From positions 399,431 through 463,430 of the forward strand of contig CAZRJR010000001.1 of assembly GCA_964600985.1 (NCBI GenBank): a DNA stretch of 64,000 bases, given 5' to 3'. Within the stretch, counting starts at the first letter, position 1. Every line of letters begins with the position of its first letter. This document shows, piece by piece, positions 1 through 64,000 of this stretch. The position numbers and the translations under genes were made by a program. This DNA comes from an uncultured Candidatus Saccharibacteria bacterium (lineage in GTDB: Bacteria; Patescibacteriota; Saccharimonadia; CAILAD01; JADZBC01). The notes beneath the pieces are model-generated. The model worked only from the letters and a program-made list of their open reading frames with translations. It had not been told where the DNA came from and made no database searches.

Positions 1-1223
1 AGCTCCCGACCCAATACAAAACTCTCAAATCGCTCTATTAGCTCGGGATCTTTGCGGTTCTTTTTGCTAAACGGCGTAGACTCCTTGGGGTAATCAATCA
101 CATGCGTGGGCTGCACGAGCTTCTCCTCGCAGTGCTCTTCGAATAGTATCAGTATCGCTTCTCCGCGGGTTTTGCTATGGAATTCTTTGTCGAGCTTTTC
201 GACCATGCCAAAGAGCTCGTCGTCGCTGAGCGCATCTACATCTAGGTTTGCCAACTCTTTTAGAGCATCTTTGACGCTAATTTGCTTCCATGGCCGAGTA
301 AAGTCGAGTACTTGCCCGCCAGAAGTTACCTTGAGTGAACCGAATAGCTTCATGCATACATGCTCCACCAAACCCTCGAGCAGCTCTATCATGCTCGTAT
401 AGTCCACGTATGCGCGATAAGCCTCGAGCATAGTGAACTCGGGGTTGTGTGTCCGGTCGGTGTTTTCGTTTCTAAAGTTCTTTCCGATTTCATACACCGC
501 CTCCATGCCGCCGGCCAAAAGCTTTTTAAGGTTCTGTTCTGGCGCCACTCGTAGATACATATCCATATCGAGCTTGTGGTGATGCGTAACAAACGGCTTG
601 GCCGCTGCCCCACCGTAAACCACTTGCGTAATTGGTGTTTCTACCTCTAAGTAACCCTGCCCGATCATAAACTCGCGCACCGCCTGGGTCATTAAGAATC
701 GCTTTTTTAGTACAGCGCGACTCTCGGGGTTCATAACCATATCCAGGCTTCGATTGCGATAACGCAACTCTACATCCTTAAGTCCGTGGTATTTATCGGC
801 AATACCCGTTAAAGACTTGGCCAAAATAGTAACGTCTTCTACCCAAACGGAGAGTTCACCTAGCTTTGTTTTAAACACAAAGCCCTTAACGCCAACTATG
901 TCCCCCAGATCGATGTTCTTGGCCAGTTCAAAACTCTCACCGAGCTGATTCTTCTGGAAGAAAAGCTGAACACGGCCGTCTTCGTCAGCGATGTCTGCAA
1001 AAAGCACGCCACCCATACCGCGCTTAAGCATAATACGCCCAGCGATCGCAACATGGCGGTCTGTCTTGTCTTCAGCTTGTAGGGTGGTCTCAAATTCCGC
1101 TTGAATATCAGCAATCTTATCTGACACATCGAAGCTATAAGGATATACCTCTATTCCTTCATCTTTAAGAGCCTGGATTTTTTTTAATTTTTCCGCATTC
1201 GGATCGTCATGTTGTGCTGTCAT
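1..1223 (-). CDS. lysS: lysyl-tRNA synthetase (class II), 3' end truncated by window edge
   Basis: Open frame from ATG at 1223 to position 1 with no stop, not in the ORF track. My translation starts MTAQHDDPNAEKLKKIQALKDEGIEVYPYSFDV and continues FVTHHHKLDMDMYLRVAPEQNLKKLLAGGMEAVYEIGKNFRNENTDRTHNPEFTMLEAY, the class II LysRS anticodon-binding plus catalytic core pattern. Confidence 0.75.
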   Translation of the reverse strand, partial: MTAQHDDPNAEKLKKIQALKDEGIEVYPYSFDVSDKIADIQAEFETTLQAEDKTDRHVAIAGRIMLKRGMGGVLFADIADEDGRVQLFFQKNQLGESFELAKNIDLGDIVGVKGFVFKTKLGELSVWVEDVTILAKSLTGIADKYHGLKDVELRYRNRSLDMVMNPESRAVLKKRFLMTQAVREFMIGQGYLEVETPITQVVYGGAAAKPFVTHHHKLDMDMYLRVAPEQNLKKLLAGGMEAVYEIGKNFRNENTDRTHNPEFTMLEAYRAYVDYTSMIELLEGLVEHVCMKLFGSLKVTSGGQVLDFTRPWKQISVKDALKELANLDVDALSDDELFGMVEKLDKEFHSKTRGEAILILFEEHCEEKLVQPTHVIDYPKESTPFSKKNRKDPELIERFESFVLGRE

Positions 1224-1277
1224 GAGTATATTATACGTTCTTTGCCCTATTTAGATAGAGCGAAGCCGCAAAGTTAG

Positions 1278-1742
1278 CTATTTTACGTCGATAATCTTGT
1301 AGGTCATAGTGCCAGCTGGTACTTCGATCTCAACTTCTTCGCCCTTGGAGCGACCGAGAAGCGCCTGACCAATAGGTGATTCGTTCGAAATGAGCCCCTT
1401 AGATGGATCGGCCTCGGTCGAACCTACAATTCGAAACTCCTGTTTACCACTCTCGAGCTCAACATGCACGGTCGAACCAACGTCCACCTTGCCACCCGTG
1501 CTTTTCTTGATAATCTTAGCTTGCTTGAGGATCGATTCGATCTCAGCTATACGGCCCTCGATGAATACCTGGCGTTCCTTAGCATCATCCCAGCCAGCGT
1601 TTTCGCTCAAATCACCAAGCTCTTTGGCATCCTTAAGTGCCTTAGCAATCTCTTTACGGCCACTCGAAGTAAGCTCGGCAAGTTCTTCTTGCAACTTGCG
1701 GACGCCGTCTTCTGTTAAGTAAAACTCCCGTTTTTTGTTCAT
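1278..1742 (-). CDS. greA: transcription elongation factor GreA
   Basis: 154 aa. N-terminal coiled coil plus C-terminal FKBP-like domain (GDLSENAGWDDAKERQ, EIESIL) typical of GreA. ATG start verified. Confidence 0.9.
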   Translation of the reverse strand: MNKKREFYLTEDGVRKLQEELAELTSSGRKEIAKALKDAKELGDLSENAGWDDAKERQVFIEGRIAEIESILKQAKIIKKSTGGKVDVGSTVHVELESGKQEFRIVGSTEADPSKGLISNESPIGQALLGRSKGEEVEIEVPAGTMTYKIIDVK

Positions 1743-1799
1743 AGTTAATCGTACCCTTACCTTAGTATTAGTTACATCGCTCGAAGCGTTCGTGTGTTC

Positions 1800-1832
1800 T
1801 CAAAAAATAAAAGGACCTCATTTGTCCTTTTG
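1800..1832 (-). terminator. rho-independent terminator after the mreBCD-PBP2 operon (minus strand)
   Basis: Inverted repeat aaaggac/gtccttt (1810-1816 / 1824-1830) with a 7-nt loop. On the minus strand it is followed by UUUUAUUUUUU. Sits between the PBP2 stop (1977) and the greA start (1742). Confidence 0.55.
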
Positions 1833-1976
1833 CCCTCTGTTGGTATCTCGTCTTGTGCTAAGTAGCCTACCAAAACGTCATTCCAAATCATCTGCATGGA
1901 TCGAGCGTTTGTTTTTATTCTCGCATGGCTGTCAATTCCTGTCAATAACTTGTCCCAAGATAGAGCTTATTGCTGG

Positions 1977-3950
1977 CTATTGTCGACCATTAAAATACCA
2001 TTTGAGCACTTCTCGAGCGATTGGGGCTGCCCACTCGGCACCCTCACCTGAGTTCTCTACGAGTACCACCATGGCTATCTGTGGATTCTCGGCTGGCGCA
2101 TAGGCGGTAAACCAAGCATGGGGCTTGGTGCGGGCATTCCTACCATCCAGTCCCGCCGAAGAGGTCTCGGCTGTACCAGTCTTACCCGCCACACTTACTG
2201 GCACCTCGGACTTAATCCGGCAACACGCCGTCCCCTGCAGCACTACCTGCTTCATACCCTGCTGCACGAGTGCAACGTTCTTTGGATCCAAGAAGTTGGC
2301 TGCTGCTACCTCGGGCTTAATATCTCGCACCGTCTTACCCTTACTGTCGACCACCGCTTTAGCCAGGAGAGGTTTGTAGAGCGTGCCGCCATTGGCCACC
2401 GCAGCCGTGGCAGTGACTAGTTGAAGGGGCGTGGCTTGCAAATTTCCCTGGCCAATGGAGATATTGTACGTATCACCCACATACCAGGCCTCGCCAGTTT
2501 GCGCTTTTTTATCACTCGGGTTCGGTAAGTAGCCGGCTGATTCGTTCTTGAGATCAATGCCTGTTTTAGAACCAAAACCAAATTTTTTATACCAGCTTAG
2601 AAGTTTATCTACCCCGAGACCGCGAAAGTTCTCGAATCCACCACCGACTATGTAGTAAAACACGTCCGAGCTCTGCTCGATAGCTCGCACCACATTGACA
2701 ACCCCTAACCCATTGGCATTCCAGCCATTAAAGGTATATACGATCGAGGGATTGAATTTATTTGGCACTTCAATTTTTCCCCTGTCGTTTACTGTGGTAG
2801 AAGCAGTTATGATCTGTTCTTCGAGTGCTGCTAATGAGATAAACGGCTTAATGGTCGATCCAATGGGGTAACGGCCACCTACAGCCTTGTTGAATAAGGG
2901 ATTGCCGGGGTCATTTAAAAGCTTCTGGTAATCTGCCTGACTAATCCCCTTGGCAAAGAGATTATTGTCGTAGGTCGGCCAATTAACCGCACCCAATATT
3001 TGGCCATTGTTAGGATCCATAGCAACTATAGTGCCCCGACTAGCACCGGCTCGTTCTACGCCGGCCTTGAGCTCCTGCTGCATTTTTTGCTCTAAGCCAT
3101 TATCAACTGCCAGTACCAGGCTGTTACCAGCCTTGGCTGGCGTACTGGCCAGCTCTCGAATCTGCCGACCGCCCACATCCACCTCAAGCTGCTGACGACC
3201 ATCCTGGCCACGTAGATCGGCCTCGTATGCCTGCTCTAAGCCCGTTTTACCAATGTAGTCCGTGGGTTGATAGCCTACATTTTTTTGCCATTCTTCGGCC
3301 GATATACGCCCTGTATAGCCTAAGAAGTGCGAGAACGCCCCGCCATCGAGATACTCGCGGGCCGGATTAATGTCGACACTAAAACCAGTGATCTGACGAC
3401 TCTTTTCTTCTATATTTAGCGCCGTATCACGGTCGACGTTTGGCAGAATAAGTATGTTCTGAGGGAAGTATTTACCTTTGGCTTCGGCCTTGGCACGTAT
3501 GTCATCGGGCGATTGTTTAATGAGTGCTCCCACTTGGCTGTAAACCTCGTTGCGAGCTGCTTTATCCTTGGGCACCTGAGCTGGGTTGACCACCAAATCA
3601 AAGCTTGCCAAATTACGAGCCAGCACTTGTTTATTGCGATCGTAAATTGCCCCGCGAGGAGCATGAATAGTTGTCTGGCGAATACGATTCCCGTTTGCCA
3701 GGACCAGATTCTGCTGGCCCTTGGTAATCTGCAAATAGAATAACTGGCCAAGCAGTACGGTAGCCACAATTACCGACACTAGCAAAAATAGCCGAACCAC
3801 ATTGCTCCCTAAGGGCTGCTCGAGCTTACCGGCCTGTTCACTCCCACTCAGTGCTGCCGCCGACCAGTCCTCGCTTTCGGCGACTAATTGCTCACGCTTG
3901 GAGCGTTTAAAGCTGTAGGCACGACTATAAAAGTCGCCAAATATGTTCAT
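1977..3950 (-). CDS. mrdA: penicillin-binding protein 2 (elongasome transpeptidase)
   Basis: 657 aa. N-terminal TM, then STIKP (SxxK), SDV.. (SxN-like) and KTGTA motifs. Lies downstream of mreBCD. Confidence 0.85.
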   Translation of the reverse strand: MNIFGDFYSRAYSFKRSKREQLVAESEDWSAAALSGSEQAGKLEQPLGSNVVRLFLLVSVIVATVLLGQLFYLQITKGQQNLVLANGNRIRQTTIHAPRGAIYDRNKQVLARNLASFDLVVNPAQVPKDKAARNEVYSQVGALIKQSPDDIRAKAEAKGKYFPQNILILPNVDRDTALNIEEKSRQITGFSVDINPAREYLDGGAFSHFLGYTGRISAEEWQKNVGYQPTDYIGKTGLEQAYEADLRGQDGRQQLEVDVGGRQIRELASTPAKAGNSLVLAVDNGLEQKMQQELKAGVERAGASRGTIVAMDPNNGQILGAVNWPTYDNNLFAKGISQADYQKLLNDPGNPLFNKAVGGRYPIGSTIKPFISLAALEEQIITASTTVNDRGKIEVPNKFNPSIVYTFNGWNANGLGVVNVVRAIEQSSDVFYYIVGGGFENFRGLGVDKLLSWYKKFGFGSKTGIDLKNESAGYLPNPSDKKAQTGEAWYVGDTYNISIGQGNLQATPLQLVTATAAVANGGTLYKPLLAKAVVDSKGKTVRDIKPEVAAANFLDPKNVALVQQGMKQVVLQGTACCRIKSEVPVSVAGKTGTAETSSAGLDGRNARTKPHAWFTAYAPAENPQIAMVVLVENSGEGAEWAAPIAREVLKWYFNGRQ

Positions 3951-3987
3951 TCTGAGCTTATCATCCCCTCTCGCTTACACAACCGTT

Positions 3988-4476
3988 TCAACTACTAATA
4001 ATACCACGTTGGCGCAAGTGCATCACGGTCACTATAGCCGCTACCGTGCAGCAATTAAGTATGCTTTCTACCGTGATTCGAGCAAGCATGGGACCCCACT
4101 GTGGTATATACGTCGCAGATAAAAATGCTAGGTGAGCAACCAACGCATAGCACATACTCAACAGCAATGCAGCCAGCACCAACGTGGCAAGCACTACATT
4201 ACGTTGATCCATTTGCCACACAACCTTGAGTACTAAAACCGCCAAGATGTAAAAAGCCATGTTCAGTCCAAACTGCTGGACCGAAGATATATCAAGCAAT
4301 AACCCGCCGCCCAAAGCCATCCACAACAAACGAGTAGTATCAATGGATGTACTCGCCAACACAAGGAATACGAGAAAGAAATTTGGCACCACCCAGAGCA
4401 TGCCACTATGAGCTGGCCAGCTGAGCTGTAGTAATACCACCCCAAAGCTTGTTAGCGCGAGCCAACGCGTCCGCAC
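3988..4476 (-). CDS. mreD: rod shape-determining protein MreD-like membrane protein
   Basis: 162-aa polytopic membrane protein immediately after mreC, with a 1-nt overlap. Position and hydrophobicity fit MreD. Confidence 0.6.
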   Translation of the reverse strand: MRTRWLALTSFGVVLLQLSWPAHSGMLWVVPNFFLVFLVLASTSIDTTRLLWMALGGGLLLDISSVQQFGLNMAFYILAVLVLKVVWQMDQRNVVLATLVLAALLLSMCYALVAHLAFLSATYIPQWGPMLARITVESILNCCTVAAIVTVMHLRQRGIISS

Positions 4477-5300
4477 TACTTTTGCCCCTTCACCACAAAA
4501 ACAAGTTCGAGTTTCGTAAGGTCTATGGCTGGACGAATATTAGCTACCTGGAAAACAGCATCATCCGAGTTATCAATCGACTCTACCGTACCAATAATGA
4601 TTCCCTTTGGAATTATGTCAGAGCCAGCAGTGATCACGGTTTCACCCTTGGTTATTTTTTCGCCCTGAGCAATTTTATCCATACTATAGCCCGTACCGAT
4701 TTGACCCGCCACGATGCCATTAGCCCGACCATCTTGGCCAAGCGCTCGAACCCGAAAGTCAACATCGCTGAGCAAAAATACCCGCGCACTAAAGTCTCGG
4801 ACTTCGTCGACAGTGCCTACCAAAGCTCCATTAGACACCACTGCCATACCCTTGCTAATTCCGCTGGTTTTGCCCACATCAATGCTAAGCGACTTACGAA
4901 TGTTATCGGGCGCATAACCAACCACACGAGCGGGCGCGAGCACCAGTGACTGCCGTGAATTAAAGCCTAATTGAGCACGCAATAGGTCATTCTCGTGGCT
5001 AACCTCGCGCATGTTGGCAAGCTGCTTCTTGAGGTCCTGCACTTGGGTTTCGAGTGCACTGTTCTGACGCGTGAGCGCACCAAGCGAAGTCAAAGTCTCA
5101 ACCTGCTGCCCCACACTACGCGCTACGCCATTAGTAAGCTTGCGGATAGGCAAAAACAACTGGTCGGTTACCGCCTGCAGGGGGCGTAAAAAGCCAATAC
5201 TATTGAGCAAGGTGAGGATCAGTGCCACACCTAGTACAGCAAATACCGCTTGCTTGAGTCGATTTTGCACGGCGGGCGAATTAGCGCGGCGCTTTTTCAT
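4476..5300 (-). CDS. mreC: rod shape-determining protein MreC
   Basis: 274 aa. N-terminal TM, coiled-coil segment and beta-rich C-terminal domain. Located between mreB and mreD. Confidence 0.85.
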   Translation of the reverse strand: MKKRRANSPAVQNRLKQAVFAVLGVALILTLLNSIGFLRPLQAVTDQLFLPIRKLTNGVARSVGQQVETLTSLGALTRQNSALETQVQDLKKQLANMREVSHENDLLRAQLGFNSRQSLVLAPARVVGYAPDNIRKSLSIDVGKTSGISKGMAVVSNGALVGTVDEVRDFSARVFLLSDVDFRVRALGQDGRANGIVAGQIGTGYSMDKIAQGEKITKGETVITAGSDIIPKGIIIGTVESIDNSDDAVFQVANIRPAIDLTKLELVFVVKGQK

Positions 5301-6339
5301 ATTGAGTTGAGACCAATACGTCTCTTAATTCATCGAGGTCTTCTAGAACCAGCCCTGTCCCCCGCACTACGGAGGTAAGCGGGTCATCGGCAATATGCAC
5401 GGGCATTTTGGTCTGCTGGGTTAGGAGTGTATCCAAACCACGCAGAAGCGCACCGCCACCTGCCAAGTAAATGCCTTTGTCCATTATGTCGGCGAGGAGC
5501 TCCGGTGGAGTTTCCTCGATTGTCTGCTTTACTGCATCCACAATCGCCCTCACACTTTTAGCAAGAGCAGCCCGCGCCTGGTCAGAGGTGATAACTACTT
5601 CCTTAGGCAACCCGGTTACTATGTCGCGGCCACGGATTGGCGCCTCCAAACTCTCGGAGGTTTTGCCAGCCGAGCCGATACTAATTTTAATGCGCTCTGC
5701 AGTACGCTCTCCAACTTGCAGACTAAATTCTTCCTTGGCAAAGCTAATAACATCTTCAGTCAGCTCATCACCGGCGATCCGAATAGAGCGCGAGGCCACA
5801 ATGCCACCTAGGCTGATGACTGCCACCTCACTGGTGCCACCACCAATGTCTACGATCATACTACCAGCCGCCTCGTGAATGGGTAGCCCCGAGCCAATTG
5901 CGGCTGCCATAGGCTCTTCAATTAAGAACGCCTGGCGTGCACCAGCGTTGGTAGCGGCGTCCTCTACGGCACGCTTTTCTACCTCCGTAACACCCGAAGG
6001 TATTCCCACCACCACACGTGGCCTCGGGAAAAGTGCGAAGCTTTCCTTGTGCACCTTCTCTATAAAATACTTGAGCATCTGCTCGGTGATCTCAAAATCA
6101 CTTACCACCCCGTCGACCAGTGGCCTTGAAGCCACAATGTTAGCTGGAGTTTTACCCACCATACGCTTAGCCTCGTCACCAATCGCCAGAATTTGCTTAG
6201 TCTTGGTATTAATAGCCACTACCGAAGGTTCATTAATCATGATGCCCTTACCGCGCACGTATACGAGGGTATTAGCAGTACCCAAATCGATACCAATATC
6301 ATGCGAGAACTTGCCAAGGAGGTTGCTAAAAATTGCCAT
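5281..6339 (-). CDS. mreB: actin-like rod shape-determining protein MreB
   Basis: 352 aa. Starts GIDLGTANTLVYV and continues with the further actin/Hsp70-fold phosphate-binding motifs. ATG verified, GGAAG about 6 nt upstream. Confidence 0.95.
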   Translation of the reverse strand: MAIFSNLLGKFSHDIGIDLGTANTLVYVRGKGIMINEPSVVAINTKTKQILAIGDEAKRMVGKTPANIVASRPLVDGVVSDFEITEQMLKYFIEKVHKESFALFPRPRVVVGIPSGVTEVEKRAVEDAATNAGARQAFLIEEPMAAAIGSGLPIHEAAGSMIVDIGGGTSEVAVISLGGIVASRSIRIAGDELTEDVISFAKEEFSLQVGERTAERIKISIGSAGKTSESLEAPIRGRDIVTGLPKEVVITSDQARAALAKSVRAIVDAVKQTIEETPPELLADIMDKGIYLAGGGALLRGLDTLLTQQTKMPVHIADDPLTSVVRGTGLVLEDLDELRDVLVSTQYEKAPR

Positions 6340-6424
6340 TACTTCCAGTGTACCAAGCGAGAGCTAGTACGGGCAAGGCAAAAAGCTGGTGGTTTTTGTT
6401 AAATGCAAGTTGAATAGTCCACGC

Positions 6425-7504
6425 TTAGCGCAGGCGCATAATATCGGCTACCGATACGGCAATCATAAGTGCAATGAGTGCTACGAAGCCGACTGCATGG
6501 ACTAAGGTCTCGACCTTGTCCGTAACCTTTACGCCGGCTCGTTGCATGAGCACAATCAGAAGCCGACCGCCATCGAGAGCTGGCAACGGCAGAGCGTTAA
6601 TAATGGCTAAGGAAAGCGAAATCGAAGCCACGAGTCCCAAGACATAACCAAGTCCATAACGAAATACCTGACTAAATACCACGGTAATACCAATAGGGCC
6701 AGTTACTGTTTGTGACACCTCGGCCTTGGTAAATATGCCAATTATAAGACCGCCGAAGGCCGCCAGCGTCATCCAGATCATCTGTAGGATTACTCCTACT
6801 GCTACAAGTGGCGCGTAGTACCATGGGTAACGCTGAAGAGTCTCAGGCACCGTCGACACGCCAAGGAGGGCTTTAGTACTATCCTTTGCCGGCAGAACAA
6901 TCACCAGCCTCTTAGGAGTATCACCTTGTTTGAGCACAATAGCTGCCTGCTTACCAGCCATAGCATTAATGCGCCCACGTAACTGTTCGGGCGAGCTCAC
7001 TGTTTGGCCATCTATACTTATGATTCGGTTGCCTGTTTGTATATTATTGCGTTCGGCTAAGCTACCCTTTTGCACCTCCACCACCATCAGGCTCGTACTG
7101 CCAGTCGATGGTTTTATGGGCCCAATGCTCGGGAGTGAGTTGGTAAACACCGGCGGGGCACCGACCACAAGCAATCCCGTGATAATTACGTAAGCAATGA
7201 GTAGATTCATGGTTACACCTGCCAGCAGGATCTTGGTCTTAACCCATGTTCCCTGAGTAGCGAAGCTATCGCTCGCTCGCGATTCGCCCTGTTCCCCCTT
7301 GAGTCGTACAAAGCCCCCTAGTGGCAGCGCGTTTATACTGTAGAGCGTCTTACCCTTCTGCACACCCCATAGCCTTGGTGGAAAACCGATGCCGAACTCA
7401 TCTACCTGTACGCCATTGCGACGGGCGGTGATAAAATGACCAAACTCATGAGCGATAATTAAGAATGAAAACAGCAGTACTACTAGTATGATCGTAATGA
7501 TCAC
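6425..7504 (-). CDS. rseP: site-2 protease RseP (M50 zinc metalloprotease with PDZ domain)
   Basis: 359 aa. HEFGH zinc motif, internal PDZ domain, LDGG motif near the C-terminus. GTG start overlaps the uppS stop by 1 nt. Confidence 0.85.
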   Translation of the reverse strand: MIITIILVVLLFSFLIIAHEFGHFITARRNGVQVDEFGIGFPPRLWGVQKGKTLYSINALPLGGFVRLKGEQGESRASDSFATQGTWVKTKILLAGVTMNLLIAYVIITGLLVVGAPPVFTNSLPSIGPIKPSTGSTSLMVVEVQKGSLAERNNIQTGNRIISIDGQTVSSPEQLRGRINAMAGKQAAIVLKQGDTPKRLVIVLPAKDSTKALLGVSTVPETLQRYPWYYAPLVAVGVILQMIWMTLAAFGGLIIGIFTKAEVSQTVTGPIGITVVFSQVFRYGLGYVLGLVASISLSLAIINALPLPALDGGRLLIVLMQRAGVKVTDKVETLVHAVGFVALIALMIAVSVADIMRLR

Positions 7505-8205
7505 TAGGCACCAAACCTTCGCTGACGCTGAGCATACTCACTAAGCAATCGGTCCAGGGCTGACTCGTCAAATTCGGGCCACTTTTCGGGCACAAACATG
7601 AGTTCGGCGTAGGCACTATCCCATAGTAAGAAGTTACTTAGCCGCTGCTCGCCCGAAGTTCGCACTACCATATCGACTGGTGGCAGGTCGGCTGTATACA
7701 AGTGACGCTTAATAGTTTGCTCGTTTATAATGTCAGCCTCTACGCCTTCAGCCACTATACTGCGCACCGCTTGCACTATTTCTTCTTGGCCGCCATAGTT
7801 TAGGCAGATGTTGACCGTGCCACCAGTGTTATTCTGGGTTTTATCTTGAATTTTGTCGAGACTGGCGCTTAACTTCGCGCTAAGTCGATCACGAGAACCG
7901 GACACTATAATCTTAATATTGTCAGCCATAGCGTCTTTAAGCTCTAGCCCCGCCAGGCGTAAGTATAGCTCCATAAGGTATTGAACTTCATCACTTGTGC
8001 GGTTCCAGTTCTCGGTCGAAAAGCCATAGATCGACATCACGGGGATTCCAGCCTTGAACACCGCGCGCGAGATCAGCTTAGCGACGTCTCCGCCCTTTTT
8101 ATGGCCTTCGAGACTCGATAAACCCTGTTGTTTGGCCCAACGACGGTTACCATCGGGTATAAATGCTATATGTTTCGGTAGATGCTCGTGCATGGGAGTC
8201 TCCAT
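7504..8205 (-). CDS. uppS: isoprenyl transferase (undecaprenyl-diphosphate synthase)
   Basis: 233 aa. HIAFIPDGNRRWA and a C-terminal RFG motif typical of cis-prenyltransferases. Confidence 0.9.
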   Translation of the reverse strand: METPMHEHLPKHIAFIPDGNRRWAKQQGLSSLEGHKKGGDVAKLISRAVFKAGIPVMSIYGFSTENWNRTSDEVQYLMELYLRLAGLELKDAMADNIKIIVSGSRDRLSAKLSASLDKIQDKTQNNTGGTVNICLNYGGQEEIVQAVRSIVAEGVEADIINEQTIKRHLYTADLPPVDMVVRTSGEQRLSNFLLWDSAYAELMFVPEKWPEFDESALDRLLSEYAQRQRRFGA

Positions 8206-8211
8206 ACAGGT

Positions 8212-8772
8212 CTACACCACCATTATTTCTTTTTGCTTGGCCTCTAGGATTGTCTGGGCAGCTGATTGATACTTTTCGATGAGCTTATTGAGCCGTTGCT
8301 CGACAGCGTATAGGTCGTCTTCGGTAATTTCTTTGGTATTCTTGCGCTTCTTAGCGTCATCCATGCCCTCATGGCGAGCACTACGCAGTGATACATTGCA
8401 CTCCTCGAGCTTAGAATTAAGCGACTTAGCAAGCTCCGTACGACGCTCTTCGGTCAGGGCAGGCACATTAAGTCGGATTACGTTGCCGTCGTTAGATGGG
8501 TTAAGACCCAGGCTTTGATTCTCGCGAATTGCCTTTTCTATACTTGGCATGGTGGTTTTATCCCATGGCTGAATCATTATAGTGCGAGCGTCGGGTGTGG
8601 ATACGGTCGCCAGCTGCTTAAGCACCATTTCCTGTCCATATACCTCTACCTTGAGTGTATCTACCAAGCCTACTTGGGCCCGGCCACCGCGAATCTGGCC
8701 AAGTTCCTCCTCGAAGTAATGCAGGCTTTTCTTCATTTTCTCCTCTACGGAGCCTAGGATCTGATCTATCAT
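8212..8772 (-). CDS. frr: ribosome recycling factor
   Basis: 186 aa with the full-length RRF pattern (MIDQILGSVEEKMKKSLHYFEEEL...). Confidence 0.95.
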   Translation of the reverse strand: MIDQILGSVEEKMKKSLHYFEEELGQIRGGRAQVGLVDTLKVEVYGQEMVLKQLATVSTPDARTIMIQPWDKTTMPSIEKAIRENQSLGLNPSNDGNVIRLNVPALTEERRTELAKSLNSKLEECNVSLRSARHEGMDDAKKRKNTKEITEDDLYAVEQRLNKLIEKYQSAAQTILEAKQKEIMVV

Positions 8773-8818
8773 ATTACCCCCAATTATAGCACAGCGCTGT
8801 GTGCCAACTAGTTATTGG

Positions 8819-9409
8819 TTACGCGCCCAGCTCCATACGTTCAAAACGGCGAATACTAATGTTTTCACCCAGTTTACCAATTAGCTGTTTAAGGAGCATC
8901 TCAATGGTGCTATCTGGGTCCTTTACAAACGGTTGTTCGAGCAAGCAAATGCTAGCATAAAACTTGTTCATTTTGCCTTCTACGATCTTGGCGCTATGCT
9001 CGGCCGGCTTACCACTTGCAGCTACTTCGGCTTCAAGCACCTTAGACTCTTTGGCACTTACCTCGGCTGGCACCGCTGCGCGGTCTAGATACTGTGGGTT
9101 GGCAGCTGCTATGTGAATAGCCACATCGTGCACAAAAGTTTTAAACTCATCAGTGCGAGCCACAAAGTCAGTCTCACAAGCCACTTCCACAAGCACACCG
9201 ATCTTACCGCCATGCACGTACGATTCAATCACGCCGTTTTCGGTAGCACGGTCGGCTTTTTTTTCGGCTTTGGCCATACCCTTAACACGCATAAGTTCTA
9301 TCGCTTTGTCCATGTTGCCATTGGCTTCTTCGAGCACCTTCTTGGCATCCATCATGCCAGCACCAGTCATTTGGCGAAGTGATTTTATATCTTCTATACT
9401 AATTGGCAT
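8819..9409 (-). CDS. tsf: elongation factor Ts
   Basis: Start reassigned to ATG 9409 (MPISIEDIKSLRQMTGAGMMDAKK, the canonical EF-Ts N-terminus). GGAGG lies 7 nt upstream inside the rpsB 3' end. Overlaps rpsB by 11 nt. Confidence 0.9.
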   Translation of the reverse strand: MPISIEDIKSLRQMTGAGMMDAKKVLEEANGNMDKAIELMRVKGMAKAEKKADRATENGVIESYVHGGKIGVLVEVACETDFVARTDEFKTFVHDVAIHIAAANPQYLDRAAVPAEVSAKESKVLEAEVAASGKPAEHSAKIVEGKMNKFYASICLLEQPFVKDPDSTIEMLLKQLIGKLGENISIRRFERMELGA

Positions 9410-10190
9410 CTGATTCCTCCATAGCGTTAGCTTCTGTATCAACCTTATTTTCGGCAGTCTTAGCATTGTAGAGCGCTGCGCCAGACTTAGCCGCTTCAGC
9501 AATCTTACCGGCAATTAGCGCAACGGCTCGCAGAGCGTCGTCGTTAGCTGGAATCACGTAATCAGCTTTGTCAGGGTCAGCATTAGTATCAGTCATGGCA
9601 ATTACTGGAATTCCCAGGGTGCGAGCTTCCTTCATAGCAATCTCTTCGCGCGGCATGTCGACTACAAATATAGCCTTTGGTAAGCCACGCATTTCACGAA
9701 TCCCGCCAAAGATCTTGTTGAGCCGCTCAATCTCGTTGGTAATGTCGAGGCGCTCTTTTTTAGTAAGTGAGTCTAAGCTACCGTCGGTCTGCTGAGCCTC
9801 TAAGCGCTTTAGGCGCTGTATGCGAGTATTAATGGTCTCATGGTTAGTAAGCATACCACCGAGCCAACGCTGGGTTACGTAGGGCATGCCAGCGTCCTTA
9901 GCCGTGCTTTCGATTATTGCTTTGGCCTGGCGCTTAGTGCCCACAAACAACACCTCGCCACCTTCCTGAGTGATCTTGGCCACAAAGTCGGTAGCACGCC
10001 TAAGGCCCTCCGCTGTTTTGGTTAGGTCAATTATGTGTACGCCGCCACGGGCGCCAAATATGTATTGGCTCATTTTAGGGTTCCACCGACTCGTGCGGTG
10101 GCCAAAGTGAGCACCGGCCTGGAGTAGTTCGGCTAGAATCGGGTCGTTAGCGGTTGGTTTGGTAGCCTTGGGGGATGATTTTGTGGGCAT
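9399..10190 (-). CDS. rpsB: 30S ribosomal protein S2
   Basis: 263 aa. LLQAGAHFGHRTSRWNPKM... S2 signature followed by an acidic C-terminal tail. AAGGAG RBS, ATG verified. Confidence 0.95.
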   Translation of the reverse strand: MPTKSSPKATKPTANDPILAELLQAGAHFGHRTSRWNPKMSQYIFGARGGVHIIDLTKTAEGLRRATDFVAKITQEGGEVLFVGTKRQAKAIIESTAKDAGMPYVTQRWLGGMLTNHETINTRIQRLKRLEAQQTDGSLDSLTKKERLDITNEIERLNKIFGGIREMRGLPKAIFVVDMPREEIAMKEARTLGIPVIAMTDTNADPDKADYVIPANDDALRAVALIAGKIAEAAKSGAALYNAKTAENKVDTEANAMEESDAN

Positions 10191-10294
10191 ATGTTCTCCT
10201 TATACCTGGCACCGACGTGATCGCGCTTTCAAACTTATATTGCAAACGCGACAGGATTACTTGTATCGGTGTGTGAATTTATTATTACCGAGAG

Positions 10295-10323
10295 ATTGTA
10301 CCAAACTTAAGCTTGGCAGTCAA
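10295..10323 (-). promoter_or_regulatory. sigma70-type promoter of the rpsB-tsf-frr-uppS-rseP operon
   Basis: Minus strand TTGACT(10323-10318)-N17-TACAAT(10300-10295). It is followed by a leader of about 100 nt ending in AAGGAG. Confidence 0.55.
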
Positions 10324-10325
10324 CG

Positions 10326-10706
10326 CTACCGACCAGCCTCTGGTTGCTTCCAATAGACTTCGAAAGAATCAATTTCATCTAAAAGTGCTTCGGTCGATTG
10401 ACCGACGTAGCGAACCGCACGATCGTCAATGTATAAGTATGCCACTGGCTTAGGGCTGCCAGTGTCTACCTCCGGGTTCTCGTTATAGTAATCTACAGGG
10501 ATGTCATGCGTTTCACAGTAGTTTTTCAGTGATTCGTTTGTGCGAGTGCTGTATATCAAGATCTTATGGCCACGGTTCTTGAGCGTGCGGATCGCTTCTA
10601 CCGTGGCCAGAATTGGTTTACCAAAATGATCGTGGCCCTTAAAGCCATTATAGTGAGCAATCACACCATCAAAATCAAAGGCATAAGTTCGAGAGTTATT
10701 ACTCAT
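10326..10706 (-). CDS. small HAD-superfamily phosphatase (PNKP 3'-phosphatase / GmhB-like)
   Basis: Start reassigned to MSNNSR (ATG 10706). Carries the DFDGVI (motif I) and YIDDRA (motif IV) motifs. The 191-aa ORF track N-terminal extension is Arg/Ser-rich junk. Extended -10 TGgTAGAAT lies 7 nt upstream, so the mRNA is likely leaderless. Confidence 0.55.
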   Translation of the reverse strand: MSNNSRTYAFDFDGVIAHYNGFKGHDHFGKPILATVEAIRTLKNRGHKILIYSTRTNESLKNYCETHDIPVDYYNENPEVDTGSPKPVAYLYIDDRAVRYVGQSTEALLDEIDSFEVYWKQPEAGR

Positions 10707-10827
10707 ACAACACATTCTACCATAACGAAAAATAGGCCCTTCTTTCGAAGAGCCACAAGTGTGGGAGAGGTGCATTTTGCTGCACTTAGACACCACACTA
10801 CCGCAACGACAACTACTCGACCTCCGC

Positions 10828-11016
10828 CTAGCATGGGAACCCGTCCCAGGTGTCGAAGAACCGATCGATCTGCTCGAGGATCTCTGCCTCACAATCACCA
10901 CACCATGAACCTTTCTTAATGTGATGCTTGCAGCAGCAGGCTGTTGGAACCTTTAACAGCCCGCGGTAGCAGGGTCGGCGACACATGCGCACTGCAAGCG
11001 GCTTCATTGCAGCCAT
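10828..11016 (-). CDS. Cys-rich small protein (putative zinc ribbon), 62 aa
   Basis: MAAMKPLAVRMCRRPCYRGLLKVPTACCCKHHIKKGSWCGDCEAEILEQIDRFFDTWDGFPC. GAGAGG SD sits 8 nt upstream of the ATG. I do not recognise a family. Confidence 0.4.
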   Translation of the reverse strand: MAAMKPLAVRMCRRPCYRGLLKVPTACCCKHHIKKGSWCGDCEAEILEQIDRFFDTWDGFPC

Positions 11017-11119
11017 AGTCTTACCTCTCTTGGGTGCTTGTTCGCCGGTTTGCGTACAAGGATATTATCGGCTGGGAAACGAATTATTACAAGATTGAGG
11101 AATGCCGTACCAGCTACTG

Positions 11120-11938
11120 CTAACGACTCATCTTAACCAAGTTCACCCGTAAACTCTTGAGCTCTTCGGCGAGCCCTGGTATACGCTCGTCACTAGCCGG
11201 CACATCAAGCCGTAGGTAAAACATATACGAGCCCAAGTGCGTGCGTTGTGGCCTTGATTCTATTTGCGTTAGGTTAATGCCCTGCTTGGCGATTATACCT
11301 AGTATGGAGTAGAGCAACCCAGCACTGTCCGACTCGGGCACCAAGGCAATCATACTAAAGTCCAGCGTACTAGCCGGCTGATGCTGCCGAGAACATACGA
11401 AAAACCGCGTTTGGTTGGCCTTCTCGTCCTCTATATTCTGGTCGATAAGCTCCAAGCCATAATGCACGGCGGCAAACGAAGGCCCGATCGCCATCTCATC
11501 TGGACTACCATGGTTCAGCAAGTGCTTTATACCAGCAGCTGTACTCGGCATCACTACCAGCTCGGCAACTGGATAATGCCGAGTAACATAATTACGGCAC
11601 TGGGCAAGCGCCTGTGGGTGTGAATAAATCCTTCTGATAGCATGAGGCTCGCCCGCATTTTTAGTGGCATACAGGCTATGATGCACATCGAGCAAAACTT
11701 CGTCATGCACCACGAGTCGTTTGGCATACAGCCCGTCGAGCGTCTCAGTCACAATACCTTGTATGGAATTCTCGTATGGCACTATGCCCTCTGAGCACTC
11801 GCCAGCAACGACCATGGTTAACACATCGGTGATACTACTGCAGAGCCGTTGCTGAAGTTTAGAATCGTACCGCGTGGCTGCCTCAGTACTATATGTACCG
11901 GCTGGCCCCAGAACTGCTATGGTGCTGGCTTTTTGCAT
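11120..11938 (-). CDS. pheA: prephenate dehydratase with C-terminal ACT domain
   Basis: 272 aa. PDT domain plus an ACT domain carrying the ESRP motif (TQIESRPQRTHLGSYMFYLRLD). Confidence 0.85.
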   Translation of the reverse strand: MQKASTIAVLGPAGTYSTEAATRYDSKLQQRLCSSITDVLTMVVAGECSEGIVPYENSIQGIVTETLDGLYAKRLVVHDEVLLDVHHSLYATKNAGEPHAIRRIYSHPQALAQCRNYVTRHYPVAELVVMPSTAAGIKHLLNHGSPDEMAIGPSFAAVHYGLELIDQNIEDEKANQTRFFVCSRQHQPASTLDFSMIALVPESDSAGLLYSILGIIAKQGINLTQIESRPQRTHLGSYMFYLRLDVPASDERIPGLAEELKSLRVNLVKMSR

Positions 11939-12011
11939 AGTTTCTATAATAACAGATTAGAAGTAAAACTCCCGGTGCGAGGTGAGCCATTGAGCCCACC
12001 CCGCACCAAAC

Positions 12012-12653
12012 TTACCGATTCTTGCTGCGCTTGGCCGAAAATGTCTCGGCCACCGTGTGTTCGCCAGTAGCAACCTCCACTACCCGAATCACTCCGGTTG
12101 TAGGCACCAACCCTGGCTGAAGCACTCGCAAGTACCACCCACACATACCGCTATCCCACATGTCATCCCGAACACTACCACCCAGGTGGAGTGTGAGCGT
12201 TCGACATGGTTGGCGGGGTGTACTCACCTGGAGTTTGGCAGTACCCCACTCCCAGATGTCACCGATATGGACCTGGTCTTCATCGATACCACGAATAGTG
12301 ATGTTCTCACCAAACGCCGGTAACCAGGGGGACGCAAACTCACGACCCCATTCCCGCTCCCATACCCGATAGTGCTCAAATGGGTACGCGTACACAGCCT
12401 TCTTCTCGCCACCATGCAGCTGAGTGCCATCAGCCTTCAAACGAGTATCAACCTGCATATCTCCCTCCAGGCCATCACGGCCAAGAAACAGGATGTCCTT
12501 GCCAACCGGCGTCTTGTTGATACTCGATCGCCTGTGGGGGTCACGAAGATCAGGCAGGGGTTGTGGCTGCCCAACGTTGACCGAAACAATTTCAATTTGC
12601 GAGGGCACGTGGCCTCCCTGGACTCGTACACTAACTACGGACAAACCCAGCAT
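12012..12653 (-). CDS. MOSC domain-containing protein (YiiM-like)
   Basis: 213 aa. Beta-barrel MOSC pattern with the conserved Cys in PRQPCRTL. Start uncertain. Confidence 0.65.
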   Translation of the reverse strand: MLGLSVVSVRVQGGHVPSQIEIVSVNVGQPQPLPDLRDPHRRSSINKTPVGKDILFLGRDGLEGDMQVDTRLKADGTQLHGGEKKAVYAYPFEHYRVWEREWGREFASPWLPAFGENITIRGIDEDQVHIGDIWEWGTAKLQVSTPRQPCRTLTLHLGGSVRDDMWDSGMCGWYLRVLQPGLVPTTGVIRVVEVATGEHTVAETFSAKRSKNR

Positions 12654-12699
12654 AAATCACACACTAATGACATTCAAGCCAGTGCGCTATACTAAGTGT

Positions 12700-13119
12700 A
12701 TGTCAATATTCCCTTCTACTATATACCGGGTGTCTATCAAAGCACTGATTCGTAATCAAAAGGGAGACATCCTAATGGTCAAAGAAGGTGTCAGCGATTA
12801 CGACCTGCCAGGTGGCGGCTTAGACCATGGCGAGTGCATCGAAGCCGGGCTACGGCGCGAAATCTTCGAGGAGTTGGACACAGAAGTTCAGCACATTGCC
12901 ACACAACCAAGCTTTGTGTGGCCACTATACAGCACCCGCCATGATTGTCACCTACTTTGGATTTGCTACGAGGCAGAGCTTACTAGCCTGGATTTTACGC
13001 TCCCTGACGATACTCGGGCCGCTGACTGGTTTAGTGCCGAGCAGCTTAGCTGCCCACCCCTCGACGCCAAAATGCAGCATTATATTCCTGAATTACAAGA
13101 ATACTTAAAGAAAATGTAG
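12700..13119 (+). CDS. NUDIX hydrolase
   Basis: Nudix box GGGLDHGECIEAGLRREIFEELD. Start at ATG 12700 (alternative 12667). The ORF track N-terminal extension is not protein-like. Confidence 0.8.
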   Translation: MSIFPSTIYRVSIKALIRNQKGDILMVKEGVSDYDLPGGGLDHGECIEAGLRREIFEELDTEVQHIATQPSFVWPLYSTRHDCHLLWICYEAELTSLDFTLPDDTRAADWFSAEQLSCPPLDAKMQHYIPELQEYLKKM

Positions 13120-13122
13120 CGC

Positions 13123-14910
13123 TTAGCCGGCAACGATTTCGAACTGCTTGAGCTTGGCCTTAGTCAGCTTGCTCGGCGCGGCAGTCTGGAGCCGCAAGAG
13201 CTCAGCATAAATACCATCGCCCTTAGCAAGCTCAGCTGGCGTACCCATCTCAGCTATCTTGCCGCCTCGAATGCCAATTACCTTGTCCACATTGGCAATC
13301 GTACTCAATCGGTGAGCAATAATCATAGTAGTACGACCCTGCATAAGGCGCTCGAGTGCTAATTGGACCTCGCGCTCGGCTTTGCTATCGAGTGAACTTG
13401 TGGCTTCGTCGAGGATCAAGATCGGTGCGTCTTTGAGTATAGCGCGTGCTATGGCAATGCGTTGCTTTTGCCCACCCGAGAGTTTCACACCTCGCTCGCC
13501 AATTTGAGTATCGAAACCATTAGGCAACTTGCGAATAAAGCTTATGGCATTTGCAGCCTTAGCCGCCGCTTCCATCTGGCGCTGAGTAACCTTGCCGCTT
13601 CCGTAGGCGATGTTCTCGCCAATAGTCCCCGAAAACAGCGCTGGCTCCTGGAATACTACGGCAATATTTTTACGTAGACTTGCCTGTGTAACCTTGGTAA
13701 TATCGGTGCCATCGATCGCCACCTCGCCGCTAGTCAGCTCATAGAACCGCAACATGAGGTTAGCAATGGTGCTTTTACCCTCGCCACTTTCGCCTACCAA
13801 AGCCACCTTTTGCCCTGGGGTGATCGTAAAGTTAATGTCATTGAGCACCTGCTTGCCGCCCTGGTAGCCAAAGTTTACTCCTCGGTACTCAATCGCACCC
13901 TGGCGCACCTTGAGCGCCTTAGCATTCTCGCTGTCTCGTATGCTTGGTGCTAGGCCCATTACCTCGAAGTAGTCCTTACTGCCAGCCTTGGCTCGCTGCA
14001 AGGCGTCTACTATAAACGATGAGCCAAACAATGGCATTTGGGCCTGGTTGACCAGTTGCAAGAGCAGCGTAAATTCACCGAGCGTAATCGTCTTGGTGTA
14101 GGCTTGCCAGGTTATATAGCCATAAATGAGCGCGAATACAATGTTCAGGATAAATCGGCGCGCTACGTCGTACTTATGCCAAGTAACCGACTGGCCTTTA
14201 GTTTGCTTTTCTATACTACGACGCTTGTTGCGGAAGAACGCTGACTCCATAGCGTCGGTCACAAACGACTTGACCACACGGATTTGCGTTACTGACTCCA
14301 CAAATCGGCCGTTGGCTAAGTCAAGATCGCGATTTATACCCTCCTGTGACTTTTGCCAGTGTTTACTGGATCGCTGCGTAATATATATGTAGGTGGGGAA
14401 TATGGTGGCAAGTAGTAGGGCAACCGGCCAAGAGTAGTAGCTAATCAGAATTAAGGTAATAAACGTGGTCAAGAAAAACTGAGCAAAGTTATTGGCCATG
14501 GTCTTCATAAGCTCGCTAATTGTGGTAATAGTGCGCTCCAGCCGAGCCGTGATTTTACCCGTGATCTCGTTATCATAGTACTCGATTGGCAGCTGCATAA
14601 GGTGGTCATAGTAGCGCTGACTTAGGAGCGTATTGAGTTTAACCGACATCATATCACCCAAGTGGCCATTTACATTGCTCAGCAAGGTAACGACCACATC
14701 GCTGAGCAATATAAGTACAATGATTACGAGGAAGTAGCCAGCGCCATTGGTGCCGCCCTGGGAGTTAGCTACCAGGCCATCTACTATCATCTTGACCAAG
14801 AACGGAGATGCCAACGCCAACAGGCTGGTTACAATTACTAAGAAGGCAATAGCCACGTAGTAGCGCCAGAGTTTAGATGAATATTTTATGATTTTGGCAA
14901 TGTCGCGCAT
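13123..14910 (-). CDS. ABC exporter, fused permease-ATPase (MsbA/ABCB type)
   Basis: Six-TM domain followed by an NBD with Walker A GESGEGKST, the LSGGQKQR signature and Walker B ILILDEAT. First ATG at 14910 (MRDIAKII...). The ORF track start at 14943 is a TTG. Confidence 0.9.
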   Translation of the reverse strand: MRDIAKIIKYSSKLWRYYVAIAFLVIVTSLLALASPFLVKMIVDGLVANSQGGTNGAGYFLVIIVLILLSDVVVTLLSNVNGHLGDMMSVKLNTLLSQRYYDHLMQLPIEYYDNEITGKITARLERTITTISELMKTMANNFAQFFLTTFITLILISYYSWPVALLLATIFPTYIYITQRSSKHWQKSQEGINRDLDLANGRFVESVTQIRVVKSFVTDAMESAFFRNKRRSIEKQTKGQSVTWHKYDVARRFILNIVFALIYGYITWQAYTKTITLGEFTLLLQLVNQAQMPLFGSSFIVDALQRAKAGSKDYFEVMGLAPSIRDSENAKALKVRQGAIEYRGVNFGYQGGKQVLNDINFTITPGQKVALVGESGEGKSTIANLMLRFYELTSGEVAIDGTDITKVTQASLRKNIAVVFQEPALFSGTIGENIAYGSGKVTQRQMEAAAKAANAISFIRKLPNGFDTQIGERGVKLSGGQKQRIAIARAILKDAPILILDEATSSLDSKAEREVQLALERLMQGRTTMIIAHRLSTIANVDKVIGIRGGKIAEMGTPAELAKGDGIYAELLRLQTAAPSKLTKAKLKQFEIVAG

Positions 14911-14950
14911 ATTGTGCCAGTATAGCAGAGCCCAGCTGAGCAAAAAAGTG

Positions 14951-14978
14951 TTGACAAAGTGCTTACGGAGCGTAAAAT
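14951..14978 (+). promoter_or_regulatory. promoter copy A (TTGACA-N16-TAAAAT)
   Basis: TTGACAAAGTGCTTACGGAGCGTAAAAT. It is a near-identical direct repeat of promoter copy B at 15477-15505. Confidence 0.45.
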
Positions 14979-15143
14979 AGGATCAACTCAAAAGGCAAGC
15001 TTGATTGAGCAGACACGGAGTTCTTCACACAAGCCCGCTACCAAGCAGGATTAACAAGACGCCATCGACACTCAGGAAAGCGCACTTACGAGCCGCAGGG
15101 AGACCTGCAAACCGTACCCAAGAGAAGAGAAGAACACAACAAG

Positions 15144-15260
15144 ATGCAGATCACGAAGTTCAACCACTTCTACTTCGCCGGCACCGTCACGAGCGACACC
15201 AGCGCCGGCCTCCAGTTCATCTCGCCCATCGCCTCCGGCACCTGCGAGGACTGCGGCTAG
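15144..15260 (+). CDS. 38-aa micro-ORF with GC3 about 100%, unknown function
   Basis: ATG...TAG encodes MQITKFNHFYFAGTVTSDTSAGLQFISPIASGTCEDCG. All 37 codons after the start end in G or C, against about 50% genome GC. That is a coding signature of a high-GC donor. Confidence 0.35.
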   Translation: MQITKFNHFYFAGTVTSDTSAGLQFISPIASGTCEDCG

Positions 15261-15282
15261 CCGCCCCTCGCCTCGAGCTGCC

Positions 15283-15353
15283 GGCCCGGAGCAGGCCCCA
15301 CCATCGAGAGCGCCTTACAAGCGCTGATGGGAAAGGATGGCCTGCTCCGGGCC
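15283..15353 (+). other. extended GC-rich imperfect hairpin after the micro-ORF
   Basis: 15-bp perfect outer stem GGCCCGGAGCAGGCC / GGCCTGCTCCGGGCC. The loop encloses an inner stem-loop (CCATC gag AGCGC cttacaa GCGCT GATGG). Confidence 0.45.
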
Positions 15354-15400
15354 CCAGCCCAAGATTTTGCCCCGCCAGGCGCAACACCAAATCCGTTATC

Positions 15401-15431
15401 GAACCCGATAGCGGGTTCTTGATTTTTATAC
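15401..15431 (+). terminator. rho-independent terminator
   Basis: GAACCCG-ATAG-CGGGTTC followed by TTGATTTTTATAC. Confidence 0.55.
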
Positions 15432-15476
15432 AAAATTTTAGTCAAAAATTTGTAGGCAAAAAGTCCGCCAAAATGC

Positions 15477-15505
15477 TTGACAAAGTACTTACGGTATGCT
15501 AATAT
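15477..15505 (+). promoter_or_regulatory. promoter copy B of the rpf-like gene (TTGACA-N17-TAATAT)
   Basis: TTGACAAAGTACTTACGGTATGCTAATAT. The predicted leader to ATG 15684 is about 170 nt and contains the hairpin ACGACC-N18-GGTCGT-TTTT at 15537-15570. Confidence 0.5.
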
Positions 15506-15683
15506 TACTCCTGTTCATATAGTTTTTGAAGAAATCACGACCTGTAACCTCATATGTTAAGGTCGTTTTTGATTCTAAGCTATATGCGCGACCGCAAGGC
15601 CTCTACCCTACCGGGTACAGCGCCTAGCAGAGCATTAACCAGGAAAAGGACGTAGTTTTGGAGGGTATCTATACGTAGATACA

Positions 15684-16271
15684 ATGCAGAAACACATCCA
15701 ATTACTTGCCATAGCCGTGCTATTAGCAAGTCAGGTAGCCAAGCCAGTTGTACGAATTCCCGCTACCGCCACAGCCCAGGCTGCCAGCAAAGCTGTGAGT
15801 ACACCACAAACCACCTACAACCTTCAACTCAACGTTGCCTCTACCAAGGCCGTGGTGGTTGTAGCCGAGCAGCCCGACTTCGACCAAGAAGTTTTAGCCC
15901 CATTGCAAGCCGCTCAAGCTGCCAAGGCTAAAGCCGAGGCCGAAGTAGCCGCCCAAAAAGCTGCGCAAGCGCGAGTATACCTTGCTAGCGCGCCAGTCGA
16001 CAGCGTGTCTAACACCCACATAGGTGTTGCATCGGGCGACGTCTGGGAGCAGCTGCGTATCTGTGAAGCAGGTGGTGACTACACCCGCAACTCGGGTAAT
16101 GGTTACTACGGTGCCTACCAGTACAACCTCGGCACCTGGGCCAACTACGGTGGTTATGCCAGCCCGCACTTAGCTCCTCCTGCAGTGCAGGACGCCAAGG
16201 CGCGTGAAACGCAAGCCGCTCGTGGCTGGAGCCCATGGCCAGCCTGTGCACGCAAGCTCGGTTTACTTTAA
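15684..16271 (+). CDS. rpf: secreted resuscitation-promoting-factor (Rpf) type lytic transglycosylase
   Basis: Signal peptide, then an Ala/Gln-rich linker, then the Rpf domain WEQLRICEAGGDYTRNSGNGYYGAYQYNLGTWANYGGYASPHLAPPAVQDAKARETQAARGWSPWPACARKLGL. This matches the Micrococcus/Mycobacterium Rpf catalytic core, including the CE[AS]GG Glu. Confidence 0.85.
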   Translation: MQKHIQLLAIAVLLASQVAKPVVRIPATATAQAASKAVSTPQTTYNLQLNVASTKAVVVVAEQPDFDQEVLAPLQAAQAAKAKAEAEVAAQKAAQARVYLASAPVDSVSNTHIGVASGDVWEQLRICEAGGDYTRNSGNGYYGAYQYNLGTWANYGGYASPHLAPPAVQDAKARETQAARGWSPWPACARKLGLL

Positions 16272-16295
16272 GACCGTAGCTTAGCCAGCACGCAA

Positions 16296-16333
16296 ATACC
16301 CCTCTGGAGTAATCCGAGGGGTATTTGTTTTTG
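16296..16333 (+). terminator. rho-independent terminator of the rpf-like gene
   Basis: 9-bp stem ATACCCCTC / GAGGGGTAT with an 11-nt loop, followed by TTGTTTTTG. Confidence 0.65.
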
Positions 16334-16588
16334 CTTACTCTAGTTAGAATCTAATCGCACGAAATGCAAACATTGAAGCTTTCGGCATCGGCCGCCTGTA
16401 CACCGGCCAAAAAGTCGTCTTGCTCTACGGCATCTTTTTGACTCACGACTGGCTGCTCGGCCACCATAGTTGACTCACTAATACTATCTTTTTGCTGGTT
16501 CACCCTCCAACCCTCCTGTTGTTTGTTTATAATATAGCGCTTATGATATCCATCATACCACTATAGATAGCGGTTGCAAGGGGTTTTC

Positions 16589-18049
16589 TTACTTATACAG
16601 ATAATTCCGGACCTTATTGCGAGCTTTGTCGGTCCGCAAAAACTGCACCCACTCTAAGTTTGGCTTGGCACGCTTTTGCGTAACCACCTCTACGATGTCG
16701 CCGTTGTGAAGAGGCCTGTCGAACGTAGCTATTCTGTGGTTTACCCGAATAGTGTGGGCATGCAAGCCGATGTCGGAGTGCACGGCAAAAGCAAAGTCGA
16801 GCGCCGTGGCCCCCTCAGGCAGATCGTAAATATCACCTTTAGGTGAATAGGTAAAAATGCGGTCAGCAAACAAATCTACTTTGAGCCGCTCATAGGCTGA
16901 GCTGTCACCATCGAGTGAAGCAATGGCATCCTGGAGCGTAACAACCCACTGCATATTGCGCGGCACATGCGACGCCTCGCCCCGCACGTAGTTCTTGGCA
17001 AGCTTCTGCTCGTTGTAGTGAAAGCTCGCTGCTAAACCACGCTCGGCGTGAATATGCATGTCCTCGGTACGAATCTGGAACTCCACCACCTGACCCTCGG
17101 GCGTGAGAACTGTAGTGTGTAGGGACTGGTAGCCATTTGGCTTGGGAACTGATATGTAGTCCTTTATCCTTGTGGGCAAGGGCTGATAGAGGCCGTGAAG
17201 TATACCAAGCGCTCGGTAGCAGTCCTCGGTGTCATTTACTAATACACGTAGTGCAATCAGATCATAGATTTCATCGAAGTCACCTTCTACCTTGCGGAGT
17301 TTCTTATGCAAAGAGTACACACTTTTTACACGGCCCTCAAGTCGCGCACTCAACCCTGCTTGACGAAACGTCTGTTCTACTCGTTCGCGAACTGCTTCTA
17401 GGTTACGGTGGGCTTGGCGCACACGCTTTTTAATAGTCGCTTGGAGCTCTTTGTACTGCTGTGGCTCAAGGTAGGAAAAGGACAATTCCTCGATCTGCAC
17501 CCGTACACGACCCATACCCATACGATCAGCCAGAGGCGCAAATACATCGAGTGACTCTCGAGCAATCTTGTGTTGCTTTTCTGGGCTTAAGAAGCGGAGA
17601 GTCTGCAAGTTATGTAATCGGTCCGCTAGTTTAATAATCACTACACGCAAGTCGTGCCCAACCGCAATCAGCAGCTTGCTGAGGTTCTCGCGCGTTTCGG
17701 GCCGGTATTCGCTCATGTCACGCATACCCGAGCGCACCTTACCCACTTTAGTAACACCATCGACCAAGAACGCTACGTCTTCGCCAAACTCTTCGCGTAC
17801 TTGATCGAGAGTAACTCCTGTGTCCTCAACGGTATCATGGAGCACCCCGGCAATTACCGAATCTATATCGAGCCGCCAGTCGATCAAAATCGAAGCTACC
17901 TTTAGCGGGTGGGTAATGTAGGGCTCGCCAGATTTGCGGCGCTGGCCACGGTGGGCATTAGTAGCCATAGCCACAGCGCGCTCCAGGCGTATAATCTGTT
18001 CGGGAGCATAGTGCTGCTTTGCTTGAGTAAGAAGTGCGTTGGCTTTCAT
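16589..18049 (-). CDS. relA: (p)ppGpp synthetase/hydrolase, short RelA/SpoT homologue
   Basis: 486 aa. HD hydrolase domain (HDTVED), synthetase domain and a TGS-like C-terminus. No ACT/RIS extension. ATG verified. Confidence 0.9.
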   Translation of the reverse strand: MKANALLTQAKQHYAPEQIIRLERAVAMATNAHRGQRRKSGEPYITHPLKVASILIDWRLDIDSVIAGVLHDTVEDTGVTLDQVREEFGEDVAFLVDGVTKVGKVRSGMRDMSEYRPETRENLSKLLIAVGHDLRVVIIKLADRLHNLQTLRFLSPEKQHKIARESLDVFAPLADRMGMGRVRVQIEELSFSYLEPQQYKELQATIKKRVRQAHRNLEAVRERVEQTFRQAGLSARLEGRVKSVYSLHKKLRKVEGDFDEIYDLIALRVLVNDTEDCYRALGILHGLYQPLPTRIKDYISVPKPNGYQSLHTTVLTPEGQVVEFQIRTEDMHIHAERGLAASFHYNEQKLAKNYVRGEASHVPRNMQWVVTLQDAIASLDGDSSAYERLKVDLFADRIFTYSPKGDIYDLPEGATALDFAFAVHSDIGLHAHTIRVNHRIATFDRPLHNGDIVEVVTQKRAKPNLEWVQFLRTDKARNKVRNYLYK

Positions 18050-18056
18050 TTTCGTA

Positions 18057-18512
18057 TTATACCAATTCTGGCAGTTGTGTTATGTCCCCTTGCAAAAACA
18101 CAGGCCCAACTCCCATGATTTCATCAAGGAGAGGAGATTCTTGAGGCGCAGAGTTAAGGATAAATATGGGCTTTCTTAGATAAAAGGCAACTGTCATTTC
18201 CATGAGAACGTTACCGCCTATGTAGTCTGGGTTCCCATCTTTTTTATAGTTAGCCACGAGTATAGCATCGCTTCCTGCTATCAGCGTAAAGTGATCGCGC
18301 ATCAATTTTGCTTTATAAACATAGCCGTCACTACGAGCAGCCCAGTCAATCCTCGCCTCTTCATTTGCACGACCTTCTGCCTTCATGCTCTCGGCCATCG
18401 CTGGCAAAACTGCATGGAGCCCTATACTGAGCAATTCGTCACTCAGAGGAATGACGCGATCATAGGTACTCGCACTTGCACAGATAGCAATGATTGGTTG
18501 CTTCTTCCTCAT
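18057..18512 (-). CDS. nucleoside 2-deoxyribosyltransferase-like Rossmann protein
   Basis: 151 aa. The C-terminal motif DYIGGNVLMEMTVAFYLRKPIFIL resembles the NDT/DUF4406 D-x-G-T-x-F-E-x-G-x-A-x-x-x-x-K-P motif. Function is uncertain. Confidence 0.4.
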   Translation of the reverse strand: MRKKQPIIAICASASTYDRVIPLSDELLSIGLHAVLPAMAESMKAEGRANEEARIDWAARSDGYVYKAKLMRDHFTLIAGSDAILVANYKKDGNPDYIGGNVLMEMTVAFYLRKPIFILNSAPQESPLLDEIMGVGPVFLQGDITQLPELV

Positions 18513-18604
18513 ACCTTTTAGTATAGCAAAGGTCGCCGTAAGACCCCTTCATCCCTCATAACATAACGGCAAGTAGATCAACGTGTCGTGGCTAGCAACT
18601 CGAA

Positions 18605-20440
18605 CTAGCGCTTCTGGTTCTGGCGCTTACGCATATTGTGGTCAAGCTCGCGTTTGCGCAATCGTAAATTTTTCGGCGTTACTTCAAGGAGTTCGTCGTT
18701 TTCGATAAAATCAATACATTCCTCGAGACTAAATACAGTCGGCGGAGTAAGTTGCACCACGCCATCACTCGAGCTCGAGCGCATGTTGGTTAGATGCTTC
18801 TCCTTACACACATTGATCTCCATATCGTCAGAGCGCGTGTTGAGCCCGATGATTTGCCCGGCATAAACCTTCTCGCCCGGGCCTACAAAGCACGTGCCAC
18901 GCTGCTCCACCGTTTGCAGGGCGTAGGGCGTAGTTGTACCAGCCTCGAAGGCGATTAACACACCATTGCGCAGCTGTTGCAGAGCCGGGCCAAGTGGCCG
19001 ATAGCCAATCATTAGGCTGTTCATAATAACCGTGCCTTTGGTGTTGGTAAGCAGTATGTTGCGTAAGCCAAGCAGCACACGCGTGGGAAGCTCGTACACC
19101 AGCTTTGTAACGCCCTTAGGAGATGCAAACTGCTCTTTGAGCGTCGCCCTACGAGCGCCGAGCTCCATTTGAATTGCACCCACGTGCTCAGCCGGCACCT
19201 CAATAATTAGCTCCTCGATAGGCTCCATAGTTTGGCCGTTTTCTTCCTTAGTCACTACCTGTGGCCGACCAACTTCGAGCTCAAAGCCCTCGCGGCGCAG
19301 TGTTTCAATGAGCACACTCAGGTGCAATTCGCCACGACCCGACACCAAGAAGCCCAAGCCGCCGTCTTCGACGCGCAACCCAATGTTAGTTTCTAGCTCC
19401 TTGTGCAAGCGCTCATCAATCTGCCGACTCGTAGTAAACTCGCCTTCTAGGCCTTTGAGTGGGCTGGTATTGGGGCCAATGTAAATCTTAAGTGTTGGTG
19501 CTTCAACTTCGAGTACCGGCAGTGCCTCCGGCTGCTCTGCATCGGCAAGCGTCTCCCCAATTTGCACAGCACTAATACCTGTAAGCTGCACAATGTCGCC
19601 GGCGATTCCACCGGGTACTTCAAATTTGCTCACACCATGACTCATAAACACAGCCTCTACCCGAGCTTTTGCTACGCTACCATCCTTTTTGCACAGTGCG
19701 ATGTTGTCACCGGCCTTTACGCTTCCGCGGTTAATGCGACCAATGGCATACTTGCCTTTGTAGGTATCATGAGCCAGAGCGGTTACGAGCATTTGGAATG
19801 GCGCGTCAATCTCCACCTGCGGAGCGGGCACATCAGCAATAATCGCATCAAAAATACAATCAAGGTCGCCGGCGCCAGATGGGTCTGAGGGTGCTTCCTT
19901 CCAGGCTTTGCCGTCGCGACCAATGGCATAGTATACAGGGTAATGGAGTTGATCTTCGTGGACAGCGAGCTCGAGGAATAAGTCAGCCAATTCCTCCTCG
20001 ACTTCAGCTATCCTACTACCTGGCTTGTCGATCTTATTAATAACCACAATTGGCTTGAGTCCGCCGGCTAAGGCCTTGGTAAGTACAAACTTGGTCTGAG
20101 GCATAGGGCCCTCTTGTGCATCCACTATGAGCAAACAACCATCGGCCATATTGAGTGTGCGTTCTACTTCGCCCGAAAAGTCAGCATGCCCTGGCGTATC
20201 GATAATATTTATACGGTAATCGCCGTGCTGCACAGCCGTTACCTTTGCAGTGATGGTAATACCACGCTCACGCTCTTGATCGCCGCTGTCCATAATCAGT
20301 TCTTGGCCCATCTCGGCTTGGTTATCACGAAAGGTTTTGGACTGCTTGAGCAAGCCATCAACCAAGGTGGTCTTACCATGGTCTACGTGGGCAATGATGG
20401 CGATATTACGGATGTTTTCGGACTTTTGGGCTGCTTCCAT
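18605..20440 (-). CDS. typA: translational GTPase TypA/BipA
   Basis: Start reassigned to ATG 20440 ([31 protein letters not shown]). Full EF-G-like domain architecture. Confidence 0.9.
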
Positions 20441-20480
20441 GGATTGTTCCTGTTCTGATGTTATAAATTTTTGGCAAAAT

Positions 20481-20540
20481 AAACGCGCTTTGGCAGTGTG
20501 CAGTAACTCGTACACCGAGAAAGCGCGTTTGTATCACTCA
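20481..20540 (-). terminator. hairpin/terminator between hisS and typA
   Basis: Perfect 11-bp inverted repeat AAACGCGCTTT / AAAGCGCGTTT (20481-20491 / 20520-20530) with a 28-nt loop. On the minus strand it is followed by AUUUUGCC. Possibly an attenuator rather than a full terminator. Confidence 0.45.
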
Positions 20541-20560
20541 CTATTATAACAGTTTTGGCT

Positions 20561-21874
20561 TTACTTTGCTAGCAACTTCGTAAGTTCTTCGTGCGTAACA
20601 TGTCGTTGCTCACCTGAGCGCATGTCCTTGAGCAACAGCGTACCTTTCGCCCGCTCTTCTTCGCCAATAATTACCGCATAAGGCACACCGAGCCGGTCAG
20701 CATAACGCATCTGCTTACTTGGTGGCGTTTGCTCCATATACACCTCCACGGCAATGCCCTGTTCGCGCAGCTTGGTAGCTGTCTGCAAACCTTGGGCTAA
20801 AGTGGCCTCACTTAGTGGCAGGATTACTCCTTGGCTCGGTGTACGAGCACCGGACTTTACCAGTCCTACATCTTTGAGCTGGCCAAACAGTCTGGTTAAG
20901 CCAATCGAAATTCCTACACCTGGTAGCTTGCTCTTTGTGTAGTAGCTCGCTAAATCATCGTAGCGCCCACCCGAACACACACTCCCCAATCCCTGAAAAT
21001 CATCGAGAACCGTCTCGTAAACTGTGCCGGTGTAGTAATCCAGTCCTCGCGCAATCCGTAAGTCAATCATGTAGTCTTCGGTGGGCACACCTAATTCTCG
21101 CACACCAGCCACAAGCCCCTTAAGCTCTGCAACTCCTTGCACAAAGTGAGTATTCTGCGTAGGTACTTGCTCCAAGCGTGCAATCACTTCATCGACCAAA
21201 CCGTCGATTGCGATAAATTCCAGGAGCTTAGTTGTTGCCTCTTTTTCCACACCGAGCTTAAGTAGCTCAGCCTCTACCTTTTCAGCCCCAATCTTATCAA
21301 TTTTATCTATTACCCGTAGTACTTCAGCCGAAATATGATGCGCACCTAAGTGCTCCAGGAAGCCCTGCAGAACTTTACGGTTGTTTATTCGAATGGTAAA
21401 TGAGCCTACACCAAGCCTTCGAAACACACTCGATATAATTGCGGGCATTTCGGCGTCATAGAGGGTGCTTTTACCGCCCACTACGTCCACATCGCACTGG
21501 TAAAACTCTCGGTAGCGCCCAGCCTGGGCACGCTCTCCGCGCCAGACCTTTTGCATTTGGTAACGGCGAAATGGAAACACTAACTCGCCTTCGTGTTGCG
21601 CAACGTAACGTGCCAAGGGCACGGTTAGGTCAAAGTGCAGTGCCATTTCCTTATCGTCACCGTCTCGAGCTATTTTATAAATTTGCTTCTCCGTCTCACC
21701 GCCGGCCTTAGCAAGTAGCACCTCGCCCAACTCAATTGCTGGAGTTTCAATTGGCGCGTAGCCATAGCTTTCGTACACACTACGGATGGTGTCGAACATA
21801 GCATTCAACTGGATTTGATCCTCGGGTAGAAGTTCTACGAAGCCACCTAAGATTCGTGGGGTAACACGCGACAT
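20561..21874 (-). CDS. hisS: histidyl-tRNA synthetase
   Basis: 437 aa. Class II motifs plus a C-terminal anticodon-binding domain. ATG verified. Confidence 0.95.
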   Translation of the reverse strand: MSRVTPRILGGFVELLPEDQIQLNAMFDTIRSVYESYGYAPIETPAIELGEVLLAKAGGETEKQIYKIARDGDDKEMALHFDLTVPLARYVAQHEGELVFPFRRYQMQKVWRGERAQAGRYREFYQCDVDVVGGKSTLYDAEMPAIISSVFRRLGVGSFTIRINNRKVLQGFLEHLGAHHISAEVLRVIDKIDKIGAEKVEAELLKLGVEKEATTKLLEFIAIDGLVDEVIARLEQVPTQNTHFVQGVAELKGLVAGVRELGVPTEDYMIDLRIARGLDYYTGTVYETVLDDFQGLGSVCSGGRYDDLASYYTKSKLPGVGISIGLTRLFGQLKDVGLVKSGARTPSQGVILPLSEATLAQGLQTATKLREQGIAVEVYMEQTPPSKQMRYADRLGVPYAVIIGEEERAKGTLLLKDMRSGEQRHVTHEELTKLLAK

Positions 21875-21937
21875 AACTTTGGTCCTTTTTGTTCCCCACT
21901 AGTATAGCGCATGAGCTTGAGTCGAACAAAGTAAATA

Positions 21938-21966
21938 TTGACTTACCTGCACTATTATACTATAAT
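21938..21966 (+). promoter_or_regulatory. consensus sigma70 promoter (TTGACT-N17-TATAAT)
   Basis: TTGACT 21938-21943, 17-nt spacer, TATAAT 21961-21966. AAGGAGG lies 7 nt before ATG 22009. Confidence 0.6.
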
Positions 21967-22008
21967 GAACATAAGCCTTAGTACGGAGGCTCTGGATAAG
22001 GAGGCCCC

Positions 22009-22377
22009 ATGGGCGCAGAAGTACTTGTTATTCTGGTAATAGCGGCCATGTGTGCTACTGTGGCTGGTTTCATGGTCTTCAAGAAGGAGCGAGGGCTCGC
22101 AATCCTGGCTGCCGTTCTGTGTGTCGCTGCTGTCATCCTTGCAATCGGATTGCAGATTACCGACGACAGTCGTGCCGCGGAGAATGCGCGTGTCACGACA
22201 GAAATCGAGACACGCTACGACAAGGTCCACGTGGTGAAGCTCTCCGCATGGGCAAAGACCGTGCGTTACACGGTCAGTGACAAGGTCAACAAGGTCTGCG
22301 ACGGCAAGCTGGTCCACTACAACGGAGACTGGCTTATCGAGGGTAACCCCACCTGTACAGTGCTGCCGAATCGCTGA
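22009..22377 (+). CDS. small membrane protein (2 TM plus ~75-aa C-terminal domain with 2 Cys), unknown function
   Basis: 122 aa with a strong RBS and promoter. The codon third-position GC is visibly higher than in neighbouring genes, especially in the 3' half. The antisense ORF 21955..22392 is Arg-rich junk. Confidence 0.6.
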   Translation: MGAEVLVILVIAAMCATVAGFMVFKKERGLAILAAVLCVAAVILAIGLQITDDSRAAENARVTTEIETRYDKVHVVKLSAWAKTVRYTVSDKVNKVCDGKLVHYNGDWLIEGNPTCTVLPNR

Positions 22378-22412
22378 CGTCACAATCCCCAAGAAACCAT
22401 CCCCCGAACGAA

Positions 22413-22449
22413 ACGGACCCCCGATTCGCTCGGGGGTCCGTCTTTTAAG
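22413..22449 (+). terminator. strong GC-rich terminator between convergent genes
   Basis: Perfect 12-bp stem ACGGACCCCCGA / TCGGGGGTCCGT with loop TTCGC, followed by CTTTTAAG. Confidence 0.7.
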
Positions 22450-22452
22450 ATA

Positions 22453-23823
22453 CTACTCTGTCCTAAGGGCTTCAATTGGATCGAGCTTGGCTGCCTTGCG
22501 TGACGGCAGCCAACCCGCCAGGATCGAAACAATCATAAGTGCGATTATAAGCTGCACTATCTCCACAGGCTTAAATACAAGCAACGAGGTCTTACCTAGT
22601 TCGAGGGATTTAGTGATCCACGGATTCAGCAAGGTGCCTAAGCCAAGTGCTACAAGTGAACCAACCAGACCTCCAATAAACCCAATCCAAGCTGCCTCAA
22701 ACCTAAACAAGCGGCCAATATCGCGCTTGCGCATACCAAGCGCCTTCATGAGTCCAATTTCGCGGGTGCGCTGCAGCACACTAATATACATGGTGTTTAC
22801 GATTCCAAACACTGAGGCAATAATGGCAATTGCCGCAAAAGCCGCCACAATCCCTTGTAAGATATTAATGATGTTTGTTAGGAATTCCTGCGCGTCCTTT
22901 ACACTCTGTACCGCAAAGCCTGATTCCTTAAGCTCATCCTGCACCGCCTTGAGTTTAGCTGGGTCTTCGCCGCCCTCTACCTTAGCAAACACATAGGTGT
23001 ACTTACGATAGTTCGGGCCACCAGCAGTCGTAATGTCATTGAGCGCCCGGGCCTGGTCAACATCGGCATATAAGTACAGCTCCGTACCGGGCTGGGCAGT
23101 AGTTGGCTTTTTGGTAACTGCTGCGATAGTAAAGGTCTTTTCTTGGCTGGTTTGCTCACTCAGCTTGGCGAGGGAGGCCGGATCGGCCGACGAACCAGAA
23201 AGCGTGCTTAAGTTGGTAGCCAGTGATTGGGGGACCGAAAGAATAACAGTCTTACCAATCGCGTCTTGAGCGTTCTTAAATCCAAGCGACTGCACATAGG
23301 CCTCTGGCAAAAGCACTGATTCTGAGCCAATCACTCCGCCAACACCAATCTTGCCGGCTGCAAGTTCGGGCTTCTGAGCTGGGCTGAAAGCAGCTAAAGA
23401 GGCTACGTAGCGCTTTTGTCCTTCACGAGTAATGTAGCGCAGGTTTACCGTTATATCCTCACGCACCGCCACTATACCATCGGTCGCCTTAATCTTCGTA
23501 ATGTCTTCGTCAGAAATTCGTTTAATCTGCGTGGTAGCACCAGAGTTCGAGAACCCCGTACCAAAGCTCGGGTCGTACTCACGCGGCTTAGCATTGCCTC
23601 CCTGGCCTCCAAAGATTGACTTGTCCTTAGCCACTATCAGCTCGGCGGGGTCGAAGTTCTCTGAAATAACTTTATTTACAAAAGCCGTAGCGCCGTTGCT
23701 AGCCGCCAAGGTTAGTGTAAGTGCAAAGGTGCCCACGCCAATCGCTGCAGCAGTCAGAAGCGTGCGAGCTTTAGCGCTCCTGAGGCTCCGTCCGGAACGC
23801 GAGATTTGATCCCACAGCATCAT
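22453..23823 (-). CDS. ABC transporter permease, FtsX/MacB family, with a large extracytoplasmic domain
   Basis: 456 aa. N-terminal TM, a periplasmic domain of about 250 aa, and a C-terminal FtsX 3-TM bundle. Overlaps the ATPase gene by 4 nt. Confidence 0.85.
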   Translation of the reverse strand: MMLWDQISRSGRSLRSAKARTLLTAAAIGVGTFALTLTLAASNGATAFVNKVISENFDPAELIVAKDKSIFGGQGGNAKPREYDPSFGTGFSNSGATTQIKRISDEDITKIKATDGIVAVREDITVNLRYITREGQKRYVASLAAFSPAQKPELAAGKIGVGGVIGSESVLLPEAYVQSLGFKNAQDAIGKTVILSVPQSLATNLSTLSGSSADPASLAKLSEQTSQEKTFTIAAVTKKPTTAQPGTELYLYADVDQARALNDITTAGGPNYRKYTYVFAKVEGGEDPAKLKAVQDELKESGFAVQSVKDAQEFLTNIINILQGIVAAFAAIAIIASVFGIVNTMYISVLQRTREIGLMKALGMRKRDIGRLFRFEAAWIGFIGGLVGSLVALGLGTLLNPWITKSLELGKTSLLVFKPVEIVQLIIALMIVSILAGWLPSRKAAKLDPIEALRTE

Positions 23824-24581
23824 GGCTTCTTACCTGCCTTAGCCTTTTGGCGTACCTTCGCTTGCGACTTCGGGGCTTGTGACTTAGAACTTTTGCCAGG
23901 TAGTCTTGCTGCCTTGGCTCGCTCAATCCTACCATCCTTCATTTGCACCTGCTGCTTGCAGCGTCCAGCAAGCTCAGGGTCGTGGGTCACTATCACGAGT
24001 GTACAGCCGAGCTTCTTGTTGAGTTCAAAGAGAAGTTTAATAATCAGTTCACCCGTGGCACTATCGAGGTTTCCAGTCGGTTCGTCGGCAAATATAAGCT
24101 TGGGCTGGTTCACAATGGCACGAGCAATTGCAAGGCGCTGCTTTTGCCCACCAGAGAGGTTATTAGCTAGTACATCTTGCTTTTCTTTGAGCCCCACAGC
24201 TTCTAATGCTGACTCTACTTTGCTTTTGCGCTCACGGCGCGGCACTTTGGCAATCTCGAGTGGCAACACCACGTTTTGGTAACACGTTTGGTTAGCCTCG
24301 ACAAAGAATGCTTGGAAGATAAAGCTCATGGTGGTGGCACGAAAAGCGTCCATGTCTTTTTGCTTCATACTGCGCAAACTCACCTCATCAACCACCACAT
24401 CGCCACTCGTAGCATGATCCAGCCCGCTCATAATGTGCATGAGCGTAGATTTACCCGAGCCACTCTTACCAATAATTGCTACGCTGGTCCCCTCAGCTAT
24501 ATCAAGATCAACACCATGCAGAGCTGTAAAGGCGCTGCTACCTTTTCCATATGTTTTAACTACATTACGAGCTTTAATCAT
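23820..24581 (-). CDS. ABC transporter ATP-binding protein (MacB/LolD-like)
   Basis: Walker A GKSGSGKST, signature LSGGQKQR, Walker B LIFADEPT. Lys-rich C-terminal tail of about 40 aa. Confidence 0.9.
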   Translation of the reverse strand: MIKARNVVKTYGKGSSAFTALHGVDLDIAEGTSVAIIGKSGSGKSTLMHIMSGLDHATSGDVVVDEVSLRSMKQKDMDAFRATTMSFIFQAFFVEANQTCYQNVVLPLEIAKVPRRERKSKVESALEAVGLKEKQDVLANNLSGGQKQRLAIARAIVNQPKLIFADEPTGNLDSATGELIIKLLFELNKKLGCTLVIVTHDPELAGRCKQQVQMKDGRIERAKAARLPGKSSKSQAPKSQAKVRQKAKAGKKP

Positions 24582-24654
24582 ATCTTATTAGTATACCAGA
24601 AATACCTGGGTAGTATGCCCTATATTGCGACGGTAATATGCTATAGTAAAACCT

Positions 24655-24924
24655 ATGTTGAGGTTCGCGCTCAAACACACCAAACGATTAATAGTTGGCG
24701 TAATTGGCGTAACGATTATTCTAATTGGTATAGCCCTACTCGCCCTACCAGGACCAGGCCTAATTGTAATTATTGTCGGGCTTGCCGTACTGGCAAGCGA
24801 ATTTGTATGGGCTAAACGCCTCCTAGAGCAAGCACGCGGTCACTACGTCAGGATGAAATCCAAAGTGGTAAACCGCAAGTCTACCAACACCCAGGCAAGC
24901 AGCAAGGATGAGTCAGCAGACTAG
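24655..24924 (+). CDS. PGPGW-family small transmembrane protein
   Basis: 89 aa with an LPGPG motif inside TM hairpins. ATG verified. Confidence 0.6.
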   Translation: MLRFALKHTKRLIVGVIGVTIILIGIALLALPGPGLIVIIVGLAVLASEFVWAKRLLEQARGHYVRMKSKVVNRKSTNTQASSKDESAD

Positions 24925-26708
24925 ATTCCGCCACCGCCTCCTCCGCCACCTCCACCGCCAGAAAAGCCACCTCCACCAAAACCACTCGAGCTTGAGCTGC
25001 TTGGCGCGGTAAAGCTATTAGCGGCAGCCGTAGTAAAGCCGTTCATACTACTCGCAAACACGGCCGCATTAAAAGCAGTGTTCCCGCTATACCAGGTAGG
25101 TGGCTGGGTGTATAGATCAGCAAATTGCTTGGCCCACTCGGCCTCAATGCCAAACAGCATCGCGTAGGGTAGGAGTTTCTCGTAGAGCTTAATCAGCTGC
25201 GTCTTATTGGCCGGATCTATACTTACCTTCTCGGCGCCAGTCGGGCTTTGCAGCATTTTAATCCGCTCGGCTTCGGCCATTTTCATATACAGTTCCATAC
25301 CCTTAAGGTAGTCTCTGGCTTCCACACCCTTAGCCGTACGAGCTGGCATAAAGCGACCAAAGACTATAACGATTACTCCGGCCACTAAAACACCCAAGCT
25401 ATAAAATCTTACAAACGGCACGAACAGCAGCATGAATGCTGGTACAGCCACCAGCGCCCCAATAAGCACATAATGACTCTGTACTTTTTGCGGATCGCGG
25501 CTAAAGTAGCCCTCAGACGCAGCCGTCGCCGAAACTTCGGCACCAACGCTCGTAGCACCGGCCGCTAACTTGTTCTTAAGGCTATCCAGCAAAACCTTAC
25601 TACCTGCTTGCTTGCTGGGGAATAAGAGGTCGAGCACACGCAACTCTTCGGCACTCAAGCTAGTTGTATCTCGTTTTATAAGCTCTAGCTCGTAGCTTGT
25701 TTTGCTACCAACAAGCTTTTTAGTGGTAATTGCATATAGTCTTAACTGGCCCGCAATACACATGCCCATAATCGCAGCCGAGATTGCCCTGGTTGGGAGC
25801 AATTCTTGTAACACCATCCCGGCCAAGAGTGGATTCATGTTGGGCTGCGGAGCATACTGGGCTATTATTACGCCTTTGCCGCGGGCATCACGACCATTCT
25901 GCAGCCACCGCCGCCACATAATAATGAAAGCGACCAGCGGCGGCAAAACAAAGATAGTAAAGCCAGCTAACACGTAAAGCAACAGGAGACTCGTTGGTAT
26001 TTTGTATGGCTTAAACGTACCCTTGTCAAAGCCAAGCACAAAGCTGAGGTTCTCCCGACCAATTAACGGTCGAGTTGAGCCAAAAGTAATGAGCGTTCCA
26101 CCATCCTGCTGCTCGCGTGTGATAGCACAATCCCCACCAGCCTCGCCATAGCTGCCTGTAAAGCACTTCTGGCCATCTTGCAGCGCTCCACTCAACTCAG
26201 CCGGCACGTGTACATTAGCCACTACACTATCAAACTGCTGCGGCCACTGGTCGCCATTTGTGTCCCAGTATAACTCGTCGTGATCAGTGTAGAACGTAAT
26301 GACATCGTTCACGCTGTAGGTAATTACATACGTCTGCTCGCCACGCAGGTAGGAATCACTACGAATACTGATTATTAGATTATCGTTCTGCACGGCGGTG
26401 GTGAATGGTCGAGCCACACCGTTTTGGTCCGTTATAGAGGATACGTTAAGGTGTAGCTTGTGCCCTTTGTAGGTGGTTGGTATGGCGCGGCGAATACCAT
26501 GGTTCTGATCGTAGTCTGGGAACTTGGCAACGAGCTTCTCGACCACCTTCATGCCGCCAACCCGTTCGTTGTCGCGTGCTAGGTAGTAATCAGCGCTAAA
26601 GCTACGGAAGCTAAAGTCTTCGACACTTGCATGGACCACCGATGCAGGTGCTAGAGCAGCTGCAAACATACTCAAACTAAGTGTAAGGAGCAGCGCAATT
26701 CTCTTCAT
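24921..26708 (-). CDS. DUF2207-like membrane protein with a poly-Gly/Ser C-terminal tail
   Basis: 595 aa. Signal peptide, large ectodomain, TM segments, and a C-terminus SSSSSSGFGGGGFSGGGGGGGGGGGI. The architecture is typical of DUF2207. Confidence 0.7.
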   Translation of the reverse strand: MKRIALLLTLSLSMFAAALAPASVVHASVEDFSFRSFSADYYLARDNERVGGMKVVEKLVAKFPDYDQNHGIRRAIPTTYKGHKLHLNVSSITDQNGVARPFTTAVQNDNLIISIRSDSYLRGEQTYVITYSVNDVITFYTDHDELYWDTNGDQWPQQFDSVVANVHVPAELSGALQDGQKCFTGSYGEAGGDCAITREQQDGGTLITFGSTRPLIGRENLSFVLGFDKGTFKPYKIPTSLLLLYVLAGFTIFVLPPLVAFIIMWRRWLQNGRDARGKGVIIAQYAPQPNMNPLLAGMVLQELLPTRAISAAIMGMCIAGQLRLYAITTKKLVGSKTSYELELIKRDTTSLSAEELRVLDLLFPSKQAGSKVLLDSLKNKLAAGATSVGAEVSATAASEGYFSRDPQKVQSHYVLIGALVAVPAFMLLFVPFVRFYSLGVLVAGVIVIVFGRFMPARTAKGVEARDYLKGMELYMKMAEAERIKMLQSPTGAEKVSIDPANKTQLIKLYEKLLPYAMLFGIEAEWAKQFADLYTQPPTWYSGNTAFNAAVFASSMNGFTTAAANSFTAPSSSSSSGFGGGGFSGGGGGGGGGGGI

Positions 26709-26782
26709 GCCTACATTCTATCACGCCGATACACGGACAACCTCACTAGCAGAGCATAACAACTTTGGGCTATACTAAGCTC

Positions 26783-27481
26783 ATGCAAAAACCCTGGACC
26801 ATTCAAGAGATTCGCAATGTTTGCCGGGCAACTGGAACCGCCGACGACGCCCGCATGTGCCAGATTACCCAGGAATTCGATAACGGCTTTTCGTTTGTCG
26901 AAAAACTCGATCGAGTAGTCAGCTTCTTTGGCTCCAAGCAAACCAGAGAGAGTGATAAGCTGTATGAATCGGCACGCACCATTGCGCACCGCTTAGTGGA
27001 TGAGTTGGATTATACCGTGGTTACTGGCGGCGGCCCAGGTATTATGGAAGCTGCCAACCGGGGAGCCAAAGAGGCTGGTGGCCGTAGCGTAGGCCTTACC
27101 ATAGAGCTCGAAGCCCATCGACAGCTTGTAAATCCTTACCTTACCGACCAGCTGGATTTTCACTACTTTTTTGCTCGCAAGGTAATGCTAGCCTTCGCCG
27201 CCAGGCTCTATATATTCTTCCCGGGTGGATTTGGAACTATGGACGAATTCTTTGAGCTCCTTACACTCGAGCAAGAGTACAAGATGCCGCGCGTACCAAT
27301 TATATGTGTGGGCTCACACTACTGGCGCCCCTTAGAGCGGACCATTATGACAACTTTTTTAGAAGATTATGGCACCATTGTGCCAGCCGATATGCAGCTA
27401 TTCCACATACTCGACAGTGCCGACGAGATCTTAGAACTCGCAGCCAACCTTCCGAAACGACATACGAGAATACCAGGCTAG
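26783..27481 (+). CDS. LOG-family (TIGR00730) Rossmann-fold protein
   Basis: GGGPGIMEA and PGGFGTMDE motifs. First ATG at 26783. TATACT lies 6 nt upstream, so the mRNA is likely leaderless. Confidence 0.8.
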   Translation: MQKPWTIQEIRNVCRATGTADDARMCQITQEFDNGFSFVEKLDRVVSFFGSKQTRESDKLYESARTIAHRLVDELDYTVVTGGGPGIMEAANRGAKEAGGRSVGLTIELEAHRQLVNPYLTDQLDFHYFFARKVMLAFAARLYIFFPGGFGTMDEFFELLTLEQEYKMPRVPIICVGSHYWRPLERTIMTTFLEDYGTIVPADMQLFHILDSADEILELAANLPKRHTRIPG

Positions 27482-27539
27482 AGGAGTACATTTAAACTAA
27501 ATCGCCTTGAGTTATAGTTGTTTGCTACAATAAGTACCT

Positions 27540-28715
27540 ATGACCTACACTCTCTCTCAGGATCAAGCTAGCGCTCTTAGCGCGATTGGCGAATGGTACC
27601 GAGGCAAAACTGCGCCCTACATTACCTTGGGCGGCTATGCAGGAACGGGCAAGACCACCCTGGTAACACTCCTGCGCCAAGCCTTGCAAGAATTCGACCC
27701 CAAGCTTAGTGTGGCGTTCTGTGCCTACACGGGCAAAGCTTCTCAGGTGCTGCGTAATAAGTTACGGGAGCAAAAAGTGCTGCGCCGCGGTGATAATACC
27801 TCTACCATTCACTCCCTCATATACAACAGCAAGACAAATAAGGACGGTCATACGAGCTGGCAACTCAAAGACGAGCTTACCTACGACCTGATTGTAGTCG
27901 ATGAAGCCAGCATGGTGGATGAAGATATTTGGCGAGACCTCCTGAGTTTCGACATCCCTATACTAGCCGTGGGTGACCATGGACAGCTGCCGCCAATCAA
28001 CTCGCAGTTCAACCTTATGAGCGAACCACAACTTAAGCTGGAGCAGATCTTTCGCCAAGAGGCCGAGAGCCCAATTATCCAAGTGGCTCAGCTAGCCCGC
28101 ACCCAGGGGTTCGTACCTGTGCAAGACTTTGGCCCGAGTGTTACGAAGCTCAATAAATCGAACTATGAAACCGGCCAAGTAGTCGAGGATATGCTGGCTA
28201 ACTGGCGTAGTGATCTGCTGGTACTTTGCGGCTACAACCACACCCGAGTCCGACTCAACGCCCATATTCGTGCCCTGCGAGATATAGAGGTAGCCGAGCC
28301 AACGGTTGGTGACGTAGTAGTATGCCTGCGCAATATGCGCACCGAGCACTTGTATAACGGCCTAGTTGGTACCATTGTAAGTATCGAGAATGCACCCGAC
28401 GACCCGAGTGGGCAGTGGTATTGGGCAGAGGTTTTTTTTGACAGCGAGAACATGCGCTACAGTGGCTATGTGCTGAAAGGACAATTTGGCGCCAAAGAAA
28501 CCATTAAACAACCGCCGCGTGCGCCTGGCGATACTACCGGTGCGCTCTTTGACTTTGGTTACGCCCTAACGGTCCACAAGGCCCAAGGTTCACAATCACC
28601 CCGAGTTCTACTGTTCGAGGAGCGCTTTAGCAAGATGAGCGATGAAGAGTGGCGTCGCTGGCTCTACACGGCAGTAACGCGTGCCGAAACGGAACTTACA
28701 ATAATTGGACTCTGA
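27540..28715 (+). CDS. SF1B DNA helicase, Dda/RecD-like (AAA_30 plus UvrD_C_2), compact 391 aa
   Basis: Walker A GYAGTGKTT, Walker B LIVVDEASMVD, motif III GDHGQLPPI, and C-terminal ALTVHKAQGSQSPRVLLF. Confidence 0.8.
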   Translation: MTYTLSQDQASALSAIGEWYRGKTAPYITLGGYAGTGKTTLVTLLRQALQEFDPKLSVAFCAYTGKASQVLRNKLREQKVLRRGDNTSTIHSLIYNSKTNKDGHTSWQLKDELTYDLIVVDEASMVDEDIWRDLLSFDIPILAVGDHGQLPPINSQFNLMSEPQLKLEQIFRQEAESPIIQVAQLARTQGFVPVQDFGPSVTKLNKSNYETGQVVEDMLANWRSDLLVLCGYNHTRVRLNAHIRALRDIEVAEPTVGDVVVCLRNMRTEHLYNGLVGTIVSIENAPDDPSGQWYWAEVFFDSENMRYSGYVLKGQFGAKETIKQPPRAPGDTTGALFDFGYALTVHKAQGSQSPRVLLFEERFSKMSDEEWRRWLYTAVTRAETELTIIGL

Positions 28716-28723
28716 GTTTGTAG

Positions 28724-28774
28724 TCTAGACTTATTGGCATGCAACAGCATAAGCCCTATAATCTTTTCTAGACT
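28724..28774 (+). promoter_or_regulatory. consensus promoter bracketed by two TCTAGACT palindromic boxes
   Basis: AGTCTAGACT (28722-28731, a perfect 10-bp palindrome), then TTGGCA 28734-28739, N17, TATAAT 28757-28762, then TCTAGACT 28767-28774 at the predicted TSS. Confidence 0.5.
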
Positions 28775-28803
28775 GATATAGCAAGATAAACAAGGAATCC
28801 GCC

Positions 28804-29253
28804 ATGGCCGACGAAACCAAAACCAACTCTACCGACACCACTGAACCCCTAAGCAACCCCGTAGAAGATCGCACTACACTCGAAGCAATTCATCGCTTGC
28901 TGCCTGAAATCCGCGAGACCAAAGACAAGATCAAGACTGTGCGTGAGCAGCTTAAGGACGTAGAGGAACAAAACCAAGAGTACCAACAGCTTAAGGAGGA
29001 AATTAGCGAGCTGAGCACCAAGCGCCAAACCGCTCGTAAACTTTTAGCCGCCGACAGTGACTACCAGAAGGTAAATGCAGACCTCGACGACTACCGTGCT
29101 AAGCTCAAAGACTTGCAAGAGATTATGAGTCACTACCTCGTAACCTACTACAATGAAACCCAAAAGGCCCAGATACGCGACGACGAAGGTGAAACGCGCC
29201 AAGTAGTGTTGAGCGCAAAGATTGGTAAGCCTGAAGCCGATATTGAAGGCTAG
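28804..29253 (+). CDS. acidic coiled-coil protein, unknown function
   Basis: 149 aa with heptad-rich E/K/Q composition. AAGGAA RBS, ATG verified. Confidence 0.55.
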
Positions 29254-29259
29254 GCGGCA

Positions 29260-29288
29260 TTGACCCCCGCTCCACAATCTGCTACAAT
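29260..29288 (+). promoter_or_regulatory. rpmE promoter (TTGACC-N17-TACAAT), leaderless
   Basis: The -10 ends 9 nt before ATG 29298, so the TSS is roughly at the start codon. Confidence 0.55.
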
Positions 29289-29297
29289 TGCCAGGTT

Positions 29298-29654
29298 ATG
29301 AAAGCACAGATTCACCCAGAACTCAAAAAGACCAAGGTAACCTGCCTTGGCTGCAATACCACCTTCGAGACTATGTCTACGGTCGAGGAGATGCATGTTG
29401 AATTGTGCTCAAATTGCCACCCCTTCTATACTGGTAAGCAGAAGCTGATCGATACCGCTGGTCGCGTAGATCGCTTCCGTGCTAAGCAAGAAAAAGCGCA
29501 ACCAGGTATGGCAGCTAAGAAGTCTAAGCCAGCCGAGGAAGCCCCTGCAGAAGCTCAAGACACTAAAGCTAAGCTTGCTGAGCTGAAAAGCGAAATCGCC
29601 GAGCACACTGTAGACGCTACGTCGAAAACCCAGAACGACGCCAAAGATCAGTAA
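29298..29654 (+). CDS. rpmE: 50S ribosomal protein L31 (zinc-ribbon type) with a K/A/E-rich C-terminal extension of about 45 aa
   Basis: CLGCN...CSNCH zinc ribbon and L31 core [16 protein letters not shown]...HPFYTGKQ, followed by the tail [23 protein letters not shown]. Confidence 0.9.
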
Positions 29655-29668
29655 ATAAGCACTTTGAG

Positions 29669-29710
29669 CAGCACTGTTTTTGCTATACTAGCAGCAGTGC
29701 TGTTTTGTTT
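29669..29710 (+). terminator. terminator after rpmE
   Basis: CAGCACTG / CAGTGCTG 8-bp stem with an 18-nt loop, followed by TTTTGTTT. Confidence 0.5.
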
Positions 29711-29742
29711 AGACTTAACGCTATCTCACTATAAGGAACGCC

Positions 29743-30816
29743 ATGATTGACCAATCAACCATCGACCAATTAGAAAAGCGCCTGGCTGAGCTCAACGCCG
29801 AGCTAAGTGACCCTGCGGTATACGCCAGTGCGGCTTCGGCCAAGGTTGTTGCCGAACAGCGGGATGTGCAGAACAAGCTTGAGTTATTTCACGAAGTGGT
29901 TCAAACCGAAACAGAACTGCGTGAAGCTAAAAACCTACTTAACGACCCAGAGATGTCCGAGCTGGCCCGTGCCGAGATCCCAGAACTAGAAGGCAAGCTC
30001 GATGAGCTTAAGTCCAAGGTGCGCATTGCCCTCGTACCCAAAGACCCAAACGATAGCAAGGACGCAATAATGGAAATCCGAGCTGGCGCTGGTGGTGATG
30101 AATCAAGTTTATTTGCCGGTGAACTCAGCCGCATGTACGCACGTTTCTGCGAAGCTCACGGGCTTAACATGCAGATTATGACCGATAGCCCGGGTACATC
30201 TGGCGGGTACAAGGAGCTCATTGCCGAAGTTAGCGGTGCGGATGCCTACGGCACCCTTAAGTATGAATCTGGTGTCCACCGCGTGCAGCGCATTCCTGCC
30301 ACCGAATCGGCCGGTCGCATACATACTTCTACCGTAACTGTGGCGGTGCTGCCAGAAGCCGAGGAGCACGACATAGAAATCGACCCGGCAGAACTACGTA
30401 TAGATGTTTACAGGTCCAGCGGTAACGGTGGCCAAAGTGTAAATACCACCGATAGTGCCGTGCGGGTCACTCACCTACCTACCAATACCGTAGTAACCTG
30501 CCAAGACGAAAAGTCTCAGCTCAAGAACAAGCTCAAGGCTATGAGCATATTACGCTCTCGCCTGCTAGCCGTGAAGCAAGAACAAGAGCTCAAAGAGCTT
30601 GGCGAAGCTCGCCTTTCGCAAATCGGCACCGGGGACAGAAGCGAAAAGATCCGTACCTATAATTTTCCTCAGGACCGCATAACAGACCACCGCATTGGAT
30701 TCACCCGCCACAACCTACCTGGGTTCCTTGATGGCGAGATTGACGATGTGCTCACAGCCTTGCGTGAAGCAGATATTACCAAAGCCCTTGAAGGCGAGCT
30801 AGGCACAGAAGCTTGA
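29743..30816 (+). CDS. prfA: peptide chain release factor 1
   Basis: 357 aa. GGQ motif (SSGNGGQSVNT) and PxT tripeptide region. Confidence 0.95.
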   Translation: MIDQSTIDQLEKRLAELNAELSDPAVYASAASAKVVAEQRDVQNKLELFHEVVQTETELREAKNLLNDPEMSELARAEIPELEGKLDELKSKVRIALVPKDPNDSKDAIMEIRAGAGGDESSLFAGELSRMYARFCEAHGLNMQIMTDSPGTSGGYKELIAEVSGADAYGTLKYESGVHRVQRIPATESAGRIHTSTVTVAVLPEAEEHDIEIDPAELRIDVYRSSGNGGQSVNTTDSAVRVTHLPTNTVVTCQDEKSQLKNKLKAMSILRSRLLAVKQEQELKELGEARLSQIGTGDRSEKIRTYNFPQDRITDHRIGFTRHNLPGFLDGEIDDVLTALREADITKALEGELGTEA

Positions 30817-31616
30817 AGATCCATGAAGTGCTCGCTAACGCGCGTACCCAACTCACAGCCGCTGGAGTAAACTCGGTCCACCTAGACGCAGAGCTACTGC
30901 TATGCCACGTTCTTAAGGTCGGTCGATCATGGCTTTTGGCGCACAACGAAGATGAATTATCAGCGCGTCACCTCGAGACCTACAAAGTACTTATTAGCAA
31001 ACGCGCACAGCACATTCCCCTGGTCCACCTCACTAATAAGCGTGAGTTTTACGGCATAGAATTGTTCATAGATGCAAGCGTGCTAACTCCCCGAATTGAA
31101 ACGGAGAAAATGGTAGAACTTGCCATTAAATACGCACCTCCTGGTGGCTCGCTCATTGATATTGGTACCGGCAGTGGCGCAATTGCCATTGCTATTGCCA
31201 AGCATCGCCCCGATCTAACTATTTGGGCAACCGAATACAGTACGGAAGCCCTCAAGGTAGCGCGCCAAAACATTGCGGCCCATAAAGTCAATGTCACACT
31301 CAAGCAAGCTGACTTATTTAATGGTATTGAGAAAGAGTTTGACGTAGTAGCATGCAACCTACCCTACCTAGCCGACAAAGCTGATTTAATGCCCGAGGTA
31401 CAAAAGGAACCATGCATCGCCCTGTTTGGCGGACCAGATGGCCTTGATATTTATCGCAAATTCCTCGCTCAGTTACCAGCCCATTTAAAGCCTGGGGGTA
31501 AGCTATTCACCGAATGTGACCCATGGCAGCAAGCCGCGCTCATTAGTGAAGCAAAGGATATCGGCTTAAAGCTTATAGAGGAAGACTACTTTATCCTTGG
31601 GTTTCAGTTGGGCTAG
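30813..31616 (+). CDS. prmC: release factor glutamine N5-methyltransferase PrmC/HemK
   Basis: 267 aa. SAM-binding fold with the NLPY motif (ACNLPYLAD). TTG start overlaps the prfA TGA as TTGA. Confidence 0.85.
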   Translation: MKIHEVLANARTQLTAAGVNSVHLDAELLLCHVLKVGRSWLLAHNEDELSARHLETYKVLISKRAQHIPLVHLTNKREFYGIELFIDASVLTPRIETEKMVELAIKYAPPGGSLIDIGTGSGAIAIAIAKHRPDLTIWATEYSTEALKVARQNIAAHKVNVTLKQADLFNGIEKEFDVVACNLPYLADKADLMPEVQKEPCIALFGGPDGLDIYRKFLAQLPAHLKPGGKLFTECDPWQQAALISEAKDIGLKLIEEDYFILGFQLG

Positions 31617-32085
31617 GTGGCTCCTGACTGGGATGTAAGAGTTCATTAAGTTCAGCACGTACATCCCGAAGTGCAGCTTTTCGACTTTCGACATCGCGTT
31701 CTAGCTCTTCAAGCTTGGCTGATGCCGACTTCTCCCTTGCCTCCAGATTTATAATCCTGTTGGCTACGTCCATAAAATCTCGCGTAGGCATAGCGCCGAA
31801 TCGTTGCGGATCACGATCATATATCTGCTCCAAAGGCTCCAGGGTTTTATTAGACCATTCCTCAATCTTTGTCATGGAATCTTTGCGAGCCTCACCCGAC
31901 TCATATTGGCGATTTTGATGAAGTGCAATTTGGGCATCAAAATCTAATCCCCGACCAGGAGCAGATACCCCAGCGCCTTCCTTAAGTGCATATGCCATGT
32001 CCTCGGCTTTGTCATGATCCCAGCGTTGATCAAGGTTTTGCTCTGATACTGGCATCACTGGAAATGAAGCTATTCCCTCCGGCAT
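31591..32085 (-). CDS. hypothetical protein
   Basis: 164-aa charged, coiled-coil-prone ORF. Overlaps the prmC 3' end by 26 nt. No family recognised. Confidence 0.4.
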   Translation of the reverse strand: MPEGIASFPVMPVSEQNLDQRWDHDKAEDMAYALKEGAGVSAPGRGLDFDAQIALHQNRQYESGEARKDSMTKIEEWSNKTLEPLEQIYDRDPQRFGAMPTRDFMDVANRIINLEAREKSASAKLEELERDVESRKAALRDVRAELNELLHPSQEPPSPTETQG

Positions 32086-32147
32086 TCCATACTCCTACAT
32101 AATTATTCTTATGCTATTGTATCCTAGATTAAATACTAAGAACAAGC

Positions 32148-33356
32148 TTAGTTGGTACTAGCAGGCGCTTCGGCCAACTTCACCTTAGTGGTCTTAGTTT
32201 TACCATCGCGTAAGTAGGTAAGGGTAACGGTATCCCCGACATTAAACTTACCAACCACCGAGGAAAGTTGATTGTTTTCATCGAGCCTTGTGTCGTTAAT
32301 CTTAATAATGATGTCGCCATTAGTTAAGCCAGCCTTGTCGGCCGGGCTTCCATCAACCACGCCACTCGTATTACCACTGCCAATGTAAGCACCTCCAATT
32401 GCCTCGTCAACGAGGTCGTTACGAGCTGCTACATCCTTAGTAACGGCCACGTAGCGCACCCCTAAGTATGGGCGCACAATCTTACCGCCGTTCGATACAC
32501 TAGCAATATCCTTTTGTGCTTCGTTGATCGGGATAGCAAAGCCAATGTTCTGCGCTCCGTCACCCGCCACAGCGGTGTTCATACCAATTACCTCTCCGGC
32601 AATGTTTACCAATGGCCCACCCGAATTACCGGGGTTAATCGCAGCGTCTGTTTGGAACAAATTCTGTAGGTTCTCGGCAGTACCCCCGCCGCTTGCAGTA
32701 ATAGGCCGACTCTTGCCAGAAATCACGCCGGTAGTTACAGTATTTTGGAATTGTCCAAGCGCATTACCAATCGCGATTACACGCTGGCCCACCTCTACCT
32801 TGCTTGAGTCACCTAGCTTAGCAGCCGTAAGTCCACTAGCACTAATTTGCAAGAAGGCAATGTCATTGGTTGGGTCTTTGGCTACCACCTTAGCATTCTT
32901 GTATTCTTTGCCGTCGCTCGTGATTACCGTAAAGTTCTCACCCCCCTCAACCACATGCTTGTTGGTCAGAATCAGCCCGTTGGACTTAAGTATAATCCCT
33001 GTGCCCGACGATGCTTGAGTTTGTGTTTGACCAAAGAAGTCAACCGCACTACTGCTACTAGTAATACTGACCACACTTGGCGACACTTGCTTGGCCACGG
33101 TAATCACTGCCGAGTCTTCTTTTACTAAAAGGCTCTTGCGCTCCTCAACTGTGCGCGAGTTTGCGCCTAAAAATGTTACTTGCAGCCACGAGCCCGCAAA
33201 CCCTGCCAACAAACAAAGTGCTACGATACCAACAATAATTACTGTTTTCTTGCCCTGGCCCTCTAGATTATTGGTCACCGTCTTAGGCGATGCCACGGGT
33301 TTTTTAATAGCGCTGGTCGTGCGTGCGGTAGTTGGTTTCTTTACTTGGTCTTCCAT
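32148..33356 (-). CDS. htrA: HtrA/DegP-family serine protease with PDZ domain
   Basis: 402 aa. N-terminal TM, catalytic GNSGGPL, C-terminal PDZ domain. Confidence 0.9.
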   Translation of the reverse strand: MEDQVKKPTTARTTSAIKKPVASPKTVTNNLEGQGKKTVIIVGIVALCLLAGFAGSWLQVTFLGANSRTVEERKSLLVKEDSAVITVAKQVSPSVVSITSSSSAVDFFGQTQTQASSGTGIILKSNGLILTNKHVVEGGENFTVITSDGKEYKNAKVVAKDPTNDIAFLQISASGLTAAKLGDSSKVEVGQRVIAIGNALGQFQNTVTTGVISGKSRPITASGGGTAENLQNLFQTDAAINPGNSGGPLVNIAGEVIGMNTAVAGDGAQNIGFAIPINEAQKDIASVSNGGKIVRPYLGVRYVAVTKDVAARNDLVDEAIGGAYIGSGNTSGVVDGSPADKAGLTNGDIIIKINDTRLDENNQLSSVVGKFNVGDTVTLTYLRDGKTKTTKVKLAEAPASTN

Positions 33357-33409
33357 GTTCCTCCTTCTTAGAGTCTAAATTTACAAACTGAACAGTTGCT
33401 TAAAGCTGC

Positions 33410-34192
33410 TCAGAACCCGTTCATCCAGCGAGTAGTCAAGAATGTGGCGGCAAACACAATCATAAATACCAAGCCGTATTCGAGCGGTAGCCACTTGCGT
33501 TTAGGCCGATCGAGCCGATGGTATTCAATACCGCCCAAGCTATATGCCAATGCAATTGTAACTATAGCCGCCTGGGCTACTATAATGTTAGCTTTAGGCA
33601 CCTGGTACACGAGCACCCAGTGCGAGTAAGCCCACACCAATTCGGTCGCGACAAGCCCAAATACGCTCGCAAACATTGGTGCCACCCCGGCCGCCCTGCC
33701 TGCCTCCACCAGCCACCACAACGCCACGAAGGTACTCACAACAAACACCAGTGGCAATGTAATAAAGCCAGGGACATGCCAATACGCCATCGACAATACC
33801 GCAAAGTTTATACTGAGTCCTAGCTGCAAAATAGCAATTGCACTAGCCATCCAGACAGCTATATGGGTACGCAATACCACCACGCAGATCAGGCCGTACA
33901 TAAGAGCCATAAGAACTGTCTGTGCTACAAAGTAGGGAATGCTCACACCGTTAACCTGCACGAGCATCATACTATACAGCGAAGCCGCCACTATAAAGAG
34001 TACGGGCTGAGCTGACTTAGCCAATACAACTGGCCGATTGCCGCCGGTAAGTAAGCGCCGCATAAGCAGAAGCGTAAGGCCCACTTGCAGTGCTACACCA
34101 AAAAACCAATAACGGGTCAAAAAATAAAACATAAATATCACCACTGCCTGCACAGGCAAGAAGAATAGTATAGTTCGCTGAGTTTTAGTCAT
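33410..34192 (-). CDS. polytopic membrane protein, unknown function
   Basis: 260 aa with about 7-8 predicted TM helices. Confidence 0.5.
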   Translation of the reverse strand: MTKTQRTILFFLPVQAVVIFMFYFLTRYWFFGVALQVGLTLLLMRRLLTGGNRPVVLAKSAQPVLFIVAASLYSMMLVQVNGVSIPYFVAQTVLMALMYGLICVVVLRTHIAVWMASAIAILQLGLSINFAVLSMAYWHVPGFITLPLVFVVSTFVALWWLVEAGRAAGVAPMFASVFGLVATELVWAYSHWVLVYQVPKANIIVAQAAIVTIALAYSLGGIEYHRLDRPKRKWLPLEYGLVFMIVFAATFLTTRWMNGF

Positions 34193-34233
34193 AGTCGCTC
34201 CATCCTCACTCGAAATTAGAGGTCGCTGCCGCC

Positions 34234-35679
34234 CTAGTTGGTGGGTCTGTAATCACTACCGATAATTACCACTATATCTGGACCCGTACTGCTATTTGCG
34301 GTGGCGTTACCGCCCACAGCACCTACGCTCTGAGCAGACGAGGCATTCACGCCAAATCGTTTCTCGAGATACTTTATAGTATACGGCTTTTTACCGCCAG
34401 AGTAATCAATAATCTGGGTTGTAGTATAGGTAGTGCGATCAGCCGCCACGGTATTGACCACGTTATAATTATAACTCCTTAGGGTTGCAGCCGCACTAAG
34501 TGCTAGGCCAGGCTTCGCCGTGCCATTTTCTACTTGGATAGTAGCAGCTTCTTGCTTTATATATCCATCCACAAAGATCGAGCGAACGAAGCGCTGAATA
34601 GCACTGTAGTCTCCAATCCCCGCGCTTGGCACCACCACGCTGGCGCCATTTATATTGGCCGTTCGCACTAGATTGGTTCCATTTACTTCATTATCGAGCA
34701 CTGCATTCACCACCTTGGTGGTATCAATCTTCTTGGTGATGTCGACAAGACGCTGCAACTCACCAAGCTGCAAGTCGGTGCGCACATTGTCACCCACTGT
34801 GTCGATCAGGCCACTGAGCTTGGTTGGGTCAAGCAGGGTGTTTAGCGTAAGCGCCTTGGCCCGCAGTGCGGTCAGGACTTGCTGCTGGCGCTTGGCTCGT
34901 CCAAAGTCGTCGCCACAGTTCCCCTTACGGCAGCGCACATATTTAAGAGCAACTGCGCCAGTCATATGTTGCGGGCCGGCTTTTACGCTAAAGCCGCAGC
35001 TATAGGCTTCGTTTCTTTCGCAGGGGTACTCGGAGTCGTACAAAGCTTGCTCGACCTTTACATCTACACCACCAACCGTATCGACTGCCTGTTTAAACGC
35101 CGTAAAGTCTGTACGAATAAAGTAATGAATAGGTACACCCAGGGTGGTAGAGACTACCTTTTTAGTCATGTCGGGCCCACCTTCTTTTTGCAGTTGCTCA
35201 CCATAGGCGTGAGCGCCGTTGATTTTACTATAGCCAAACCCCGGTACATTCACCCATAAATCACGTGGAATACCGAGCATAGCTACATCGTTTGTTTGCG
35301 GGTCTATGCTGAGCACCATCATAGTGTCGCTCAAGCCGGCGCCGGCGTGGCCAGTATCGCCCACACCAAGCAGAAGAATATTAATTCTGCCTTCGCCCTC
35401 ACCCTTAAGCTGCGCGAGCGTGAGCTTACCCTTAAGGCCTGCGGCCGCAACACCAGTATTTCGCTGAATTACCTTACCGAGCGAGAAGTAACTCCGAGCT
35501 GCAAAGGCACTACCGCCCGCTACGAGTACGAGAGCCAACGAAACAAGTGCAATCCTTAGCTTATGTGGCTTAGTTTTTAGTCGACGCTTTTTGGGGTCAT
35601 ATATAAAAGCCGGATCGTCACCCCCCAGGTTACGAATATGTGATTTTGCTGAAGTTGGCTTTGTCTTTATGTCGGCCAT
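34234..35679 (-). CDS. LytR-CpsA-Psr (LCP) family cell-wall glycopolymer transferase
   Basis: 481 aa. Cytoplasmic basic N-terminus, a TM segment, then the LCP domain (LLLGVGDTGHAGAGLSDTMMVLSIDP, IPRDLWV). Confidence 0.85.
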   Translation of the reverse strand: MADIKTKPTSAKSHIRNLGGDDPAFIYDPKKRRLKTKPHKLRIALVSLALVLVAGGSAFAARSYFSLGKVIQRNTGVAAAGLKGKLTLAQLKGEGEGRINILLLGVGDTGHAGAGLSDTMMVLSIDPQTNDVAMLGIPRDLWVNVPGFGYSKINGAHAYGEQLQKEGGPDMTKKVVSTTLGVPIHYFIRTDFTAFKQAVDTVGGVDVKVEQALYDSEYPCERNEAYSCGFSVKAGPQHMTGAVALKYVRCRKGNCGDDFGRAKRQQQVLTALRAKALTLNTLLDPTKLSGLIDTVGDNVRTDLQLGELQRLVDITKKIDTTKVVNAVLDNEVNGTNLVRTANINGASVVVPSAGIGDYSAIQRFVRSIFVDGYIKQEAATIQVENGTAKPGLALSAAATLRSYNYNVVNTVAADRTTYTTTQIIDYSGGKKPYTIKYLEKRFGVNASSAQSVGAVGGNATANSSTGPDIVVIIGSDYRPTN

Positions 35680-35765
35680 TGTAAGGTATTATAGCCAACC
35701 AATCAGCGCTTCGTAAAGCTTATGCCACTTGCCGATAGTCCTTATGCCCCGCTATAATAAAGTCT

Positions 35766-36638
35766 ATGCCGCCCCAAGACCCATCATCCAACCCAGCGAC
35801 TCAACCCAGTGATGCAGGTGACGCCACTACGCCAAACGCTGGACAAATAGTCGAGCCCTCTGCACAAGCGACCATTGCCGCTGCTCAAGCAGCGTCTACG
35901 CCACCGAGCGAAGCTGCTCCGGCTACCGAACCAGCCGAACCCAAACATCCAAAGCTAGCACCACCACTTAAGTCTGCTGTGGAGCTAGAGGCAGAAGCCG
36001 AGGCTGAGTCAGCAAATGAATCGGACCAAGAACCTGAGGAGCGCCGCCCAAGCGCTATCCTGGGTGTGCTCAAAACCATCTTTAGCTGGGTGGTATTGCC
36101 CGGCTTGATTGTGCTATTCCTGCATAGTTTTGTGTTCCAGGCGTTCTATGTGTCGGGCAGTAGTATGAACCCCGACTTCCAAGACGGCGACTACCTGATT
36201 ATCGACAAGGTTGGTTTTACCATGAGCAACATTAAATCCACCTTTGGGCTAGATACCAGCCTAGACCTTAAGCGTGGTGATGTACTGGTATTCCGCTACC
36301 CTGCGAATCCATCTACCTTTTTTATTAAGCGCCTGATTGGCTTGCCAGGTGACCGCGTAGTGGTCAAAAATGGCAAGGTGACTATATACGACGCCGACCA
36401 CCCCGAGGGCCTCGTGCTCAAGGAGCCATACATAGATCAATCGCTCACTACTCAGGGTGATATAGATGAAGTGGTGGAAAAGAATAAATACTTTGTTATG
36501 GGGGACAACCGCGAGCCCAATGGAAGCTTTGACTCGCGCGAGTGGGGACAGCTACCGCGTAACGATGTAGTCGGTGTAGCCACTGCCCGCTTGCTTCCAA
36601 TTAATGAGCTCGGGCCAATTAAGCACCCTACTTACTAG
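35766..36638 (+). CDS. lepB: signal peptidase I with an Ala/Pro/Glu-rich cytoplasmic N-terminal extension of about 100 aa
   Basis: Catalytic Ser in SGSSMNP and Lys in KRLIGLPGD. ATG verified. Confidence 0.85.
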   Translation: MPPQDPSSNPATQPSDAGDATTPNAGQIVEPSAQATIAAAQAASTPPSEAAPATEPAEPKHPKLAPPLKSAVELEAEAEAESANESDQEPEERRPSAILGVLKTIFSWVVLPGLIVLFLHSFVFQAFYVSGSSMNPDFQDGDYLIIDKVGFTMSNIKSTFGLDTSLDLKRGDVLVFRYPANPSTFFIKRLIGLPGDRVVVKNGKVTIYDADHPEGLVLKEPYIDQSLTTQGDIDEVVEKNKYFVMGDNREPNGSFDSREWGQLPRNDVVGVATARLLPINELGPIKHPTY

Positions 36639-37110
36639 AGTCGTAGACGACCAGTGCATCATTTAAAACTTGTGCAGCAGCCTTTGCTTTAAAAATATTT
36701 GGTATATGCACAAAACTAAAAGGTGTGTCAGATCCGGTTTCCTTAATTCTTCCGGCTATACTGTATGAGATTAAGTTGCAGTAAGAATTTCCCATCGCAC
36801 TTGCTATCTTAAGCCCTTGAGAAGGCTGTATAAAATTCGGCAACTTCCTAATATCCTTGTCGCTTCCGGAACTACGGAATTTACTTGTTGCTAGTGTTTC
36901 AATCCGTAGATAATCTCTATCTCGCCCAGTATAAAGCCCTAGAGCAAGAATTAAGCTATATTTAGAAGGATCAAGGTACTGAGCAAATTTAGATATAGCG
37001 GATTGTGAAGAAGGTAACGCACGATGCTGTGATGGGCTAAAACTAAGCGCATCCATAACCTGCTCCGATATGTTTCCCTTAAATGAGAGAATGAGGGCTG
37101 GCTTTCTCAT
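36628..37110 (-). CDS. pyroglutamyl-peptidase I-like (peptidase C15) protein
   Basis: Start reassigned to ATG 37110, giving an ATGA overlap with the upstream VOC gene stop. Matches Pcp at the catalytic positions: RIETLA (Glu), SAMGNSYCNLISY (Cys) and FSFVHIPN (His). Gly motifs are diverged. Confidence 0.5.
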   Translation of the reverse strand: MRKPALILSFKGNISEQVMDALSFSPSQHRALPSSQSAISKFAQYLDPSKYSLILALGLYTGRDRDYLRIETLATSKFRSSGSDKDIRKLPNFIQPSQGLKIASAMGNSYCNLISYSIAGRIKETGSDTPFSFVHIPNIFKAKAAAQVLNDALVVYDSSK

Positions 37111-37562
37111 AACTGCAACATCTTCGGCGGAGCAAGCAATAGTTCTGGATGCTTTTGCCAATCTATACCCGGCACGTCTATATAAAGCTCAATCTCGTTT
37201 CCATCCGGATCTTCTATGTATAAGCTATGCGTAACTGTGTGGTCAGTCGCTCCCACAACTTCTATGCCATTGTCTTGTAGAGTTTGTGCTGCTTCGCGCA
37301 GTTCATTGTCGCTATCCCCCACCTTGAGACCAAAATGATATAAACCCACTCGGTGGCCTTTTGGCACCCGGCCTGCTGCCTCACCCACTTCTATGAGCAA
37401 TAGCTCATGGTGTGTACGTCCACTGGAAAATACAGCAATTGGCATGTCGGCCAACACACTAATGCGCTTCCATCCAAGTACACGCTCATAAAAGTCCGCG
37501 GACCGCTCCACACTACGCACATATAGAACTATATGGCCCAGTTCGTGAACACGCAGCGACAT
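37107..37562 (-). CDS. VOC/glyoxalase-bleomycin resistance family protein
   Basis: 151 aa, paired beta-alpha-beta-beta-beta modules (HIVLYV..., HHELLLIEV...). Confidence 0.7.
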   Translation of the reverse strand: MSLRVHELGHIVLYVRSVERSADFYERVLGWKRISVLADMPIAVFSSGRTHHELLLIEVGEAAGRVPKGHRVGLYHFGLKVGDSDNELREAAQTLQDNGIEVVGATDHTVTHSLYIEDPDGNEIELYIDVPGIDWQKHPELLLAPPKMLQL

Positions 37563-37566
37563 ACGG

Positions 37567-38460
37567 TTATTCCCCTAGAATCTGGTGGTATAGCCTACCT
37601 AGGTCCTCGTCGGTGGTAAACTCGATAACCAGTTTGCCGCCCTTGGCAGTCTTTTGAATGTCTACTTTGGTGCCTAAATGTTTTGCCAAGGTCGTGGTGA
37701 GCTGTACATTATACGTTTCTTTGGCCTCAACCTTTTTAATCGCAGCTTGGCCGTCGGCCTTGAAGTTACGAGCTAATTCTTCGGCCTGCCGAACATTTAA
37801 GTGACCCTTTAGAATCATATCGAGGAATACCAACTGATCCTCAGGCTTTACTGCCAGTACTTGACGAGCATGACCCTCTACTATCAGTCCGTCATTGAGT
37901 GCTTGTTTGGCCTCGTGTGGCAAATTAAGTAAGCGCATTATGTTGCCAACGGTAGACGGAGCTTTACCTACCCTTATGCCAATTTCGTCGAGCGATAAGT
38001 TGAACTGGTCTGCCAAGGTAGTGTAGGCCGTAGCTAACTCGAGTACATTGAGCTCACTACGTTGTATGTTCTCGACTACCGCTACCTCGAGCTGTTCTTG
38101 CTGAGAAAAACTCCGCACAATAGCCGGCACTGTAGGCAAACCCAGTAGCTTCGCGGCCCGCAGTCGGCGTTCGCCAGCAATCAGCTGGTAAGTATCACCG
38201 TCGCGAATCACCACTAGTGGCTGCACAATGCCGTACGTTTTAATCGACTGAGCCATTTCCTGAAGCTGGTCATCACTAAACTTGGTACGCGGCTGGTGTG
38301 GATTAGGCACAATTGAGCCAACTGGCAAGTCTTCGACTCGTGCGCCTTCCTTTACCAGCTCCTTAGGCATAGAGGGCGCAGCAAACTCACCTATATCGGT
38401 CGGTATAAGGCTATCCAAGCCCCTGCCTAGACGACTACTGTTGGAGTTGTTTGTTGACAC
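37567..38460 (-). CDS. parB: chromosome partitioning protein ParB
   Basis: 297 aa. ParB box (GERRLRAAKLLGL), HTH, and C-terminal dimerisation domain. Confidence 0.9.
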   Translation of the reverse strand: MSTNNSNSSRLGRGLDSLIPTDIGEFAAPSMPKELVKEGARVEDLPVGSIVPNPHQPRTKFSDDQLQEMAQSIKTYGIVQPLVVIRDGDTYQLIAGERRLRAAKLLGLPTVPAIVRSFSQQEQLEVAVVENIQRSELNVLELATAYTTLADQFNLSLDEIGIRVGKAPSTVGNIMRLLNLPHEAKQALNDGLIVEGHARQVLAVKPEDQLVFLDMILKGHLNVRQAEELARNFKADGQAAIKKVEAKETYNVQLTTTLAKHLGTKVDIQKTAKGGKLVIEFTTDEDLGRLYHQILGE

Positions 38461-39208
38461 GCGCGACTACCTCCTTTGCTAACTTCTTATAACTCTGGGC
38501 GCCTTTCGAGAACCGGTCGTAGTGACTAATCGGCTTCCCATGGCTTGGCGCCTCGGCTAATCTTATATTACGCGGAATTATGGTATCAAACAATGTGTCG
38601 GGGAAGTGATGCTTGAGTTCATTCTGTACCTGGGTAGCCAAACTGGTGCGTGAGGAGTGCATAGTTATAACTACCCCAAGGAGCGAAAGCTGTGGGTTCA
38701 GCGCCTGTCGTACCCGTTTAACCGTAGTGAGGAGCTGACCCAAGCCCTCGAGCGCGTAGTATTCACTCTGAACAGGTATGAGCAAGAACTGGGCGGCCAC
38801 CAGACCGTTAAGGGTTAGGAGCCCTAGAGACGGCGGGCAGTCAATGAGGATGTAGTCATAATCTAACTGTTCAATGGCGGCCTTAAGCTTAAATTCGCGC
38901 TGTGACAACTCAGAAAGCTCTATTTCGGCTGCGGCCAGTACCGAGCTGGCTGGCAATACAGCTAGCTTATCTATGCTGGTCGCCGCTATTACTTCGCTGG
39001 CAGGAGTACCCTCGACTAGCACATTGTATATGGTTTTAGGCAAGTTGTTTTTAGCAATTGCCAAGCCACTCGAGCTATTGCCTTGGGGGTCAAGATCAAT
39101 AATTAACACTCGGTTGCCGAGTTTAGCCAGGTACGCACCCAAGTTAATACTCGTCGTTGTTTTACCAACACCACCTTTTTGATTTGCTATCGCGATTATT
39201 CGCGTCAC
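38435..39208 (-). CDS. parA: chromosome partitioning ATPase ParA/Soj
   Basis: Deviant Walker A KGGVGKTT. Likely GTG start at 39208, with GGAGG 6 nt upstream. Confidence 0.9.
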   Translation of the reverse strand: MTRIIAIANQKGGVGKTTTSINLGAYLAKLGNRVLIIDLDPQGNSSSGLAIAKNNLPKTIYNVLVEGTPASEVIAATSIDKLAVLPASSVLAAAEIELSELSQREFKLKAAIEQLDYDYILIDCPPSLGLLTLNGLVAAQFLLIPVQSEYYALEGLGQLLTTVKRVRQALNPQLSLLGVVITMHSSRTSLATQVQNELKHHFPDTLFDTIIPRNIRLAEAPSHGKPISHYDRFSKGAQSYKKLAKEVVARVNKQLQQ

Positions 39209-39352
39209 TCTCACCCTCCGTTTCTTCTATTTGCTATCTTATCATTTTCAGGGTAACCAATCCAATCAAAATACCGAGTTGACGAGATTGTAGGCCAGGA
39301 GTATGATTATGCCACCACACAACTCCGTGTGGCTCCGACAGAAGGGAACCTC

Positions 39353-39787
39353 ATGACGAGGAAACTTCGTGTCGCAGCGCAGAAGGCGTGGACCGTCTTG
39401 GTGGCCTGCATGGTCATCTTGATCGCAATCGCCATCGGCTCTGCGACGATCATGGAGGCGACGAGCAAGACCGTCGCCTCGGCTCGAGCGCCCGACGCGG
39501 TGCTCACCCAGATCACGACCGTGGGAATCGTGCAGGTGGCCGCTGCGGCCATCCTGATCCTCGGGACGATCTTCCTGGCCACGCAGGTCTTCTACAAGCA
39601 GCGAAGCACGCTGAAGTCGAGGACTCGCAACGGCCTGCGACCCACGTTGGTGAGCTTCTTCGCGCGGTTCAACCTCACGGCCTCGGAGGAGGCGGACGTC
39701 GGCCATCGACACCCCCGCTCCACCTTCGGCCAGCACTCGGGCCTCGGCTCGCACGCGTTCAAGGCGTCCGTGCCGTTCCCCGTCTGA
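39353..39787 (+). CDS. 2-TM small membrane protein encoded in a high-GC island, unknown function
   Basis: 144 aa. ATG 39353 with GAAGGGA 7 nt upstream. Codon third positions are about 85-90% G/C. Two clear TM helices. The overlapping antisense ORF 39266..39802 is Arg/Asp-rich junk. Confidence 0.5.
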   Translation: MTRKLRVAAQKAWTVLVACMVILIAIAIGSATIMEATSKTVASARAPDAVLTQITTVGIVQVAAAAILILGTIFLATQVFYKQRSTLKSRTRNGLRPTLVSFFARFNLTASEEADVGHRHPRSTFGQHSGLGSHAFKASVPFPV

Positions 39788-39824
39788 CCACCTGACCACC
39801 AACGCCCCACCTCCACGGGGCTAC

Positions 39825-39863
39825 GACCCTCCGCCGCAAGCTCCAAGCTCGTGGCGGAGGGTC
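39825..39863 (+). terminator. GC-rich hairpin after the island gene (U-tract-poor terminator)
   Basis: Perfect 11-bp stem GACCCTCCGCC / GGCGGAGGGTC with a 17-nt loop, starting 38 nt after the stop codon. Confidence 0.5.
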
Positions 39864-39967
39864 TCCGCGTTATGATCAAATTGAATGTTTTTACACCAAG
39901 CCATTTACAATCAACCCCAGATCTGCTAAGATTATTTATTGACTAACTTAAATCTAAGAGGAATTCC

Positions 39968-40285
39968 ATGATTGCAGTAATCGAAGCAGGCTCCAAGCAG
40001 TACATAGTAGAAAAAGGCCAGACCATACAGACCGAGCTAGTCGGTACAGGGAATGGCTCGACTAAGTCTATGGAATTTAAGCCTCTTCTCATTATCGACG
40101 GCGACAAAGTCCACGTGGGTAAGCCAGTACTCGAAAATGCCGTAGTAACGGCTAGCGTGGCTCCAGAAGTCGTAAAAGGTGACAAAGTCGTGGTACTTAA
40201 GTACAAGGCCAAGAAGCGTCAGAGCACCAAGACTGGCCACCGCCAAAAGTACTCTGAACTCACTATTACTGACATCAAAGCTTAG
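39968..40285 (+). CDS. rplU: 50S ribosomal protein L21
   Basis: 105 aa. MIAVIEAGSKQYIVEKGQTI... is the canonical L21 N-terminus. AAGAGGAAT RBS. Confidence 0.95.
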   Translation: MIAVIEAGSKQYIVEKGQTIQTELVGTGNGSTKSMEFKPLLIIDGDKVHVGKPVLENAVVTASVAPEVVKGDKVVVLKYKAKKRQSTKTGHRQKYSELTITDIKA

Positions 40286-40350
40286 AACTCCCCTAGCTTG
40301 CCTAAATTACGCCGCTCGAAACCAGAGCGGTTTTTGGTTACGATAGGTTC

Positions 40351-40878
40351 ATGTATTCGCTTACGCTTTCGTTCTTTGTAGCAAACTTAGTTCATATTTA
40401 CGTACTTGTTCGACACAGACATTCCAAGCAGCCTACGATTAGCGAGCGTGCCGTGCAGAGTAATGAATCTCTAGCCCTCTACATTGTTGGCCACTTGCTG
40501 GCAGGCCTAGCTTTTGCCGGCTTCGCGTTCGAATTCTTTTGGCTTCAGTTTGGCAGTAAATTACTCTTTGCGCTTGCCCTTGGTGGAGTCACACTTGAAT
40601 GGGTACAGGCTCTCATTCCAGCCAAAGGCAAGTATGAGCCCATACATAGAGCGGTCGCATATGGCATGAGCGGCTTTGTGGTAACTCTTGGTACTCTTTC
40701 CATATTTACTTTTACGCTGTCCACATTAACCAGAATAATGCTTATTCTTCTGCAGGCAATAATTATTGCGGGTTACCCCTTGGCAGCGCGACTACCGCAC
40801 AAACATTTTTGGGTCATCCAAATGGTGAATATTAACTTGTTTTACCTACAAATGTATATATTACTGCGGGCAGGCTAG
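40351..40878 (+). CDS. membrane protein, unknown function
   Basis: 175 aa, about 5 TM segments. ATG verified. Confidence 0.5.
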   Translation: MYSLTLSFFVANLVHIYVLVRHRHSKQPTISERAVQSNESLALYIVGHLLAGLAFAGFAFEFFWLQFGSKLLFALALGGVTLEWVQALIPAKGKYEPIHRAVAYGMSGFVVTLGTLSIFTFTLSTLTRIMLILLQAIIIAGYPLAARLPHKHFWVIQMVNINLFYLQMYILLRAG

Positions 40879-40885
40879 ATCTACC

Positions 40886-42397
40886 TCACGATTGGCAACT
40901 CGTTGGGGCCGGCTGAGAAGCCATGAGTGCCTTCATCCAAGCCAAAGTATCATTATAGCTTTGTACCATGGTGTCATAGTGGGTGGCAGTTGGGTAAATG
41001 GTAAGCTTAATCGGCCCATCCGCAATACTGCAAGCTCGTTGTAAGAAAGCCTGTGACTGACTCGGCAGCACTACGTTATCCCGCTGGCCGTGGTTTATGA
41101 GCTTAGGTGTTGAAGTACCTACCGTACCCGCGCGATTCTTGGCCATATCTTTGGCCAGATCGGCGTAGTTACCCGACAAGTCGCCGCGAGTGAGTGCTGC
41201 TAGGAATTCTGGCTGATACACCGCCGCTGGCACCTTACCCCAATGCGGGATCAGGGTGTTTATACAATTGGCAGCAATATCGCTACTCAAGCTTTGCTGC
41301 CACTTGGGTAGTAAGTACGAGTTCAGATTGTAATCTTTGCGGTAAAAGTCTTGATAAGAGTAAAGCACGAACGGCCCAAACCAATTAATGTTAGCACCCC
41401 TAGTAATGTCGGTGAGCGTGGTACCGACATCAGTTACTGGGCCGAAGCCAACCAAACCCTTAATCTCTAGTTCGGGTGCATAGTCTGGAGCAATCTGATC
41501 GGCCCAAAGTGCTGCATGACCACCCTGAGAGTAACCAGCCACAAATGTGTTATTTAAGTTAATCACATTCTTGGTGCTTTCCAGGTTGGTTAGGGCACGC
41601 ACACTATCGAGTACGGCACGGCCCTCCATAGGCCCCACCATGTAGTGATGCATACGGCTAGAATCGCGCATGCCCTCGTAGTCCGTAATCACCACCACGT
41701 AGCCCTGAGCAGCATAGGCTGCCATGAGCGAATCGTAGTTAGCCCAGTTGGCTACAGCCGGCTTTTCTAAGCTCGCAGCACAGTGGTCGTCTATACCTGT
41801 GGTACCGGGAGCAAAAGCATATACCGGGGCGCTGCCATTCGCGGTCGCCTTGGCCGGCACATAGACCCGTGCGTACACCGACACTTCGCGACCCTCTTCG
41901 TCGCTCGAAGTGTAGCGTATGAGTTGCTTAGTTATACCCTGAGTGACAGGCTGTGTATAGGTTTTATTGGTTTGAGCTATGAGCTGCTTAGTAGTAGTGG
42001 CGTCGTAGGTCGTAGTAGCCTCTGTAGAGAGAATCTTACCAAACTTTGCTTTCGGATCAATCGGCTGGGTGACGCGCGTAAATATATTGCGTGACTGGTG
42101 TAGCGACCTACTCGTGAACACCGCATAGCCGAAGTAGGCCACGGCCAAGAGTCCTAGTGTGAGGCTTAACCAAGCGATGGCACGCCATACGGGATGATGC
42201 TGTTTTTTGCGCTTCACGCTCGACTCCAGTGGTGGCATATATTCGTGGGCTTTGGGTGGTGCAACTGGCCGCGACCCAGTGCGACCTGCTGACTTCTTAA
42301 CGCCCGAGCCAAATTTGGAAACAGGCTTGGTTGCAGGGACCTTATTTGGTACTGATGGCTTATTCTCACGACGGGGTTTTTCCGCTGGTTTGTTCAT
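40886..42397 (-). CDS. membrane-anchored alpha/beta hydrolase, secretory-lipase (LIP)-like
   Basis: 503 aa. Lys/Pro-rich cytoplasmic N-terminus, a TM segment, and nucleophile elbow GYSQGG. Confidence 0.6.
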   Translation of the reverse strand: MNKPAEKPRRENKPSVPNKVPATKPVSKFGSGVKKSAGRTGSRPVAPPKAHEYMPPLESSVKRKKQHHPVWRAIAWLSLTLGLLAVAYFGYAVFTSRSLHQSRNIFTRVTQPIDPKAKFGKILSTEATTTYDATTTKQLIAQTNKTYTQPVTQGITKQLIRYTSSDEEGREVSVYARVYVPAKATANGSAPVYAFAPGTTGIDDHCAASLEKPAVANWANYDSLMAAYAAQGYVVVITDYEGMRDSSRMHHYMVGPMEGRAVLDSVRALTNLESTKNVINLNNTFVAGYSQGGHAALWADQIAPDYAPELEIKGLVGFGPVTDVGTTLTDITRGANINWFGPFVLYSYQDFYRKDYNLNSYLLPKWQQSLSSDIAANCINTLIPHWGKVPAAVYQPEFLAALTRGDLSGNYADLAKDMAKNRAGTVGTSTPKLINHGQRDNVVLPSQSQAFLQRACSIADGPIKLTIYPTATHYDTMVQSYNDTLAWMKALMASQPAPTSCQS

Positions 42398-42891
42398 ACT
42401 AGTGACCTTTTCATAATATACACATCTTGGCCACCAATAAAGCCCGGGGCTAGGCGCTCGGTAACAAAGCCTTGCCTTTCATAAAACGAGGCGTGATCGT
42501 AGGTAACCAGTTCTACACTCCTGAGGTTCTTAGCTTGCAACCAACGTGTAGATTCGTTGAGCAAGTCAGCCCCCAGCCCACGGCCACGATGATCGGGCTC
42601 CACGTAGAGCCAAAATATATCGCCGCAGTTCGAGGTGGGTCGGGTGGCGCCGATAATATAGCCCACGAGCGCTCGTCTGTGCCACAAGCCTATGAGCATT
42701 CTGTCTGGACGTATACTGCCTAGTGCTAACCGTGCAGCGCTGTTCTGACGACGAGTAGCTCGCAAATAGTCATCGCTGTAGTATGCAAAGTCATTAGCAA
42801 GCGCTGACCGAAAAAGCCTACTGAGCACCAAGCTATGCTGTGGACGCAAGTTTGAGATCCTATATATGCCGTCAATCCATTTGCTAGCCAT
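42394..42891 (-). CDS. GNAT family N-acetyltransferase
   Basis: 165 aa. Motif A RGRGLGADLL. Overlaps its neighbours on both sides. Confidence 0.75.
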   Translation of the reverse strand: MASKWIDGIYRISNLRPQHSLVLSRLFRSALANDFAYYSDDYLRATRRQNSAARLALGSIRPDRMLIGLWHRRALVGYIIGATRPTSNCGDIFWLYVEPDHRGRGLGADLLNESTRWLQAKNLRSVELVTYDHASFYERQGFVTERLAPGFIGGQDVYIMKRSLV

Positions 42892-43477
42892 GTACTTCTA
42901 CCCGGTTACGTCCATCGTTTTTGGCTTTATACAAAGCCTCGTCGGCCTCCTTTATTAAGTCTTCTAGACTCAAGCCTGGGCGCATAGTTGCCACACCAAA
43001 CGAAGCGGTAACCTTGAGCACATCCACACCTACCTGGAGTCGAAGCGATTCAATTCGGGCGCGCAACTCCTCGGCAATGCTTGCCGCGTGTTCTAGGTCT
43101 GCCCCCACCAAACCGACCATAAGCTCCTCGCCACCGTACCGACCCACCACATCGATACCTCGGAGCGTATTGCGAATCGCCTGAGCAATTTCACGCAGCA
43201 CTGTATCGCCAGCGCTATGACCAAACTGGTCATTTATCTTCTTAAAGTAATCGATATCAATAAAGAGCAAGCTAAACGATTTTACGATCAAAAATTTGCG
43301 TCTATCTGGATTCTTGAGTTGAAAATCAACTTCGCCTATATAAGCCCTTAGCAAACTCATAAGTCCACGGCGATTCAGAACTAATGTAAGCTCGTCAGTC
43401 TGAGCTTGAGCCTCTAGTTCAGCTATGCGCCGCTTAAGCTGTTCTATTTTGTGCTTGTACGCCTCCTCTTGGCTCAT
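42884..43477 (-). CDS. standalone GGDEF-domain diguanylate cyclase (GGEEL variant, RxxD I-site present)
   Basis: 197 aa. N-terminal coiled coil, then DELTLVLNRRG, an RGID I-site and active site RYGGEELMVG. Confidence 0.8.
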   Translation of the reverse strand: MSQEEAYKHKIEQLKRRIAELEAQAQTDELTLVLNRRGLMSLLRAYIGEVDFQLKNPDRRKFLIVKSFSLLFIDIDYFKKINDQFGHSAGDTVLREIAQAIRNTLRGIDVVGRYGGEELMVGLVGADLEHAASIAEELRARIESLRLQVGVDVLKVTASFGVATMRPGLSLEDLIKEADEALYKAKNDGRNRVEVHG

Positions 43478-43478
43478 G

Positions 43479-44405
43479 CTAGCCTTCTAGATTAGCCAAA
43501 TAGTGTTCGGCTTCGAGTGCAGCCCTACAGCCATCGCCCGCCGCGGTGATTGCCTGTCGATAGCGAAAGTCCGCCACATCACCCGCCGCGAATACCCCTG
43601 GCAACTTTGTCTTTACCGACTCGATAGTTTTAATGTAGCCCTTTTCGTCTAATTCCAATGAGCCTGCGAACAATTTAGTTGCTGGCGTGTGACCAATCGA
43701 TACAAATAGTCCCTGACATGCGAGTTCACGCTCTGCACCATCTACGGTACTGCGAAGCTTCACGCCCTCCACCATATCTTTACCCAGCACATCCACCACC
43801 TCACTATTCCAAATAAACTCAATCTTGGGGTTATCAAACGCCCGCTGTTGCATAATCTTGCTTGCCCTTAAACTATCTCGACGGTGCACTACGATTACCT
43901 TACTTGCAAATTTTGTAAGCACGTCGGCCTCCTCCATAGCCACATCGCCACCACCAACCACCACTACTTCTTTGTCGCGGAAGAAGAAAGCGTCACAGGT
44001 GGCGCAGGCGCTTATACCATGGCCCATAAGTCGTTGTTCGTTCTTAAGCCCCAACCAATTGGCCGAGGCGCCGGTAGAAATTATTACTGTCCGCGCCTGG
44101 TAAAGCTGCTCGCCCACGTATACTTTTTTTGTTTCACTTTCCAGCTCCACCTTAGTAACGAATTCACTTATTAGCTCGGTGCCAAAGCGCTTAGCCTGAT
44201 CGCGCATCTCGTCCATAAGTGAAGGCCCCGTGATTCCGTCTTTAAACCCCGGGAAGTTCTCTACCTCGCCTGTTAAGAGCAGCTGCCCACCTGGCGTATC
44301 GCCAGCAATCATGAGTGTACTCAAACTGGCGCGCGAAGTATAAATAGCAGCCGTGTAACCGGCTGGCCCGGCCCCAATAATTATTACGTCATAGGCTTTA
44401 CTCAT
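43479..44405 (-). CDS. trxB: thioredoxin-disulfide reductase
   Basis: Start at ATG 44405 (MSKAYDVIIIGAGPAGYTAA). CATC redox motif (ACATCD). FAD and NADPH GxGxxG motifs. Confidence 0.95.
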   Translation of the reverse strand: MSKAYDVIIIGAGPAGYTAAIYTSRASLSTLMIAGDTPGGQLLLTGEVENFPGFKDGITGPSLMDEMRDQAKRFGTELISEFVTKVELESETKKVYVGEQLYQARTVIISTGASANWLGLKNEQRLMGHGISACATCDAFFFRDKEVVVVGGGDVAMEEADVLTKFASKVIVVHRRDSLRASKIMQQRAFDNPKIEFIWNSEVVDVLGKDMVEGVKLRSTVDGAERELACQGLFVSIGHTPATKLFAGSLELDEKGYIKTIESVKTKLPGVFAAGDVADFRYRQAITAAGDGCRAALEAEHYLANLEG

Positions 44406-44505
44406 ATGTATATTATAACAGCGCATGAGGCTGTTGAGAATCTTAGTAAGATTCTTGACGGTTATGCTACAATTGCTGTAACGAATTATTTATATTTAGG
44501 GAGTC

Positions 44506-45447
44506 ATGCAGTGGCCAAAAAAAACTATACGAACACAGACTAAAACCAAAGCAAAGAAGTCTACTAAAACACTTTTTCAGCGTACCACACTCAAAGATAT
44601 CTGGAAGCAGAATAAGCTTGCCTTAACCGGTGCCGTACTTGTGACAATACTTGGCTTTGCGACGTACAGATACTTTTATTACCAAGACGCCTCGGCAGCT
44701 CTCCATGATTATTGTGGAACTAACGTTGGCAAAAAACCATGTTGGACACTCTGGGCAGACCTAGGTAAAACTACTAGCCCCGAGCCATACAATGTTGAAA
44801 TGCAAGGGCACGCCTGCTGGCAACCATTTGACCTGGCAGGCAACCAAACTCCATACACCTTAAATCCTGATGGGTCGAAAAACGTCATGGCTGCCGGAAT
44901 TGCTGTTCGAGTTTGGCCAACTTCACTTACACCACCTGGTTCACCACGCTACGAACTGCTCGCTGTAGTTGGTTCGCTAGATACGGTATCGAACGTTTCA
45001 AAATCATGGGATGAAAGAAAAGTTAGAAATGCTTCAACCTTCTATTCGACCGGCTCAAAAATCTCCCAAGATCAGCTAGCAACGCAGGCGATCTATATAG
45101 ATATGAGTGGTGGCGACGGCGGATTTGCTTCCGTACCCAAAACGACTTCGACCGGTAAAGACGTTTATATAACATACGTTTATAGATATCAAGTTGGTGG
45201 AGTATATAACTACAGGCAGTCTACTCCCGTGGCGATTTCAAAAGTATTCACGGTTGATTGCGACAACCCACCTAGACCGACCGAAGATATAACTTGGACA
45301 AATCCTGTCAGCGGCTCAAATAATGTAGATGCGAGTCCTGCGGCTATTGCTAAAACAAAAGTCAAGACCAGTAGCGGTGTGACCAAACCAAAGCCCAAAA
45401 CTAACGGCACATCGTCCAATCCACCAAAGACGAATGGCACAAAGTAA
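44506..45447 (+). CDS. secreted or membrane-anchored hypothetical protein with a Lys/Thr/Pro-rich C-terminus
   Basis: 313 aa. Basic N-terminus plus TM. GGGAG RBS. Confidence 0.5.
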   Translation: MQWPKKTIRTQTKTKAKKSTKTLFQRTTLKDIWKQNKLALTGAVLVTILGFATYRYFYYQDASAALHDYCGTNVGKKPCWTLWADLGKTTSPEPYNVEMQGHACWQPFDLAGNQTPYTLNPDGSKNVMAAGIAVRVWPTSLTPPGSPRYELLAVVGSLDTVSNVSKSWDERKVRNASTFYSTGSKISQDQLATQAIYIDMSGGDGGFASVPKTTSTGKDVYITYVYRYQVGGVYNYRQSTPVAISKVFTVDCDNPPRPTEDITWTNPVSGSNNVDASPAAIAKTKVKTSSGVTKPKPKTNGTSSNPPKTNGTK

Positions 45448-45459
45448 TTAGGCCCTACT

Positions 45460-46050
45460 TTACTTGGCAGCCTGTTTTGTGTCCCCGCTACACGTCTCGG
45501 GAGCCCAGAAGCCACGATTGGCTGCTTGTGCCTCGGCTTCGGCGGACTTGAACGTAGCTTGGTACTTATACGCTTGATTTTGATAGGTGTACTCATGAGC
45601 GTAACCATCCCGAATCATGCCCTCGGCGTAATTACTGCCGTCGGATAGGAACACATAGGCGAGCAAACGACCATACTTGTCGTGTTCGCCCACCTGCACA
45701 TCGTATTCTAGGCGAATAGTCTGGCCTTCTAGACGCTTATGACCCTGTGCCGAAGCCTCGCGACCAAAGCATTGCACCACCTTGCGCGGATCTACTACCT
45801 CTGGTGTGTCCATGCCTATCAAGCGAACTTTTTGTGTGCGGCCGTCAATATTAAGTTCGATTGTGTCACCATCAATCACCTTTTGAACCTTGTAAGTACC
45901 TAGCATGGCATTTGTAGCAGGCTTACCATTGGAGGCTATGGATTGCTGCTGCAGGTTAACGCCGCGATAGATTAGAAGCGCAGCAAACACCAGCGCCCCT
46001 AGTGTGCGCAGCGCTTTTTTGCGAGATATGCTTTGGCCTAAACCGTTCAC
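45460..46050 (-). CDS. thermonuclease (SNase/micrococcal nuclease-like)
   Basis: 196 aa. Signal/TM segment, then the SNase core DGDTIEL...VRLIGMDTPE...RLLAYVF. Confidence 0.85.
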   Translation of the reverse strand: MNGLGQSISRKKALRTLGALVFAALLIYRGVNLQQQSIASNGKPATNAMLGTYKVQKVIDGDTIELNIDGRTQKVRLIGMDTPEVVDPRKVVQCFGREASAQGHKRLEGQTIRLEYDVQVGEHDKYGRLLAYVFLSDGSNYAEGMIRDGYAHEYTYQNQAYKYQATFKSAEAEAQAANRGFWAPETCSGDTKQAAK

Positions 46051-47153
46051 GCCAACTCCCCCTTCTTACGACGCAAATATACACTCTGCACCACCCCGAT
46101 AGCAAACATGCTCACCAGCATACTCGACCCACCGGCCGAAATAAAAGGCAGCGGAATACCAGTAACTGGCATAATACCCAAGTTCATACCGACGTTAATA
46201 AACACATGGAACAGCAGCATACTTGTTAACCCAATAGCTAGTAAGCCGCCGAACTTATCGGGCGCCATTTGGCTAATCCAAAACGAACGCAGTACTAGCA
46301 CCAAAAACGCCCCAATGGTCAGCAAGCCACCTAGGAAGCCAAGCTTCTCGGCTAGCACAGCAAAAATAAAGTCGGTATGTTGCGAGGGCAAGAAATTCCC
46401 CTGGCTTTGACTACCCGCACCCAACCCTTGGCCCAACCAACCACCACTCCCCACAGCAATAATCGCCTGGTTTACATTATAGCCAGTGGTAGCCGGGTTA
46501 GCGGTTGGGTCCAAAAACGTCGCAATGCGCTGTTGCTGGTATGGTTTAAGTCGAGGAATTATGATTGGGATCATCACCACCACACTGCCCACAAGGCCGG
46601 CCAAGTACTGCCACCGCACTCGAGCAGCTAGGGCAATGGCAAACCAGATTGCCACAAACACCATGCCAGTACCCAGATCAGGTTGAGCCAATACCAAGGC
46701 GAGTGGTAAGGCCACGTACAAAAGTGAGCCGATCCAATACTTTGCTTCGTTTATATGGTCGTAGTGACGGGCAAAGTGCTGAGCCAATACGATCGCCAAC
46801 ATAGGCTTAGCAAACTCCGAAGGTTGAAATTGAAAAAACCCAATCGAAATCCACCGTGTTGCCCCCAAGCGAGTCGCGCCGAACGCGTCTACCGCCAATA
46901 GTGAGGCTACCATAACTATGTAGAGCACGGTACTGTAGTTGCGCAACACCCGGTAATCAAGCCGAGCGAAGAACAGCATTACTCCTAGGCCAACTGCAGC
47001 ATACAAGAATTGCCTACTCGTATCGAGTTGCGAGGTTACTTGAGCAGCCTTAAGCCCCGAAGAGTACAGCACGGTTAAACCAATTGCCAAGAGCACCAGG
47101 GTGCAGATAGCGACAACTAAGTCAAGCTTGCGGAGTAAGCGTAATCCAAACAT
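46047..47153 (-). CDS. SEDS-family peptidoglycan glycosyltransferase (FtsW/RodA)
   Basis: 368 aa, 10 TM segments. C-terminal GGSSMLVSM pattern. ATG verified. Confidence 0.85.
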   Translation of the reverse strand: MFGLRLLRKLDLVVAICTLVLLAIGLTVLYSSGLKAAQVTSQLDTSRQFLYAAVGLGVMLFFARLDYRVLRNYSTVLYIVMVASLLAVDAFGATRLGATRWISIGFFQFQPSEFAKPMLAIVLAQHFARHYDHINEAKYWIGSLLYVALPLALVLAQPDLGTGMVFVAIWFAIALAARVRWQYLAGLVGSVVVMIPIIIPRLKPYQQQRIATFLDPTANPATTGYNVNQAIIAVGSGGWLGQGLGAGSQSQGNFLPSQHTDFIFAVLAEKLGFLGGLLTIGAFLVLVLRSFWISQMAPDKFGGLLAIGLTSMLLFHVFINVGMNLGIMPVTGIPLPFISAGGSSMLVSMFAIGVVQSVYLRRKKGELA

Positions 47154-47171
47154 TACGCTCTATTATATAGC

Positions 47172-50108
47172 TTAGGACTTGCGGAGGCTAATGCGCAACT
47201 CGCTACCTTCTACCTTTGCAGTGGTAGCGATATAGTCATCGGGTAAAGCTTTGGCTTTTACCTGTAAATCCGTAGCCAATACTTCTGCCCGAATGGTGTC
47301 AGCGTGCTCTTTAGCAGCCTGGACAATGTCTTCATCATCAGCACCAAGCACCAGCTCTATACGGTCACTCACTTCCAAATCAGCCTGCTTGCGGGCATTT
47401 TGGACTACGCGGACTATGTCACGCATAATTCCTTCGCGCTTCAGTTCTGGTGTTACTATGGTACTGAGCTCCACTGATTGACCACCAACCACCGCTTTTA
47501 CGTTTACTTCGTCACGAATAATCTCAAGGTAATCTTCACTCAGCTCATCACCATGCGGAACCTTGAGTTCGCTAAGCGGCTGTCGCACCTTTATGTTGGC
47601 TTCGGCCCTAAGTGCTAAGGCTTCTTTTATGCTTTCACGTACCAACGACATTTGCTCGAGTACGCCGTCGTCTACCTTGATAGCCTCTGGCCAGTCACTC
47701 AAATGCACCGAGCTTGGCAGTCTGTCTAGGCCAACTGTTAGCTCGCGCCATACATAGTCACTTACAAACGGTGCCCAAGGTGCTAGTAGCTGACACACGC
47801 GCACTAATGCGTACCACAGCACCTCATAAGCCTGCTGCTTGTCGCTATCGTCGTCACTCTTCCAGAACCGTCTACGTGACCGGCGAATATACCAGTTACT
47901 CATGTCATCCATAAGCGTAAGTATTGGAGCTATAGCATGGGCAATTTGGTAATTATCAGCCTCACGGGTAACCTCGATAATGGTTTCGTCAAGCCGCGCG
48001 AGCATCCAGGCATCGAGCACGTTTGTGCTTGTTGGCCGCTCACCTGGCTTGGCAGGCACAAATGTGTCGAGCTGAGCGTACATACTAAAGAACTTCTGAG
48101 AGTTTAGGAGTGTGGAAAGCACATTACGCTGCATGTCACGCATACTGTCACGGCTAAATCGTAGGTATTCCGCCGTTTCGCTCGCTTGGTGACTCGAGAG
48201 CAAATACAAGCGCAAGCTATCGGCACCCTCTGAGTCGAACACTTCTTCAACCGGCGGGTAGTTCTTGAGTCGCTTGCTTAGCTTTTGGCCATCGGCCGCC
48301 ATAATCATGCCGTTTACGACTACGTTTTTGTACGCTGGCGCATTAAACAGAATGGTATTCATTACATGCTGAACATAGAACCACAGCCGCGTCTGGTCTA
48401 AACCCTCGATAATAAAGTCCGCCGGAAAGCTCCTTTCGAACGCTTCTTTATTCTCAAACGGGTAGTGATGCTGGGCAATACTCATAACACCACTCTCGAA
48501 CCAACAATCCAACACTTCCTCGACCCGCCGATATGTTTTGCCGTCGCGCACAATTTCTACGTTATCAATCAGTGGCCGGTGTACGTCAGTTGTATCCAGA
48601 TCGTTATTACCTGCTAATTCGCGTAGCTGATCGTAGCTCTCCACAACAATGTAGTCATTGCTGTCTTCGGTATTCACCCAGATCGGCAGTGGTGCACCCC
48701 AGTAACGATTACGGCTGATTGCCCAATCCCTCGCACCCTCGAGCCACTTACCAAATCGGCCATTCTTTATATGCGCCGGGGTCCAGTTGATCTGTTCGGC
48801 GGTTTTTAGTAACTGAGGTCGAATCTCAGATACCTTAATAAACCAGCTCGAAATCGCGTAGTACATGAGTGGCGTTTCGCAACGCCAGCAGAAAGGATAG
48901 GTGTGCTCTTTGGTCTCGGCTACATACACCAAGCCCAACTGAGTGAGGTGTTCGATTATAAGCTTGTCAGCACCCTTAAAGAACTTACCGCTTAATGCGT
49001 CAACGCCAGTGTTATTCGTAATCTTACCGCTCGCATCGGCAGTTTGTAGTACCGGAATACCCTCTTGTAAGCCTAAATTAAGATCATCTTCGCCAAAGGC
49101 CGGCGCTACGTGCAACACACCAGTACCATCTTCTATACTCACAAACTCCGCTGGCCATACTTGGTAGAGCTTTTCCCCGCCCTCTACTTTTTCGATGTCG
49201 CTCAAGCTAAATACCGGCTCGTACTTGAGCCCAACTAAATCAGCACCTGCTAACTCCTTAACCACCGTGTAATTATCATGCCCCAGCGCTTCGAGGCGCT
49301 TTTTGGCAAGCACCAACACTTCACCGGCTGGATTATTGTCATAATCAGTGGTCAGTTTGGCATACACATACCTCTCCTGCGGATGCACGGCAATGGCTGC
49401 ATTACCTGGCAAGCTCCAAGGTGTAGTGGTCCAGCCTAACAAATACGCTTCGTCGTCTACAAGCTTAAACTTCACATACAGGCTTGGGTCTGGCACATTG
49501 TCTTTATAGCCATCATTCACTTCAAAGTTCGAAAGTGGTGTTTCGCAGCGCGGGCAGTACGGGGTACTTTTATAACCCTTATATAAGAGGCCTTTTTTGT
49601 GCACCTGGCTCAAAGCCCACCACACACTCTCGGTATAGTTATTATCAACCGTAGCATAGTAGTTATCGTACTCACTCCACCGGCCCAGACGTTTGAGCAA
49701 GTGCTCCCACTCATCTTTATAGGTAAAGATCGAGTCCCGGCAGGCGGCATTAAACTTTCCTAATCCTAGCTCGAGGATTTGCTTTTTACCACTCACTCCA
49801 AACTGCTTCTCGATCGCAAACTCTACGGGCAAACCATGGCAGTCCCAGCCGTTACGGCGTGGTACATAGTAGCCGCGCATAGTTTTATAACGCAGCATGG
49901 AGTCCTTTATGCTCGTAACCAATGAGTGGCCAAAGTGCGGCAGACCATTAGCAAACGGCGGCCCATCGAAGAAGCTATAGGTAGGTTTGCCTTCACGCTG
50001 TTTGATTGATTGCGCAAAGGTGTCTTCCTGTTGCCAAGTAGCTAAAATCTGCTCCTCTATCTGAGCAAATTGCGACTTTTGATTGGCTTGTGGTTTGTTG
50101 TTTGTCAC
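47172..50108 (-). CDS. ileS: isoleucyl-tRNA synthetase
   Basis: 978 aa. HIGH (PFANGLPHFGH) and KMSKS (KLSKRL) motifs, CP1 editing domain. GTG start with AAGGAT 7 nt upstream. Confidence 0.95.
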   Translation of the reverse strand: MTNNKPQANQKSQFAQIEEQILATWQQEDTFAQSIKQREGKPTYSFFDGPPFANGLPHFGHSLVTSIKDSMLRYKTMRGYYVPRRNGWDCHGLPVEFAIEKQFGVSGKKQILELGLGKFNAACRDSIFTYKDEWEHLLKRLGRWSEYDNYYATVDNNYTESVWWALSQVHKKGLLYKGYKSTPYCPRCETPLSNFEVNDGYKDNVPDPSLYVKFKLVDDEAYLLGWTTTPWSLPGNAAIAVHPQERYVYAKLTTDYDNNPAGEVLVLAKKRLEALGHDNYTVVKELAGADLVGLKYEPVFSLSDIEKVEGGEKLYQVWPAEFVSIEDGTGVLHVAPAFGEDDLNLGLQEGIPVLQTADASGKITNNTGVDALSGKFFKGADKLIIEHLTQLGLVYVAETKEHTYPFCWRCETPLMYYAISSWFIKVSEIRPQLLKTAEQINWTPAHIKNGRFGKWLEGARDWAISRNRYWGAPLPIWVNTEDSNDYIVVESYDQLRELAGNNDLDTTDVHRPLIDNVEIVRDGKTYRRVEEVLDCWFESGVMSIAQHHYPFENKEAFERSFPADFIIEGLDQTRLWFYVQHVMNTILFNAPAYKNVVVNGMIMAADGQKLSKRLKNYPPVEEVFDSEGADSLRLYLLSSHQASETAEYLRFSRDSMRDMQRNVLSTLLNSQKFFSMYAQLDTFVPAKPGERPTSTNVLDAWMLARLDETIIEVTREADNYQIAHAIAPILTLMDDMSNWYIRRSRRRFWKSDDDSDKQQAYEVLWYALVRVCQLLAPWAPFVSDYVWRELTVGLDRLPSSVHLSDWPEAIKVDDGVLEQMSLVRESIKEALALRAEANIKVRQPLSELKVPHGDELSEDYLEIIRDEVNVKAVVGGQSVELSTIVTPELKREGIMRDIVRVVQNARKQADLEVSDRIELVLGADDEDIVQAAKEHADTIRAEVLATDLQVKAKALPDDYIATTAKVEGSELRISLRKS

Positions 50109-50340
50109 TGTTTGATCCTTAATCCGTTCCTATATAACACAAATACCTCTTTCGGTTGTTGGAATCCCAGCTTGCGCTAGGACGGTACCATCCAACTTCC
50201 AAAAGAGGCATCTCTTTGGCTCTTAGTTTAGGCTATTACGGGCTCCCCGCCGAGTTCTACTTGGCATTGCGCCGTTCTTCTCGATTGCTTCGTGGTTGAT
50301 AGCCACTCATTTGCCTTGATTTAGACAAAACGCATCTAGC
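50109..50340 (-). promoter_or_regulatory. putative T-box riboswitch leader of ileS (ultrashort stem I type)
   Basis: The minus-strand leader contains AGUUGGAUGGUACCGUCC (plus 50182-50193), which matches the T-box core GGGUGGUACCGCG at 11 of 13 positions. There is a 14/16-bp terminator-type helix, CUCUUUUGGAAGUUGG with CCAACAACCGAAAGAG, followed by UAUUUGUGUU. Upstream is a hairpin GUGG-CUAUCAA-CCAC (plus 50291-50305) whose terminal loop carries the Ile codon AUC plus A. Confidence 0.5.
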
Positions 50341-50342
50341 AC

Positions 50343-50371
50343 AAATATACCACGCAATAGGATATATATCA
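50343..50371 (-). promoter_or_regulatory. ileS promoter (TTGATA-N17-TATATT)
   Basis: Minus strand -35 at 50371-50366 and -10 at 50348-50343. This gives a leader of about 225 nt. Confidence 0.4.
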
Positions 50372-50403
50372 ATATGAGAGCTACCTCATATCTACTGCAA
50401 AGC

Positions 50404-50436
50404 AAGGCCCCGACGGAGTCGAAACCTCGCCGGGGA
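50404..50436 (-). terminator. hairpin terminator downstream of the hypothetical gene 50466..51161
   Basis: On the minus strand, CCCCGGCG-AGGUUUCGACUC-CGUCGGGG (an 8-bp stem including one G-U pair) followed by CCUUGCUUUGCAG. It starts 30 nt after the stop codon. Confidence 0.4.
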
Positions 50437-50465
50437 CTGGAACTATTATTGAGTGGCGGGCAGCG

Positions 50466-51161
50466 CTACCGACCCGGCAAAAGCTGTACCCGCCTCATGG
50501 ACACGACGGAAAGCCGGAACCTTCCACATTCTGCCCTACACCATGCTTCTGCCGCACGCCGGTTGAAAGCAAAAACCACAAATGTAATAGCTGCGACTTT
50601 TACTTCGGATTGATTTTGCGGCCTCGACGGGTCAACATTGTGGATCGTGGCAGCATTCTGGAGGTCTGAGAGTGACGGCGGGTACAGCGGGTGACGTACA
50701 CGCACCTCAATGTGATATTCGTTCATCAGCCCCGACCTGGGCAATCTGTCATTCGGGTTAAGGAACTCTACGGTACCCCTATTTGTAGTCAAGCTAATCA
50801 CACCGCCTCTTAGCTGAGGTTCACTCCAGGATATATTAAACCTCCGCAACTTCTCGCCCTTCGGCCAAAACGTCCAGGGTGTTTGGTTACCCCCCTTAAA
50901 AGCCGTCCAGGCGAGCTCGACTACGAGATCCTCCCCGTCAATTGAGAGCTTACTGATCGGACCCCGTACCATCGAGGATGAAGAGGACTTGAACAGGAAG
51001 TCACGACCTGGATATTGCCCTCCTTCGGCCTCAATCCATTGATTCCAGGCAGTGATGTTGGCTTCCTGGTACGCACCTGTACCCATGATGTAGCAACCCT
51101 TCTGTCGCTGTTGGGCCTCCTTGGCCACAATTATTGTCACGCCTATAGTTGTTAATTTCAA
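50466..51161 (-). CDS. hypothetical protein
   Basis: 231-aa ORF. Plausible internal start MGTGAYQEANITAWNQW at 51086. No recognisable family. The 5' end is divergent from and overlaps the pyk upstream region. Confidence 0.4.
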   Translation of the reverse strand: MKLTTIGVTIIVAKEAQQRQKGCYIMGTGAYQEANITAWNQWIEAEGGQYPGRDFLFKSSSSSMVRGPISKLSIDGEDLVVELAWTAFKGGNQTPWTFWPKGEKLRRFNISWSEPQLRGGVISLTTNRGTVEFLNPNDRLPRSGLMNEYHIEVRVRHPLYPPSLSDLQNAATIHNVDPSRPQNQSEVKVAAITFVVFAFNRRAAEAWCRAECGRFRLSVVSMRRVQLLPGR

Positions 51162-51187
51162 GCATAACTAACAACGTATGCAAATTT

Positions 51188-52702
51188 ATGAGTCAAGATA
51201 CCATAAGCTTTACGGCTTGGGGCTTAGCCAGCTACAATGAATACATGAAGCGTGACGCGTCGAGATTCAAAAAAACCAAAATCATCGCCACCATAGGGCC
51301 GGCTAGTGAAGATAAAATCGAAGAGCTCCTGGCAGCCGGAGTAAATGGTATTCGCCTCAACTTCTCGCACGGCACTCACGCCGAACATCGTGCCAAACTC
51401 AAAGCTGCGCGCGCTGCTGCCAAAAAGCTCGGCCGCAGCGTCGCCATTATCCAAGACTTGTCCGGCCCCAAAATCCGCCTAGGTGAGCTACCCAAGGCCG
51501 GGGTAACCATAAAAAAGGGTGAGACACTCCACCTTGGCTTTGATGCTAACTATAATGAGCTTAGCATCCTGCCGACTCAGTACGATTTTGCCAGCGAAGT
51601 AAAGATTGGCGAGCATTTATACTTACGTGACGGTCAGATTAAAACCATCATAACCAAGGTAGCTGGCGGAATTGTGAGTGTAAAAGCACTCAATGCGGGT
51701 ACCATCCTCTCCAACCACGGCATCAACCTACCCGATACGATATTCAAAAGCTCCGTACTCACCCCTAAGGATCTAGCTGACGTTCGCTTTGCCTTAACGG
51801 AAGACGTAGATTATGTAGCGCTGTCCTTCGTCCAAAACGCCAAGACTATTCAAGAGCTCCAAGCAATCCTAAAGCGTGGCAAAAGCAAGGCTAAGATCAT
51901 TACCAAGGTCGAAACCAACCCGGCAGTAGAGAACCTAGAAGGCATCGTAGCCGCCAGCGACGCGGTAATGATTGCGCGAGGAGACTTGGGTGTAGAAATT
52001 GGTGCTGAGAATGTGCCCATCGTTGGGCGTGAAATTATCGAACTTGCTAAGCAGCATAAAAAGCCCGTGATTATGGCTACGCAGATGTTAGAGAGTATGA
52101 TGACATCTACTGAGCCATCGCGCGCCGAAGCAAACGACGTGTCTACCGCTGTGCTTTTAGGGGTAGATTCGGTAATGCTCTCGGGTGAGACTGCCATAGG
52201 GCAGTTCCCCCTTGAAACGGTCAAGATGATGAAGAAGATTATATTAAAGGCCGAGGAATATAATTTAAGTTCGCAAAACACACAAGCCCACGACAGCATT
52301 ACCCTAACGTTTAAGCGTGCTGAGCGCCCAACCGACACCCCAGCACCAACCGATACACAAACAAGCATTGCCCTAGCAGCCATTACCCTAACTGAGCAGA
52401 TTGGTGCCAAGGTAATCCTGGCTGAAACTTTGAGCGGTGCAACTGCGCGTAACATATCGAGCCTTCGGCCTAGCACACCAATAATTATGGCCACCCCTGA
52501 TAGCAAGACATATAATCAACTGGCTATTGTATGGGGCGGTAAGTCGTTCTTGGTTCCAGATCAGCAAAAAATTAGTCGCCTGGTGCTCGATGAGCTTCGA
52601 GCCCGTGGTAATCTCAAAAAGGGTGATTTGGTAGTGAGTGCCTTTGGCCAGCAATACGGTATTACCGGCGGAACTGACACTATTCGCTTACTCCAAGCGT
52701 AA
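51188..52702 (+). CDS. pyk: pyruvate kinase
   Basis: KKTKIIATIGPAS, MIARGDLGVE and MLSGETA motifs. Start at ATG 51188 or 51245 (MKRDASRFKKTKIIATIGP). Confidence 0.9.
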   Translation: MSQDTISFTAWGLASYNEYMKRDASRFKKTKIIATIGPASEDKIEELLAAGVNGIRLNFSHGTHAEHRAKLKAARAAAKKLGRSVAIIQDLSGPKIRLGELPKAGVTIKKGETLHLGFDANYNELSILPTQYDFASEVKIGEHLYLRDGQIKTIITKVAGGIVSVKALNAGTILSNHGINLPDTIFKSSVLTPKDLADVRFALTEDVDYVALSFVQNAKTIQELQAILKRGKSKAKIITKVETNPAVENLEGIVAASDAVMIARGDLGVEIGAENVPIVGREIIELAKQHKKPVIMATQMLESMMTSTEPSRAEANDVSTAVLLGVDSVMLSGETAIGQFPLETVKMMKKIILKAEEYNLSSQNTQAHDSITLTFKRAERPTDTPAPTDTQTSIALAAITLTEQIGAKVILAETLSGATARNISSLRPSTPIIMATPDSKTYNQLAIVWGGKSFLVPDQQKISRLVLDELRARGNLKKGDLVVSAFGQQYGITGGTDTIRLLQA

Positions 52703-52771
52703 GTCAAAATCGCAATTGAACATAGATTTATGAACGAATACTAAAGTTGTTCGATATATGGTATCTACAGA

Positions 52772-52999
52772 TTATAGACCACTATGTACCCAGTGCGAAA
52801 CTTCTGAAGTTGCGGGTGTTTTACCTTGCCATAATTGGACTATCGAACCGTCATCTTGTACCACTATATGGGCTGGGAATTCTACTATTCCATATAACTC
52901 GGCGTAGTGTTGGCCTAGTATAGAGTCTGGGCTACACACAATCGTCTGCTTTTGATCAACCGAAGGCTGCTGGTCTCGCGACAGAATAATAAGCTTCAT
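52772..52999 (-). pseudogene. thioredoxin-fold (TlpA/redoxin-like) C-terminal remnant, 75 aa
   Basis: FPAHIVVQDDGSIVQLWQG resembles the redoxin C-terminal P-x-T/A-F-LID-x-DG-x-I motif. The whole CxxC-bearing N-terminal half is missing, and the ANT-like gene ends 43 nt upstream. Confidence 0.3.
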
Positions 53000-53041
53000 A
53001 ACATAAGTATAACAGAATCACCCCTAAACAATATTTCTAAG

Positions 53042-53845
53042 CTAATGTTGTTGCCTCGCTCTTCGCGCTACAACGCTACCTATAGTGTTGAGAATGTTAC
53101 AAATTTGTTGTTTGTCACTGGTTGGGTTTAAAGCCAGACTTAAAGCCTGCCTCATAGCCATGCTTTCTTCTGTAAAATGCCGAGAAAATCCCACCCAACA
53201 CGGGTAAAGATCACGAGTATAACCCTGTTCTCTCTCCATAACGAGCTCATAACCCGTCCTTACTAACCGCTTCATTATCCATCGACACTTCTTTTTTGTT
53301 GCCTCCGGGCTCAACATGGGCAGATCAGAAACAAGTCCTTGAATTTCTGCCTCTAATTGAGAGGAATGTACCTTGAGACTATCTCCTAGTTTGTAACTTG
53401 GTAGCTTAGGGATAATATCTGCTCCCCAAACACAAACTGATTGGGTTTTTATTACAAACCTATACCACTGTGTGCTTTCATTGTTCAACTGAAGTACCTC
53501 ATCGAACTCCAAAATTTCCATCTCAGCGCCATCTGCAAACTGATATCTTTGTCGAAATTCCTTTAGTACTGTGCTTTTCCAGGTAAGTTCAGTAGCGTTT
53601 GGCATATAGTGAACAAGTGCAATCGTATCAATATCCGAAACCCCTTCCGCGGCCTGACCTTTGGCAACGGAACCTCTCACATAAACAGCGCTCAAATTAT
53701 CACCGAGATACTTAATGTACTGATCGGTCAGGTAGCCTACTGCCGTTTTCCACGGCGAAACAATCTTGTCCTTACTTGCCACTCGCACTATATTACCAGC
53801 GTTATCTACTGGCAAAACACTACCTATAGGATGAATGTCTATCAT
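53042..53845 (-). CDS. AadA/ANT(3'')(9)-like nucleotidyltransferase (NTase domain plus DUF4111-like C-terminus)
   Basis: YVRGSVAKGQAAEGVSDIDTIALV aligns with AadA HLYGSAVDGGLKPHSDIDLLV (G-S...D-x-D). C-terminal WIMKRLVRTGYELVMEREQGYTRDLY aligns with AadA WAMERLPAQYQPVILEARQAYLG. Confidence 0.55.
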   Translation of the reverse strand: MIDIHPIGSVLPVDNAGNIVRVASKDKIVSPWKTAVGYLTDQYIKYLGDNLSAVYVRGSVAKGQAAEGVSDIDTIALVHYMPNATELTWKSTVLKEFRQRYQFADGAEMEILEFDEVLQLNNESTQWYRFVIKTQSVCVWGADIIPKLPSYKLGDSLKVHSSQLEAEIQGLVSDLPMLSPEATKKKCRWIMKRLVRTGYELVMEREQGYTRDLYPCWVGFSRHFTEESMAMRQALSLALNPTSDKQQICNILNTIGSVVARRARQQH

Positions 53846-53872
53846 AAACCCAAGTATACCAAATGTGACGCG

Positions 53873-54343
53873 TCACTCAGCACGTTTCTTGGCCTGCTCC
53901 TTAAGTCGATTAAGCTCTGTTTCAAAGCTCTCAATATCGGCAAATGACCTGTATACGCTCGCAAACCGTACATAGGCTATGTCATCACGAGCTCGTAACT
54001 TCTCCATAACCAATTCACCAATTACTTCACTCTGAATCTCGTGATCACCGGTCGACTTAAGCTCATGCTCAATAGAGCTGATAATAGCTTCGATCTGGTC
54101 TGCCGACACAGAACGCTTTTCGAAGGCTCTATAAATACCACCGGCTAATTTACTACGATCAAATAGCTCCCGTTCACCATTTTTCTTTACAATAAGCAGA
54201 TGGGCAGCCTCGATGCGCTCATAGGTAGTAAAGCGGTGTTGGCAGCTTAAGCACTCTCGTCGGCGACGGATCACACTCTCATGCTCGACATCACGTGACT
54301 CCAACACACGACTATCTTGCGAGCTACAGCGCGGGCACTTCAT
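53873..54343 (-). CDS. nrdR: transcriptional repressor NrdR
   Basis: MKCPRCSSQDSRVLESRD zinc ribbon plus ATP-cone. 156 aa. Confidence 0.9.
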   Translation of the reverse strand: MKCPRCSSQDSRVLESRDVEHESVIRRRRECLSCQHRFTTYERIEAAHLLIVKKNGERELFDRSKLAGGIYRAFEKRSVSADQIEAIISSIEHELKSTGDHEIQSEVIGELVMEKLRARDDIAYVRFASVYRSFADIESFETELNRLKEQAKKRAE

Positions 54344-54367
54344 ACCTTACCCTCCAAGCCAGTCATA

Positions 54368-55777
54368 TTACATCTTTTTCTTCACAAAGCTTGGTATATC
54401 GTCGTCGCTGTCTCGGTCAAGTTTAACTCCCTGACGCAAATACGCAGGTTTATCGAGGTCGTCCTCGTCACCACTAAATCCTGCTGTGCGTTCAATAATC
54501 GGCTGACTAGGCACCTCGACCTTCACAGGCTGAGCAGGGCGTGGCTCGTCTCGGGCTTTAGTCTCCTCGATTGGTTCTTCTAGATCAAAGCCAGTTACTG
54601 GGTCGTCCATAATTGTCTTAGGAGCCTCTGGCTCCGCCTTTACAAGCGGCTCGACATCGTCTGAACTAAATACTGGTCGTGGCTGCTCACGAATAAATGG
54701 AATCTCTTCCGGTTCGGGCTCTGGCTCTGGTTCGATGTGTTGTGGTTGGCTATAGGATGGCTGACTGCGATTGTAGCTAGGGGCAAAGCCAGAGAAGGTG
54801 TTAGCCTGGTGAGCAGGAGTGCGATTAGCATCAAATCCCGTAGCCACGAGGGTGACTTTAATTTCGCCCGTGGTATTTTCATCAAGCACGGTACCCCAAA
54901 TAATGTTAGCTTCTGGATCAACAGAATCATGAATAAGCTTGGCTGCCTCCTCGATCTCGTGCATACCCATATCGCGACCACCGGTAAAGTTAATCAATAC
55001 ACCCTTAGCGCCCTGAATTGAAACTTCGAGTAGGGGTGAATCCATAGCCTGCTTAACTGCTTCAACGGCCCGATTGTCTCCCGAGCCGTGGCCTATACCC
55101 ATAAGCGCACTACCAGCGTTGCTCATAATTGACTTTACATCGGCAAAATCGAGGTTCACCAAGCCATTTACTGTAATAAGATCAGAAATGCCCTGCACAC
55201 CCTGGCGCAGTATATTGTCTACCGCCCCAAAGGCGTCTAAAAGCGATGTTTTACGGTCAATAATCTGCAAGATGCGATCATTCGGAATCACAATGAGTGT
55301 ATCTACCTTGTCACGCAGTTCCTCGAGAGCAGCTTCGGCAATCTTGCGCCTACGGTCGCCTTCGAATGCAAATGGCTTAGTCATAATAGCAACGGTAAGA
55401 GCGCCAATTTCCTTAGCAATACGCGCGATTACAGGTGCAGCGCCACTAGCCGTACCACCACCGCAGCCGCCAGTAATGAATACCATTTCACTACCTTTTA
55501 GGGCTGCAAATATATCTTCTTCGCTCTCCTCGGCAGCGATCTTACCCACCTCTGGATTCGCTCCGGCGCCTAGGCCACGAGTAGCTTCTTTGCCAATATG
55601 CACTTTTTTGGTGGCTTGCGAGTAATGAAGTGCTTGCGCGTCAGTATTCACGGCCACAAAATCAATACCACGAATGCTCGACTGAATCATGCGGTTAAGC
55701 GCATTATTGCCACCACCGCCTACGCCAACGACCTTGATACGTGCAAATGTTTCGATGTCCGGACGAATCTCTGCCAT
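54368..55777 (-). CDS. ftsZ: cell division GTPase FtsZ with a long acidic/Pro-rich C-terminal linker
   Basis: GGGTGSG tubulin signature. [10 protein letters not shown] linker and a conserved C-terminal peptide. ATG verified. Confidence 0.95.
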
Positions 55778-56053
55778 GCAGTTCGTACTCCTTATATAAT
55801 TGCGTTCTACTCACTCTGTAGATTTAGTTATCAGGTTGTGAGTAGGGCCTTGTCACACATACCATTACTCATTGGTATAGCAAAAGTATAACCAAGTTAC
55901 TGAATAAATGCAAATAATTTATTCGAATCACCGACCATAAAGTATAGGTATAAATTTTGTGTTCGTTAGATTGAGAAGTGTACTCATGATAGTCCCAAAG
56001 AAAGTATTTTTCGAGCAAGAGTACCGCACTGTAGGGCCGAGCCTGAGGAGAAA

Positions 56054-57286
56054 CTAGGGCAAAAGATTCTTAAAGAAGCGTTTTACCTGATCTACGGTAC
56101 CACCTATGATGGTATTTATACCGCCATGTGTAGCGGGAGCGTGATGCATGTCGACAAGCATAAGGCCAACCGCCGCTGCATAGGCTGGGTCTTTGATTTT
56201 ATCACTTATACCCCCGAATCCGCGTGGAGTCGCAATTGACACCGTGAGTTTAAGTGCGTCCTGGGCAAGCTTGTCTATACCTGGGAGCTTAGCGCCACCG
56301 CCAGTAATAACGGCGCCGCCAGCCAGCATAGAATCCCTACCAGCTTTTCTAAGCTCACCCGAAACCAAAGCTAGAATCTCCTCGCAGCGCGACGATACAA
56401 TCTTATCGACTTCACCGCGACTAACCACTCCGTTGCCACCAAAGTCTGCTAAATCAATTTTGTCGTGCGCCCTTGTTTTATCGGCAAGAGCACTGGCGTG
56501 AGCCAGTTTAAGCTTCTCAGCTACATCGATATTTGTGCGCAATCCGTAGACCATGTCTTTGGTAATGTGATTAGAACCAATTGGTAAAATGGTGGTAAGT
56601 ACAATGCCACCTTCTTCGAAAACAGCAATGCCGGTGGTTTCAGCACCAATATCAATAAGCACTACGCCGAGTTCAAGCTGTCGTTTAGTGAGTACAGCAC
56701 GCGCCGAAGCAAGCGGTACCAGGAGCTGGTCATCGATAGCTATTCCAGCCCGAAACACTGCGTTCGTGAGATTCTTCATGGATGGTGAGGCGGCCGTAAT
56801 AATATGCGTGTCCACCTCTAGCCGCACTCCATTCATACCTACAGGATCGGCCACATTTGTTTGGCCATCAACGGTATAGCTCTTAGGAATAACTTGCAGT
56901 ATTTGTCGATTGCTATCGAGCTGAATAGCTGCAGCAGCCTCCTCGACTCTTACAAGATCTTCGCGCGAAATTTCTCGATCAGCCCTACTTACCGCTATTA
57001 CACCACGAGAGTTCAGACTCTGCACATGAGCCCCATCCACACTAATTGTGGCATGTTCAATTGTCACCCCGCTCATCCGTTCGGCTTCCTCTAGCGCCGA
57101 GGTAATAGACGCCACTGTTTCCTCTATATCCACTACCGTGCCGCGACGTAGTCCCGTAGTAGGCGCCACGCCCAAGCCAATAATGCTTGGCTCAGCCATA
57201 TCATCTTGATGTAAGCCAACCACACAAGCAACCTTGCTTGTGCCGATGTCGAGCCCTACAAATGTTGATTCGTTTTTTGCAGCCAT
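56054..57286 (-). CDS. ftsA: cell division protein FtsA
   Basis: 410 aa, actin-like fold (FVGLDIGTSKV...). ATG verified. Confidence 0.9.
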   Translation of the reverse strand: MAAKNESTFVGLDIGTSKVACVVGLHQDDMAEPSIIGLGVAPTTGLRRGTVVDIEETVASITSALEEAERMSGVTIEHATISVDGAHVQSLNSRGVIAVSRADREISREDLVRVEEAAAAIQLDSNRQILQVIPKSYTVDGQTNVADPVGMNGVRLEVDTHIITAASPSMKNLTNAVFRAGIAIDDQLLVPLASARAVLTKRQLELGVVLIDIGAETTGIAVFEEGGIVLTTILPIGSNHITKDMVYGLRTNIDVAEKLKLAHASALADKTRAHDKIDLADFGGNGVVSRGEVDKIVSSRCEEILALVSGELRKAGRDSMLAGGAVITGGGAKLPGIDKLAQDALKLTVSIATPRGFGGISDKIKDPAYAAAVGLMLVDMHHAPATHGGINTIIGGTVDQVKRFFKNLLP

Positions 57287-57354
57287 AACCCTACCTTATG
57301 TAAGCTATTATATACAGCCCAGGGGGTATTGCGCAAACTATTGTTCCAATTCGC

Positions 57355-58116
57355 TCAAGCTAACGTAAGTATCTCGGCGCCTGACTCAGTAATTAAAATC
57401 GTGTGTTCACTCTGTGCCGCCAGTGAACCATCGCTCGTTATACATGTCCAGCCGTCATCGGCCATTACGAGCTCTTCAGTCCCAATCGACGCAATTGGCT
57501 CGAGCGCAATTGTCATGCCAGCCCGAAGCACTTGCCCCGTACCACGCGTACCGTCGTTACCGATCCACGGTTCTTCGTGCACTCTATGGCCGACGCCGTG
57601 CCCACCGAGTGACTGCAACACATAAAAGCCATGCTTCTGGATCGTTTCGCCAATAACAGCACTAATGTCTCCCACGCGAACACCATCACGCACTACGCCA
57701 ATCCCCCGTGACAGGGCCTCCTCGGTAGCTCGAATGAGCCTCTCGGCTTTTGGATTAGTACTCACACCCAGCACAAAGCTAATGGCGCTGTCAGTAATAA
57801 GTCCGTTGTGCTCCACACCAAAGTCGTACTTAATAAGGTCGCCCGAGCGAATTACTCGCTCTCCAGGAATACCGTGTACAATTTCTTCGTTTACCGATAT
57901 ACAGATTGAACCCGGGAAGCCTTCGTAACCCAAGAAGGCTGGCCGTACACCATGTGCATCAAGCTGCTGGCGGGCTATTTGGTCGACTTCCATAGTGGTC
58001 ATGCCGTCGACTGTAGCCTGCCTAAGGTACTGTAGAATTGTACCCAACACCTTGCCGCCATGACGCATTGCGGCGATCTCGTCGGTGGTTTTAATTTGTG
58101 TCCTCATGCCAACCAA
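57355..58116 (-). CDS. map: type I methionine aminopeptidase
   Basis: 253 aa with conserved metal ligands (D..D..H..E..E pattern). Starts MVGMRTQIKTTDEIAAMRHGGKV. Confidence 0.9.
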   Translation of the reverse strand: MVGMRTQIKTTDEIAAMRHGGKVLGTILQYLRQATVDGMTTMEVDQIARQQLDAHGVRPAFLGYEGFPGSICISVNEEIVHGIPGERVIRSGDLIKYDFGVEHNGLITDSAISFVLGVSTNPKAERLIRATEEALSRGIGVVRDGVRVGDISAVIGETIQKHGFYVLQSLGGHGVGHRVHEEPWIGNDGTRGTGQVLRAGMTIALEPIASIGTEELVMADDGWTCITSDGSLAAQSEHTILITESGAEILTLA

Positions 58117-58652
58117 TCCTTTACTGCGGCTTGTAGCGCGTCCTCAACTACATTTGGCGAAGGCTCGCCATCGATCTCGACAAGTCGATGTGTAGACTGA
58201 TAATACGACAACACTGGCGCTGTTTCCCGCTCGAATACCTCGAGGCGGTGCTTAATTACCACAGACTGATCGTCGGCTCGTCCGCGCACGCTTAAACGCT
58301 CTTCGGCAGTCCGCTTTGCTATACGCAGATAATATACACATAGTTTCGCATCCCCACCTATTACTCCATCCAGCCAGCGAGCCTGCTGTTCACGACGCGG
58401 GAAGCCGTCAAATATAATGGTGGCTTCCTGCGTAGTATTCGCAATAGCTTGCTCAACCCGCTCGTTCACCAAGCTATCTGGTATAAGTCCACCCTCCTGC
58501 AGGATAGCGGCAACCTCGGTATCTGCCTTGGCAATGTCGCGGGCAATATCCCCAGTCTTAATGATCACGGCATTAGTTTTGGCAGCCAAGCGCTCGGCCT
58601 GTGTGTCTTTACCGGCCCCCGGCATACCTATAATCACAATAAACCGTTTCAT
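58104..58652 (-). CDS. adk: adenylate kinase
   Basis: Start at ATG 58652 (MKRFIVIIGMPGAGKDTQAERLA, P-loop). ATGA overlap with the dgkA-like stop. Confidence 0.9.
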   Translation of the reverse strand: MKRFIVIIGMPGAGKDTQAERLAAKTNAVIIKTGDIARDIAKADTEVAAILQEGGLIPDSLVNERVEQAIANTTQEATIIFDGFPRREQQARWLDGVIGGDAKLCVYYLRIAKRTAEERLSVRGRADDQSVVIKHRLEVFERETAPVLSYYQSTHRLVEIDGEPSPNVVEDALQAAVKDWLA

Positions 58653-59029
58653 TTCACCAACATCTGATACACGCGGGGTGCAAATATACATACAGCGATT
58701 GCCAAAGCACCAAAAGCACATACCAGCACTCCACCAGCCGTCATATCTTTTACAAGCTGTACCACCTGGTTGCGTTCGGTGGTAATAAGATCAAGTGTGC
58801 GCTCCACGGCCGTATTAGTAATCTCGGCGAAGAAAACCAGAATAATGGCAAATATAACCAGTGATAGCTGGAAGATTGATATCTGAAAGAACCAGCTGGC
58901 AACTATAGCTAGGAGTGCAAAAGCGATATGAATGCGAGCATTGCGCTCCCGACTAATAACCGCGCCCAGCCCCTTAAATGCATGTCGAAAGCTAGTGAAT
59001 GTTACCATCAAAAATGTCCCTTGAGTCAA
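58649..59029 (-). CDS. dgkA: diacylglycerol/undecaprenol kinase family membrane protein
   Basis: 126 aa, 3 TM, FRHAFKG N-terminal motif. Start uncertain (M1 or M8). Confidence 0.7.
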   Translation of the reverse strand: MTQGTFLMVTFTSFRHAFKGLGAVISRERNARIHIAFALLAIVASWFFQISIFQLSLVIFAIILVFFAEITNTAVERTLDLITTERNQVVQLVKDMTAGGVLVCAFGALAIAVCIFAPRVYQMLVK

Positions 59030-59477
59030 CCTTTAGCCTACTTATAATATCATTTTGGAGGGCCCGGAAGCCAGTGTTAGCCATGCCAGAGTGGTCATAA
59101 CCAAGGAGATGCAAAACACCGTGCACGAAGAGGAGAATATACTCGCTGTATTCGCTCACACCATGCTCCGAGGCCTGACGCTGAGCCACATCGGTACAGA
59201 TCACCACTTCACCAATCGTATCTTGCTCAGAGGGCTCACCATCGTCGTCTTCGAAGTAGTTAAAGCTTAGGACGTCGGTTGCATAGTCATTGCCAGCAAA
59301 TTGGTTATTCAATCGACGAGCCTGGGCCTCGTCCACAAACGCCAAATTAACTACCCCCTGAGTATCAGCCGATCCACTCGCCGCCAAAACTACCTCTAAA
59401 GCCGAGCGAAAATCTGCCCGACTTGGGCTGCTTTGTGAGTCAGGAATGCTAGTAGCAAAAGTAAGCGTAAGTGCCAT
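58992..59477 (-). CDS. ybeY: rRNA maturation endoribonuclease YbeY
   Basis: HGVLHLLGYDH zinc-binding motif. 161 aa. Confidence 0.85.
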   Translation of the reverse strand: MALTLTFATSIPDSQSSPSRADFRSALEVVLAASGSADTQGVVNLAFVDEAQARRLNNQFAGNDYATDVLSFNYFEDDDGEPSEQDTIGEVVICTDVAQRQASEHGVSEYSEYILLFVHGVLHLLGYDHSGMANTGFRALQNDIISRLKVDSRDIFDGNIH

Positions 59478-59487
59478 ATTGCCCTAT

Positions 59488-59925
59488 TTAGCGAGCGAGC
59501 TCTTCGCGCACAACCCGACTGACCAGTCCGCCATCTGCTTGGCCGGCCAGTTTAGCCATTGCCTGGCCGATTATCTGACCCATTTGGGCGTCAGGGCTAG
59601 AAGCAATAACCTCTTGTACTACCACTCGCACATCCTCTTCGGATGCCTGGGCGGGTAAGTAGTGCTCAATTTCCTTAAGCTCCGCTGATTCCTCAGCTAC
59701 CAAATCATCGCGACCAGCCTTCGTATAGGCGTCAATCGAATCACGGCGCTTCTTGGCTTCCTTCTGCAAGACGGCCATCATTTCCTGGGCAGAAAGTTCG
59801 TGCCCCACCTCGATCTGCTGGTTTTTAAGTGCGCTTTTGAGCAAACGTAGCACCTGGAGTCGCAATTGATCACGTTCGCGCATTGCGGCCGCTAGATCAG
59901 CTTCGAGCTGCTCTACAAGCTGCAT
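59488..59925 (-). CDS. yqeY: GatB/YqeY domain protein
   Basis: 145 aa, all-helical. It sits next to rpsU, which is the conserved context for this family. Confidence 0.75.
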   Translation of the reverse strand: MQLVEQLEADLAAAMRERDQLRLQVLRLLKSALKNQQIEVGHELSAQEMMAVLQKEAKKRRDSIDAYTKAGRDDLVAEESAELKEIEHYLPAQASEEDVRVVVQEVIASSPDAQMGQIIGQAMAKLAGQADGGLVSRVVREELAR

Positions 59926-59926
59926 A

Positions 59927-60136
59927 TTACTTCATCCCAAGTAGTTCGCGGGACTTTTGTTCTTTACGACGAGCCTTACGAATGGCCACAGCACGAGCTT
60001 CGGTTTTCGAGATTGGCTTCTCAAAATAACGCTTACGACGGGCTTCGCCCAATACGCCTGACTGGATGACTTTTTTATTAAAACGACGGATTAAACTCTC
60101 AATCGATTCTTTTTCTTTTGCAGTTACTTGTAACAA
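59927..60136 (-). CDS. rpsU: 30S ribosomal protein S21
   Basis: 69 aa, basic, matches the S21 pattern (...RRFNKKV...GVLGEARRKRYFEKP). Confidence 0.9.
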   Translation of the reverse strand: MLQVTAKEKESIESLIRRFNKKVIQSGVLGEARRKRYFEKPISKTEARAVAIRKARRKEQKSRELLGMK

Positions 60137-60258
60137 ACGAGCTCCTTACTTTTGCTCCTACCGCAATCCGTAGATAGTTATGGCAGGAACAAATCATGAT
60201 TTGATATAGATTCATGGCTGATTATACGCTAAACAACCTATTTCTTCAACCCCTGTGG

Positions 60259-61995
60259 TCAAGTGGCGGGCCGTATGTCTACCACCTCAAGCTGCAAGCG
60301 CTCAACCCCCTGCCACACATTCATCCCTAACCTGAAAGCAACCTCTACCTCACTACCTAGTTGCAACCATGGCCACCGGTCCTGAGCATTAAATGCAATA
60401 GCGCCTATTTCTCTGGTATTAGCCATAAACCCTAGCTGGAGATGTTTTAAATCGCTACCGACCGGACGTAAGCGCACCACTTCGAGTAGCGAGGAGAACA
60501 CAGGCTGCTTGTTACCGTTGCCGAATGGCTCAAACTCACGAAGGGCCTGCATGAGATCTAAGCCAAGGATACTGGGCGCTAACTTAGCCTGAATAAGCAG
60601 CGCCTTATCCTGACCTAACTCAGCCTTATGACGAGCGGCGTACTGGTTAAGTGCTCCTCGAAAAGCAGGAATTTTAGTTGTACTGAGCGTCATGCCGGCA
60701 GCAAAAGCATGGCCGCCAAAGCGCTCAAGATGCGAAGACGCGGCAGATATGGCATTGATAATGCTAAAGTTCCCGACACTCCGAGCAGAGCCCTTAGAAA
60801 CCCCATCGAGTTCCTGCAGGATTATGGTGGGCTTATGCAGTGCCTCACTTACACGACTGGCCACAAGACCAACTATACCGTGCGACCAGTTCGGATCTGA
60901 GAGCACCAAAATCGCGTCGCCCGAGTACTGCGTAGACTGCTCCATAGCCTCGGTATATATCCGTAACGTGTCCTGCTGACGTTCATGATTTAGCTTACTG
61001 AGCTCTTCAGCTAGTGACTTAGCTCGATCAGTATCTTCGGTGGTAAGTAATTCCAGAGCCTTGGCAGCATGCTCGAGTCGACCAGCAGCATTTAAGCGTG
61101 GGCCCAGGCGAAAGCCTAAGTCACTTGCCTGCAGCTGGGCCAGTTCTACTCCGCTCGCCTCAGCTAGAGCTCGAATGCCGCGCCGAGGTGATTTGCGTAA
61201 TACCGTTAAGCCGAACCGTACCAAAGCGCGATTCTCCCCCGTGAGTGGCACCACATCGCACACGCTGCCAAGTGCTACCAGGTCAAGTAGCCACTTTTCT
61301 CGACCAGGTCTAACCTTACTGGGGTTGCGTGTGACAAGCGCACTAGCCAGCTTGAAAGCCACGCCAACGCCAGCGAGATCCTTAAATGGATAGATATCAC
61401 CCGGCAACCTGGGATTTATGCAGGCCACCGCAGCTTTGGGGATTTCCGCAGGTACCGTATGGTGATCCGTTATAATCACGTCAAGACCATAGCTAGCAGC
61501 CTCCTGCACCTCGTGCGCTGCGGTAATACCACAATCAACACTTACTATCAGATTCACCCCTGAGTCTTTGAGTTTCTTCAGGGCCGTGGCATTCAAGCCA
61601 TAGCCTTCTTCAAAGCGATCGGGGATGTACGGCTCAGCCCGTGCGCCTAATTGACTCAAGGTGTCTAATAACAGCGCCGTGGCACTAATACCATCTATGT
61701 CATAATCTCCATAGATGGTAATGTGTTGGCCTGCAGCTATAGCCTGCTCAATTCTTAGGGCAGCTTGCTCCACACCACTCATAGCAAAAGAGTCATGAAG
61801 CTGATCATACGATGGCGCAAAGAACTCGTTTCGCTCCACCTGATTAATCCCTAACCCACGCAGCAACAAAGCAGTCACCGCGGCGACTGAAGCAATGGGC
61901 TCACTGCTGGCGTCGTATTGCCATACATATGCCTTGCCATTTACCGAAGTAGAGGAAGATTTTGTACTTTTTTTGTTACGCGAAGCTCGGGTCAT
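60259..61995 (-). CDS. recJ: single-stranded-DNA exonuclease RecJ
   Basis: DHH motifs (YGDYDIDG, VIITDHH) plus DHHA1 and OB domains. 578 aa. Confidence 0.9.
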   Translation of the reverse strand: MTRASRNKKSTKSSSTSVNGKAYVWQYDASSEPIASVAAVTALLLRGLGINQVERNEFFAPSYDQLHDSFAMSGVEQAALRIEQAIAAGQHITIYGDYDIDGISATALLLDTLSQLGARAEPYIPDRFEEGYGLNATALKKLKDSGVNLIVSVDCGITAAHEVQEAASYGLDVIITDHHTVPAEIPKAAVACINPRLPGDIYPFKDLAGVGVAFKLASALVTRNPSKVRPGREKWLLDLVALGSVCDVVPLTGENRALVRFGLTVLRKSPRRGIRALAEASGVELAQLQASDLGFRLGPRLNAAGRLEHAAKALELLTTEDTDRAKSLAEELSKLNHERQQDTLRIYTEAMEQSTQYSGDAILVLSDPNWSHGIVGLVASRVSEALHKPTIILQELDGVSKGSARSVGNFSIINAISAASSHLERFGGHAFAAGMTLSTTKIPAFRGALNQYAARHKAELGQDKALLIQAKLAPSILGLDLMQALREFEPFGNGNKQPVFSSLLEVVRLRPVGSDLKHLQLGFMANTREIGAIAFNAQDRWPWLQLGSEVEVAFRLGMNVWQGVERLQLEVVDIRPAT

Positions 61996-62062
61996 TACTC
62001 AAGTATAAGAGGAGTACGGTAACACTACAAACTATAAATGTTTAGGTGTGCCCAGATCGAGC

Positions 62063-62248
62063 TTAACGAGTGCGTGCTGCCAAATAATAGCTACTGTCAC
62101 CGCGTGATTTAAAACCGATTGGAGCATGGGCACGGTAGCTCTGACGATGCGAGAATAAAAACCGCTCAGTTTGAGCCATTTTGTCAGCTTTTTGCTTAAG
62201 AATATGTGGTTTTTCTATTTGCTGTCGAATTTTGTTTAGTATTTTCAT
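62063..62248 (-). CDS. small basic hypothetical protein (61 aa)
   Basis: Lies 4 nt downstream of the wHTH gene. No motif recognised. Weak call. Confidence 0.3.
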   Translation of the reverse strand: MKILNKIRQQIEKPHILKQKADKMAQTERFLFSHRQSYRAHAPIGFKSRGDSSYYLAARTR

Positions 62249-62251
62249 GAT

Positions 62252-62524
62252 TTACGCCTTTTTACGTGATGTTTTTAGAACCATACTCTGAAGCTCCTTA
62301 AACAACGGGAATGACTGATTTACCCAGTAGACCTTGGCATTACCCTCCTTAGCGGACTTAACATAGCCAATCTTTTCCATTTTGGCGAGTTCGCGCTGCA
62401 CATTGCCCGGATCTTCGCGCAGTATCTTCGCCAGACCGCGTACATGAACCCGATAGTCTGGATATTTACTGTAAATTGTAATGATTTTTCGTCTTGTTTT
62501 TGATGTTATGAAGAGCTTTAACAT
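62252..62524 (-). CDS. winged helix-turn-helix transcriptional regulator
   Basis: 90 aa. HTH region VRGLAKILREDPGNVQRELAKMEKIGYV followed by a beta-wing (AKVYWVN). Confidence 0.55.
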   Translation of the reverse strand: MLKLFITSKTRRKIITIYSKYPDYRVHVRGLAKILREDPGNVQRELAKMEKIGYVKSAKEGNAKVYWVNQSFPLFKELQSMVLKTSRKKA

Positions 62525-62688
62525 ATTGTTATTTTATCTACTTTATATTTATTTGAAACTTAAATTACTTAATTACTAGTATAAAACTACAACAGTCTAT
62601 AACACAACAGTTTTTTCGTACAATTTTTGTAATATATAGCCATTAGCGCAAAGCCAACCCTATCCGCTATAATACAAACGTAAGAATT

Positions 62689-63819
62689 ATGCCAGAATTA
62701 AACCCCCACCCTGCTACGCTCTGCCCAATCTGTAAAAAGCCGATGGTCCATACGACTTTTGGTGATGTATGCGTGGATTGCGACCAGATTGTTCGGCACA
62801 ACGATACCACTTACGCTCAAGGAGACCAAACCACTGCTCAAAATCACACCCCCCGCCCTCAACCCCGCTTGGATGTCTCGCCGATAAAACACTCGAGCCA
62901 TATCGCCACTCAAGGAGTTGCCTACGCACCGCCACGCCCTGCCCCTATAGCCACTAGGCCTTCCGACCACCCCCAAAGCCACGCAGGCGGCACACAGAGA
63001 GATGCGGGCAATAAAGATGCTATTGGATTTAACCAGCGCCTGAGAGCCCGTATGTGCCGTCTAGTAGTACCCGAGCTCCCCAGCAGTTCTAAAAACCTTA
63101 ATAGTCAGTTCGAGCTCCCATCAGCCCTTGCAGAACCGGAGCTACCAGCCCCCATTGATACTCTTGCTATACACGCTAGCGCCGTTGCAGTACAAGAGGA
63201 CTACAGAACCCAGAATACAACGCAACCACATACCGATCTCGCTTTCTTGCAAGCTGAAGCAATAGCAGAAATGGACACTCCCGCCAATACTATACAAACG
63301 TCGTCGTCCTCACCAGAAGTAACTGACAGCTTTACTCTACAAAACAAATCAATGCCGCCTTACAATAACCCTAAGTTCCTCATCGCCGGCATAAGCATTG
63401 CAACCATTGTAGTGTTGGGAGCAGGATTATGGGCAGCCCAACGTAACGCAGCCCTACAGCACACCAAAAAGCCAGCCAACCATTCCACTACCCCGCAACG
63501 GACACCTGTTGCGACCGAGGTTACTCAGCGGGATAATCAACGCAAAACCGACCTTAACAGCCTGGCAACAGCGTTAGAGGTATACAAGCAACAGCTCGGC
63601 ACCTATCCGGCCGGAGACGACATTAAAGTTCTTTACCCCCTACAGTACACGACGCCGCCCTACATAACTATCGTAAATTACGATCCATCCAGTGATGAGG
63701 ACACTAAGATTAAGTACAACTACAGCTCAGATGGCACCAGTTTTACAATTGTTGCCAGGCTGGAAGACCCGAGTGACCCCGACGCACAGAGCGGTTACTA
63801 CGTAGTGCGTAACAGATAG
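62689..63819 (+). CDS. chimeric zinc-ribbon / disordered linker / TM / pilin-like domain protein
   Basis: N-terminal CPICKKP...CVDCD ribbon, then about 200 aa of low-complexity P/Q/T-rich sequence, one TM (FLIAGISIATIVVLGAGLW), and a C-terminal domain starting RDNQRKTDLNSLATALEVYKQQLGTYP. That start is the alpha1C signature of type IV pilin and pseudopilin folds. Confidence 0.6.
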   Translation: MPELNPHPATLCPICKKPMVHTTFGDVCVDCDQIVRHNDTTYAQGDQTTAQNHTPRPQPRLDVSPIKHSSHIATQGVAYAPPRPAPIATRPSDHPQSHAGGTQRDAGNKDAIGFNQRLRARMCRLVVPELPSSSKNLNSQFELPSALAEPELPAPIDTLAIHASAVAVQEDYRTQNTTQPHTDLAFLQAEAIAEMDTPANTIQTSSSSPEVTDSFTLQNKSMPPYNNPKFLIAGISIATIVVLGAGLWAAQRNAALQHTKKPANHSTTPQRTPVATEVTQRDNQRKTDLNSLATALEVYKQQLGTYPAGDDIKVLYPLQYTTPPYITIVNYDPSSDEDTKIKYNYSSDGTSFTIVARLEDPSDPDAQSGYYVVRNR

Positions 63820-63825
63820 GAGAGC

Positions 63826-64000
63826 TTATTTGGGGTTCTTTTTGGCTTTATAATTATTCCAAACCACCAGCATTGGCGAGGCGTTAAAGATCGAAGAGTA
63901 AGTACCCGAGATAATACCTACAAGCAGAGCAAACACAAAGAGACGTATTGATTCACCACCAAACAACAGCAAAGCACTCAGGGTAAGGATAACTGTGATC
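63826..64000 (-). CDS. SecD/SecF-family protein export membrane protein, C-terminal end (5' part outside window)
   Basis: Open frame to the window edge ending ...LVGIISGTYSSIFNASPMLVVWNNYKAKKNPK*, the conserved SecF/SecD C-terminal TM. Confidence 0.55.
   Translation of the reverse strand, partial: ITVILTLSALLLFGGESIRLFVFALLVGIISGTYSSIFNASPMLVVWNNYKAKKNPK

What the first reader, a model, noticed from the sequence alone, without database searches (positions are those of the whole stretch)
14941..15510. Foreign high-GC micro-cassette inserted in the rpf promoter region, flanked by a duplicated promoter
Between the ABC exporter and the Rpf-like gene lies a 38-codon ORF (15144-15260) in which every third codon position after the start is G or C. 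The local genome is about 50% GC and its neighbours have mixed GC3. The ORF is followed by a 15-bp GC-rich stem with a nested inner hairpin (15283-15353) and a canonical terminator (15401-15431). The block is bracketed by two near-identical promoter copies: TTGACAAAGTGCTTACGG at 14951 and TTGACAAAGTACTTACGG at 15477, 17 of 18 identical, about 526 bp apart. That pattern points to insertion of a donor segment, with codon usage like high-GC Actinobacteria, into the original rpf promoter with duplication of the target. The net effect is a new small-peptide transcription unit upstream of a cell-wall hydrolase gene. Alternatively the peptide itself could be a regulatory leader.
Basis: seen in the sequence. 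Interest (0 to 1): 0.7.

Follow-up and report, generated by a model that had tools for sequence, protein, structure and literature searches.

The report
Conserved small-peptide RNA gene, not insertion
The GC-rich block upstream of the rpf gene is not a recent foreign insertion: it is a separately transcribed, highly folded RNA gene inherited within one group of Saccharibacteria, and it carries a tiny fast-evolving peptide gene whose codon third letters are almost always held at C or G.

Summary
The 38-codon ORF has G or C at all 37 third positions (P about 10^-12 given the window's codon usage). The long GC hairpin, the terminator and the two 17/18-identical promoter 18-mers are also there.

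The insertion story does not hold:
- The whole unit, promoter P1 to terminator T1 followed by promoter P2, sits between the ABC exporter and rpf in all 13 related Saccharibacteria loci I recovered.
- Only the window has a P1 that resembles P2.
- No similar sequence turned up in 1.84 billion representative proteins, in phages or in plasmids.

What is there is a roughly 440-nt structured RNA gene. Its long hairpin shows compensatory base changes. In one sub-lineage, which includes the window, the RNA carries a 37-46-aa peptide ending in C-x-x-C(G). I found 8 orthologs, all in the same gene neighbourhood.

The odd part is real and conserved. GC3 is 0.91-1.00 in every ortholog, against 0.5-0.65 in neighbouring genes. 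Synonymous sites change 3-10 times more slowly than in rpf, while amino-acid sites change at a near-neutral rate (pN/pS 1.4-9). Selection, not recent transfer, keeps the codon usage looking actinobacterial.

The function is unknown. My best guess is a dual-function RNA encoding a fast-evolving peptide with a cysteine pair that may be exported.

The parts
13123..14910 (-). MsbA-like ABC exporter gene with fused membrane and ATPase domains. The real start is probably the ATG at 14910, which would make the mRNA leaderless, with a -10 box TATACT at 14924-14919.
   Evidence: Pfam ABC_membrane and ABC_tran. NCBIfam best hit is MsbA-like but below the equivalog cut-offs. Start and -10 box read from the sequence. 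In synteny with the peptide in all loci that reach it.
14951..14978 (+). Promoter P1 of the RNA/peptide unit (TTGACA, 16 nt, TAAAAT). It lies back to back with the ABC exporter promoter.
   Evidence: Promoter scan, 11/12 match. A P1 of the form TTGACA-N16-TA[GA]AAT is present in all relatives whose locus reaches it. Only the window's spacer resembles P2.
14985..15143 (+). 5' leader of about 159 nt, A/C-rich and U-poor (U = 0.11). It contains the conserved small hairpin H1, GCAGG-N4-CCTGC, at 15095-15108, and a purine-rich stretch just before the ATG.
   Evidence: Composition. The H1 stem is invariant in 6 orthologs.
15144..15260 (+). 38-codon ORF with GC3 37/37. It belongs to a family of 37-46-aa peptides ending in C-[DE]-x-C(-G).
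   Evidence: Eight orthologs found by profile searches, all between the ABC exporter and rpf. The period-3 signal is confined to the ORF and is absent from the ORF-less relatives.
15244..15271 (+). Hairpin H2 (GCGAGG...CCTCGC). Its 5' arm is the codons for C-E-D-C, and the stop codon sits in the loop.
   Evidence: MFE fold and consensus fold of 6 orthologs. In L201, L205 and L207 the CxxC-coding end is duplicated and the old copy is kept, out of frame, as the H2 arm.
15278..15357 (+). Long conserved hairpin H3. The basal stem is CCCGGAG / CTCCGGG with flanking CTG...CAG, and it carries an inner hairpin.
   Evidence: 13-sequence alignment A8: 97.7% of cells paired, 8 of 23 pairs with compensatory changes, covariation score 0.38 against 0.19 shuffled (0/500) and at most 0.105 when partners are slid. 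The covariance model finds it once in the window and in none of 74 more distant loci. No Rfam family matches.
15390..15427 (+). Intrinsic terminator T1, which ends the P1 unit.
   Evidence: Terminator scan. Its position is conserved. The sequence is replaced by a different hairpin plus T-run in the ORF-less subclade.
15477..15505 (+). Promoter P2 of rpf (TTGACA, 17 nt, TAATAT, with a TG extension).
   Evidence: Nearly invariant in the clade. P2-like promoters with a GCTT[AG]TG spacer motif lie 120-200 nt upstream of rpf in distant Saccharibacteria too.
15684..16271 (+). Rpf-type transglycosylase gene. It is a neighbour with its own promoter and leader.
   Evidence: Pfam PF06737 at 3.6e-18. NCBIfam Rpf hit is below the cut-off.

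Best explanation
The block is a vertically inherited transcription unit specific to one Saccharibacteria clade. It is not a fresh insertion. Promoter P1 drives an RNA of about 440 nt that ends at terminator T1. Promoter P2 then drives rpf separately.

The RNA is highly folded. Its long hairpin H3 is conserved by compensatory changes, including in relatives that have no ORF, so the RNA itself very probably has a role such as stability, processing or protein binding.

In the sub-lineage that includes the window, the RNA also serves as mRNA for a peptide of 37-46 aa. The peptide is unstructured and acidic, and it is rich in Ser, Thr, Ala, Gly and Pro. It has a semi-conserved middle motif (SDF.AD.TGPSPTAAG, or ISPIASG in the window) and an invariant C-terminal C-x-x-C. 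This makes the unit a dual-function RNA, or a small-protein gene on a structured mRNA.

The peptide's amino acids change at a near-neutral or diversifying rate. Its codon third letters are held at C (76%) or G (18%). Selection therefore acts on codon choice or on the act of translation, and on the cysteine pair, more than on most residues.

My working mechanism is that the peptide is a fast-evolving product with a cysteine pair that acts outside the cell or at the envelope. It would be co-expressed with, and possibly exported by, the divergently transcribed ABC exporter.

Shown: the anatomy, the conservation, the synteny, the RNA structure and the codon constraint. Inferred: translation, export, the RNA's separate role and the reason for the codon constraint.
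For: Synteny and inheritance:
- The ABC exporter, the unit and rpf are in the same order in L002-L006. The peptide gene lies in that neighbourhood in L201-L210.
- P1, H3, T1 and P2 align across the clade.

Independent unit:
- P1 is near-consensus and T1 is strong.
- T1 is conserved by position but not by sequence between the two subclades.

RNA structure:
- Whole-unit z-scores are -5.9 (window) and -5.5 (ORF-less L002).
- H3 covariation.

Coding:
- Eight orthologs have a conserved ATG, frame, stop and CxxC.
- The period-3 signal reaches 1.0 only in the ORF's phase and only in ORF-bearing relatives.
- After a duplication in L201, L205 and L207, the new copy keeps C-D-G-C-G-stop in frame. The old copy keeps only the RNA pairing.

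Codon constraint:
- Pooled third letters are C 240, G 58, T 12, A 5.
- Peptide pS is 0.03-0.21, against rpf pS of 0.16-0.54 in the same genome pairs. Peptide pN is 0.11-0.59, against rpf pN of 0.00-0.12.
- Leader mismatch is 0.12-0.15, against 0.02-0.03 at ORF third positions, for the closest pairs.

Not translational optimisation:
- S2, EF-Ts and RRF have ordinary GC3.
- Several of the codons used are rare in the window, for example TCC at 6% and GTC at 10%.
Against: - There are no expression or translation data.
- There is no clear Shine-Dalgarno sequence before the ATG. Many genes here are leaderless or lack one.
- The peptide has no signal peptide and no predicted fold (pLDDT 51).
- The ABC exporter is a generic MsbA-like type without a peptidase domain. 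It is kept in relatives that lack the ORF, so the link between exporter and peptide rests only on adjacency.
- pN/pS above 1 is not what a classical protein gene shows.
- The variability order pos1 > pos2 > pos3 (0.37/0.31/0.17) would also fit weak antisense coding. However, the antisense frame has no conserved start or stop and no promoter.
- Only 8 peptides and 13 hairpins are available, and they are related, so the covariation statistics are indicative only.
Confidence: 0.6

Rival explanations
1. One reading: a recently acquired high-GC donor segment, from an actinobacterial host, inserted into the rpf promoter and duplicated the target. The two near-identical promoter copies would be the scars.
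For: - Codon usage is actinobacterial-like.
- Local GC reaches 0.69-0.71 against 0.50 for the window.
- The 18-mers at both ends match 17/18.
- The unit is absent from more distant relatives with the same ABC-rpf synteny.
Against: - The unit and both promoters are present in all 13 loci of the clade.
- P1 does not resemble P2 in any relative.
- There is no homolog outside the family in 5.8 billion clustered proteins (word-index search), 1.84 billion representatives (exhaustive profile search), phages or plasmids.
- There is no peptide hit in the actinobacterial rpf loci L033-L063.
- Third-position differences are 3-10 times fewer than at rpf synonymous sites. The GC3 is therefore actively maintained.
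Confidence: 0.04
2. A cis-acting regulatory leader peptide. What matters is the act of translating the ORF (ribosome speed on NNC codons, or stalling at the two invariant TGC Cys codons or the C-terminal motif), not the peptide itself. Translation would remodel H2/H3 and set read-through of T1 into rpf, or the stability of the RNA.
For: - Codons are more constrained than amino acids.
- The two Cys codons are always TGC and lie in the 5' arm of hairpin H2, with the stop codon in its loop.
- Conserved residues sit 12-25 aa and 1-5 aa from the C-terminus, a layout seen in ribosome-arrest peptides (my own knowledge).
- relA/spoT lies nearby.
Against: - rpf has its own strong, deeply conserved promoter P2 directly after T1.
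- T1 lies 130-280 nt beyond the stop, with H3 in between.
- No terminator/antiterminator alternative was evident in the predicted folds.
- The unit persists without any ORF in L002 and L004-L006.
- In L201, L205 and L207 the stop has moved away from H2.
Confidence: 0.12
3. A purely non-coding RNA. The ORF would be an untranslated by-product, because an NNC-periodic stretch is automatically free of stop codons.
For: - The ORF-less subclade keeps the RNA.
- H3 and T1 are the best-conserved parts.
- There is no Shine-Dalgarno sequence.
- pN/pS is above 1.
- All three sense frames are open across the region.
Against: - No known non-coding mechanism gives a strict period-3 C/G pattern. The pattern starts within about 9 nt of a conserved ATG, ends at the stop in L201, and is absent from the ORF-less relatives.
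- The CxxC motif, its in-frame position and the SP..G motif are conserved across 8 sequences.
- The duplicated C-terminus keeps CDGCG-stop in frame.
Confidence: 0.12
4. Precursor of a ribosomally made, post-translationally modified peptide (lanthipeptide-like). A conserved leader (DF.AD...SP) would precede a variable Ser/Thr/Cys core, with export by the adjacent ABC transporter.
For: - The leader-like half is more conserved than the core-like half.
- The D-F-x-A-D motif and a Pro near the putative cleavage site recall the FNLD box and the PR/PQ site of class I lantibiotic leaders (my own knowledge).
- The tail is rich in Ser, Thr and Cys.
- The ABC exporter is adjacent.
Against: - No modifying enzyme (LanB/C/M, radical SAM, YcaO and the like) was found among the 46 window ORFs scanned between 1.3 and 47 kb. 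The hits are housekeeping-type proteins.
- The exporter lacks a C39 peptidase domain.
- The window's 'core' would be only 6 residues.
- Saccharibacteria genomes are small. Whether they encode such enzymes elsewhere was not tested here.
Confidence: 0.07

Closest known systems
Dual-function small RNAs that also encode a peptide (S. aureus RNAIII/delta-hemolysin, B. subtilis SR1/SR1P, E. coli SgrS/SgrT); from my own knowledge
   Same: - Own promoter and own terminator.
- A few hundred nucleotides long and strongly folded.
- A short ORF (26-43 aa in the known cases) embedded between structured domains.
- RNA parts conserved independently of the ORF.
   Different: - No target or base-pairing function is known here.
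- No sequence or Rfam relationship.
- The conserved extreme third-position C/G bias and pN/pS above 1 are not features I know of in those RNAs.
Leader-peptide attenuators (trpL type; poly-cysteine leaderless uORFs of mycobacteria, Canestrari et al. 2020); from my own knowledge
   Same: - A short ORF upstream of a gene.
- Conserved Cys codons near the ORF's end, overlapping a hairpin.
- A terminator downstream.
   Different: - The downstream gene has its own conserved promoter after the terminator.
- No alternative antiterminator was evident.
- Only two Cys codons, and they are spaced apart.
- The unit survives without the ORF in sister genomes.
ydaO/c-di-AMP riboswitch, the known cis-regulator upstream of actinobacterial rpf genes (Rfam RF00379); the association is from my own knowledge
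   Same: A structured, GC-rich RNA ending in a terminator, sitting upstream of an Rpf-type cell-wall hydrolase gene.
   Different: - No match to the Rfam model even at E = 10 on a 1-kb search.
- The architecture is different.
- A promoter lies between the element and rpf.
Secreted peptide precursors next to ABC exporters (class I lantibiotic precursors, pheromones such as ComC or AgrD); from my own knowledge
   Same: - Small and acidic, with a conserved N-terminal part, a hypervariable C-terminal part and conserved cysteines.
- Fast amino-acid evolution.
- A neighbouring ABC exporter.
   Different: - No processing or modifying enzymes nearby.
- No double-glycine leader.
- The exporter has no peptidase domain.
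- No homology.
Horizontally acquired islets flanked by direct repeats
   Same: Atypical composition, and a pair of direct repeats 526 bp apart.
   Different: - Present at the same site in all clade members.
- The repeats exist in the window only and are functional promoter parts.
- No donor was found.

Membership tests
Recently inserted foreign cassette with target-site duplication | Absent from the same site in closely related genomes | tested here: not met
   Present in all 13 loci of the clade. Rpf is 73-82% identical to the window's in L001-L006. It is absent only from more distant relatives.
Recently inserted foreign cassette with target-site duplication | Flanking direct repeats that are part of the insertion event, and so shared by carriers | tested here: not met
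   The P1 spacers of L201, L205, L206, L207, L209, L003, L002 and L004-L006 do not resemble P2. Only the window has the 17/18 match.
Recently inserted foreign cassette with target-site duplication | Sequence similarity to a donor lineage | tested here: not met
   Only the clade's own peptides were found in 5.8 billion clustered and 1.84 billion representative proteins. Nothing in phages or plasmids. Nothing in 31 actinobacterial rpf loci. Whole actinobacterial genomes were not scanned in six frames.
Recently inserted foreign cassette with target-site duplication | Atypical base composition or codon usage | tested here: met
   GC3 is 1.00 against about 0.5. The codon likelihood ratio favours actinobacterial usage.
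ydaO / c-di-AMP riboswitch (RF00379) | Match to the Rfam covariance model | tested here: not met
   No hit at the gathering threshold in the window, nor at E up to 10 in 14800-15800.
Any Rfam 15 RNA family (RNase P, tmRNA, SRP, 6S, Ms1 and others) | Match to a covariance model or to ARAGORN | tested here: not met
   The only hits are chance matches to miRNA-hairpin models, far below their thresholds.
Dual-function sRNA (peptide-encoding regulatory RNA) | Independent promoter and intrinsic terminator bounding a short RNA | tested here: met
   P1 matches 11/12, and T1 was found by the scan. Both are conserved in position. This rests on sequence only, with no transcript data.
Dual-function sRNA (peptide-encoding regulatory RNA) | Conserved RNA structure outside or independent of the ORF | tested here: met
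   H3 covariation. H3 and T1 are kept in ORF-less relatives. The H2 arm is kept after the coding end moved.
Dual-function sRNA (peptide-encoding regulatory RNA) | Translated small ORF | tested here: inconclusive
   Comparative signs of coding are present: frame, start, stop, the CxxC motif and period-3 composition. There are no ribosome or peptide data.
Dual-function sRNA (peptide-encoding regulatory RNA) | Regulatory base-pairing with target mRNAs | not testable with these tools
   An unrestricted duplex search against the rpf leader gave only meaningless long duplexes.
Leader-peptide transcription attenuator | Mutually exclusive terminator and antiterminator controlled by ribosome position, with the regulated gene depending on read-through | tested here: not met
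   No alternative pairing with T1 was evident in the predicted folds. rpf has its own conserved promoter P2 downstream of T1.
Class I lanthipeptide / RiPP precursor | Modifying enzymes encoded nearby | tested here: not met
   46 window ORFs between 1.3 and 47 kb were scanned against Pfam. The hits are housekeeping-type proteins with no RiPP enzyme, and 8 ORFs had no hit. The rest of the genome was not available.

The most novel reading that the evidence does not exclude
The host-like codon usage is itself the selected trait. Saccharibacteria live attached to high-GC Actinobacteria. On this reading, the compact, nuclease-resistant RNA with its rapidly diversifying peptide is an effector aimed at the host. 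In the extreme version, the mRNA is delivered to the host and translated by host ribosomes. That would explain why third positions are held to actinobacterial-preferred C/G codons, several of them rare in the epibiont's own genes, while the amino acids evolve as in an arms race.
Probability: 0.03. Interest if true: 0.95.

Novelty: new variant of a known kind. Interest (0 to 1): 0.5.

Why it matters
Small proteins and non-coding RNAs of the Candidate Phyla Radiation, the group of ultra-small bacteria that includes Saccharibacteria, are almost unexplored. This locus gives a clean case defined by comparison across genomes:
- a new RNA structure with no Rfam family;
- a new peptide family with no Pfam or NCBIfam model, listed in databases only as 'hypothetical protein';
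- a position next to a peptidoglycan-remodelling Rpf gene and an exporter.

The codon pattern is the interesting part. Synonymous sites are more constrained than amino-acid sites, and they are held at a composition foreign to the genome across species. This shows that atypical GC3 is not a safe sign of recent horizontal transfer. It also points to selection on codon identity, RNA composition or translation dynamics that still needs an explanation. If the peptide acts on the host or on the cell envelope, it could bear on how these epibionts interact with Actinobacteria.

Tried and rejected
- Known RNA. Rfam at gathering threshold on the whole window, Rfam at E up to 10 on the region, and ARAGORN gave nothing real.
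- Exact-sequence look-ups of the window's peptide and of Rpf. Neither is on record.
- Single-peptide word search. No candidates.
- Metagenome scan with a hairpin pattern (CCCGGAG N45-75 YTYCGGGYYC N0-1 CAG). That scan was wasted.
- Translational optimisation as the cause of the C-ending codons. Rejected, because S2, EF-Ts and RRF have ordinary GC3 and several of the codons used are rare in the window.
- Antisense shadow of a minus-strand gene. This does explain the GC3-0.88 frame at 39329-39787, but not this ORF. Here the antisense open stretch has no conserved ends or start and no promoter.
- Transcript-wide composition as the sole cause. The whole RNA is C-rich and U-poor, but the leader is A-rich while ORF third positions almost never hold A.
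- Low local mutation rate. Rejected, because the leader and codon positions 1 and 2 diverge 5-7 times faster than position 3.
- Peptide structure prediction. No fold, pLDDT 51.
- sRNA-to-rpf-leader duplex search. Uninformative.
- Literature searches on Saccharibacteria with Rpf or small RNAs. Nothing relevant.
Full report

Yes. The region reads, on the + strand:
- promoter P1: TTGACA at 14951, 16-nt spacer, TAAAAT ending at 14978;
- an A/C-rich leader of about 159 nt;
- an ATG-initiated ORF at 15144-15260;
- a GC-rich hairpin region;
- an intrinsic terminator: stem 15390-15417 with a T-run to 15427;
- a second promoter P2: TTGACA at 15477, 17-nt spacer with TG, TAATAT ending at 15505;
- the Rpf-type gene at 15684.

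The neighbours are an MsbA-like ABC exporter on the minus strand and a transglycosylase-domain protein (PF06737). A RelA/SpoT gene follows.

The ORF encodes MQITKFNHFYFAGTVTSDTSAGLQFISPIASGTCEDCG. All 37 sense codons after the ATG end in C (30) or G (7). GC at codon positions 1 and 2 is ordinary, at 0.43 and 0.51. The window is 49.7% GC and its genes have GC3 of 0.38-0.61. That includes the presumably highly expressed ribosomal protein S2, EF-Ts and RRF. Conditioning on the peptide's amino acids and the window's own synonymous usage, 18.4 G/C-ending codons are expected, and the chance of 37 is 10^-11.8. The ORF ranks first of 773 ORFs of at least 25 codons.

The 18-mers at 14951 and 15477 are 17/18 identical. 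They are the only two matches in 64 kb even with 3 mismatches allowed, where 0.07 are expected.

**2. What do relatives show?**

A scan of species-representative genomes with the Rpf protein returned 80 loci. The six closest, L001-L006, are Saccharibacteria MAGs with 73-82% Rpf identity. L002-L006 have the same arrangement, with the ABC exporter divergent from rpf and a spacer of 650-950 bp. L001 is a short contig that begins inside the spacer.

Aligning the spacers shows that every one of them that reaches the site has a P1 next to the exporter. All of them have a long GC hairpin, a terminator and then P2. P2 and the rpf leader are almost invariant. The segment is therefore neither absent nor variable among close relatives.

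A high-GC3 ORF ending in C-x-x-C is present in L001 and L003 but not in L002 or L004-L006. Those four still carry a strongly folded RNA unit of about 410 nt.

A profile of the three peptides retrieved four database proteins. An exhaustive HMMER search of 1.84 billion representative proteins added three more, plus one spurious repeat protein. Fetching their contigs showed the same neighbourhood wherever the contig reached the flanking genes: ABC exporter, peptide, rpf, a 50-aa ORF and relA/spoT.

That gives eight distinct orthologs of 37-46 aa:
- a variable N-terminus;
- a middle motif S[EK]SDF.AD.TG[PS]SPTAAG, which in the window is ISPIASG;
- a variable stretch;
- an invariant [ATS]-C-[DE]-x-C(-G)-stop.

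Nothing similar turned up in actinobacterial rpf loci, phages or plasmids.

In more distant Saccharibacteria that keep the ABC-rpf synteny, there is no peptide and no hairpin (covariance model). In L014, the one such locus I scanned, there is only the P2-type promoter. The unit is therefore specific to one clade. It was gained at or before the base of that clade and has been inherited vertically since.

**3. The promoter 'duplication'**

P1 exists in all clade members whose locus reaches it, but its spacer differs from P2 everywhere except in the window. For example, L201 has P1 AGCACTTTGATG against P2 AAGTGCTTGTGC, which is 4/12 identical.

The window's P1 18-mer, TTGACAAAGTGCTTACGG, equals the P2 18-mer of L004 in the ORF-less subclade (the other three differ from it by one or two bases). 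The window's own P2 differs from it by one base. The similarity does not extend beyond about 18-20 nt.

The simplest reading is a short gene-conversion tract in the window's lineage. The alternative is convergence on a shared regulator site. P2-like promoters across distant Saccharibacteria keep a GCTT[AG]TG spacer motif, which suggests the spacer is functional. Either way it is not an insertion scar.

**4. The RNA**

The P1-to-T1 unit folds far better than shuffled sequence, with z = -5.9 in the window and -5.5 in the ORF-less L002.

The long hairpin H3 (15278-15357) was aligned in 13 loci:
- 97.7% of cells form pairs;
- 8 of 23 pairs show compensatory double changes;
- the covariation score is 0.38, against 0.19 for shuffles (0/500) and at most 0.105 for slid partners.

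The sequences are related, so the shuffle control overstates significance. The slide control is the more reliable one.

The basal stem (CCCGGAG/CTCCGGG, flanked by CTG...CAG) is invariant in sequence. That hints at recognition by a protein or nuclease.

T1 is conserved by position, but in the ORF-less subclade it is a different hairpin plus T-run.

Two smaller elements are conserved in the ORF-bearing subclade:
- H1 in the leader (GCAGG-N4-CCTGC, 15095-15108);
- H2 (15244-15271), whose 5' arm is the C-E-D-C codons and whose loop holds the stop codon.

No Rfam family matches any part.

**5. Is the ORF coding, and what constrains it?**

Several points favour translation:
- The ATG, frame, stop and CxxC are conserved in 8 sequences.
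- The period-3 signal reaches 1.0 only in the ORF's phase and only in ORF-bearing genomes.
- In L201 the signal starts and stops with the ORF.
- L201, L205 and L207 provide a natural experiment. The 3' end of the ORF has been duplicated. The upstream copy keeps TGC-GAC-GGC-TGC-GGC-TGA in frame. The old copy, now out of frame behind the stop, keeps only its pairing in H2. Both the peptide's Cys pair and the RNA hairpin therefore seem to be under selection.

The evolutionary pattern is unusual:
- GC3 is 0.91-1.00 in all eight orthologs. Pooled third letters are C 240, G 58, T 12, A 5. Flanking genes in the same contigs have GC3 of 0.58-0.65.
- In the same genome pairs, rpf shows pS 0.16-0.54 and pN 0.00-0.12, giving pN/pS of 0.03-0.24. 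The peptide shows pS 0.03-0.21 and pN 0.11-0.59, giving pN/pS of 1.4-9.
- For L201 against L205, 9.8 synonymous differences would be expected at the rpf rate and 1 is seen.
- Differences per codon position over all pairs are 0.37, 0.31 and 0.17.
- The non-coding leader of the closest pairs differs at 0.12-0.15 of sites, against 0.02-0.03 at ORF third positions.

The local mutation rate is therefore normal. Amino-acid sites drift or diversify at about the neutral rate outside the motifs, and third positions are held.

The codon set fits actinobacterial usage better than the window's own: +0.63 to +0.93 bits per codon for all orthologs, against -1.22 to -0.69 for 33 window genes. It includes codons that are rare in the window, such as TCC at 6%, GTC at 10% and ATC at 23%.

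Explanations that fail:
- It is not translational optimisation of the usual kind.
- It is not a relic awaiting amelioration.
- It is not an antisense gene, since the antisense stretch has no conserved start, stop or promoter.
- It is not just the transcript's overall C-rich, U-poor composition. The leader is A-rich, whereas A is almost absent from third positions.

I cannot say what the selective agent is. Candidates are ribosome transit speed or accuracy, avoidance of A/U-specific nucleases, or adaptation to a foreign (host) decoding system.

**6. Most likely function**

I commit to this: an independently transcribed, stable, structured RNA that in this sub-lineage doubles as the mRNA of a fast-evolving peptide with a cysteine pair.

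The peptide is predicted to be unstructured (pLDDT 51). It is acidic and has no signal peptide.

P1 lies back to back with the promoter of the ABC exporter, whose probable real start is the ATG at 14910, giving a leaderless mRNA. Co-regulation, and export of the peptide by that transporter, is therefore a reasonable but unproven inference. Fast amino-acid turnover combined with a conserved Cys framework is typical of secreted signalling or antagonistic peptides (my own knowledge).

No modifying enzymes were found among the 46 window ORFs I scanned between 1.3 and 47 kb. The hits are housekeeping-type proteins: MreBCD, PBP2, RseP, UppS, RRF, EF-Ts, S2, HisRS, BipA, RF1, HtrA, LytR, ParAB, FtsW and others. 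That makes a RiPP less likely.

The leader-peptide alternative is weakened by P2, by the distance to T1 and by the ORF-less relatives.

**7. Comparison with what is known, and novelty**

In how it works, the closest kind is a dual-function small RNA of the RNAIII, SR1 or SgrS type. It belongs to no described RNA or protein family.

The actinobacterial precedent for a structured RNA upstream of rpf is the ydaO/c-di-AMP riboswitch. I tested for it and did not find it.

The peptides exist in databases only as unnamed or hypothetical proteins.

The new element is a conserved, selected, genome-atypical synonymous composition combined with near-neutral amino-acid evolution. I rate this as a new variant of a known kind, with moderate interest (0.5). 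What replaces it is an unexplained and testable anomaly in a poorly known phylum.

Noticed in passing
window 15512-15683: The rpf 5' UTR transcribed from P2 is highly conserved. It contains a terminator-like hairpin (ACGACCT...AGGTCGT plus TTTTT, 15537-15570) and then a nearly invariant block (GCAGAGCATTAACCAGGAAAAGGACGTAGTTTTGGAGGG). This looks like an attenuator or riboswitch-like leader, but it matches no Rfam family, including ydaO.
   Followed up: partly
window 15660-15686: The Shine-Dalgarno sequence GGAGGG of rpf lies 18 nt upstream of the ATG. The gap holds a conserved 6-bp hairpin (TATCTA-TACG-TAGATA, 15666-15681) whose loop varies in relatives. The hairpin would bring the Shine-Dalgarno sequence next to the start codon, making a split ribosome-binding site.
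   Followed up: partly
L007-L026, 120-200 nt upstream of rpf: A P2-type promoter with a conserved spacer motif (TTGACAAA..GCTT[AG]TG..TA.TAT) precedes rpf in several of the distant Saccharibacteria loci. The spacer may be a regulator binding site.
   Followed up: partly
window, many gene starts (e.g. 8772, 18049, 24581, 26708, 28715-side, 35679, 36638-side, 47153, 63819-side): Many genes have a TATAAT-like box 6-10 nt upstream of the ATG and no Shine-Dalgarno sequence. This suggests widespread leaderless mRNAs in this genome.
   Followed up: no
window 39266-39802 (-): A 178-aa ORF with GC1 of 0.82 and no Pfam hit, probably rich in Gly, Ala, Val, Asp and Glu. Its antisense frame mimics a GC3-0.88 ORF (39329-39787 +). 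This shows how an antisense shadow can fake a high-GC3 signal.
   Followed up: partly
window 16351-16503 (-): A 50-aa ORF between rpf and relA/spoT is also called as a 50-aa gene at the same place in L201, L203, L205 and L208. It has no family hit.
   Followed up: no
L201 3090-3135; L205 595-640; L207 3100-3145: The CxxC-coding end of the peptide ORF is duplicated. A new in-frame CDGCG-stop lies upstream. The older CE(N/D)C copy is kept out of frame as the 5' arm of hairpin H2, so the coding and RNA-structure roles appear to have separated.
   Followed up: partly
L001 (JAYRIB010000055.1) and L207 (JAYRIB010000064.1): One MAG (GCA_041907025.1) holds two different alleles of the peptide (P0001 and P0008) on two contigs that both break inside this locus. 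Strain mixture or an assembly break at a hypervariable locus would explain it.
   Followed up: no
L201 3245-3360; L003 3512-3625; L207 3265-3385: A GC-rich domain of about 110 nt lies between hairpin H3 and terminator T1. It is present in some orthologs and, in part, in the ORF-less subclade. It is deleted in the window, L205 and L206, so the RNA is modular.
   Followed up: no
window 42884-43477 (-): A stand-alone GGDEF diguanylate cyclase domain protein (197 aa) sits next to a thioredoxin-reductase-like gene.
   Followed up: no

Follow-up and report, generated by a model that had tools for sequence, protein, structure and literature searches.

The short-form Rpf gene of Saccharibacteria and its structured leader

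Rpf proteins and the Saccharibacterial short form

Micrococcus luteus Rpf is the founding member of the Rpf family and the sole muralytic type of 'growth factor'. It is a small secreted protein in which an Rpf domain, with its catalytic glutamate, is followed by a C-terminal LysM domain. The Rpf domain, PF06737, is a signature family of Actinobacteria. Rpf genes are under RNA-level control exerted by their 5'UTRs, because a producer could be killed by these enzymes (PMC6009663; 10.1101/2024.07.19.603033; PMC10117811). An RNA switch, or attenuator, is located in the rpfB 5'UTR (PMC6009663) and has been proposed to sense B12 (10.1101/2024.07.19.603033), and a ydaO c-di-AMP riboswitch is found upstream of rpfA (PMC10117811). 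Enrichment of Rpf (K21688) in oral Patescibacteria has been described in a preprint (10.1101/2025.03.10.642329). In the CPR literature the name 'Rpf' denotes the unrelated Rpf proteins of DSF quorum sensing, and the Southlakia Tn-seq paper mentions neither transglycosylase nor peptidoglycan.

The gene described here is located in a window of 64 kb (64,000 nucleotides), the whole stretch of Saccharibacterial DNA that was analysed; all coordinates refer to it, and all the features reported are on the plus strand. The coding sequence (15684..16271) begins at the first start codon past an in-frame stop and encodes a 195 aa Rpf-type transglycosylase-like protein, called here the short form. The motifs RICEAGGDY and GWSPWPACARKLGLL are both read in the translation, as the earlier note had reported in assigning the protein to the Rpf-type transglycosylases, and the Pfam scan it proposed bears the assignment out. 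PF06737 (Rpf-type transglycosylase, 'Transglycosylas') is matched at aa 117-188 (16032..16247) with 66.4 bits against a cutoff of 27 (E 3.6e-18), and the match spans positions 3-77 of the 77 of the profile. A PDB search retrieved RpfB chains at E 2.5e-16, with CEAGG placed on CEAGG and both cysteines aligned. Cys127 (16062-64) corresponds to the cysteine of the RpfB CEAGG motif, Glu128 (16065-67) to its glutamate, the catalytic Glu292 of RpfB, and Cys188 (16245-47) to the second disulfide cysteine. The three residues are invariant in 30/30 homologues. The gene is a real one, coding for a predicted cell-wall-cutting enzyme of the Rpf family.

Alignment to M. tuberculosis RpfB (3EO5, 1XSF, 4KL7, 5E27) and RpfC/RpfE (4OW1, 2N5Z, 4CGE) extends over the 75-80 aa of the domain. 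RpfB and the short form have in common the C-E-A-G-G, GNGYYG and W-x-x-WP-x-C motifs and both disulfide cysteines, but differ locally, as CEAGG is followed by D-Y in the short form and by N-W in RpfB, and LAPPxVQD replaces LATREEQ. The DUF348 and G5 domains of RpfB were not found in the short form by the Pfam scan; a family-specific module, in which a beta-hairpin is combined with a long helix, is present instead. The LysM domain of the M. luteus protein is similarly missing. Scores against the NCBIfam equivalogs Rpf (NF046106, 61.9 vs a cutoff of 180) and RpfC (NF046107, 52 vs 200) are far under the cutoffs, the catalytic domain alone being matched, and membership is thus established at the domain level only. 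As judged from its sequence, the short form is not orthologous to the named proteins of these two equivalogs.

The N-terminus resembles a Sec signal, a likeness drawn from hydropathy and inspection only, and the protein is probably exported, as the earlier note had proposed. The predicted signal peptide (aa 1-33, 15783 being the first nucleotide past it; 15684..15782) features a basic n-region, MQKH, a hydrophobic core of 14-15 residues (aa 5-19) and a cleavage site of the type A-Q-A|A. It is alignable across 30 homologues, and Gln17, inside the hydrophobic core, is invariant in the alignment, a hint that this segment could serve for more than a cleaved signal, such as anchorage in the membrane. 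The AlphaFold2 model obtained from the 30-sequence alignment is poor (pLDDT 59, pTM 0.28), and the helix predicted at aa 2-18 is of low confidence. The family-specific module (aa 34-112, 15783..16019) was delineated from invariant columns and from the same model. It includes two short strands, the invariant residues F66-D67...P73...Q78 and a long helix rich in Ala, Glu and Lys (aa 66-101), to which a pLDDT of about 84-86 is assigned within the overall poor model. No Pfam domain was matched in aa 34-112; a homology search with this segment alone returned zero matches, probably because of a word-index limit on low-complexity sequence. Downstream, the inverted-repeat search identified an intrinsic terminator (16293..16335), formed by a 12-bp perfect stem (16293-16304 / 16316-16327) and a T-run, and the rpf gene is predicted to be monocistronic.

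Distribution, descent and target of the enzyme

The first protein search returned 621 matches; of the best 120, those that bear a name are entries from Saccharibacteria or Parcubacteria denominated 'transglycosylase family protein'. The protein is in this respect ordinary, a PF06737 enzyme for which public annotation already uses this term. Full-length relatives, 45-82% identical, came from Saccharibacteria and related MAGs only; the best match among representative genomes is 82% identical, and 33 cluster representatives were obtained at E <= 1e-30. Gene order is conserved (ABC, rpf, small ORF, RelA/SpoT, BipA), and the GC3 of rpf, 0.55, falls in the range of its neighbours (0.53-0.59). The earlier note had called the family characteristic of Actinobacteria and had placed the gene in a reduced-genome organism. 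Distribution, synteny and normal GC3 show that it is not an isolated gene of actinobacterial type, and the actinobacterial affinity holds in part. The closest domains outside Saccharibacteria belong to Actinomycetota (Acidimicrobiia, Mycobacteriales, Frankia; 57-63% identity), and RpfB-type paralogues are found in Saccharibacteria. The opposite picture, a CPR clade with no actinobacterial affinity, which the earlier note had named as the outcome contrary to its view, fits as to the Saccharibacteria-specific group and fails on these same two points.

Two additional architectures occur in Saccharibacteria, the RpfB type (DUF348-G5-Rpf) and the LysM-Rpf type. Examples are provided by Nanosynbacter L033/L043, TM7i L080, L023 and L065, where each L number denotes one related locus; DUF348 and G5 are present in L033, L080, L022 and L027. 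The catalytic domain of these paralogues is the same, at 58-73% identity, and an export signal is similarly predicted, but domain architecture differs from that of the short form, and leaders are short or missing. Mean catalytic-domain identity is 0.77 among short forms, 0.62 between short and long forms, and 0.56 between short forms and Actinomycetota. A neighbor-joining tree was built from the 72 columns of the catalytic domain, with 500 bootstraps. The short form was strictly monophyletic in 26/500 replicates and all Saccharibacteria together in 0/500; deep nodes do not separate, and the direction of any ancient transfer is undecidable from this domain. The presence of RpfB-architecture and LysM-Rpf paralogues makes an old link to Actinobacteria plausible. 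The short form appears to be one of a small set of paralogues common to Saccharibacteria and Actinobacteria, and, to judge from its conserved housekeeping neighbourhood, to be inherited vertically within the former. Saccharibacteria thus host three Rpf architectures known in Actinobacteria, short, RpfB-type and LysM-type, which agrees with an ancient genetic connection to the phylum hosting the cultivated Saccharibacteria.

A recent gain of an actinobacterial rpf by the source organism, possibly along with the GC-rich island found next to the gene, could be suggested by the identity of the nearest outside domains, by the status of PF06737 as an actinobacterial signature and by a 38-codon ORF of the island with GC3 = 1.00. 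Orthologues 45-82% identical over the full length are found in many Saccharibacteria next to identical neighbours, however, and rpf equals the flanking genes in GC3. Saccharibacterial forms are nearer to one another than to Actinomycetota, and the island is limited to the closest clade while rpf and its leader are far more widespread. Recent transfer is considered very improbable, and the sequence comparisons have largely refuted it.

It has been suggested that lytic transglycosylases of Patescibacteria damage the envelope of the host (PMC11665869), and the short form could be an effector of this sort, its main substrate being the peptidoglycan of the host actinobacterium. Remodelling of the host wall and manipulation of host dormancy, raised in the earlier note, are speculative. 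Variants of the same idea are that the short form opens the wall at the attachment site for nutrients, or releases muropeptides which wake dormant hosts. Cultivated Saccharibacteria do grow on Actinobacteria (PMC11665869), which in turn use the same enzyme family for resuscitation (PMC6009663). Moreover, the N-terminus of the protein is of secretion type, a wall-anchoring domain is absent, and the very strong promoter described below suggests an abundant product. The location of rpf among housekeeping genes, and its retention across environmental Saccharimonadia, argue against such specialization, as does the scan of oral and cultivated epibiont genomes, since those recovered carried the RpfB-like form only, the short form coming from environmental Saccharimonadia. 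Wall-bearing bacteria, besides, need hydrolases of this kind for their own growth. We regard a mainly host-directed effector as possible, though less likely than an enzyme whose primary role would be the controlled cutting of peptidoglycan at the surface of the epibiont itself, during growth or division; some action on the adjoining host wall may accompany this role.

Promoter and structured leader

A near-consensus sigma-70-type promoter (15477..15505; 10/12 hexamer matches) precedes the gene. The -35 hexamer TTGACA (15477-15482) is separated by a 17-nt spacer, which includes a TG at 15497-98, from the -10 hexamer TAATAT (15500-15505). Transcription is predicted to start at about 15512-15513, and the distance to the ATG at 15684 corresponds to a leader of ~172 nt, close to the figure of about 170 nt given earlier for this region. 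The perfect -35 hexamer and the 17-nt spacer are found in 27/27 short-form loci. In the 64 kb window only two sites fit TTGACA-N15-19-TANNNT, at 14951 and 15477, and both feature TTGACAAAGTRCTTACGG. The former is a twin promoter, TTGACAAAGTGCTTACGGAGCGTAAAAT (14951..14978), predicted to drive the transcript of the upstream GC-rich island, which has a terminator at 15390-15425. The island is present in the closest relatives and confined to the closest clade. According to the earlier note, it had disrupted or duplicated the rpf promoter. The twin promoter and the sequence common to the two sites are in line with duplication, but no disruption took place, and both promoters with the intervening sequence are found also in the relatives L081 and L083. 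Local resemblances of the island to RNase P, SRP, 6S or tmRNA had no support from Rfam or ARAGORN.

Leaders of the 27 short-form loci range from 79 to 178 nt, and each opens with a hairpin at the 5' end. In the window, the region 15510-15700 folds with z = -5.4, and 0/200 shuffles were equally stable. The first element, P1 (15512..15590), is a long imperfect hairpin with which the transcript is predicted to begin, and has an MFE of -26.5 kcal/mol and a z of -6.45, a stability reached by 0/200 shuffles. Equivalent hairpins, unrelated in sequence, are located 0-5 nt from the predicted start of transcription in 27/27 leaders, and z ranges from -3.7 to -6.5 in the 20/20 leaders tested. Composition-controlled z-scores were preferred over raw MFE for judging stability. 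By raw-MFE rank against natural windows P1 is strong at most loci, but in the window analysed it is only in the top ~7%, because it is AU-rich.

P1 encloses a GC-rich inner stem, ACGACCU/AGGUCGU (15537-43 / 15560-66), with U5 at 15566-15570 directly after it, exactly where a hairpin plus U-tract had been pointed out earlier. Together with UUUUUGAUUC it forms a terminator-like element (15537..15575), as a GC-rich stem directly followed by a U-run is of terminator type. The element could be a transcription attenuator or a riboswitch platform, so that most transcripts would stop at ~60 nt and rpf would be expressed by regulated read-through. The stem, of 7+4 bp and followed by U5, is in the style of the terminator at the 3' end of the same gene. 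No variation in stem or U-run is seen among the closest relatives, and a U-run of at least 4 follows the inner stem in 20/27 leaders, from 5/7 clades. The attenuator in the rpfB 5'UTR of M. tuberculosis is a precedent (PMC6009663). Against this reading, the hairpin begins ~25 nt from the 5' end, with no room upstream for a sensor or an anti-terminator, and no alternative pairing was found in the leader folds. The U-run itself pairs with the A-rich 5' strand of P1, inside the longer hairpin. In 7/27 leaders, which account for 2/7 clades (L006/L008/L012/L090 and L017/L087), the U-run is absent and P1 is retained. A simple terminator scan made no call at the hairpin, and no riboswitch family was matched in the Rfam scans. 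Attenuation, already suggested in the earlier note, may occur in the source genome, but what all leaders conserve is the 5' hairpin and not the U-run, and attenuation as the main function of the leader seems to us rather unlikely, though possible.

Searches for described RNA families were similarly negative. No credible family, ydaO (RF00379) included, was found in the region 14900-16400 at E <= 10; no match reached the gathering score in the window or in 18 related loci, and in 10 loci none was detected at E <= 1. The ydaO/c-di-AMP riboswitch, looked for by eye in the earlier note and left there as unconfirmed pending an Rfam check, is accordingly discarded. Alignment of leaders across clades (MAFFT + RNAalifold) gave no consensus structure, because a sequence-driven alignment breaks the hairpins. 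An upstream ORF in the leader was also considered and rejected, since the TTG-GAG-GGT... frame is lost in L081, and the ATGs of L006 and L019 lack conservation and lie in another frame.

P1 is followed in the MFE fold by P2 (15594..15629), a variable hairpin. Its stem letters change while pairing is kept, as in L001 (CCCUU/AAGGG), L081 (CCCUG/CAGGG) and L083 (CUCGG/CCGAG), and the clade-B equivalent features compensatory changes as well. Next comes a conserved block of 56 nt, GCAGAGCATTAACCAGGAAAAGGACGTAGTTTTGGAGGGTATCTA-loop-TAGATACA (15628..15683), delineated in the alignment of relatives and occurring once in the window. Part of it is the box CAUUAAC..GGA, found again in clades farther away. 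The block is identical, save for a hairpin loop, in the window, L001 and L002, whose proteins are ~80% identical, nearly identical in L164, L165, L081 and L083, and retained in part in L167, whose protein is 67% identical; overall it is near-invariant among relatives whose proteins are 67-82% identical. A Shine-Dalgarno-like GGAGGG (15660..15665) is located 18-19 nt 5' of the ATG, unusually far, since the spacing is 4-10 nt in the other SD-led genes of the window. Both SD and AUG are enclosed in a helix (15648..15699; dG -17.4 kcal/mol, z -4.71, 0/200 shuffles as stable) in which GGA.CG..GUUUU pairs with codons 3-6 (GAAAC.CA.UCC), and which contains also the small hairpin P3 (15665-15682, GUAUCUA/UAGAUAC). 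Taken as an independent element P3 is not significant against shuffles (z -1.24), and is kept here as part of the larger helix. The helix scores z -3.6 in L165 and z -2.4 in L081. In fixed windows, from -42 to +15, of 19 other leaders z is below 0 in 17/19, with a median of about -1.8. In clade A the helix is made of invariant columns, to which covariation tests are therefore not applicable, and protein constraint alone could account for the conservation of codons 2-6.

The strong promoter, the stable hairpin with U-run found at once after it, and the use of the same promoter type by the neighbouring non-coding island transcript would all be in line with a separate small RNA gene of ~60-75 nt, rpf being expressed by incidental read-through or from an unrecognised internal promoter. 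This is improbable, as no -10-like box is found at leaderless or short-leader distance from the rpf ATG, the most conserved block of the region lies in the 100 nt between P1 and the ATG, and P1 is devoid of the U-run in two clades.

A model for rpf expression

We find it likely that rpf codes for an exported, muralytic member of the Rpf family, descends vertically and is expressed through a structured regulatory leader. The mature product, of ~16 kDa, would be exported by the Sec route and adopt a lysozyme-like fold, in which a Cys127-Cys188 disulfide would stabilise the catalytic domain, and Glu128 would mediate cleavage of the glycan strands of peptidoglycan. The gene would be transcribed as a monocistronic unit, from the near-consensus extended -10 promoter through the ~172-nt structured leader. 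The leader would act after the start of transcription, plausibly in three ways. P1, at the extreme 5' end, would protect and stabilise the mRNA, and its terminator features may cause some premature termination in the source genome. A conserved purine-rich box, presumed to be single-stranded, comes after P1. Finally, SD and AUG would be locked in a helix against codons 3-6, and translation would stay low until a cue or a factor opens it. Low translation would keep down the amount of an enzyme that is potentially self-lytic.

Hairpins a few nt from the mRNA 5' end are known as stabilisers in the E. coli ompA leader, in the B. subtilis aprE leader and in the STAB-SD of B. thuringiensis cryIIIA. 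P1 is similarly placed, on an mRNA which would likewise be highly expressed and encode an exported protein, and most clades of the short form feature an AAGGAG-like box far upstream of the AUG. P1 of the source genome differs by its additional U-run, and a stabilising function is suggested by analogy. With the RNA control of actinobacterial rpf genes the short-form leader shares a long structured 5'UTR, a terminator-like hairpin and, as a possible logic, the restraint of a self-lytic enzyme. In contrast, the hairpin comes first in the short-form leader rather than after an aptamer, and no ligand is implied.

The leader is a candidate for a new regulatory leader on a known kind of protein; the novelty would lie in the conserved, folded stretch of ~170 bases. 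That it is an undescribed cis-regulatory RNA specific to Saccharibacteria, responsive to a ligand or a factor and gating an abundantly transcribed secreted Rpf, is a more speculative proposal, which we hold as rather unlikely. Were it correct, a leader operating through a 5' hairpin/terminator, a purine-rich box and a helix locking SD and AUG would be a counterpart to the riboswitches that control rpfA and rpfB in Actinobacteria, the hosts of the epibionts, and could make release of the enzyme depend on contact with the host or on the condition of the cell wall. To our knowledge almost nothing is known about RNA-based regulation in Patescibacteria, to which the short-form leader may offer a tractable entry point.

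The short form appears built for strong yet restrained expression, having a perfect promoter and a conserved structured leader of 80-180 nt in a genome in which many genes look leaderless, and is on this basis a promising candidate for one of the main enzymes that the epibionts secrete or display at their surface. The RpfB-like paralogues feature short leaders or none, devoid of the P1, box and SD organization. About 23 of the 56 long ORFs of the window, both neighbours of rpf included, look leaderless, with a -10 box 4-12 nt before the start codon, which makes the rpf leader an outlier.

The rpf protein and its relatives

The ORF at 15684-16271 (+), denominated rpf, encodes a 195 aa protein and starts at the first start codon past an in-frame stop. 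Residues 117-188 match PF06737 (Transglycosylase-like, Rpf domain) with 66.4 bits against a Pfam gathering score of 27. A sequence search of the PDB retrieved Rpf proteins only, RpfB being the best (E 2.5e-16), followed by RpfC and RpfE. In the RpfB alignment CEAGG, which carries the catalytic Glu, falls on CEAGG, and both disulfide cysteines are also matched. The motifs RICEAGGDY and GWSPWPACARKLGLL, on which an earlier note had based the recognition of an Rpf-type catalytic domain, are present, and that assignment is confirmed. Scores against the full-length NCBIfam equivalogs are far below the cutoffs (Rpf, 62 vs 180; RpfC, 52 vs 200), the match being confined to the domain. This places the protein, as judged from its sequence, in the Rpf family at the domain-family level, and not as orthologue of a named actinobacterial Rpf.

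The N-terminus begins with a basic MQKH, continues into a 14-15-residue hydrophobic stretch and carries an AQA|A site around residue 33 (hydropathy, alignment), and is read as a putative Sec signal peptide; Gln17, within the hydrophobic core, is invariant across the family. Residues 34-112 match no Pfam domain. They are conserved in the short-form family, F66, D67, P73 and Q78 being invariant and followed by an Ala/Glu/Lys-rich stretch. A low-confidence AF2 model of the protein (pLDDT 59) has two short strands, with a long helix at 66-101. LysM, G5, DUF348 and wall-anchor motifs are all missing from the protein.

Of the 621 hits of a first protein search, the best 120, on which this description rests, are mostly 165-235 aa long and for the most part span nearly the whole query, with 47-81% identity; the few named among them are 'transglycosylase family protein' of Saccharibacteria or Parcubacteria. 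When a single genome per species was scanned, full-length relatives (45-82% identity) were found only in Saccharibacteria, Saccharimonadia and 'Patescibacteria' MAGs, and matches to the catalytic domain only (57-63% identity) in Acidimicrobiia, Mycobacteriales, Frankia and other Actinomycetota. In an exhaustive profile search the number of cluster representatives fell from 7592 at E <= 1e-3 to 2424 at E <= 1e-10 and to 33 at E <= 1e-30; these 33 are essentially the short family, full-length.

Saccharibacteria host at least three Rpf architectures: the short form, an RpfB-type form (two to three DUF348, G5, PF06737) found in oral Nanosynbacter, TM7i and others, and a LysM-PF06737 form. Mean identity of the catalytic domains is 0.77 within the short form, 0.62 between short and long forms, and 0.56 between short form and Actinomycetota. 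The Rpf gene of L049 (JANWKZ010000067.1), a 5.3-kb contig labelled as Bacteroidia MAG, groups with the Saccharibacterial long form (RpfB-type) in the domain tree; the contig is probably a mis-binned Saccharibacterial one.

The actinobacterial affinity suspected in the earlier note is borne out by the Actinomycetota domain matches, the suspected horizontal transfer less so. Relatives keep the gene order ABC exporter (-), rpf (+), small ORF (-), RelA/SpoT (-), BipA (-), and the GC3 of rpf (0.55) is that of its neighbours (0.53-0.59). Both argue against a recent transfer, which is effectively excluded. A neighbour-joining tree (72 columns, 500 bootstraps) left the deep branching of Rpf domains undecided. 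In our reading rpf belongs to a Saccharibacterial family passed on vertically, whose affinity to actinobacterial Rpfs is clear but old; an acquisition from the host phylum in the distant past is plausible.

By sequence, rpf encodes a conserved, intact and probably exported Rpf-type muralytic domain, and has a strong promoter and an elaborate leader. A primarily housekeeping enzyme, acting on the epibiont's own wall, is favoured because the core neighbourhood is conserved, the family is spread across environmental lineages, and paralogues exist as in Actinobacteria. That the enzyme cuts the host wall is less likely; the two roles are not mutually exclusive. A perspective article mentions the proposal that lytic transglycosylases of Patescibacteria breach host envelopes (PMC11665869), and K21688 (Rpf) is among the functions enriched in oral Patescibacteria according to a preprint (10.1101/2025.03.10.642329). 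The literature searched yielded no study of Saccharibacterial Rpf proteins of the resuscitation type. The observation of the earlier note is confirmed and its interpretation partly supported. The protein is of a kind already known and annotated; the candidate novelty is the leader.

The rpf promoter and leader

The rpf promoter (15477-15505) consists of TTGACA, a 17-nt spacer and TG-n-TAATAT. Transcription is predicted to start at about 15512-15513, and the long leader of about 170 nt claimed earlier is recovered as one of about 172 nt, whose fold is much more stable than those of shuffled controls (z -5.4). The suspicion of a ydaO/c-di-AMP leader was not sustained, as Rfam gave nothing credible, ydaO included, for the window, for 18 related loci at the gathering score, or under permissive E-values.

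Leaders were compared in 27 short-form loci from several clades. In all 27 a perfect TTGACA is separated by 17 nt from a good -10, and a hairpin, P1 (15512-15590 in the window), starts 0-5 nt from the predicted 5' end, with sequences unrelated between clades. P1 scores z -3.7 to -6.5 in all 20 leaders tested, its boundaries having been picked after folding. P2 (15594-15629) is an optional, variable hairpin showing compensatory changes within clades. A single-stranded box, CAUUAA(A/C)C..GGAG, is conserved in short-form leaders and occurs once in the 64 kb. In L002, a close relative, a degenerate additional copy of the box (GAGAGCATTAAAAAAGAAAATGTAGTATTTTTTGATGGT) lies in the leader (about 2830-2925) next to a run of N, and is either a real partial leader duplication or a scaffolding artefact.

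The stem at 15537-15566, with its U5, resembles an intrinsic terminator and does not vary among close relatives, and the hairpin plus U-tract (15537-15570) had been proposed as a possible attenuator. The terminator-like structure stands, but attenuation as the conserved function is disfavoured: about 25 nt is all that separates the stem from the 5' end, with no space for an upstream sensor, its U-run is paired inside the longer P1 hairpin, and two of the seven clades retain P1 without any U-run. For these reasons protection of the 5' end is tentatively ranked first for P1, with attenuation not far behind; the rest is uncertain.

The more likely control point would be a helix locking SD and AUG. 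Also common to the compared leaders is an SD-like purine tract unusually distant from the AUG (18-19 nt in the window), with structure in between. In the window's clade, where the proteins differ by about 20-30%, the 56 nt ahead of the ATG hardly change, the one exception being the 4-5-nt loop of P3 (15665-15682), a small hairpin GUAUCUA/UAGAUAC. P3 alone is not significant (z -1.24). The helix 15648-15699, which includes the first 16 nt of the CDS, encloses SD, P3 and AUG (dG -17.4 kcal/mol, z -4.7). In other clades fixed -42..+15 windows give negative z in 17 of 19 cases (median about -1.8), and the upstream purines are often paired with codons 3-6. There is precedent in actinobacterial rpf genes, where a self-lytic enzyme is restrained at the RNA level (PMC6009663; 10.1101/2024.07.19.603033; PMC10117811).

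About 23 of the 56 long ORFs in the window carry a -10-like box (TAnnnT) 4-12 nt before the start codon, as at 14910-, 18049-, 26783+, 35766+ and 53845-, and both rpf neighbours are among them, which suggests that a large share of this genome's genes may be expressed from leaderless mRNAs. Window genes using an SD space it 4-10 nt from the start; SD motifs are found mainly at internal operon genes. Leaders of RpfB-like paralogues of other Saccharibacteria are short or absent. The rpf leader stands out because so many ORFs look leaderless, the RpfB-like paralogues lack such a leader, and the box is unique in the 64 kb. It is a candidate new cis-regulatory RNA.

The upstream island and neighbouring ORFs

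Only two strong promoter matches were found in the window, at 14951 and 15477, and their first 18 nt are common. The former (14951-14978, near-consensus) opens the island, a unit at 14951-15425 (+) located between the ABC gene and rpf and closed by a terminator at 15390-15425. The island transcript is GC-rich, about 440 nt long (z -6.15), and its core is a long central hairpin at 15279-15365 (GGCCCGGAGCAGG...CCUGCUCCGGGCC), in which changes suggestive of compensation are seen. The RNA matches no Rfam family, tRNA or tmRNA and, restricted to the closest clade of the window, is a candidate for a novel structured RNA. The relatives L001 and L081-L083 also have the hairpin and both promoters; the arrangement must therefore be ancestral in this clade, not a recent insertion damaging the rpf promoter. 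Of the disruption or duplication proposed earlier, the duplication holds in the sense that the two promoters share 18 nt. More distant clades lack the island and keep rpf promoter and leader.

A 38-codon ORF within the island (15144-15260 (+), MQITKFNHFYFAGTVTSDTSAGLQFISPIASGTCEDCG*) has a GC3 of 1.00, each codon ending in G/C, vs about 0.55 in neighbours. Divergent counterparts of similar length, most ending in C-x-x-C-G, are found in L001 (about 67-180), L164 (355-471) and L002 (about 2250-2390); the ORF is absent from L081 and L083. The ORF may be a gene for a small Cys-peptide, with a high-GC and perhaps host-like origin, or may have arisen as a side effect of RNA structure. In island-free clades (L006-L015), CTGTCAAGCATAAG recurs some 150-250 nt ahead of rpf. 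Read on the opposite strand it gives CTTATGCTTGACAG, and so resembles a promoter of the same TTGACA..GCTTAT type, divergently oriented and driving the ABC gene.

A second small peptide ending in CxxC is encoded beside rpf by a conserved acidic 50-aa ORF (16354-16503 (-)), downstream of RelA/SpoT and convergent with rpf. It has no Pfam match; its N-terminus is variable, and the C-terminus DDFLAGVQAADAESFNVCISCD is invariant in the window, L164, L081, L082 and L083. A 151-aa ORF (18057-18512 (-)), also devoid of Pfam matches, lies between RelA/SpoT and BipA, and looks like a lineage-specific insertion, since the latter two genes adjoin each other in L081, L082 and L083.

Follow-up and report, generated by a model that had tools for sequence, protein, structure and literature searches.

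How does a block of 65% GC come to lie in a 50%-GC region of a Saccharibacteria genome, and is it a recent import? The window, i.e., the whole stretch of 64,000 nucleotides analyzed, has a mean GC content of 49.7% (0.497), and positions 39310-39866 within it average 65%. In 200-bp steps, GC is 0.605-0.68 over 39300-39899 and 0.43-0.50 on both sides. The block contains an ORF, hereafter X, with GC of 0.56, 0.51, and 0.89 at the first, second, and third codon positions, to be compared with a GC3 of 0.46-0.54 in the neighboring genes. This GC3 lies 7 SD above that of the other ORFs (mean 0.512, SD 0.052, maximum 0.60; reference set of 59 non-overlapping ORFs of at least 120 aa within the window). 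The UTRs of the predicted transcript are also rich in GC (0.61-0.71 vs 0.32-0.43 in the flanks). X thus shows the composition and codon usage, atypical relative to the host, that genomic islands have. A first-pass annotation had noticed both the stretch of about 580 bp at about 65% GC and the third-position GC of about 85-90%, as the measurements bear out, and had proposed a recent horizontal acquisition. Elsewhere in the same window, another island (15145-15261) also contains an ORF with GC3 above 0.8, for whose peptide no homolog was found. The features of the locus are as follows.

38435..39214, minus strand: parA, left neighbor, divergent from X (Pfam AAA_31, E = 5e-63)
39266..39802, minus strand: antisense ORF of 178 aa, a compositional shadow and not a gene
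39279..39307, plus strand: predicted Sigma-70-like promoter of X, TTGACG-N17-TATGAT (10/12 consensus matches)
39315..39332, plus strand: 6-bp 5′ stem-loop, CCACAC / GTGTGG, located where the transcript is predicted to start
39341-39347, plus strand: RBS GAAGGGA, 5 nt upstream of ATG 39353
39353-39787, plus strand: ORF X, 144 aa, from ATG 39353 to TGA 39787
39804..39821, plus strand: first 3′ stem-loop, GCCCC ... GGGGC
39825..39863, plus strand: second 3′ stem-loop, with a GC-rich stem of 11-13 bp and a small AGCT/AGCT helix on top
39904..39932, plus strand: predicted promoter-like site of rplU, TTTACA-N17-TAAGAT, at the right edge of the insertion
39968..40285, plus strand: rplU, coding for ribosomal protein L21, right neighbor (Ribosomal_L21p, E = 2e-25)

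Since parB, parA, and rplU are all recognized by Pfam, the position assigned to the gene, between parAB and rplU, is correct. The accompanying suggestion that the locus is close to the likely origin finds no support: cumulative GC skew falls steadily over the 64 kb with no turn, and a search for the parS consensus gave no match even with 3 mismatches allowed.

X looks like a self-contained unit, with its own promoter-like site, 5′ stem-loop, RBS, ORF, and two 3′ stem-loops. The putative promoter lies in AT-rich DNA bordering the left edge of the island; the consensus scan of the region gave 3 promoter-like sites against 0.3 expected, and the arrangement TTGACN-N17-TANNAT is also found in L003, L005, L006, and L007. 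The start codon and the RBS are those of the first-pass annotation, and relatives have AAAGGGG or AAGGGGG at the equivalent position of the latter. Every position of the 5′ stem-loop pairs in the five lineages, with a compensatory change from A-U to G-C in L005. The first 3′ stem-loop is likewise found in all five, one pair being changed on both sides. The second is the GC-rich 11-bp hairpin without U-tract that had been described as closing the gene: its arms, GACCCTCCGCC (39825-39835) and GGCGGAGGGTC (39853-39863), pair as expected, no run of T (U in the RNA) follows the stem, and 96.7% of the stem is paired over the five lineages, with one G-C / A-U covarying pair. Terminator scoring at the 3′ end of X gave no canonical terminator; the stem-loop is presumed to be a terminator or a 3′-end protector. 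Judged by their sequence, these elements would thus serve as the promoter and the terminator of X. At the other edge, the promoter-like site of rplU is conserved in genomes with and without X.

X is a real protein-coding gene on the plus strand. Five lineages share its start codon, frame, and stop region, a codon-blind DNA alignment contains seven indels, each with a length divisible by 3, and replacements keep hydropathy in its frame (r = 0.29) and not in the antisense frame (0.04, i.e., none). The first 12 codons are enriched in A/T-ending codons.

The opposite strand has nonetheless been taken for the gene. Public gene calls use the antisense ORF in L007-L010, and in the L003 MAG they place it within a 474-aa ParA. 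This minus-strand ORF, rich in Arg/Asp/Gly/His (178-195 aa) and lying upstream of parA or fused to it, has no stop codon in any lineage, its third positions have a native-like GC content (0.56-0.62), and its pN/pS (0.5-0.77) is below the sense-frame value. That it is the real gene is nevertheless extremely unlikely. It is stop-free because the third positions of the sense frame are G/C. The antisense translation of the X coding sequence (145 aa, within the 178-aa ORF) has 27 arginines and a single lysine, which agrees with the earlier view of an Arg-rich shadow of high-GC coding DNA; across lineages there are 18-27 arginines, 0-2 lysines, and almost no N, I, F, or Y, despite a 50%-GC genome. 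Antisense first codon positions change by C<->G and not by transitions, which protein selection does not explain. Replacements in this frame are less conservative (BLOSUM −0.5 to −0.9 vs −0.1 to −0.5 in the sense frame), and the compensatory pair change of the 5′ hairpin makes two nonsynonymous changes in it. The end of the ORF relative to parA also varies: the stop lies 52 nt before parA in the window and 24 nt before it in L007, and in L003 the two are fused in frame. In the consensus scan, no promoter-like site enters the ORF from the rplU side; the sole minus-strand site (39315-39287, 9/12) is at the 3′ end of the ORF and faces parA. In conclusion, several assemblies carry wrong public gene calls here, and one ParA has a false extension of 218 aa.

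The product of X (140-146 aa across lineages) is, from its sequence, a small membrane protein with two hydrophobic helices. The two transmembrane helices of the first-pass annotation correspond to two hydrophobic segments (Kyte-Doolittle-19 peaks of 2.76 and 2.47), and two such peaks followed by K/R-rich stretches are found in all five versions of the protein. The AlphaFold model has two long helices at low confidence (pLDDT 60.6). The predicted layout comprises a basic N-terminus, helix 1 (about residues 13-35), a short acidic loop, helix 2 (about 55-80), and then a basic stretch, KQRSTLKSRTR, and a tail of about 55 aa. The loop carries the invariant motif SARAPD, and the tail the motifs GHRxPR, GLGSxA, and VPF; the best-conserved motifs would sit in this basic, partly disordered, predicted cytoplasmic tail. 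The topology is likely to be N-in/C-in with an outside loop of about 20 residues. In an alternative topology, helix 1 would be a cleaved signal peptide; as to an AXA cleavage site, IQA, VQA, IAA, or MEA follows it in all versions, and as to a lipobox cysteine, LVAC occurs in the version of the window only, the other four having no cysteine at all. The protein evolves fast (sense pN/pS of 0.8-3.8) and may be under diversifying selection; its hydrophobicity and a few short motifs are conserved. A 16-nt direct repeat, GCCTCGGCTCG.RCGC, is read in two frames within X, where about 0.5 repeats of a 10-mer are expected by chance in 435 nt of this composition.

The substitutions of X are spread evenly over codon positions, and several A/T-ending codons are fixed in all lineages. 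Both observations would suit a gene whose functional product is a structured RNA (noncoding, dual-function, or the mRNA of a type I toxin), the ORF being secondary. So would the folding energies, with an MFE z-score of −5.7 for the whole transcript and consensus-fold z-scores of −9.4 for the transcript and −5.5 for the coding sequence, compared with +0.15 to −2.9 for neighboring genes, and so would the covariation of the terminal hairpins. For the coding sequence alone, however, MFE z-scores (−1.3 to −4.3) overlap those of controls (−1.4 to −1.5). The RNAalifold fold contains 32 pairs with double changes vs 4-11 in slid controls, a fold that is derived from the same five sequences. In the less biased test, where pairs predicted in one lineage are examined across lineages, pairs are kept no better than in slid controls once a base changes, so that a specific mRNA fold was rejected. 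Inside the transcript, folding is not conserved between lineages, and it is the three terminal hairpins alone that show convincing covariation. Period-3 composition, together with the intact frame, the exclusively in-frame indels, the conserved ATG and RBS, and the hydropathy, speaks for translation; no Rfam family and no antisense promoter were found for X, and its product is more than twice the typical size of type I toxins. Given the strength of the coding signals, X fails as a structured noncoding RNA, and a primary role as RNA is decidedly unlikely.

The X family consists of five divergent versions (42-78% amino acid identity), all in Saccharibacteria and all placed between a divergent parA and a co-directional rplU. 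All five have a GC content of 0.64-0.66 and a GC3 of 0.82-0.89. Homologs with this composition at the same locus had been named beforehand as evidence for a native gene, and they occur here in five lineages within the clade. Four related lineages (L011, L012/13, L014/15, and L016/17) have empty parA-rplU sites of 100-153 bp. X is therefore an insertion relative to related genomes. In a neighbor-joining tree of ParA and ParB, the window (W) groups with two other carriers as (W,(L007,L003)), and this group is sister to (L014,(L016,L011)) at 77%, the outgroup L012 being empty. The tree fits one old gain of X, with the reservation that the bootstrap of the island-bearing clade is only 65% and that a gain plus one loss is just one step worse. 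Identities among X proteins are 0.78 for L002-L006, 0.73 for L002-L003, 0.47-0.50 for L005 with L002, L006, or L003, and 0.42-0.47 for the window with all others. The same order is found for L21 and ParA; the tree of X tracks that of its hosts.

These data bear on the proposal of a recent transfer from a high-GC Gram-positive, e.g., an actinobacterial host, with a composition not yet ameliorated. The atypical GC and GC3, the absence of X from several related genomes, and the terminator hairpin without U-run are what it predicts. The versions nevertheless differ at 42-78% identity while occupying the same site with a conserved promoter and UTRs, in congruence with host genes; X third positions are about 70% of the way to saturation, mostly via C<->G; and the neighboring genes are saturated at synonymous sites. 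None of the signs of recency (near-identical copies, an incongruent tree, a decaying composition) is found. Nor was a source detected. No homolog outside the clade was found in 1.84 billion representative proteins or 5.8 billion clusters, no relative was confirmed in IMG/VR and JGI metagenome contigs, and tblastn against 50,697 phage records gave no match, which leaves the actinobacterial source without a donor homolog in protein or phage searches. Searches of Pfam, NCBIfam, PHROGs, and PADLOC returned only scattered sub-threshold hydrophobic matches, each concerning one or two of the five members. The match to Pfam DUF6097 (residues 9-84, E = 0.0019, 18.8 bits for a gathering score of 27.5) concerns a single member, the others reaching different membrane families equally weakly, and it was set aside as a match of hydrophobic composition and not of homology. 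No mobility gene or tRNA target was found at the locus, and the whole window gave no Rfam or tRNA match. Nothing in the island recurs elsewhere in the window, on which ground DGR-type mutagenesis or a template repeat was rejected. Comparison of filled and empty sites revealed no consistent target duplication. The island is bordered by TATGAT in the window and by TATATT in L005; this is treated as chance, because L003 and L007 show no consistent flanking sequence and no corresponding target is seen in the empty sites. A recent transfer is thus very unlikely. Of the initial horizontal reading, the insertion relative to empty relatives stands, and recency and the actinobacterial donor do not: X is an old, vertically inherited insertion. 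As no donor was found, a foreign origin is deduced from composition and the indel alone, and a high-GC source would be the simplest origin of its NNS codon usage.

If X is old, its composition requires an explanation. The neighboring genes are saturated at synonymous sites, with third-position differences of 0.41-0.66 (0.20 in the closest pair) and a dN/dS of 0.02-0.14 where defined (0.02-0.07 in most pairs). The dS of X is only 0.03-0.68. Its third positions change 3-6 times less than those of its neighbors and its dS is 8-11 times lower, rates that rest on few independent contrasts because the versions number only five and three of these are close to one another. Between L007 and L003, 19 of 143 third positions of X differ, vs 260 of 553 in neighbors (P = 1e-14); between L007 and L006 the counts are 5 of 143 vs 61 of 276 (P = 8e-8). 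Among deep third-position differences, 52-55% are C<->G in X, vs 12% in parA (P = 7e-9). Neutral two-state decay from a GC3 of 1.0 predicts 0.70 or less, whereas 0.82-0.89 is observed (P from 8e-8 to 8e-4 per lineage). Hence, a directional force keeps G/C across the transcript. The foreign-looking composition of X is held in place actively and has not ameliorated, which is unusual.

One way to produce this pattern is repeated replacement of the cassette, by separate high-GC donors or by swaps of alleles among Saccharibacteria via the conserved flanks, the pattern being then of the donors' making. Third-position divergence dominated by C<->G is expected from evolution inside high-GC genomes, and contigs often break at X. 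Furthermore, between L007 and L006 the AT-rich flanks differ by 2-3% and the third positions of rplU and orf175 by 20-23%, so that the X segment looks recently homogenized and may have been exchanged between the two. Such an exchange weakens the L007-L006 contrast and leaves those with L003, L005, and the window unaffected. On the other hand, no donor pool is detectable, the tree of X tracks the host tree, and divergence of the AT-rich promoter region and of the UTRs parallels that of the hosts (flanks at 2%, 28%, 34%, and 44% along the host series). Exchange among Saccharibacteria would also leave the retained G/C without explanation. Cassette replacement is accordingly unlikely.

Alternatively, the directional force on free sites could come from a local recombination hot spot through GC-biased gene conversion, the RNA itself being under no selection, and the L007-L006 segment gives a hint of recombination. 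This is improbable: the GC-rich block begins and ends sharply, at the predicted ends of the transcript, the flanks of 86-122 nt, within the same would-be conversion tracts, have a GC content of 0.32-0.43, and GC3 is normal in parA and rplU.

The best explanation, which is probable on the present evidence, is a single old insertion of a self-contained unit, inherited vertically, with maintenance of its G/C. The unit would have been inserted once between the divergent promoters of parA and rplU, in the ancestor of a small clade of Saccharibacteria (Saccharimonadia), and would have been inherited vertically since. It is translated from the plus strand into a small membrane protein with two helices. 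Third positions and both UTRs would hold their own compositional equilibrium near 85-90% G/C, changes from G/C to A/T being removed and C<->G swaps accumulating. As for the cause, we prefer selection for G/C richness of the whole transcript, which would give a very stable, RNase-poor mRNA, over selection for one fold. Two results give no support to selection for RNA stability, namely the MFE z-scores of the coding sequence alone, which overlap those of controls, and the cross-lineage pairs, kept no better than in slid controls. A more specific and very doubtful idea is that the actinobacterial style of the unit (NNS codons, G/C-rich UTRs, a hairpin-only 3′ end) is kept by selection because the transcript, or the DNA, would have to work in a high-GC setting. 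X might, for example, be transferred into the actinobacterial host of this epibiont or expressed there, or its transcript might need to withstand RNases or toxins that cut A/U-rich RNA. If so, the nucleotide composition of X, and not only its protein, would be a selected trait, and the fast evolution of the protein would reflect an arms race at the host interface.

Several known systems resemble parts of this unit. Hairpin-only ("I-shaped") intrinsic terminators have been described for high-GC Actinobacteria, and the second 3′ stem of X is similarly long and GC rich, with no U-run directly after it. Relatives of X differ from these in having a partial T-rich tail, and native terminators nearby are canonical (e.g., after rplU in L005 and L006); the hairpin may equally be a 3′-end stabilizer. 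Toxins of type I toxin-antitoxin systems (hok/sok-like) are roughly 60 aa or less, with one helix. Their mRNAs share with X a small hydrophobic protein, a GC-rich message, 5′ and 3′ stem-loops, and a possible pairing of the RBS. X departs from them in its product, two to three times longer than the known toxins and with two helices, and neither the consensus scan (for an antisense promoter) nor Rfam provided a counterpart of the rest of such systems. Class II holins are small two-helix membrane proteins of phages, e.g., of actinobacteriophages. X resembles them in its length (about 140 aa), its two N-terminal hydrophobic helices, its charged C-terminal tail, its high GC, and probably its N-in/C-in topology. 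Unlike holins, X members match no common PHROG, Pfam, or NCBIfam family and no phage record by tblastn, and X is fixed at a chromosomal housekeeping locus with no lysin or prophage context. X defines a new clade-restricted, fast-evolving small membrane protein, in organisms that live attached to high-GC hosts.

A further parallel is with the compositionally atypical ORFan islands that the amelioration framework of Lawrence and Ochman attributes to horizontal transfer. Like these, X is a short block of foreign GC and codon usage with one orphan gene, present in one clade and absent in its relatives. Unlike them, it comes with no detected donor, mobility gene, or duplication, its third positions turn over by C<->G, and it has not drifted toward the host composition, although synonymous sites in its neighbors have reached saturation. 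Recent transfer is the routine reading of atypical GC; this island has persisted through saturating divergence of its neighbors, keeping a GC3 near 0.85-0.9 inside a reduced CPR genome of 50% GC. It provides a clean natural example of a gene with a compositional equilibrium of its own, and could be used in bacteria to tell selection on mRNA composition apart from biased conversion.

A block of 65% GC (39310–39866) stands between parA and rplU in a window that averages 49.7%. It holds a gene, here called X, which runs on the + strand from ATG 39353 to TGA 39787 and encodes 144 aa. Codon positions 1, 2, and 3 of X have a GC of 0.56, 0.51, and 0.89, compared with GC3 values of 0.46–0.54 in parA, parB, rplU, and other neighbors, and with a mean of 0.512 (SD 0.052, maximum 0.60) for 59 ORFs of the window that reach 120 aa and do not overlap. 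The features of the locus are as follows.

37567–38460, − strand: parB (Pfam)
38435–39214, − strand: parA (Pfam)
39279–39307, + strand: promoter-like site of X, sigma-70-like (TTGACG-N17-TATGAT), in AT-rich DNA directly left of the island
39315–39332, + strand: 5′ stem-loop of 6 bp, opening the GC-rich block a few bases past the promoter-like site
39341–39347, + strand: RBS (GAAGGGA), after the 5′ stem-loop
39353–39787, + strand: X, 144 aa
39804–39821, + strand: small 3′ stem-loop, past the stop codon of X
39825–39863, + strand: GC-rich 3′ stem-loop of 11–13 bp, with no T-run after it
39968–40285, + strand: rplU (Pfam)

Both UTRs of X have 0.61–0.71 GC, and the DNA just beyond the predicted transcript ends 0.32–0.43. 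A 16-nt direct repeat (GCCTCGGCTCG.RCGC, at 39476–39491 and 39741–39756), read in two frames (S-A-R-A and L-G-S-H-A) and retained in most lineages, could be due to chance, about 0.5 such 10-mers being expected. The first-pass annotation had reported the island, the ORF with its RBS and high GC3, the GC-rich hairpin, and the parAB and rplU neighbors, and its observation is correct in every checkable detail but one, a place near the origin, which has no support: over positions 1–64000 the cumulative GC skew declines steadily and never turns, and a search for a parS consensus gave no match.

In 5.8 billion protein clusters, searched with a word index, the only matches were an identical copy of X (L001, a 1080-bp Logan contig; L001–L017 designate related loci or contigs from other assemblies) and a protein sharing 42% identity. 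Three proteins in total came from a full HMMER profile search over 1.84 billion representatives, and a scan of GTDB species representatives gave two loci, both in Saccharibacteria MAGs. JGI metagenome contigs and IMG/VR yielded no confirmed relative, and phage records no match. These searches lend no support to the actinobacterial source that had been suggested for the gene. Five versions can be distinguished: (1) the window's, identical to L001; (2) that of L002, with L004 and L007–L010; and those of (3) L003, (4) L005, and (5) L006. Their pairwise amino-acid identity is 42–78%, their GC 0.64–0.66, and their GC3 0.82–0.89. X is immediately upstream of rplU in all of them, and also directly upstream of parA, which diverges from it, wherever the contig extends far enough. 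The five further agree in having, within AT-rich DNA, a TTGACN-N17-TANNAT site; the 5′ stem-loop, in which L005 has a compensatory change from A-U to G-C; an RBS rich in purines; the ATG and N-terminus (M-R-x-L/F-R-V); and both 3′ stem-loops, which likewise show compensatory changes. X, or the DNA beside it, is a frequent breakpoint of assemblies: L001, L002, and L005 are whole contigs of 736–1314 bp, the L003 contig ends 150 bp past X, and that of L004 starts inside it. Such breaks are compatible with variability among strains there, or with biased coverage where GC is high.

The codon-complement frame antisense to X might itself be taken for a real gene, as it is stop-free in all lineages, longer than the sense frame, and lower in pN/pS (0.5–0.77, against 0.8–3.8). 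However, it stays open because the sense third positions are high in G/C, and its product, with 18–27 R, 0–2 K, and hardly any N, I, F, or Y, is unnatural for a 50%-GC genome. Its first codon positions change via C↔G, not by transitions; its replacements score −0.5 to −0.9 in BLOSUM62 and show no hydropathy correlation (0.04), whereas those of the sense frame score −0.1 to −0.5 and correlate at 0.29; and both halves of the compensatory 5′-hairpin change are non-synonymous when read in it. On the rplU side there is no promoter-like site directed into it; the sole minus-strand site lies at its 3′ end and faces parA. In the sense frame, promoter-like site, RBS, and ATG are all conserved, and the indels are in frame in 7/7 cases in a codon-blind DNA alignment. 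Codons ending in A/T, which near the start are the usual mark of translation initiation, cluster in the first 12 codons (22/60 vs. 82/653, P = 7e-6, the lineages being not fully independent). The antisense gene is rejected, and the earlier description of that strand as a shadow stands. Gene callers took the shadow in L007–L010 as a 195-aa ORF (e.g., L007 3390–3977, in parA orientation), and a 474-aa "ParA" in the L003 MAG (P0135; L003 6546–7985, −) consists of the shadow ORF joined in frame to ParA; these public antisense calls are annotation artefacts.

Two hydrophobic segments occur at matching positions in all versions, consistent with the two transmembrane helices predicted earlier. The protein is predicted to begin with a basic N-terminus and helix 1, followed by a ∼20-residue loop with an invariant SARAPD, helix 2, a K/R-rich RSTLK(S/A)R(T/A)R stretch, and a ∼55-residue tail with the motifs G(H/Q)R(Q/H)PR, GLGS(H/L)A, and VPF. 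Basic residues flank the helices on the N- and C-terminal sides, the loop between them is acidic, and the positive-inside rule predicts an N-in/C-in topology. Alternatively, helix 1 could be a signal peptide that is cleaved off, as IQA, VQA, IAA, or MEA comes after it; a lipobox-like LVAC is found in the window's version only. AlphaFold, on a four-sequence alignment, gave helices at 3–43, 47–93, and 95–111 and a disordered tail, with a pLDDT of only 60.6. Pfam, NCBIfam, PHROG, and PADLOC yielded no family common to the members, and DUF6097 was discarded, having been hit by one member only at 18.8 bits, below the cut-off of 27.5. Relative to the neighbors' synonymous rate, sequence comparison indicates weak purifying selection on the protein. 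When silent sites of X and its flanks are the yardstick, the closest pair gives the appearance of positive selection: 36 differences are non-synonymous and 4 synonymous (binomial P = 0.011), and the CDS differs at 39/429 positions vs. 8/320 in UTRs plus flanks (P = 2e-4). The near-identical strains L007 and L009 have four differences over 4.8 kb, two of them non-synonymous changes in X. Hence, the product of X may be read as an envelope protein that evolves fast and is possibly diversifying.

The closest genomes were located with the window's ParA as query and their loci read. The lineage at 85% ParA identity has X, and those at 82%, 82%, 79%, and 75% have empty sites, with nothing in parA-rplU gaps of 126, 100, 136, and 153 bp. 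A neighbor-joining tree of ParA+ParB groups the X-bearing lineages (W,(L007,L003)), W being the window's (65% bootstrap), as sister to an empty-site clade (L014,(L016,L011)) (77%); the outgroup L012 also has an empty site. The most parsimonious history has a single gain, with moderate support. X alleles rank in similarity as L002-L006, then L003, L005, and W, and the order is the same for L21 and ParA/ParB, as vertical descent predicts. Neither a tRNA or mobility gene nor a second copy or consistent duplication of a target marks the island edges. Between L007 and L006, the AT-rich DNA flanking X and the UTRs differ by 0–4% (the flanks by only 2–3%), and third positions of rplU and of orf175, the ORF after rplU, by 20–23%; these two lineages may recently have exchanged the ∼750-bp stretch between parA and rplU, X included, and the contrasts involving L003, L005, and W are independent of such an exchange. 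Overall, X appears to be an old insertion in a mid-GC CPR genome. Horizontal acquisition, as the first-pass annotation proposed, is the likeliest origin, judging only from indel and composition, but its being recent is unsupported: homologs of the same GC occupy one locus in five versions, although four ParA-related lineages lack them.

Between X lineages, 41–66% of the neighbors' third positions differ, or 20% in the closest pair; most pairs have synonymous distances that are >1.5 or undefined in these genes, and their dN/dS, where defined, is 0.02–0.14 (0.02–0.07 in most pairs). In X, differences are even over codon positions between W and L002 (0.41/0.41/0.41) and depleted at position 3 between L002 and L006 (19/15/5 differences). 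Position 3 of X changes 3–6 times less often than that of the neighbors (19/143 vs. 260/553 for L007-L003, P = 1e-14; 5/143 vs. 61/276 for L007-L006, P = 8e-8), and its Nei-Gojobori dS is 8–11 times lower. In deep comparisons, C↔G makes up 52–55% of third-position differences in X vs. 12% in parA (P = 7e-9), where transitions dominate. Such a pattern belongs to sites that turned over many times yet were always G or C, and is close to the saturation outcome of a stationary process at GC3 ∼0.87. Under a two-state decay model calibrated on G/C–A/T differences at the neighbors' third positions, a gene starting at GC3 = 1.0 would now be expected at ∼0.70, and the observed GC3 is higher in all five lineages (P from 8e-8 to 8e-4). 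The five alleles on which these conclusions draw indicate that the high G/C of X has been held over long divergence, and is not a mere leftover.

Because the UTRs are GC-rich and the DNA outside is AT-rich, the force holding GC covers the whole transcribed block and ends at its edges. Biased gene conversion, one candidate for such a force, would not end so sharply at the transcript ends. Antisense coding, a second, is rejected as described above, and RNA structure is a third. The whole transcript has a more stable fold than its shuffles (z = −5.7), much of the difference coming from the terminal hairpins; z for the CDS only is −1.3 to −4.3 in X vs. −1.4 to −1.5 in neighboring genes, and for the consensus fold (column shuffling) −5.5 vs. 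+0.15 to −2.9. The RNAalifold structure, which was fitted to the same five sequences, has 32 double-change pairs vs. 4–11 in slid controls. Yet single-lineage MFE pairs with a changed base are not preserved, the fraction kept paired elsewhere being 0.29–0.53 vs. 0.29–0.43 in slid controls. With mixed evidence and a negative cross-lineage pair test, a specific fold is unsupported. There remains selection on transcript composition itself, or an unknown local process, and we tentatively prefer the former. Such selection could favor overall transcript stability, few A/U-rich RNase sites, or some feature of importance inside a high-GC partner cell.

Another high-GC island, island 1 (15126–15400), has a 38-codon ORF (15145–15261; MQITKFNHFYFAGTVTSDTSAGLQFISPIASGTCEDCG) whose codons all end in G or C, and then a hairpin with a 15-bp stem (arms 15283–15297 and 15339–15353); a homolog search with its product found none. 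As this ORF has the NNS style of X, the two may represent a class of such genes in this genome. An 18-nt promoter-like repeat, TTGACAAAGTRCTTACGG (94% identical; 14951–14968 and 15477–15494), brackets island 1 and could be a duplicated promoter, made by or used by its insertion. No Rfam family, tRNA included, reached gathering score over positions 1–64000. After rplU, a 175-aa hydrophobic ORF without a Pfam family (40351–40878, +) stands in place of rpmA, a position conserved in L006, L007, L009, and L014. Gene content beside parB varies among close relatives (window 37107–37562, −; L007 5653–6381; L011 5693–6499), in that the window and L016 carry a glyoxalase, L007 carries a short-chain dehydrogenase, and L011 has neither of the two; L006 and L007 also have a DUF6879 gene, which is absent from the window.

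X is an orphan, clade-restricted small membrane-protein gene, a compositional ORFan island. Its interest differs from that first proposed, and lies in a high G/C content kept up over long divergence and in synonymous sites far more constrained than those of its housekeeping neighbors.
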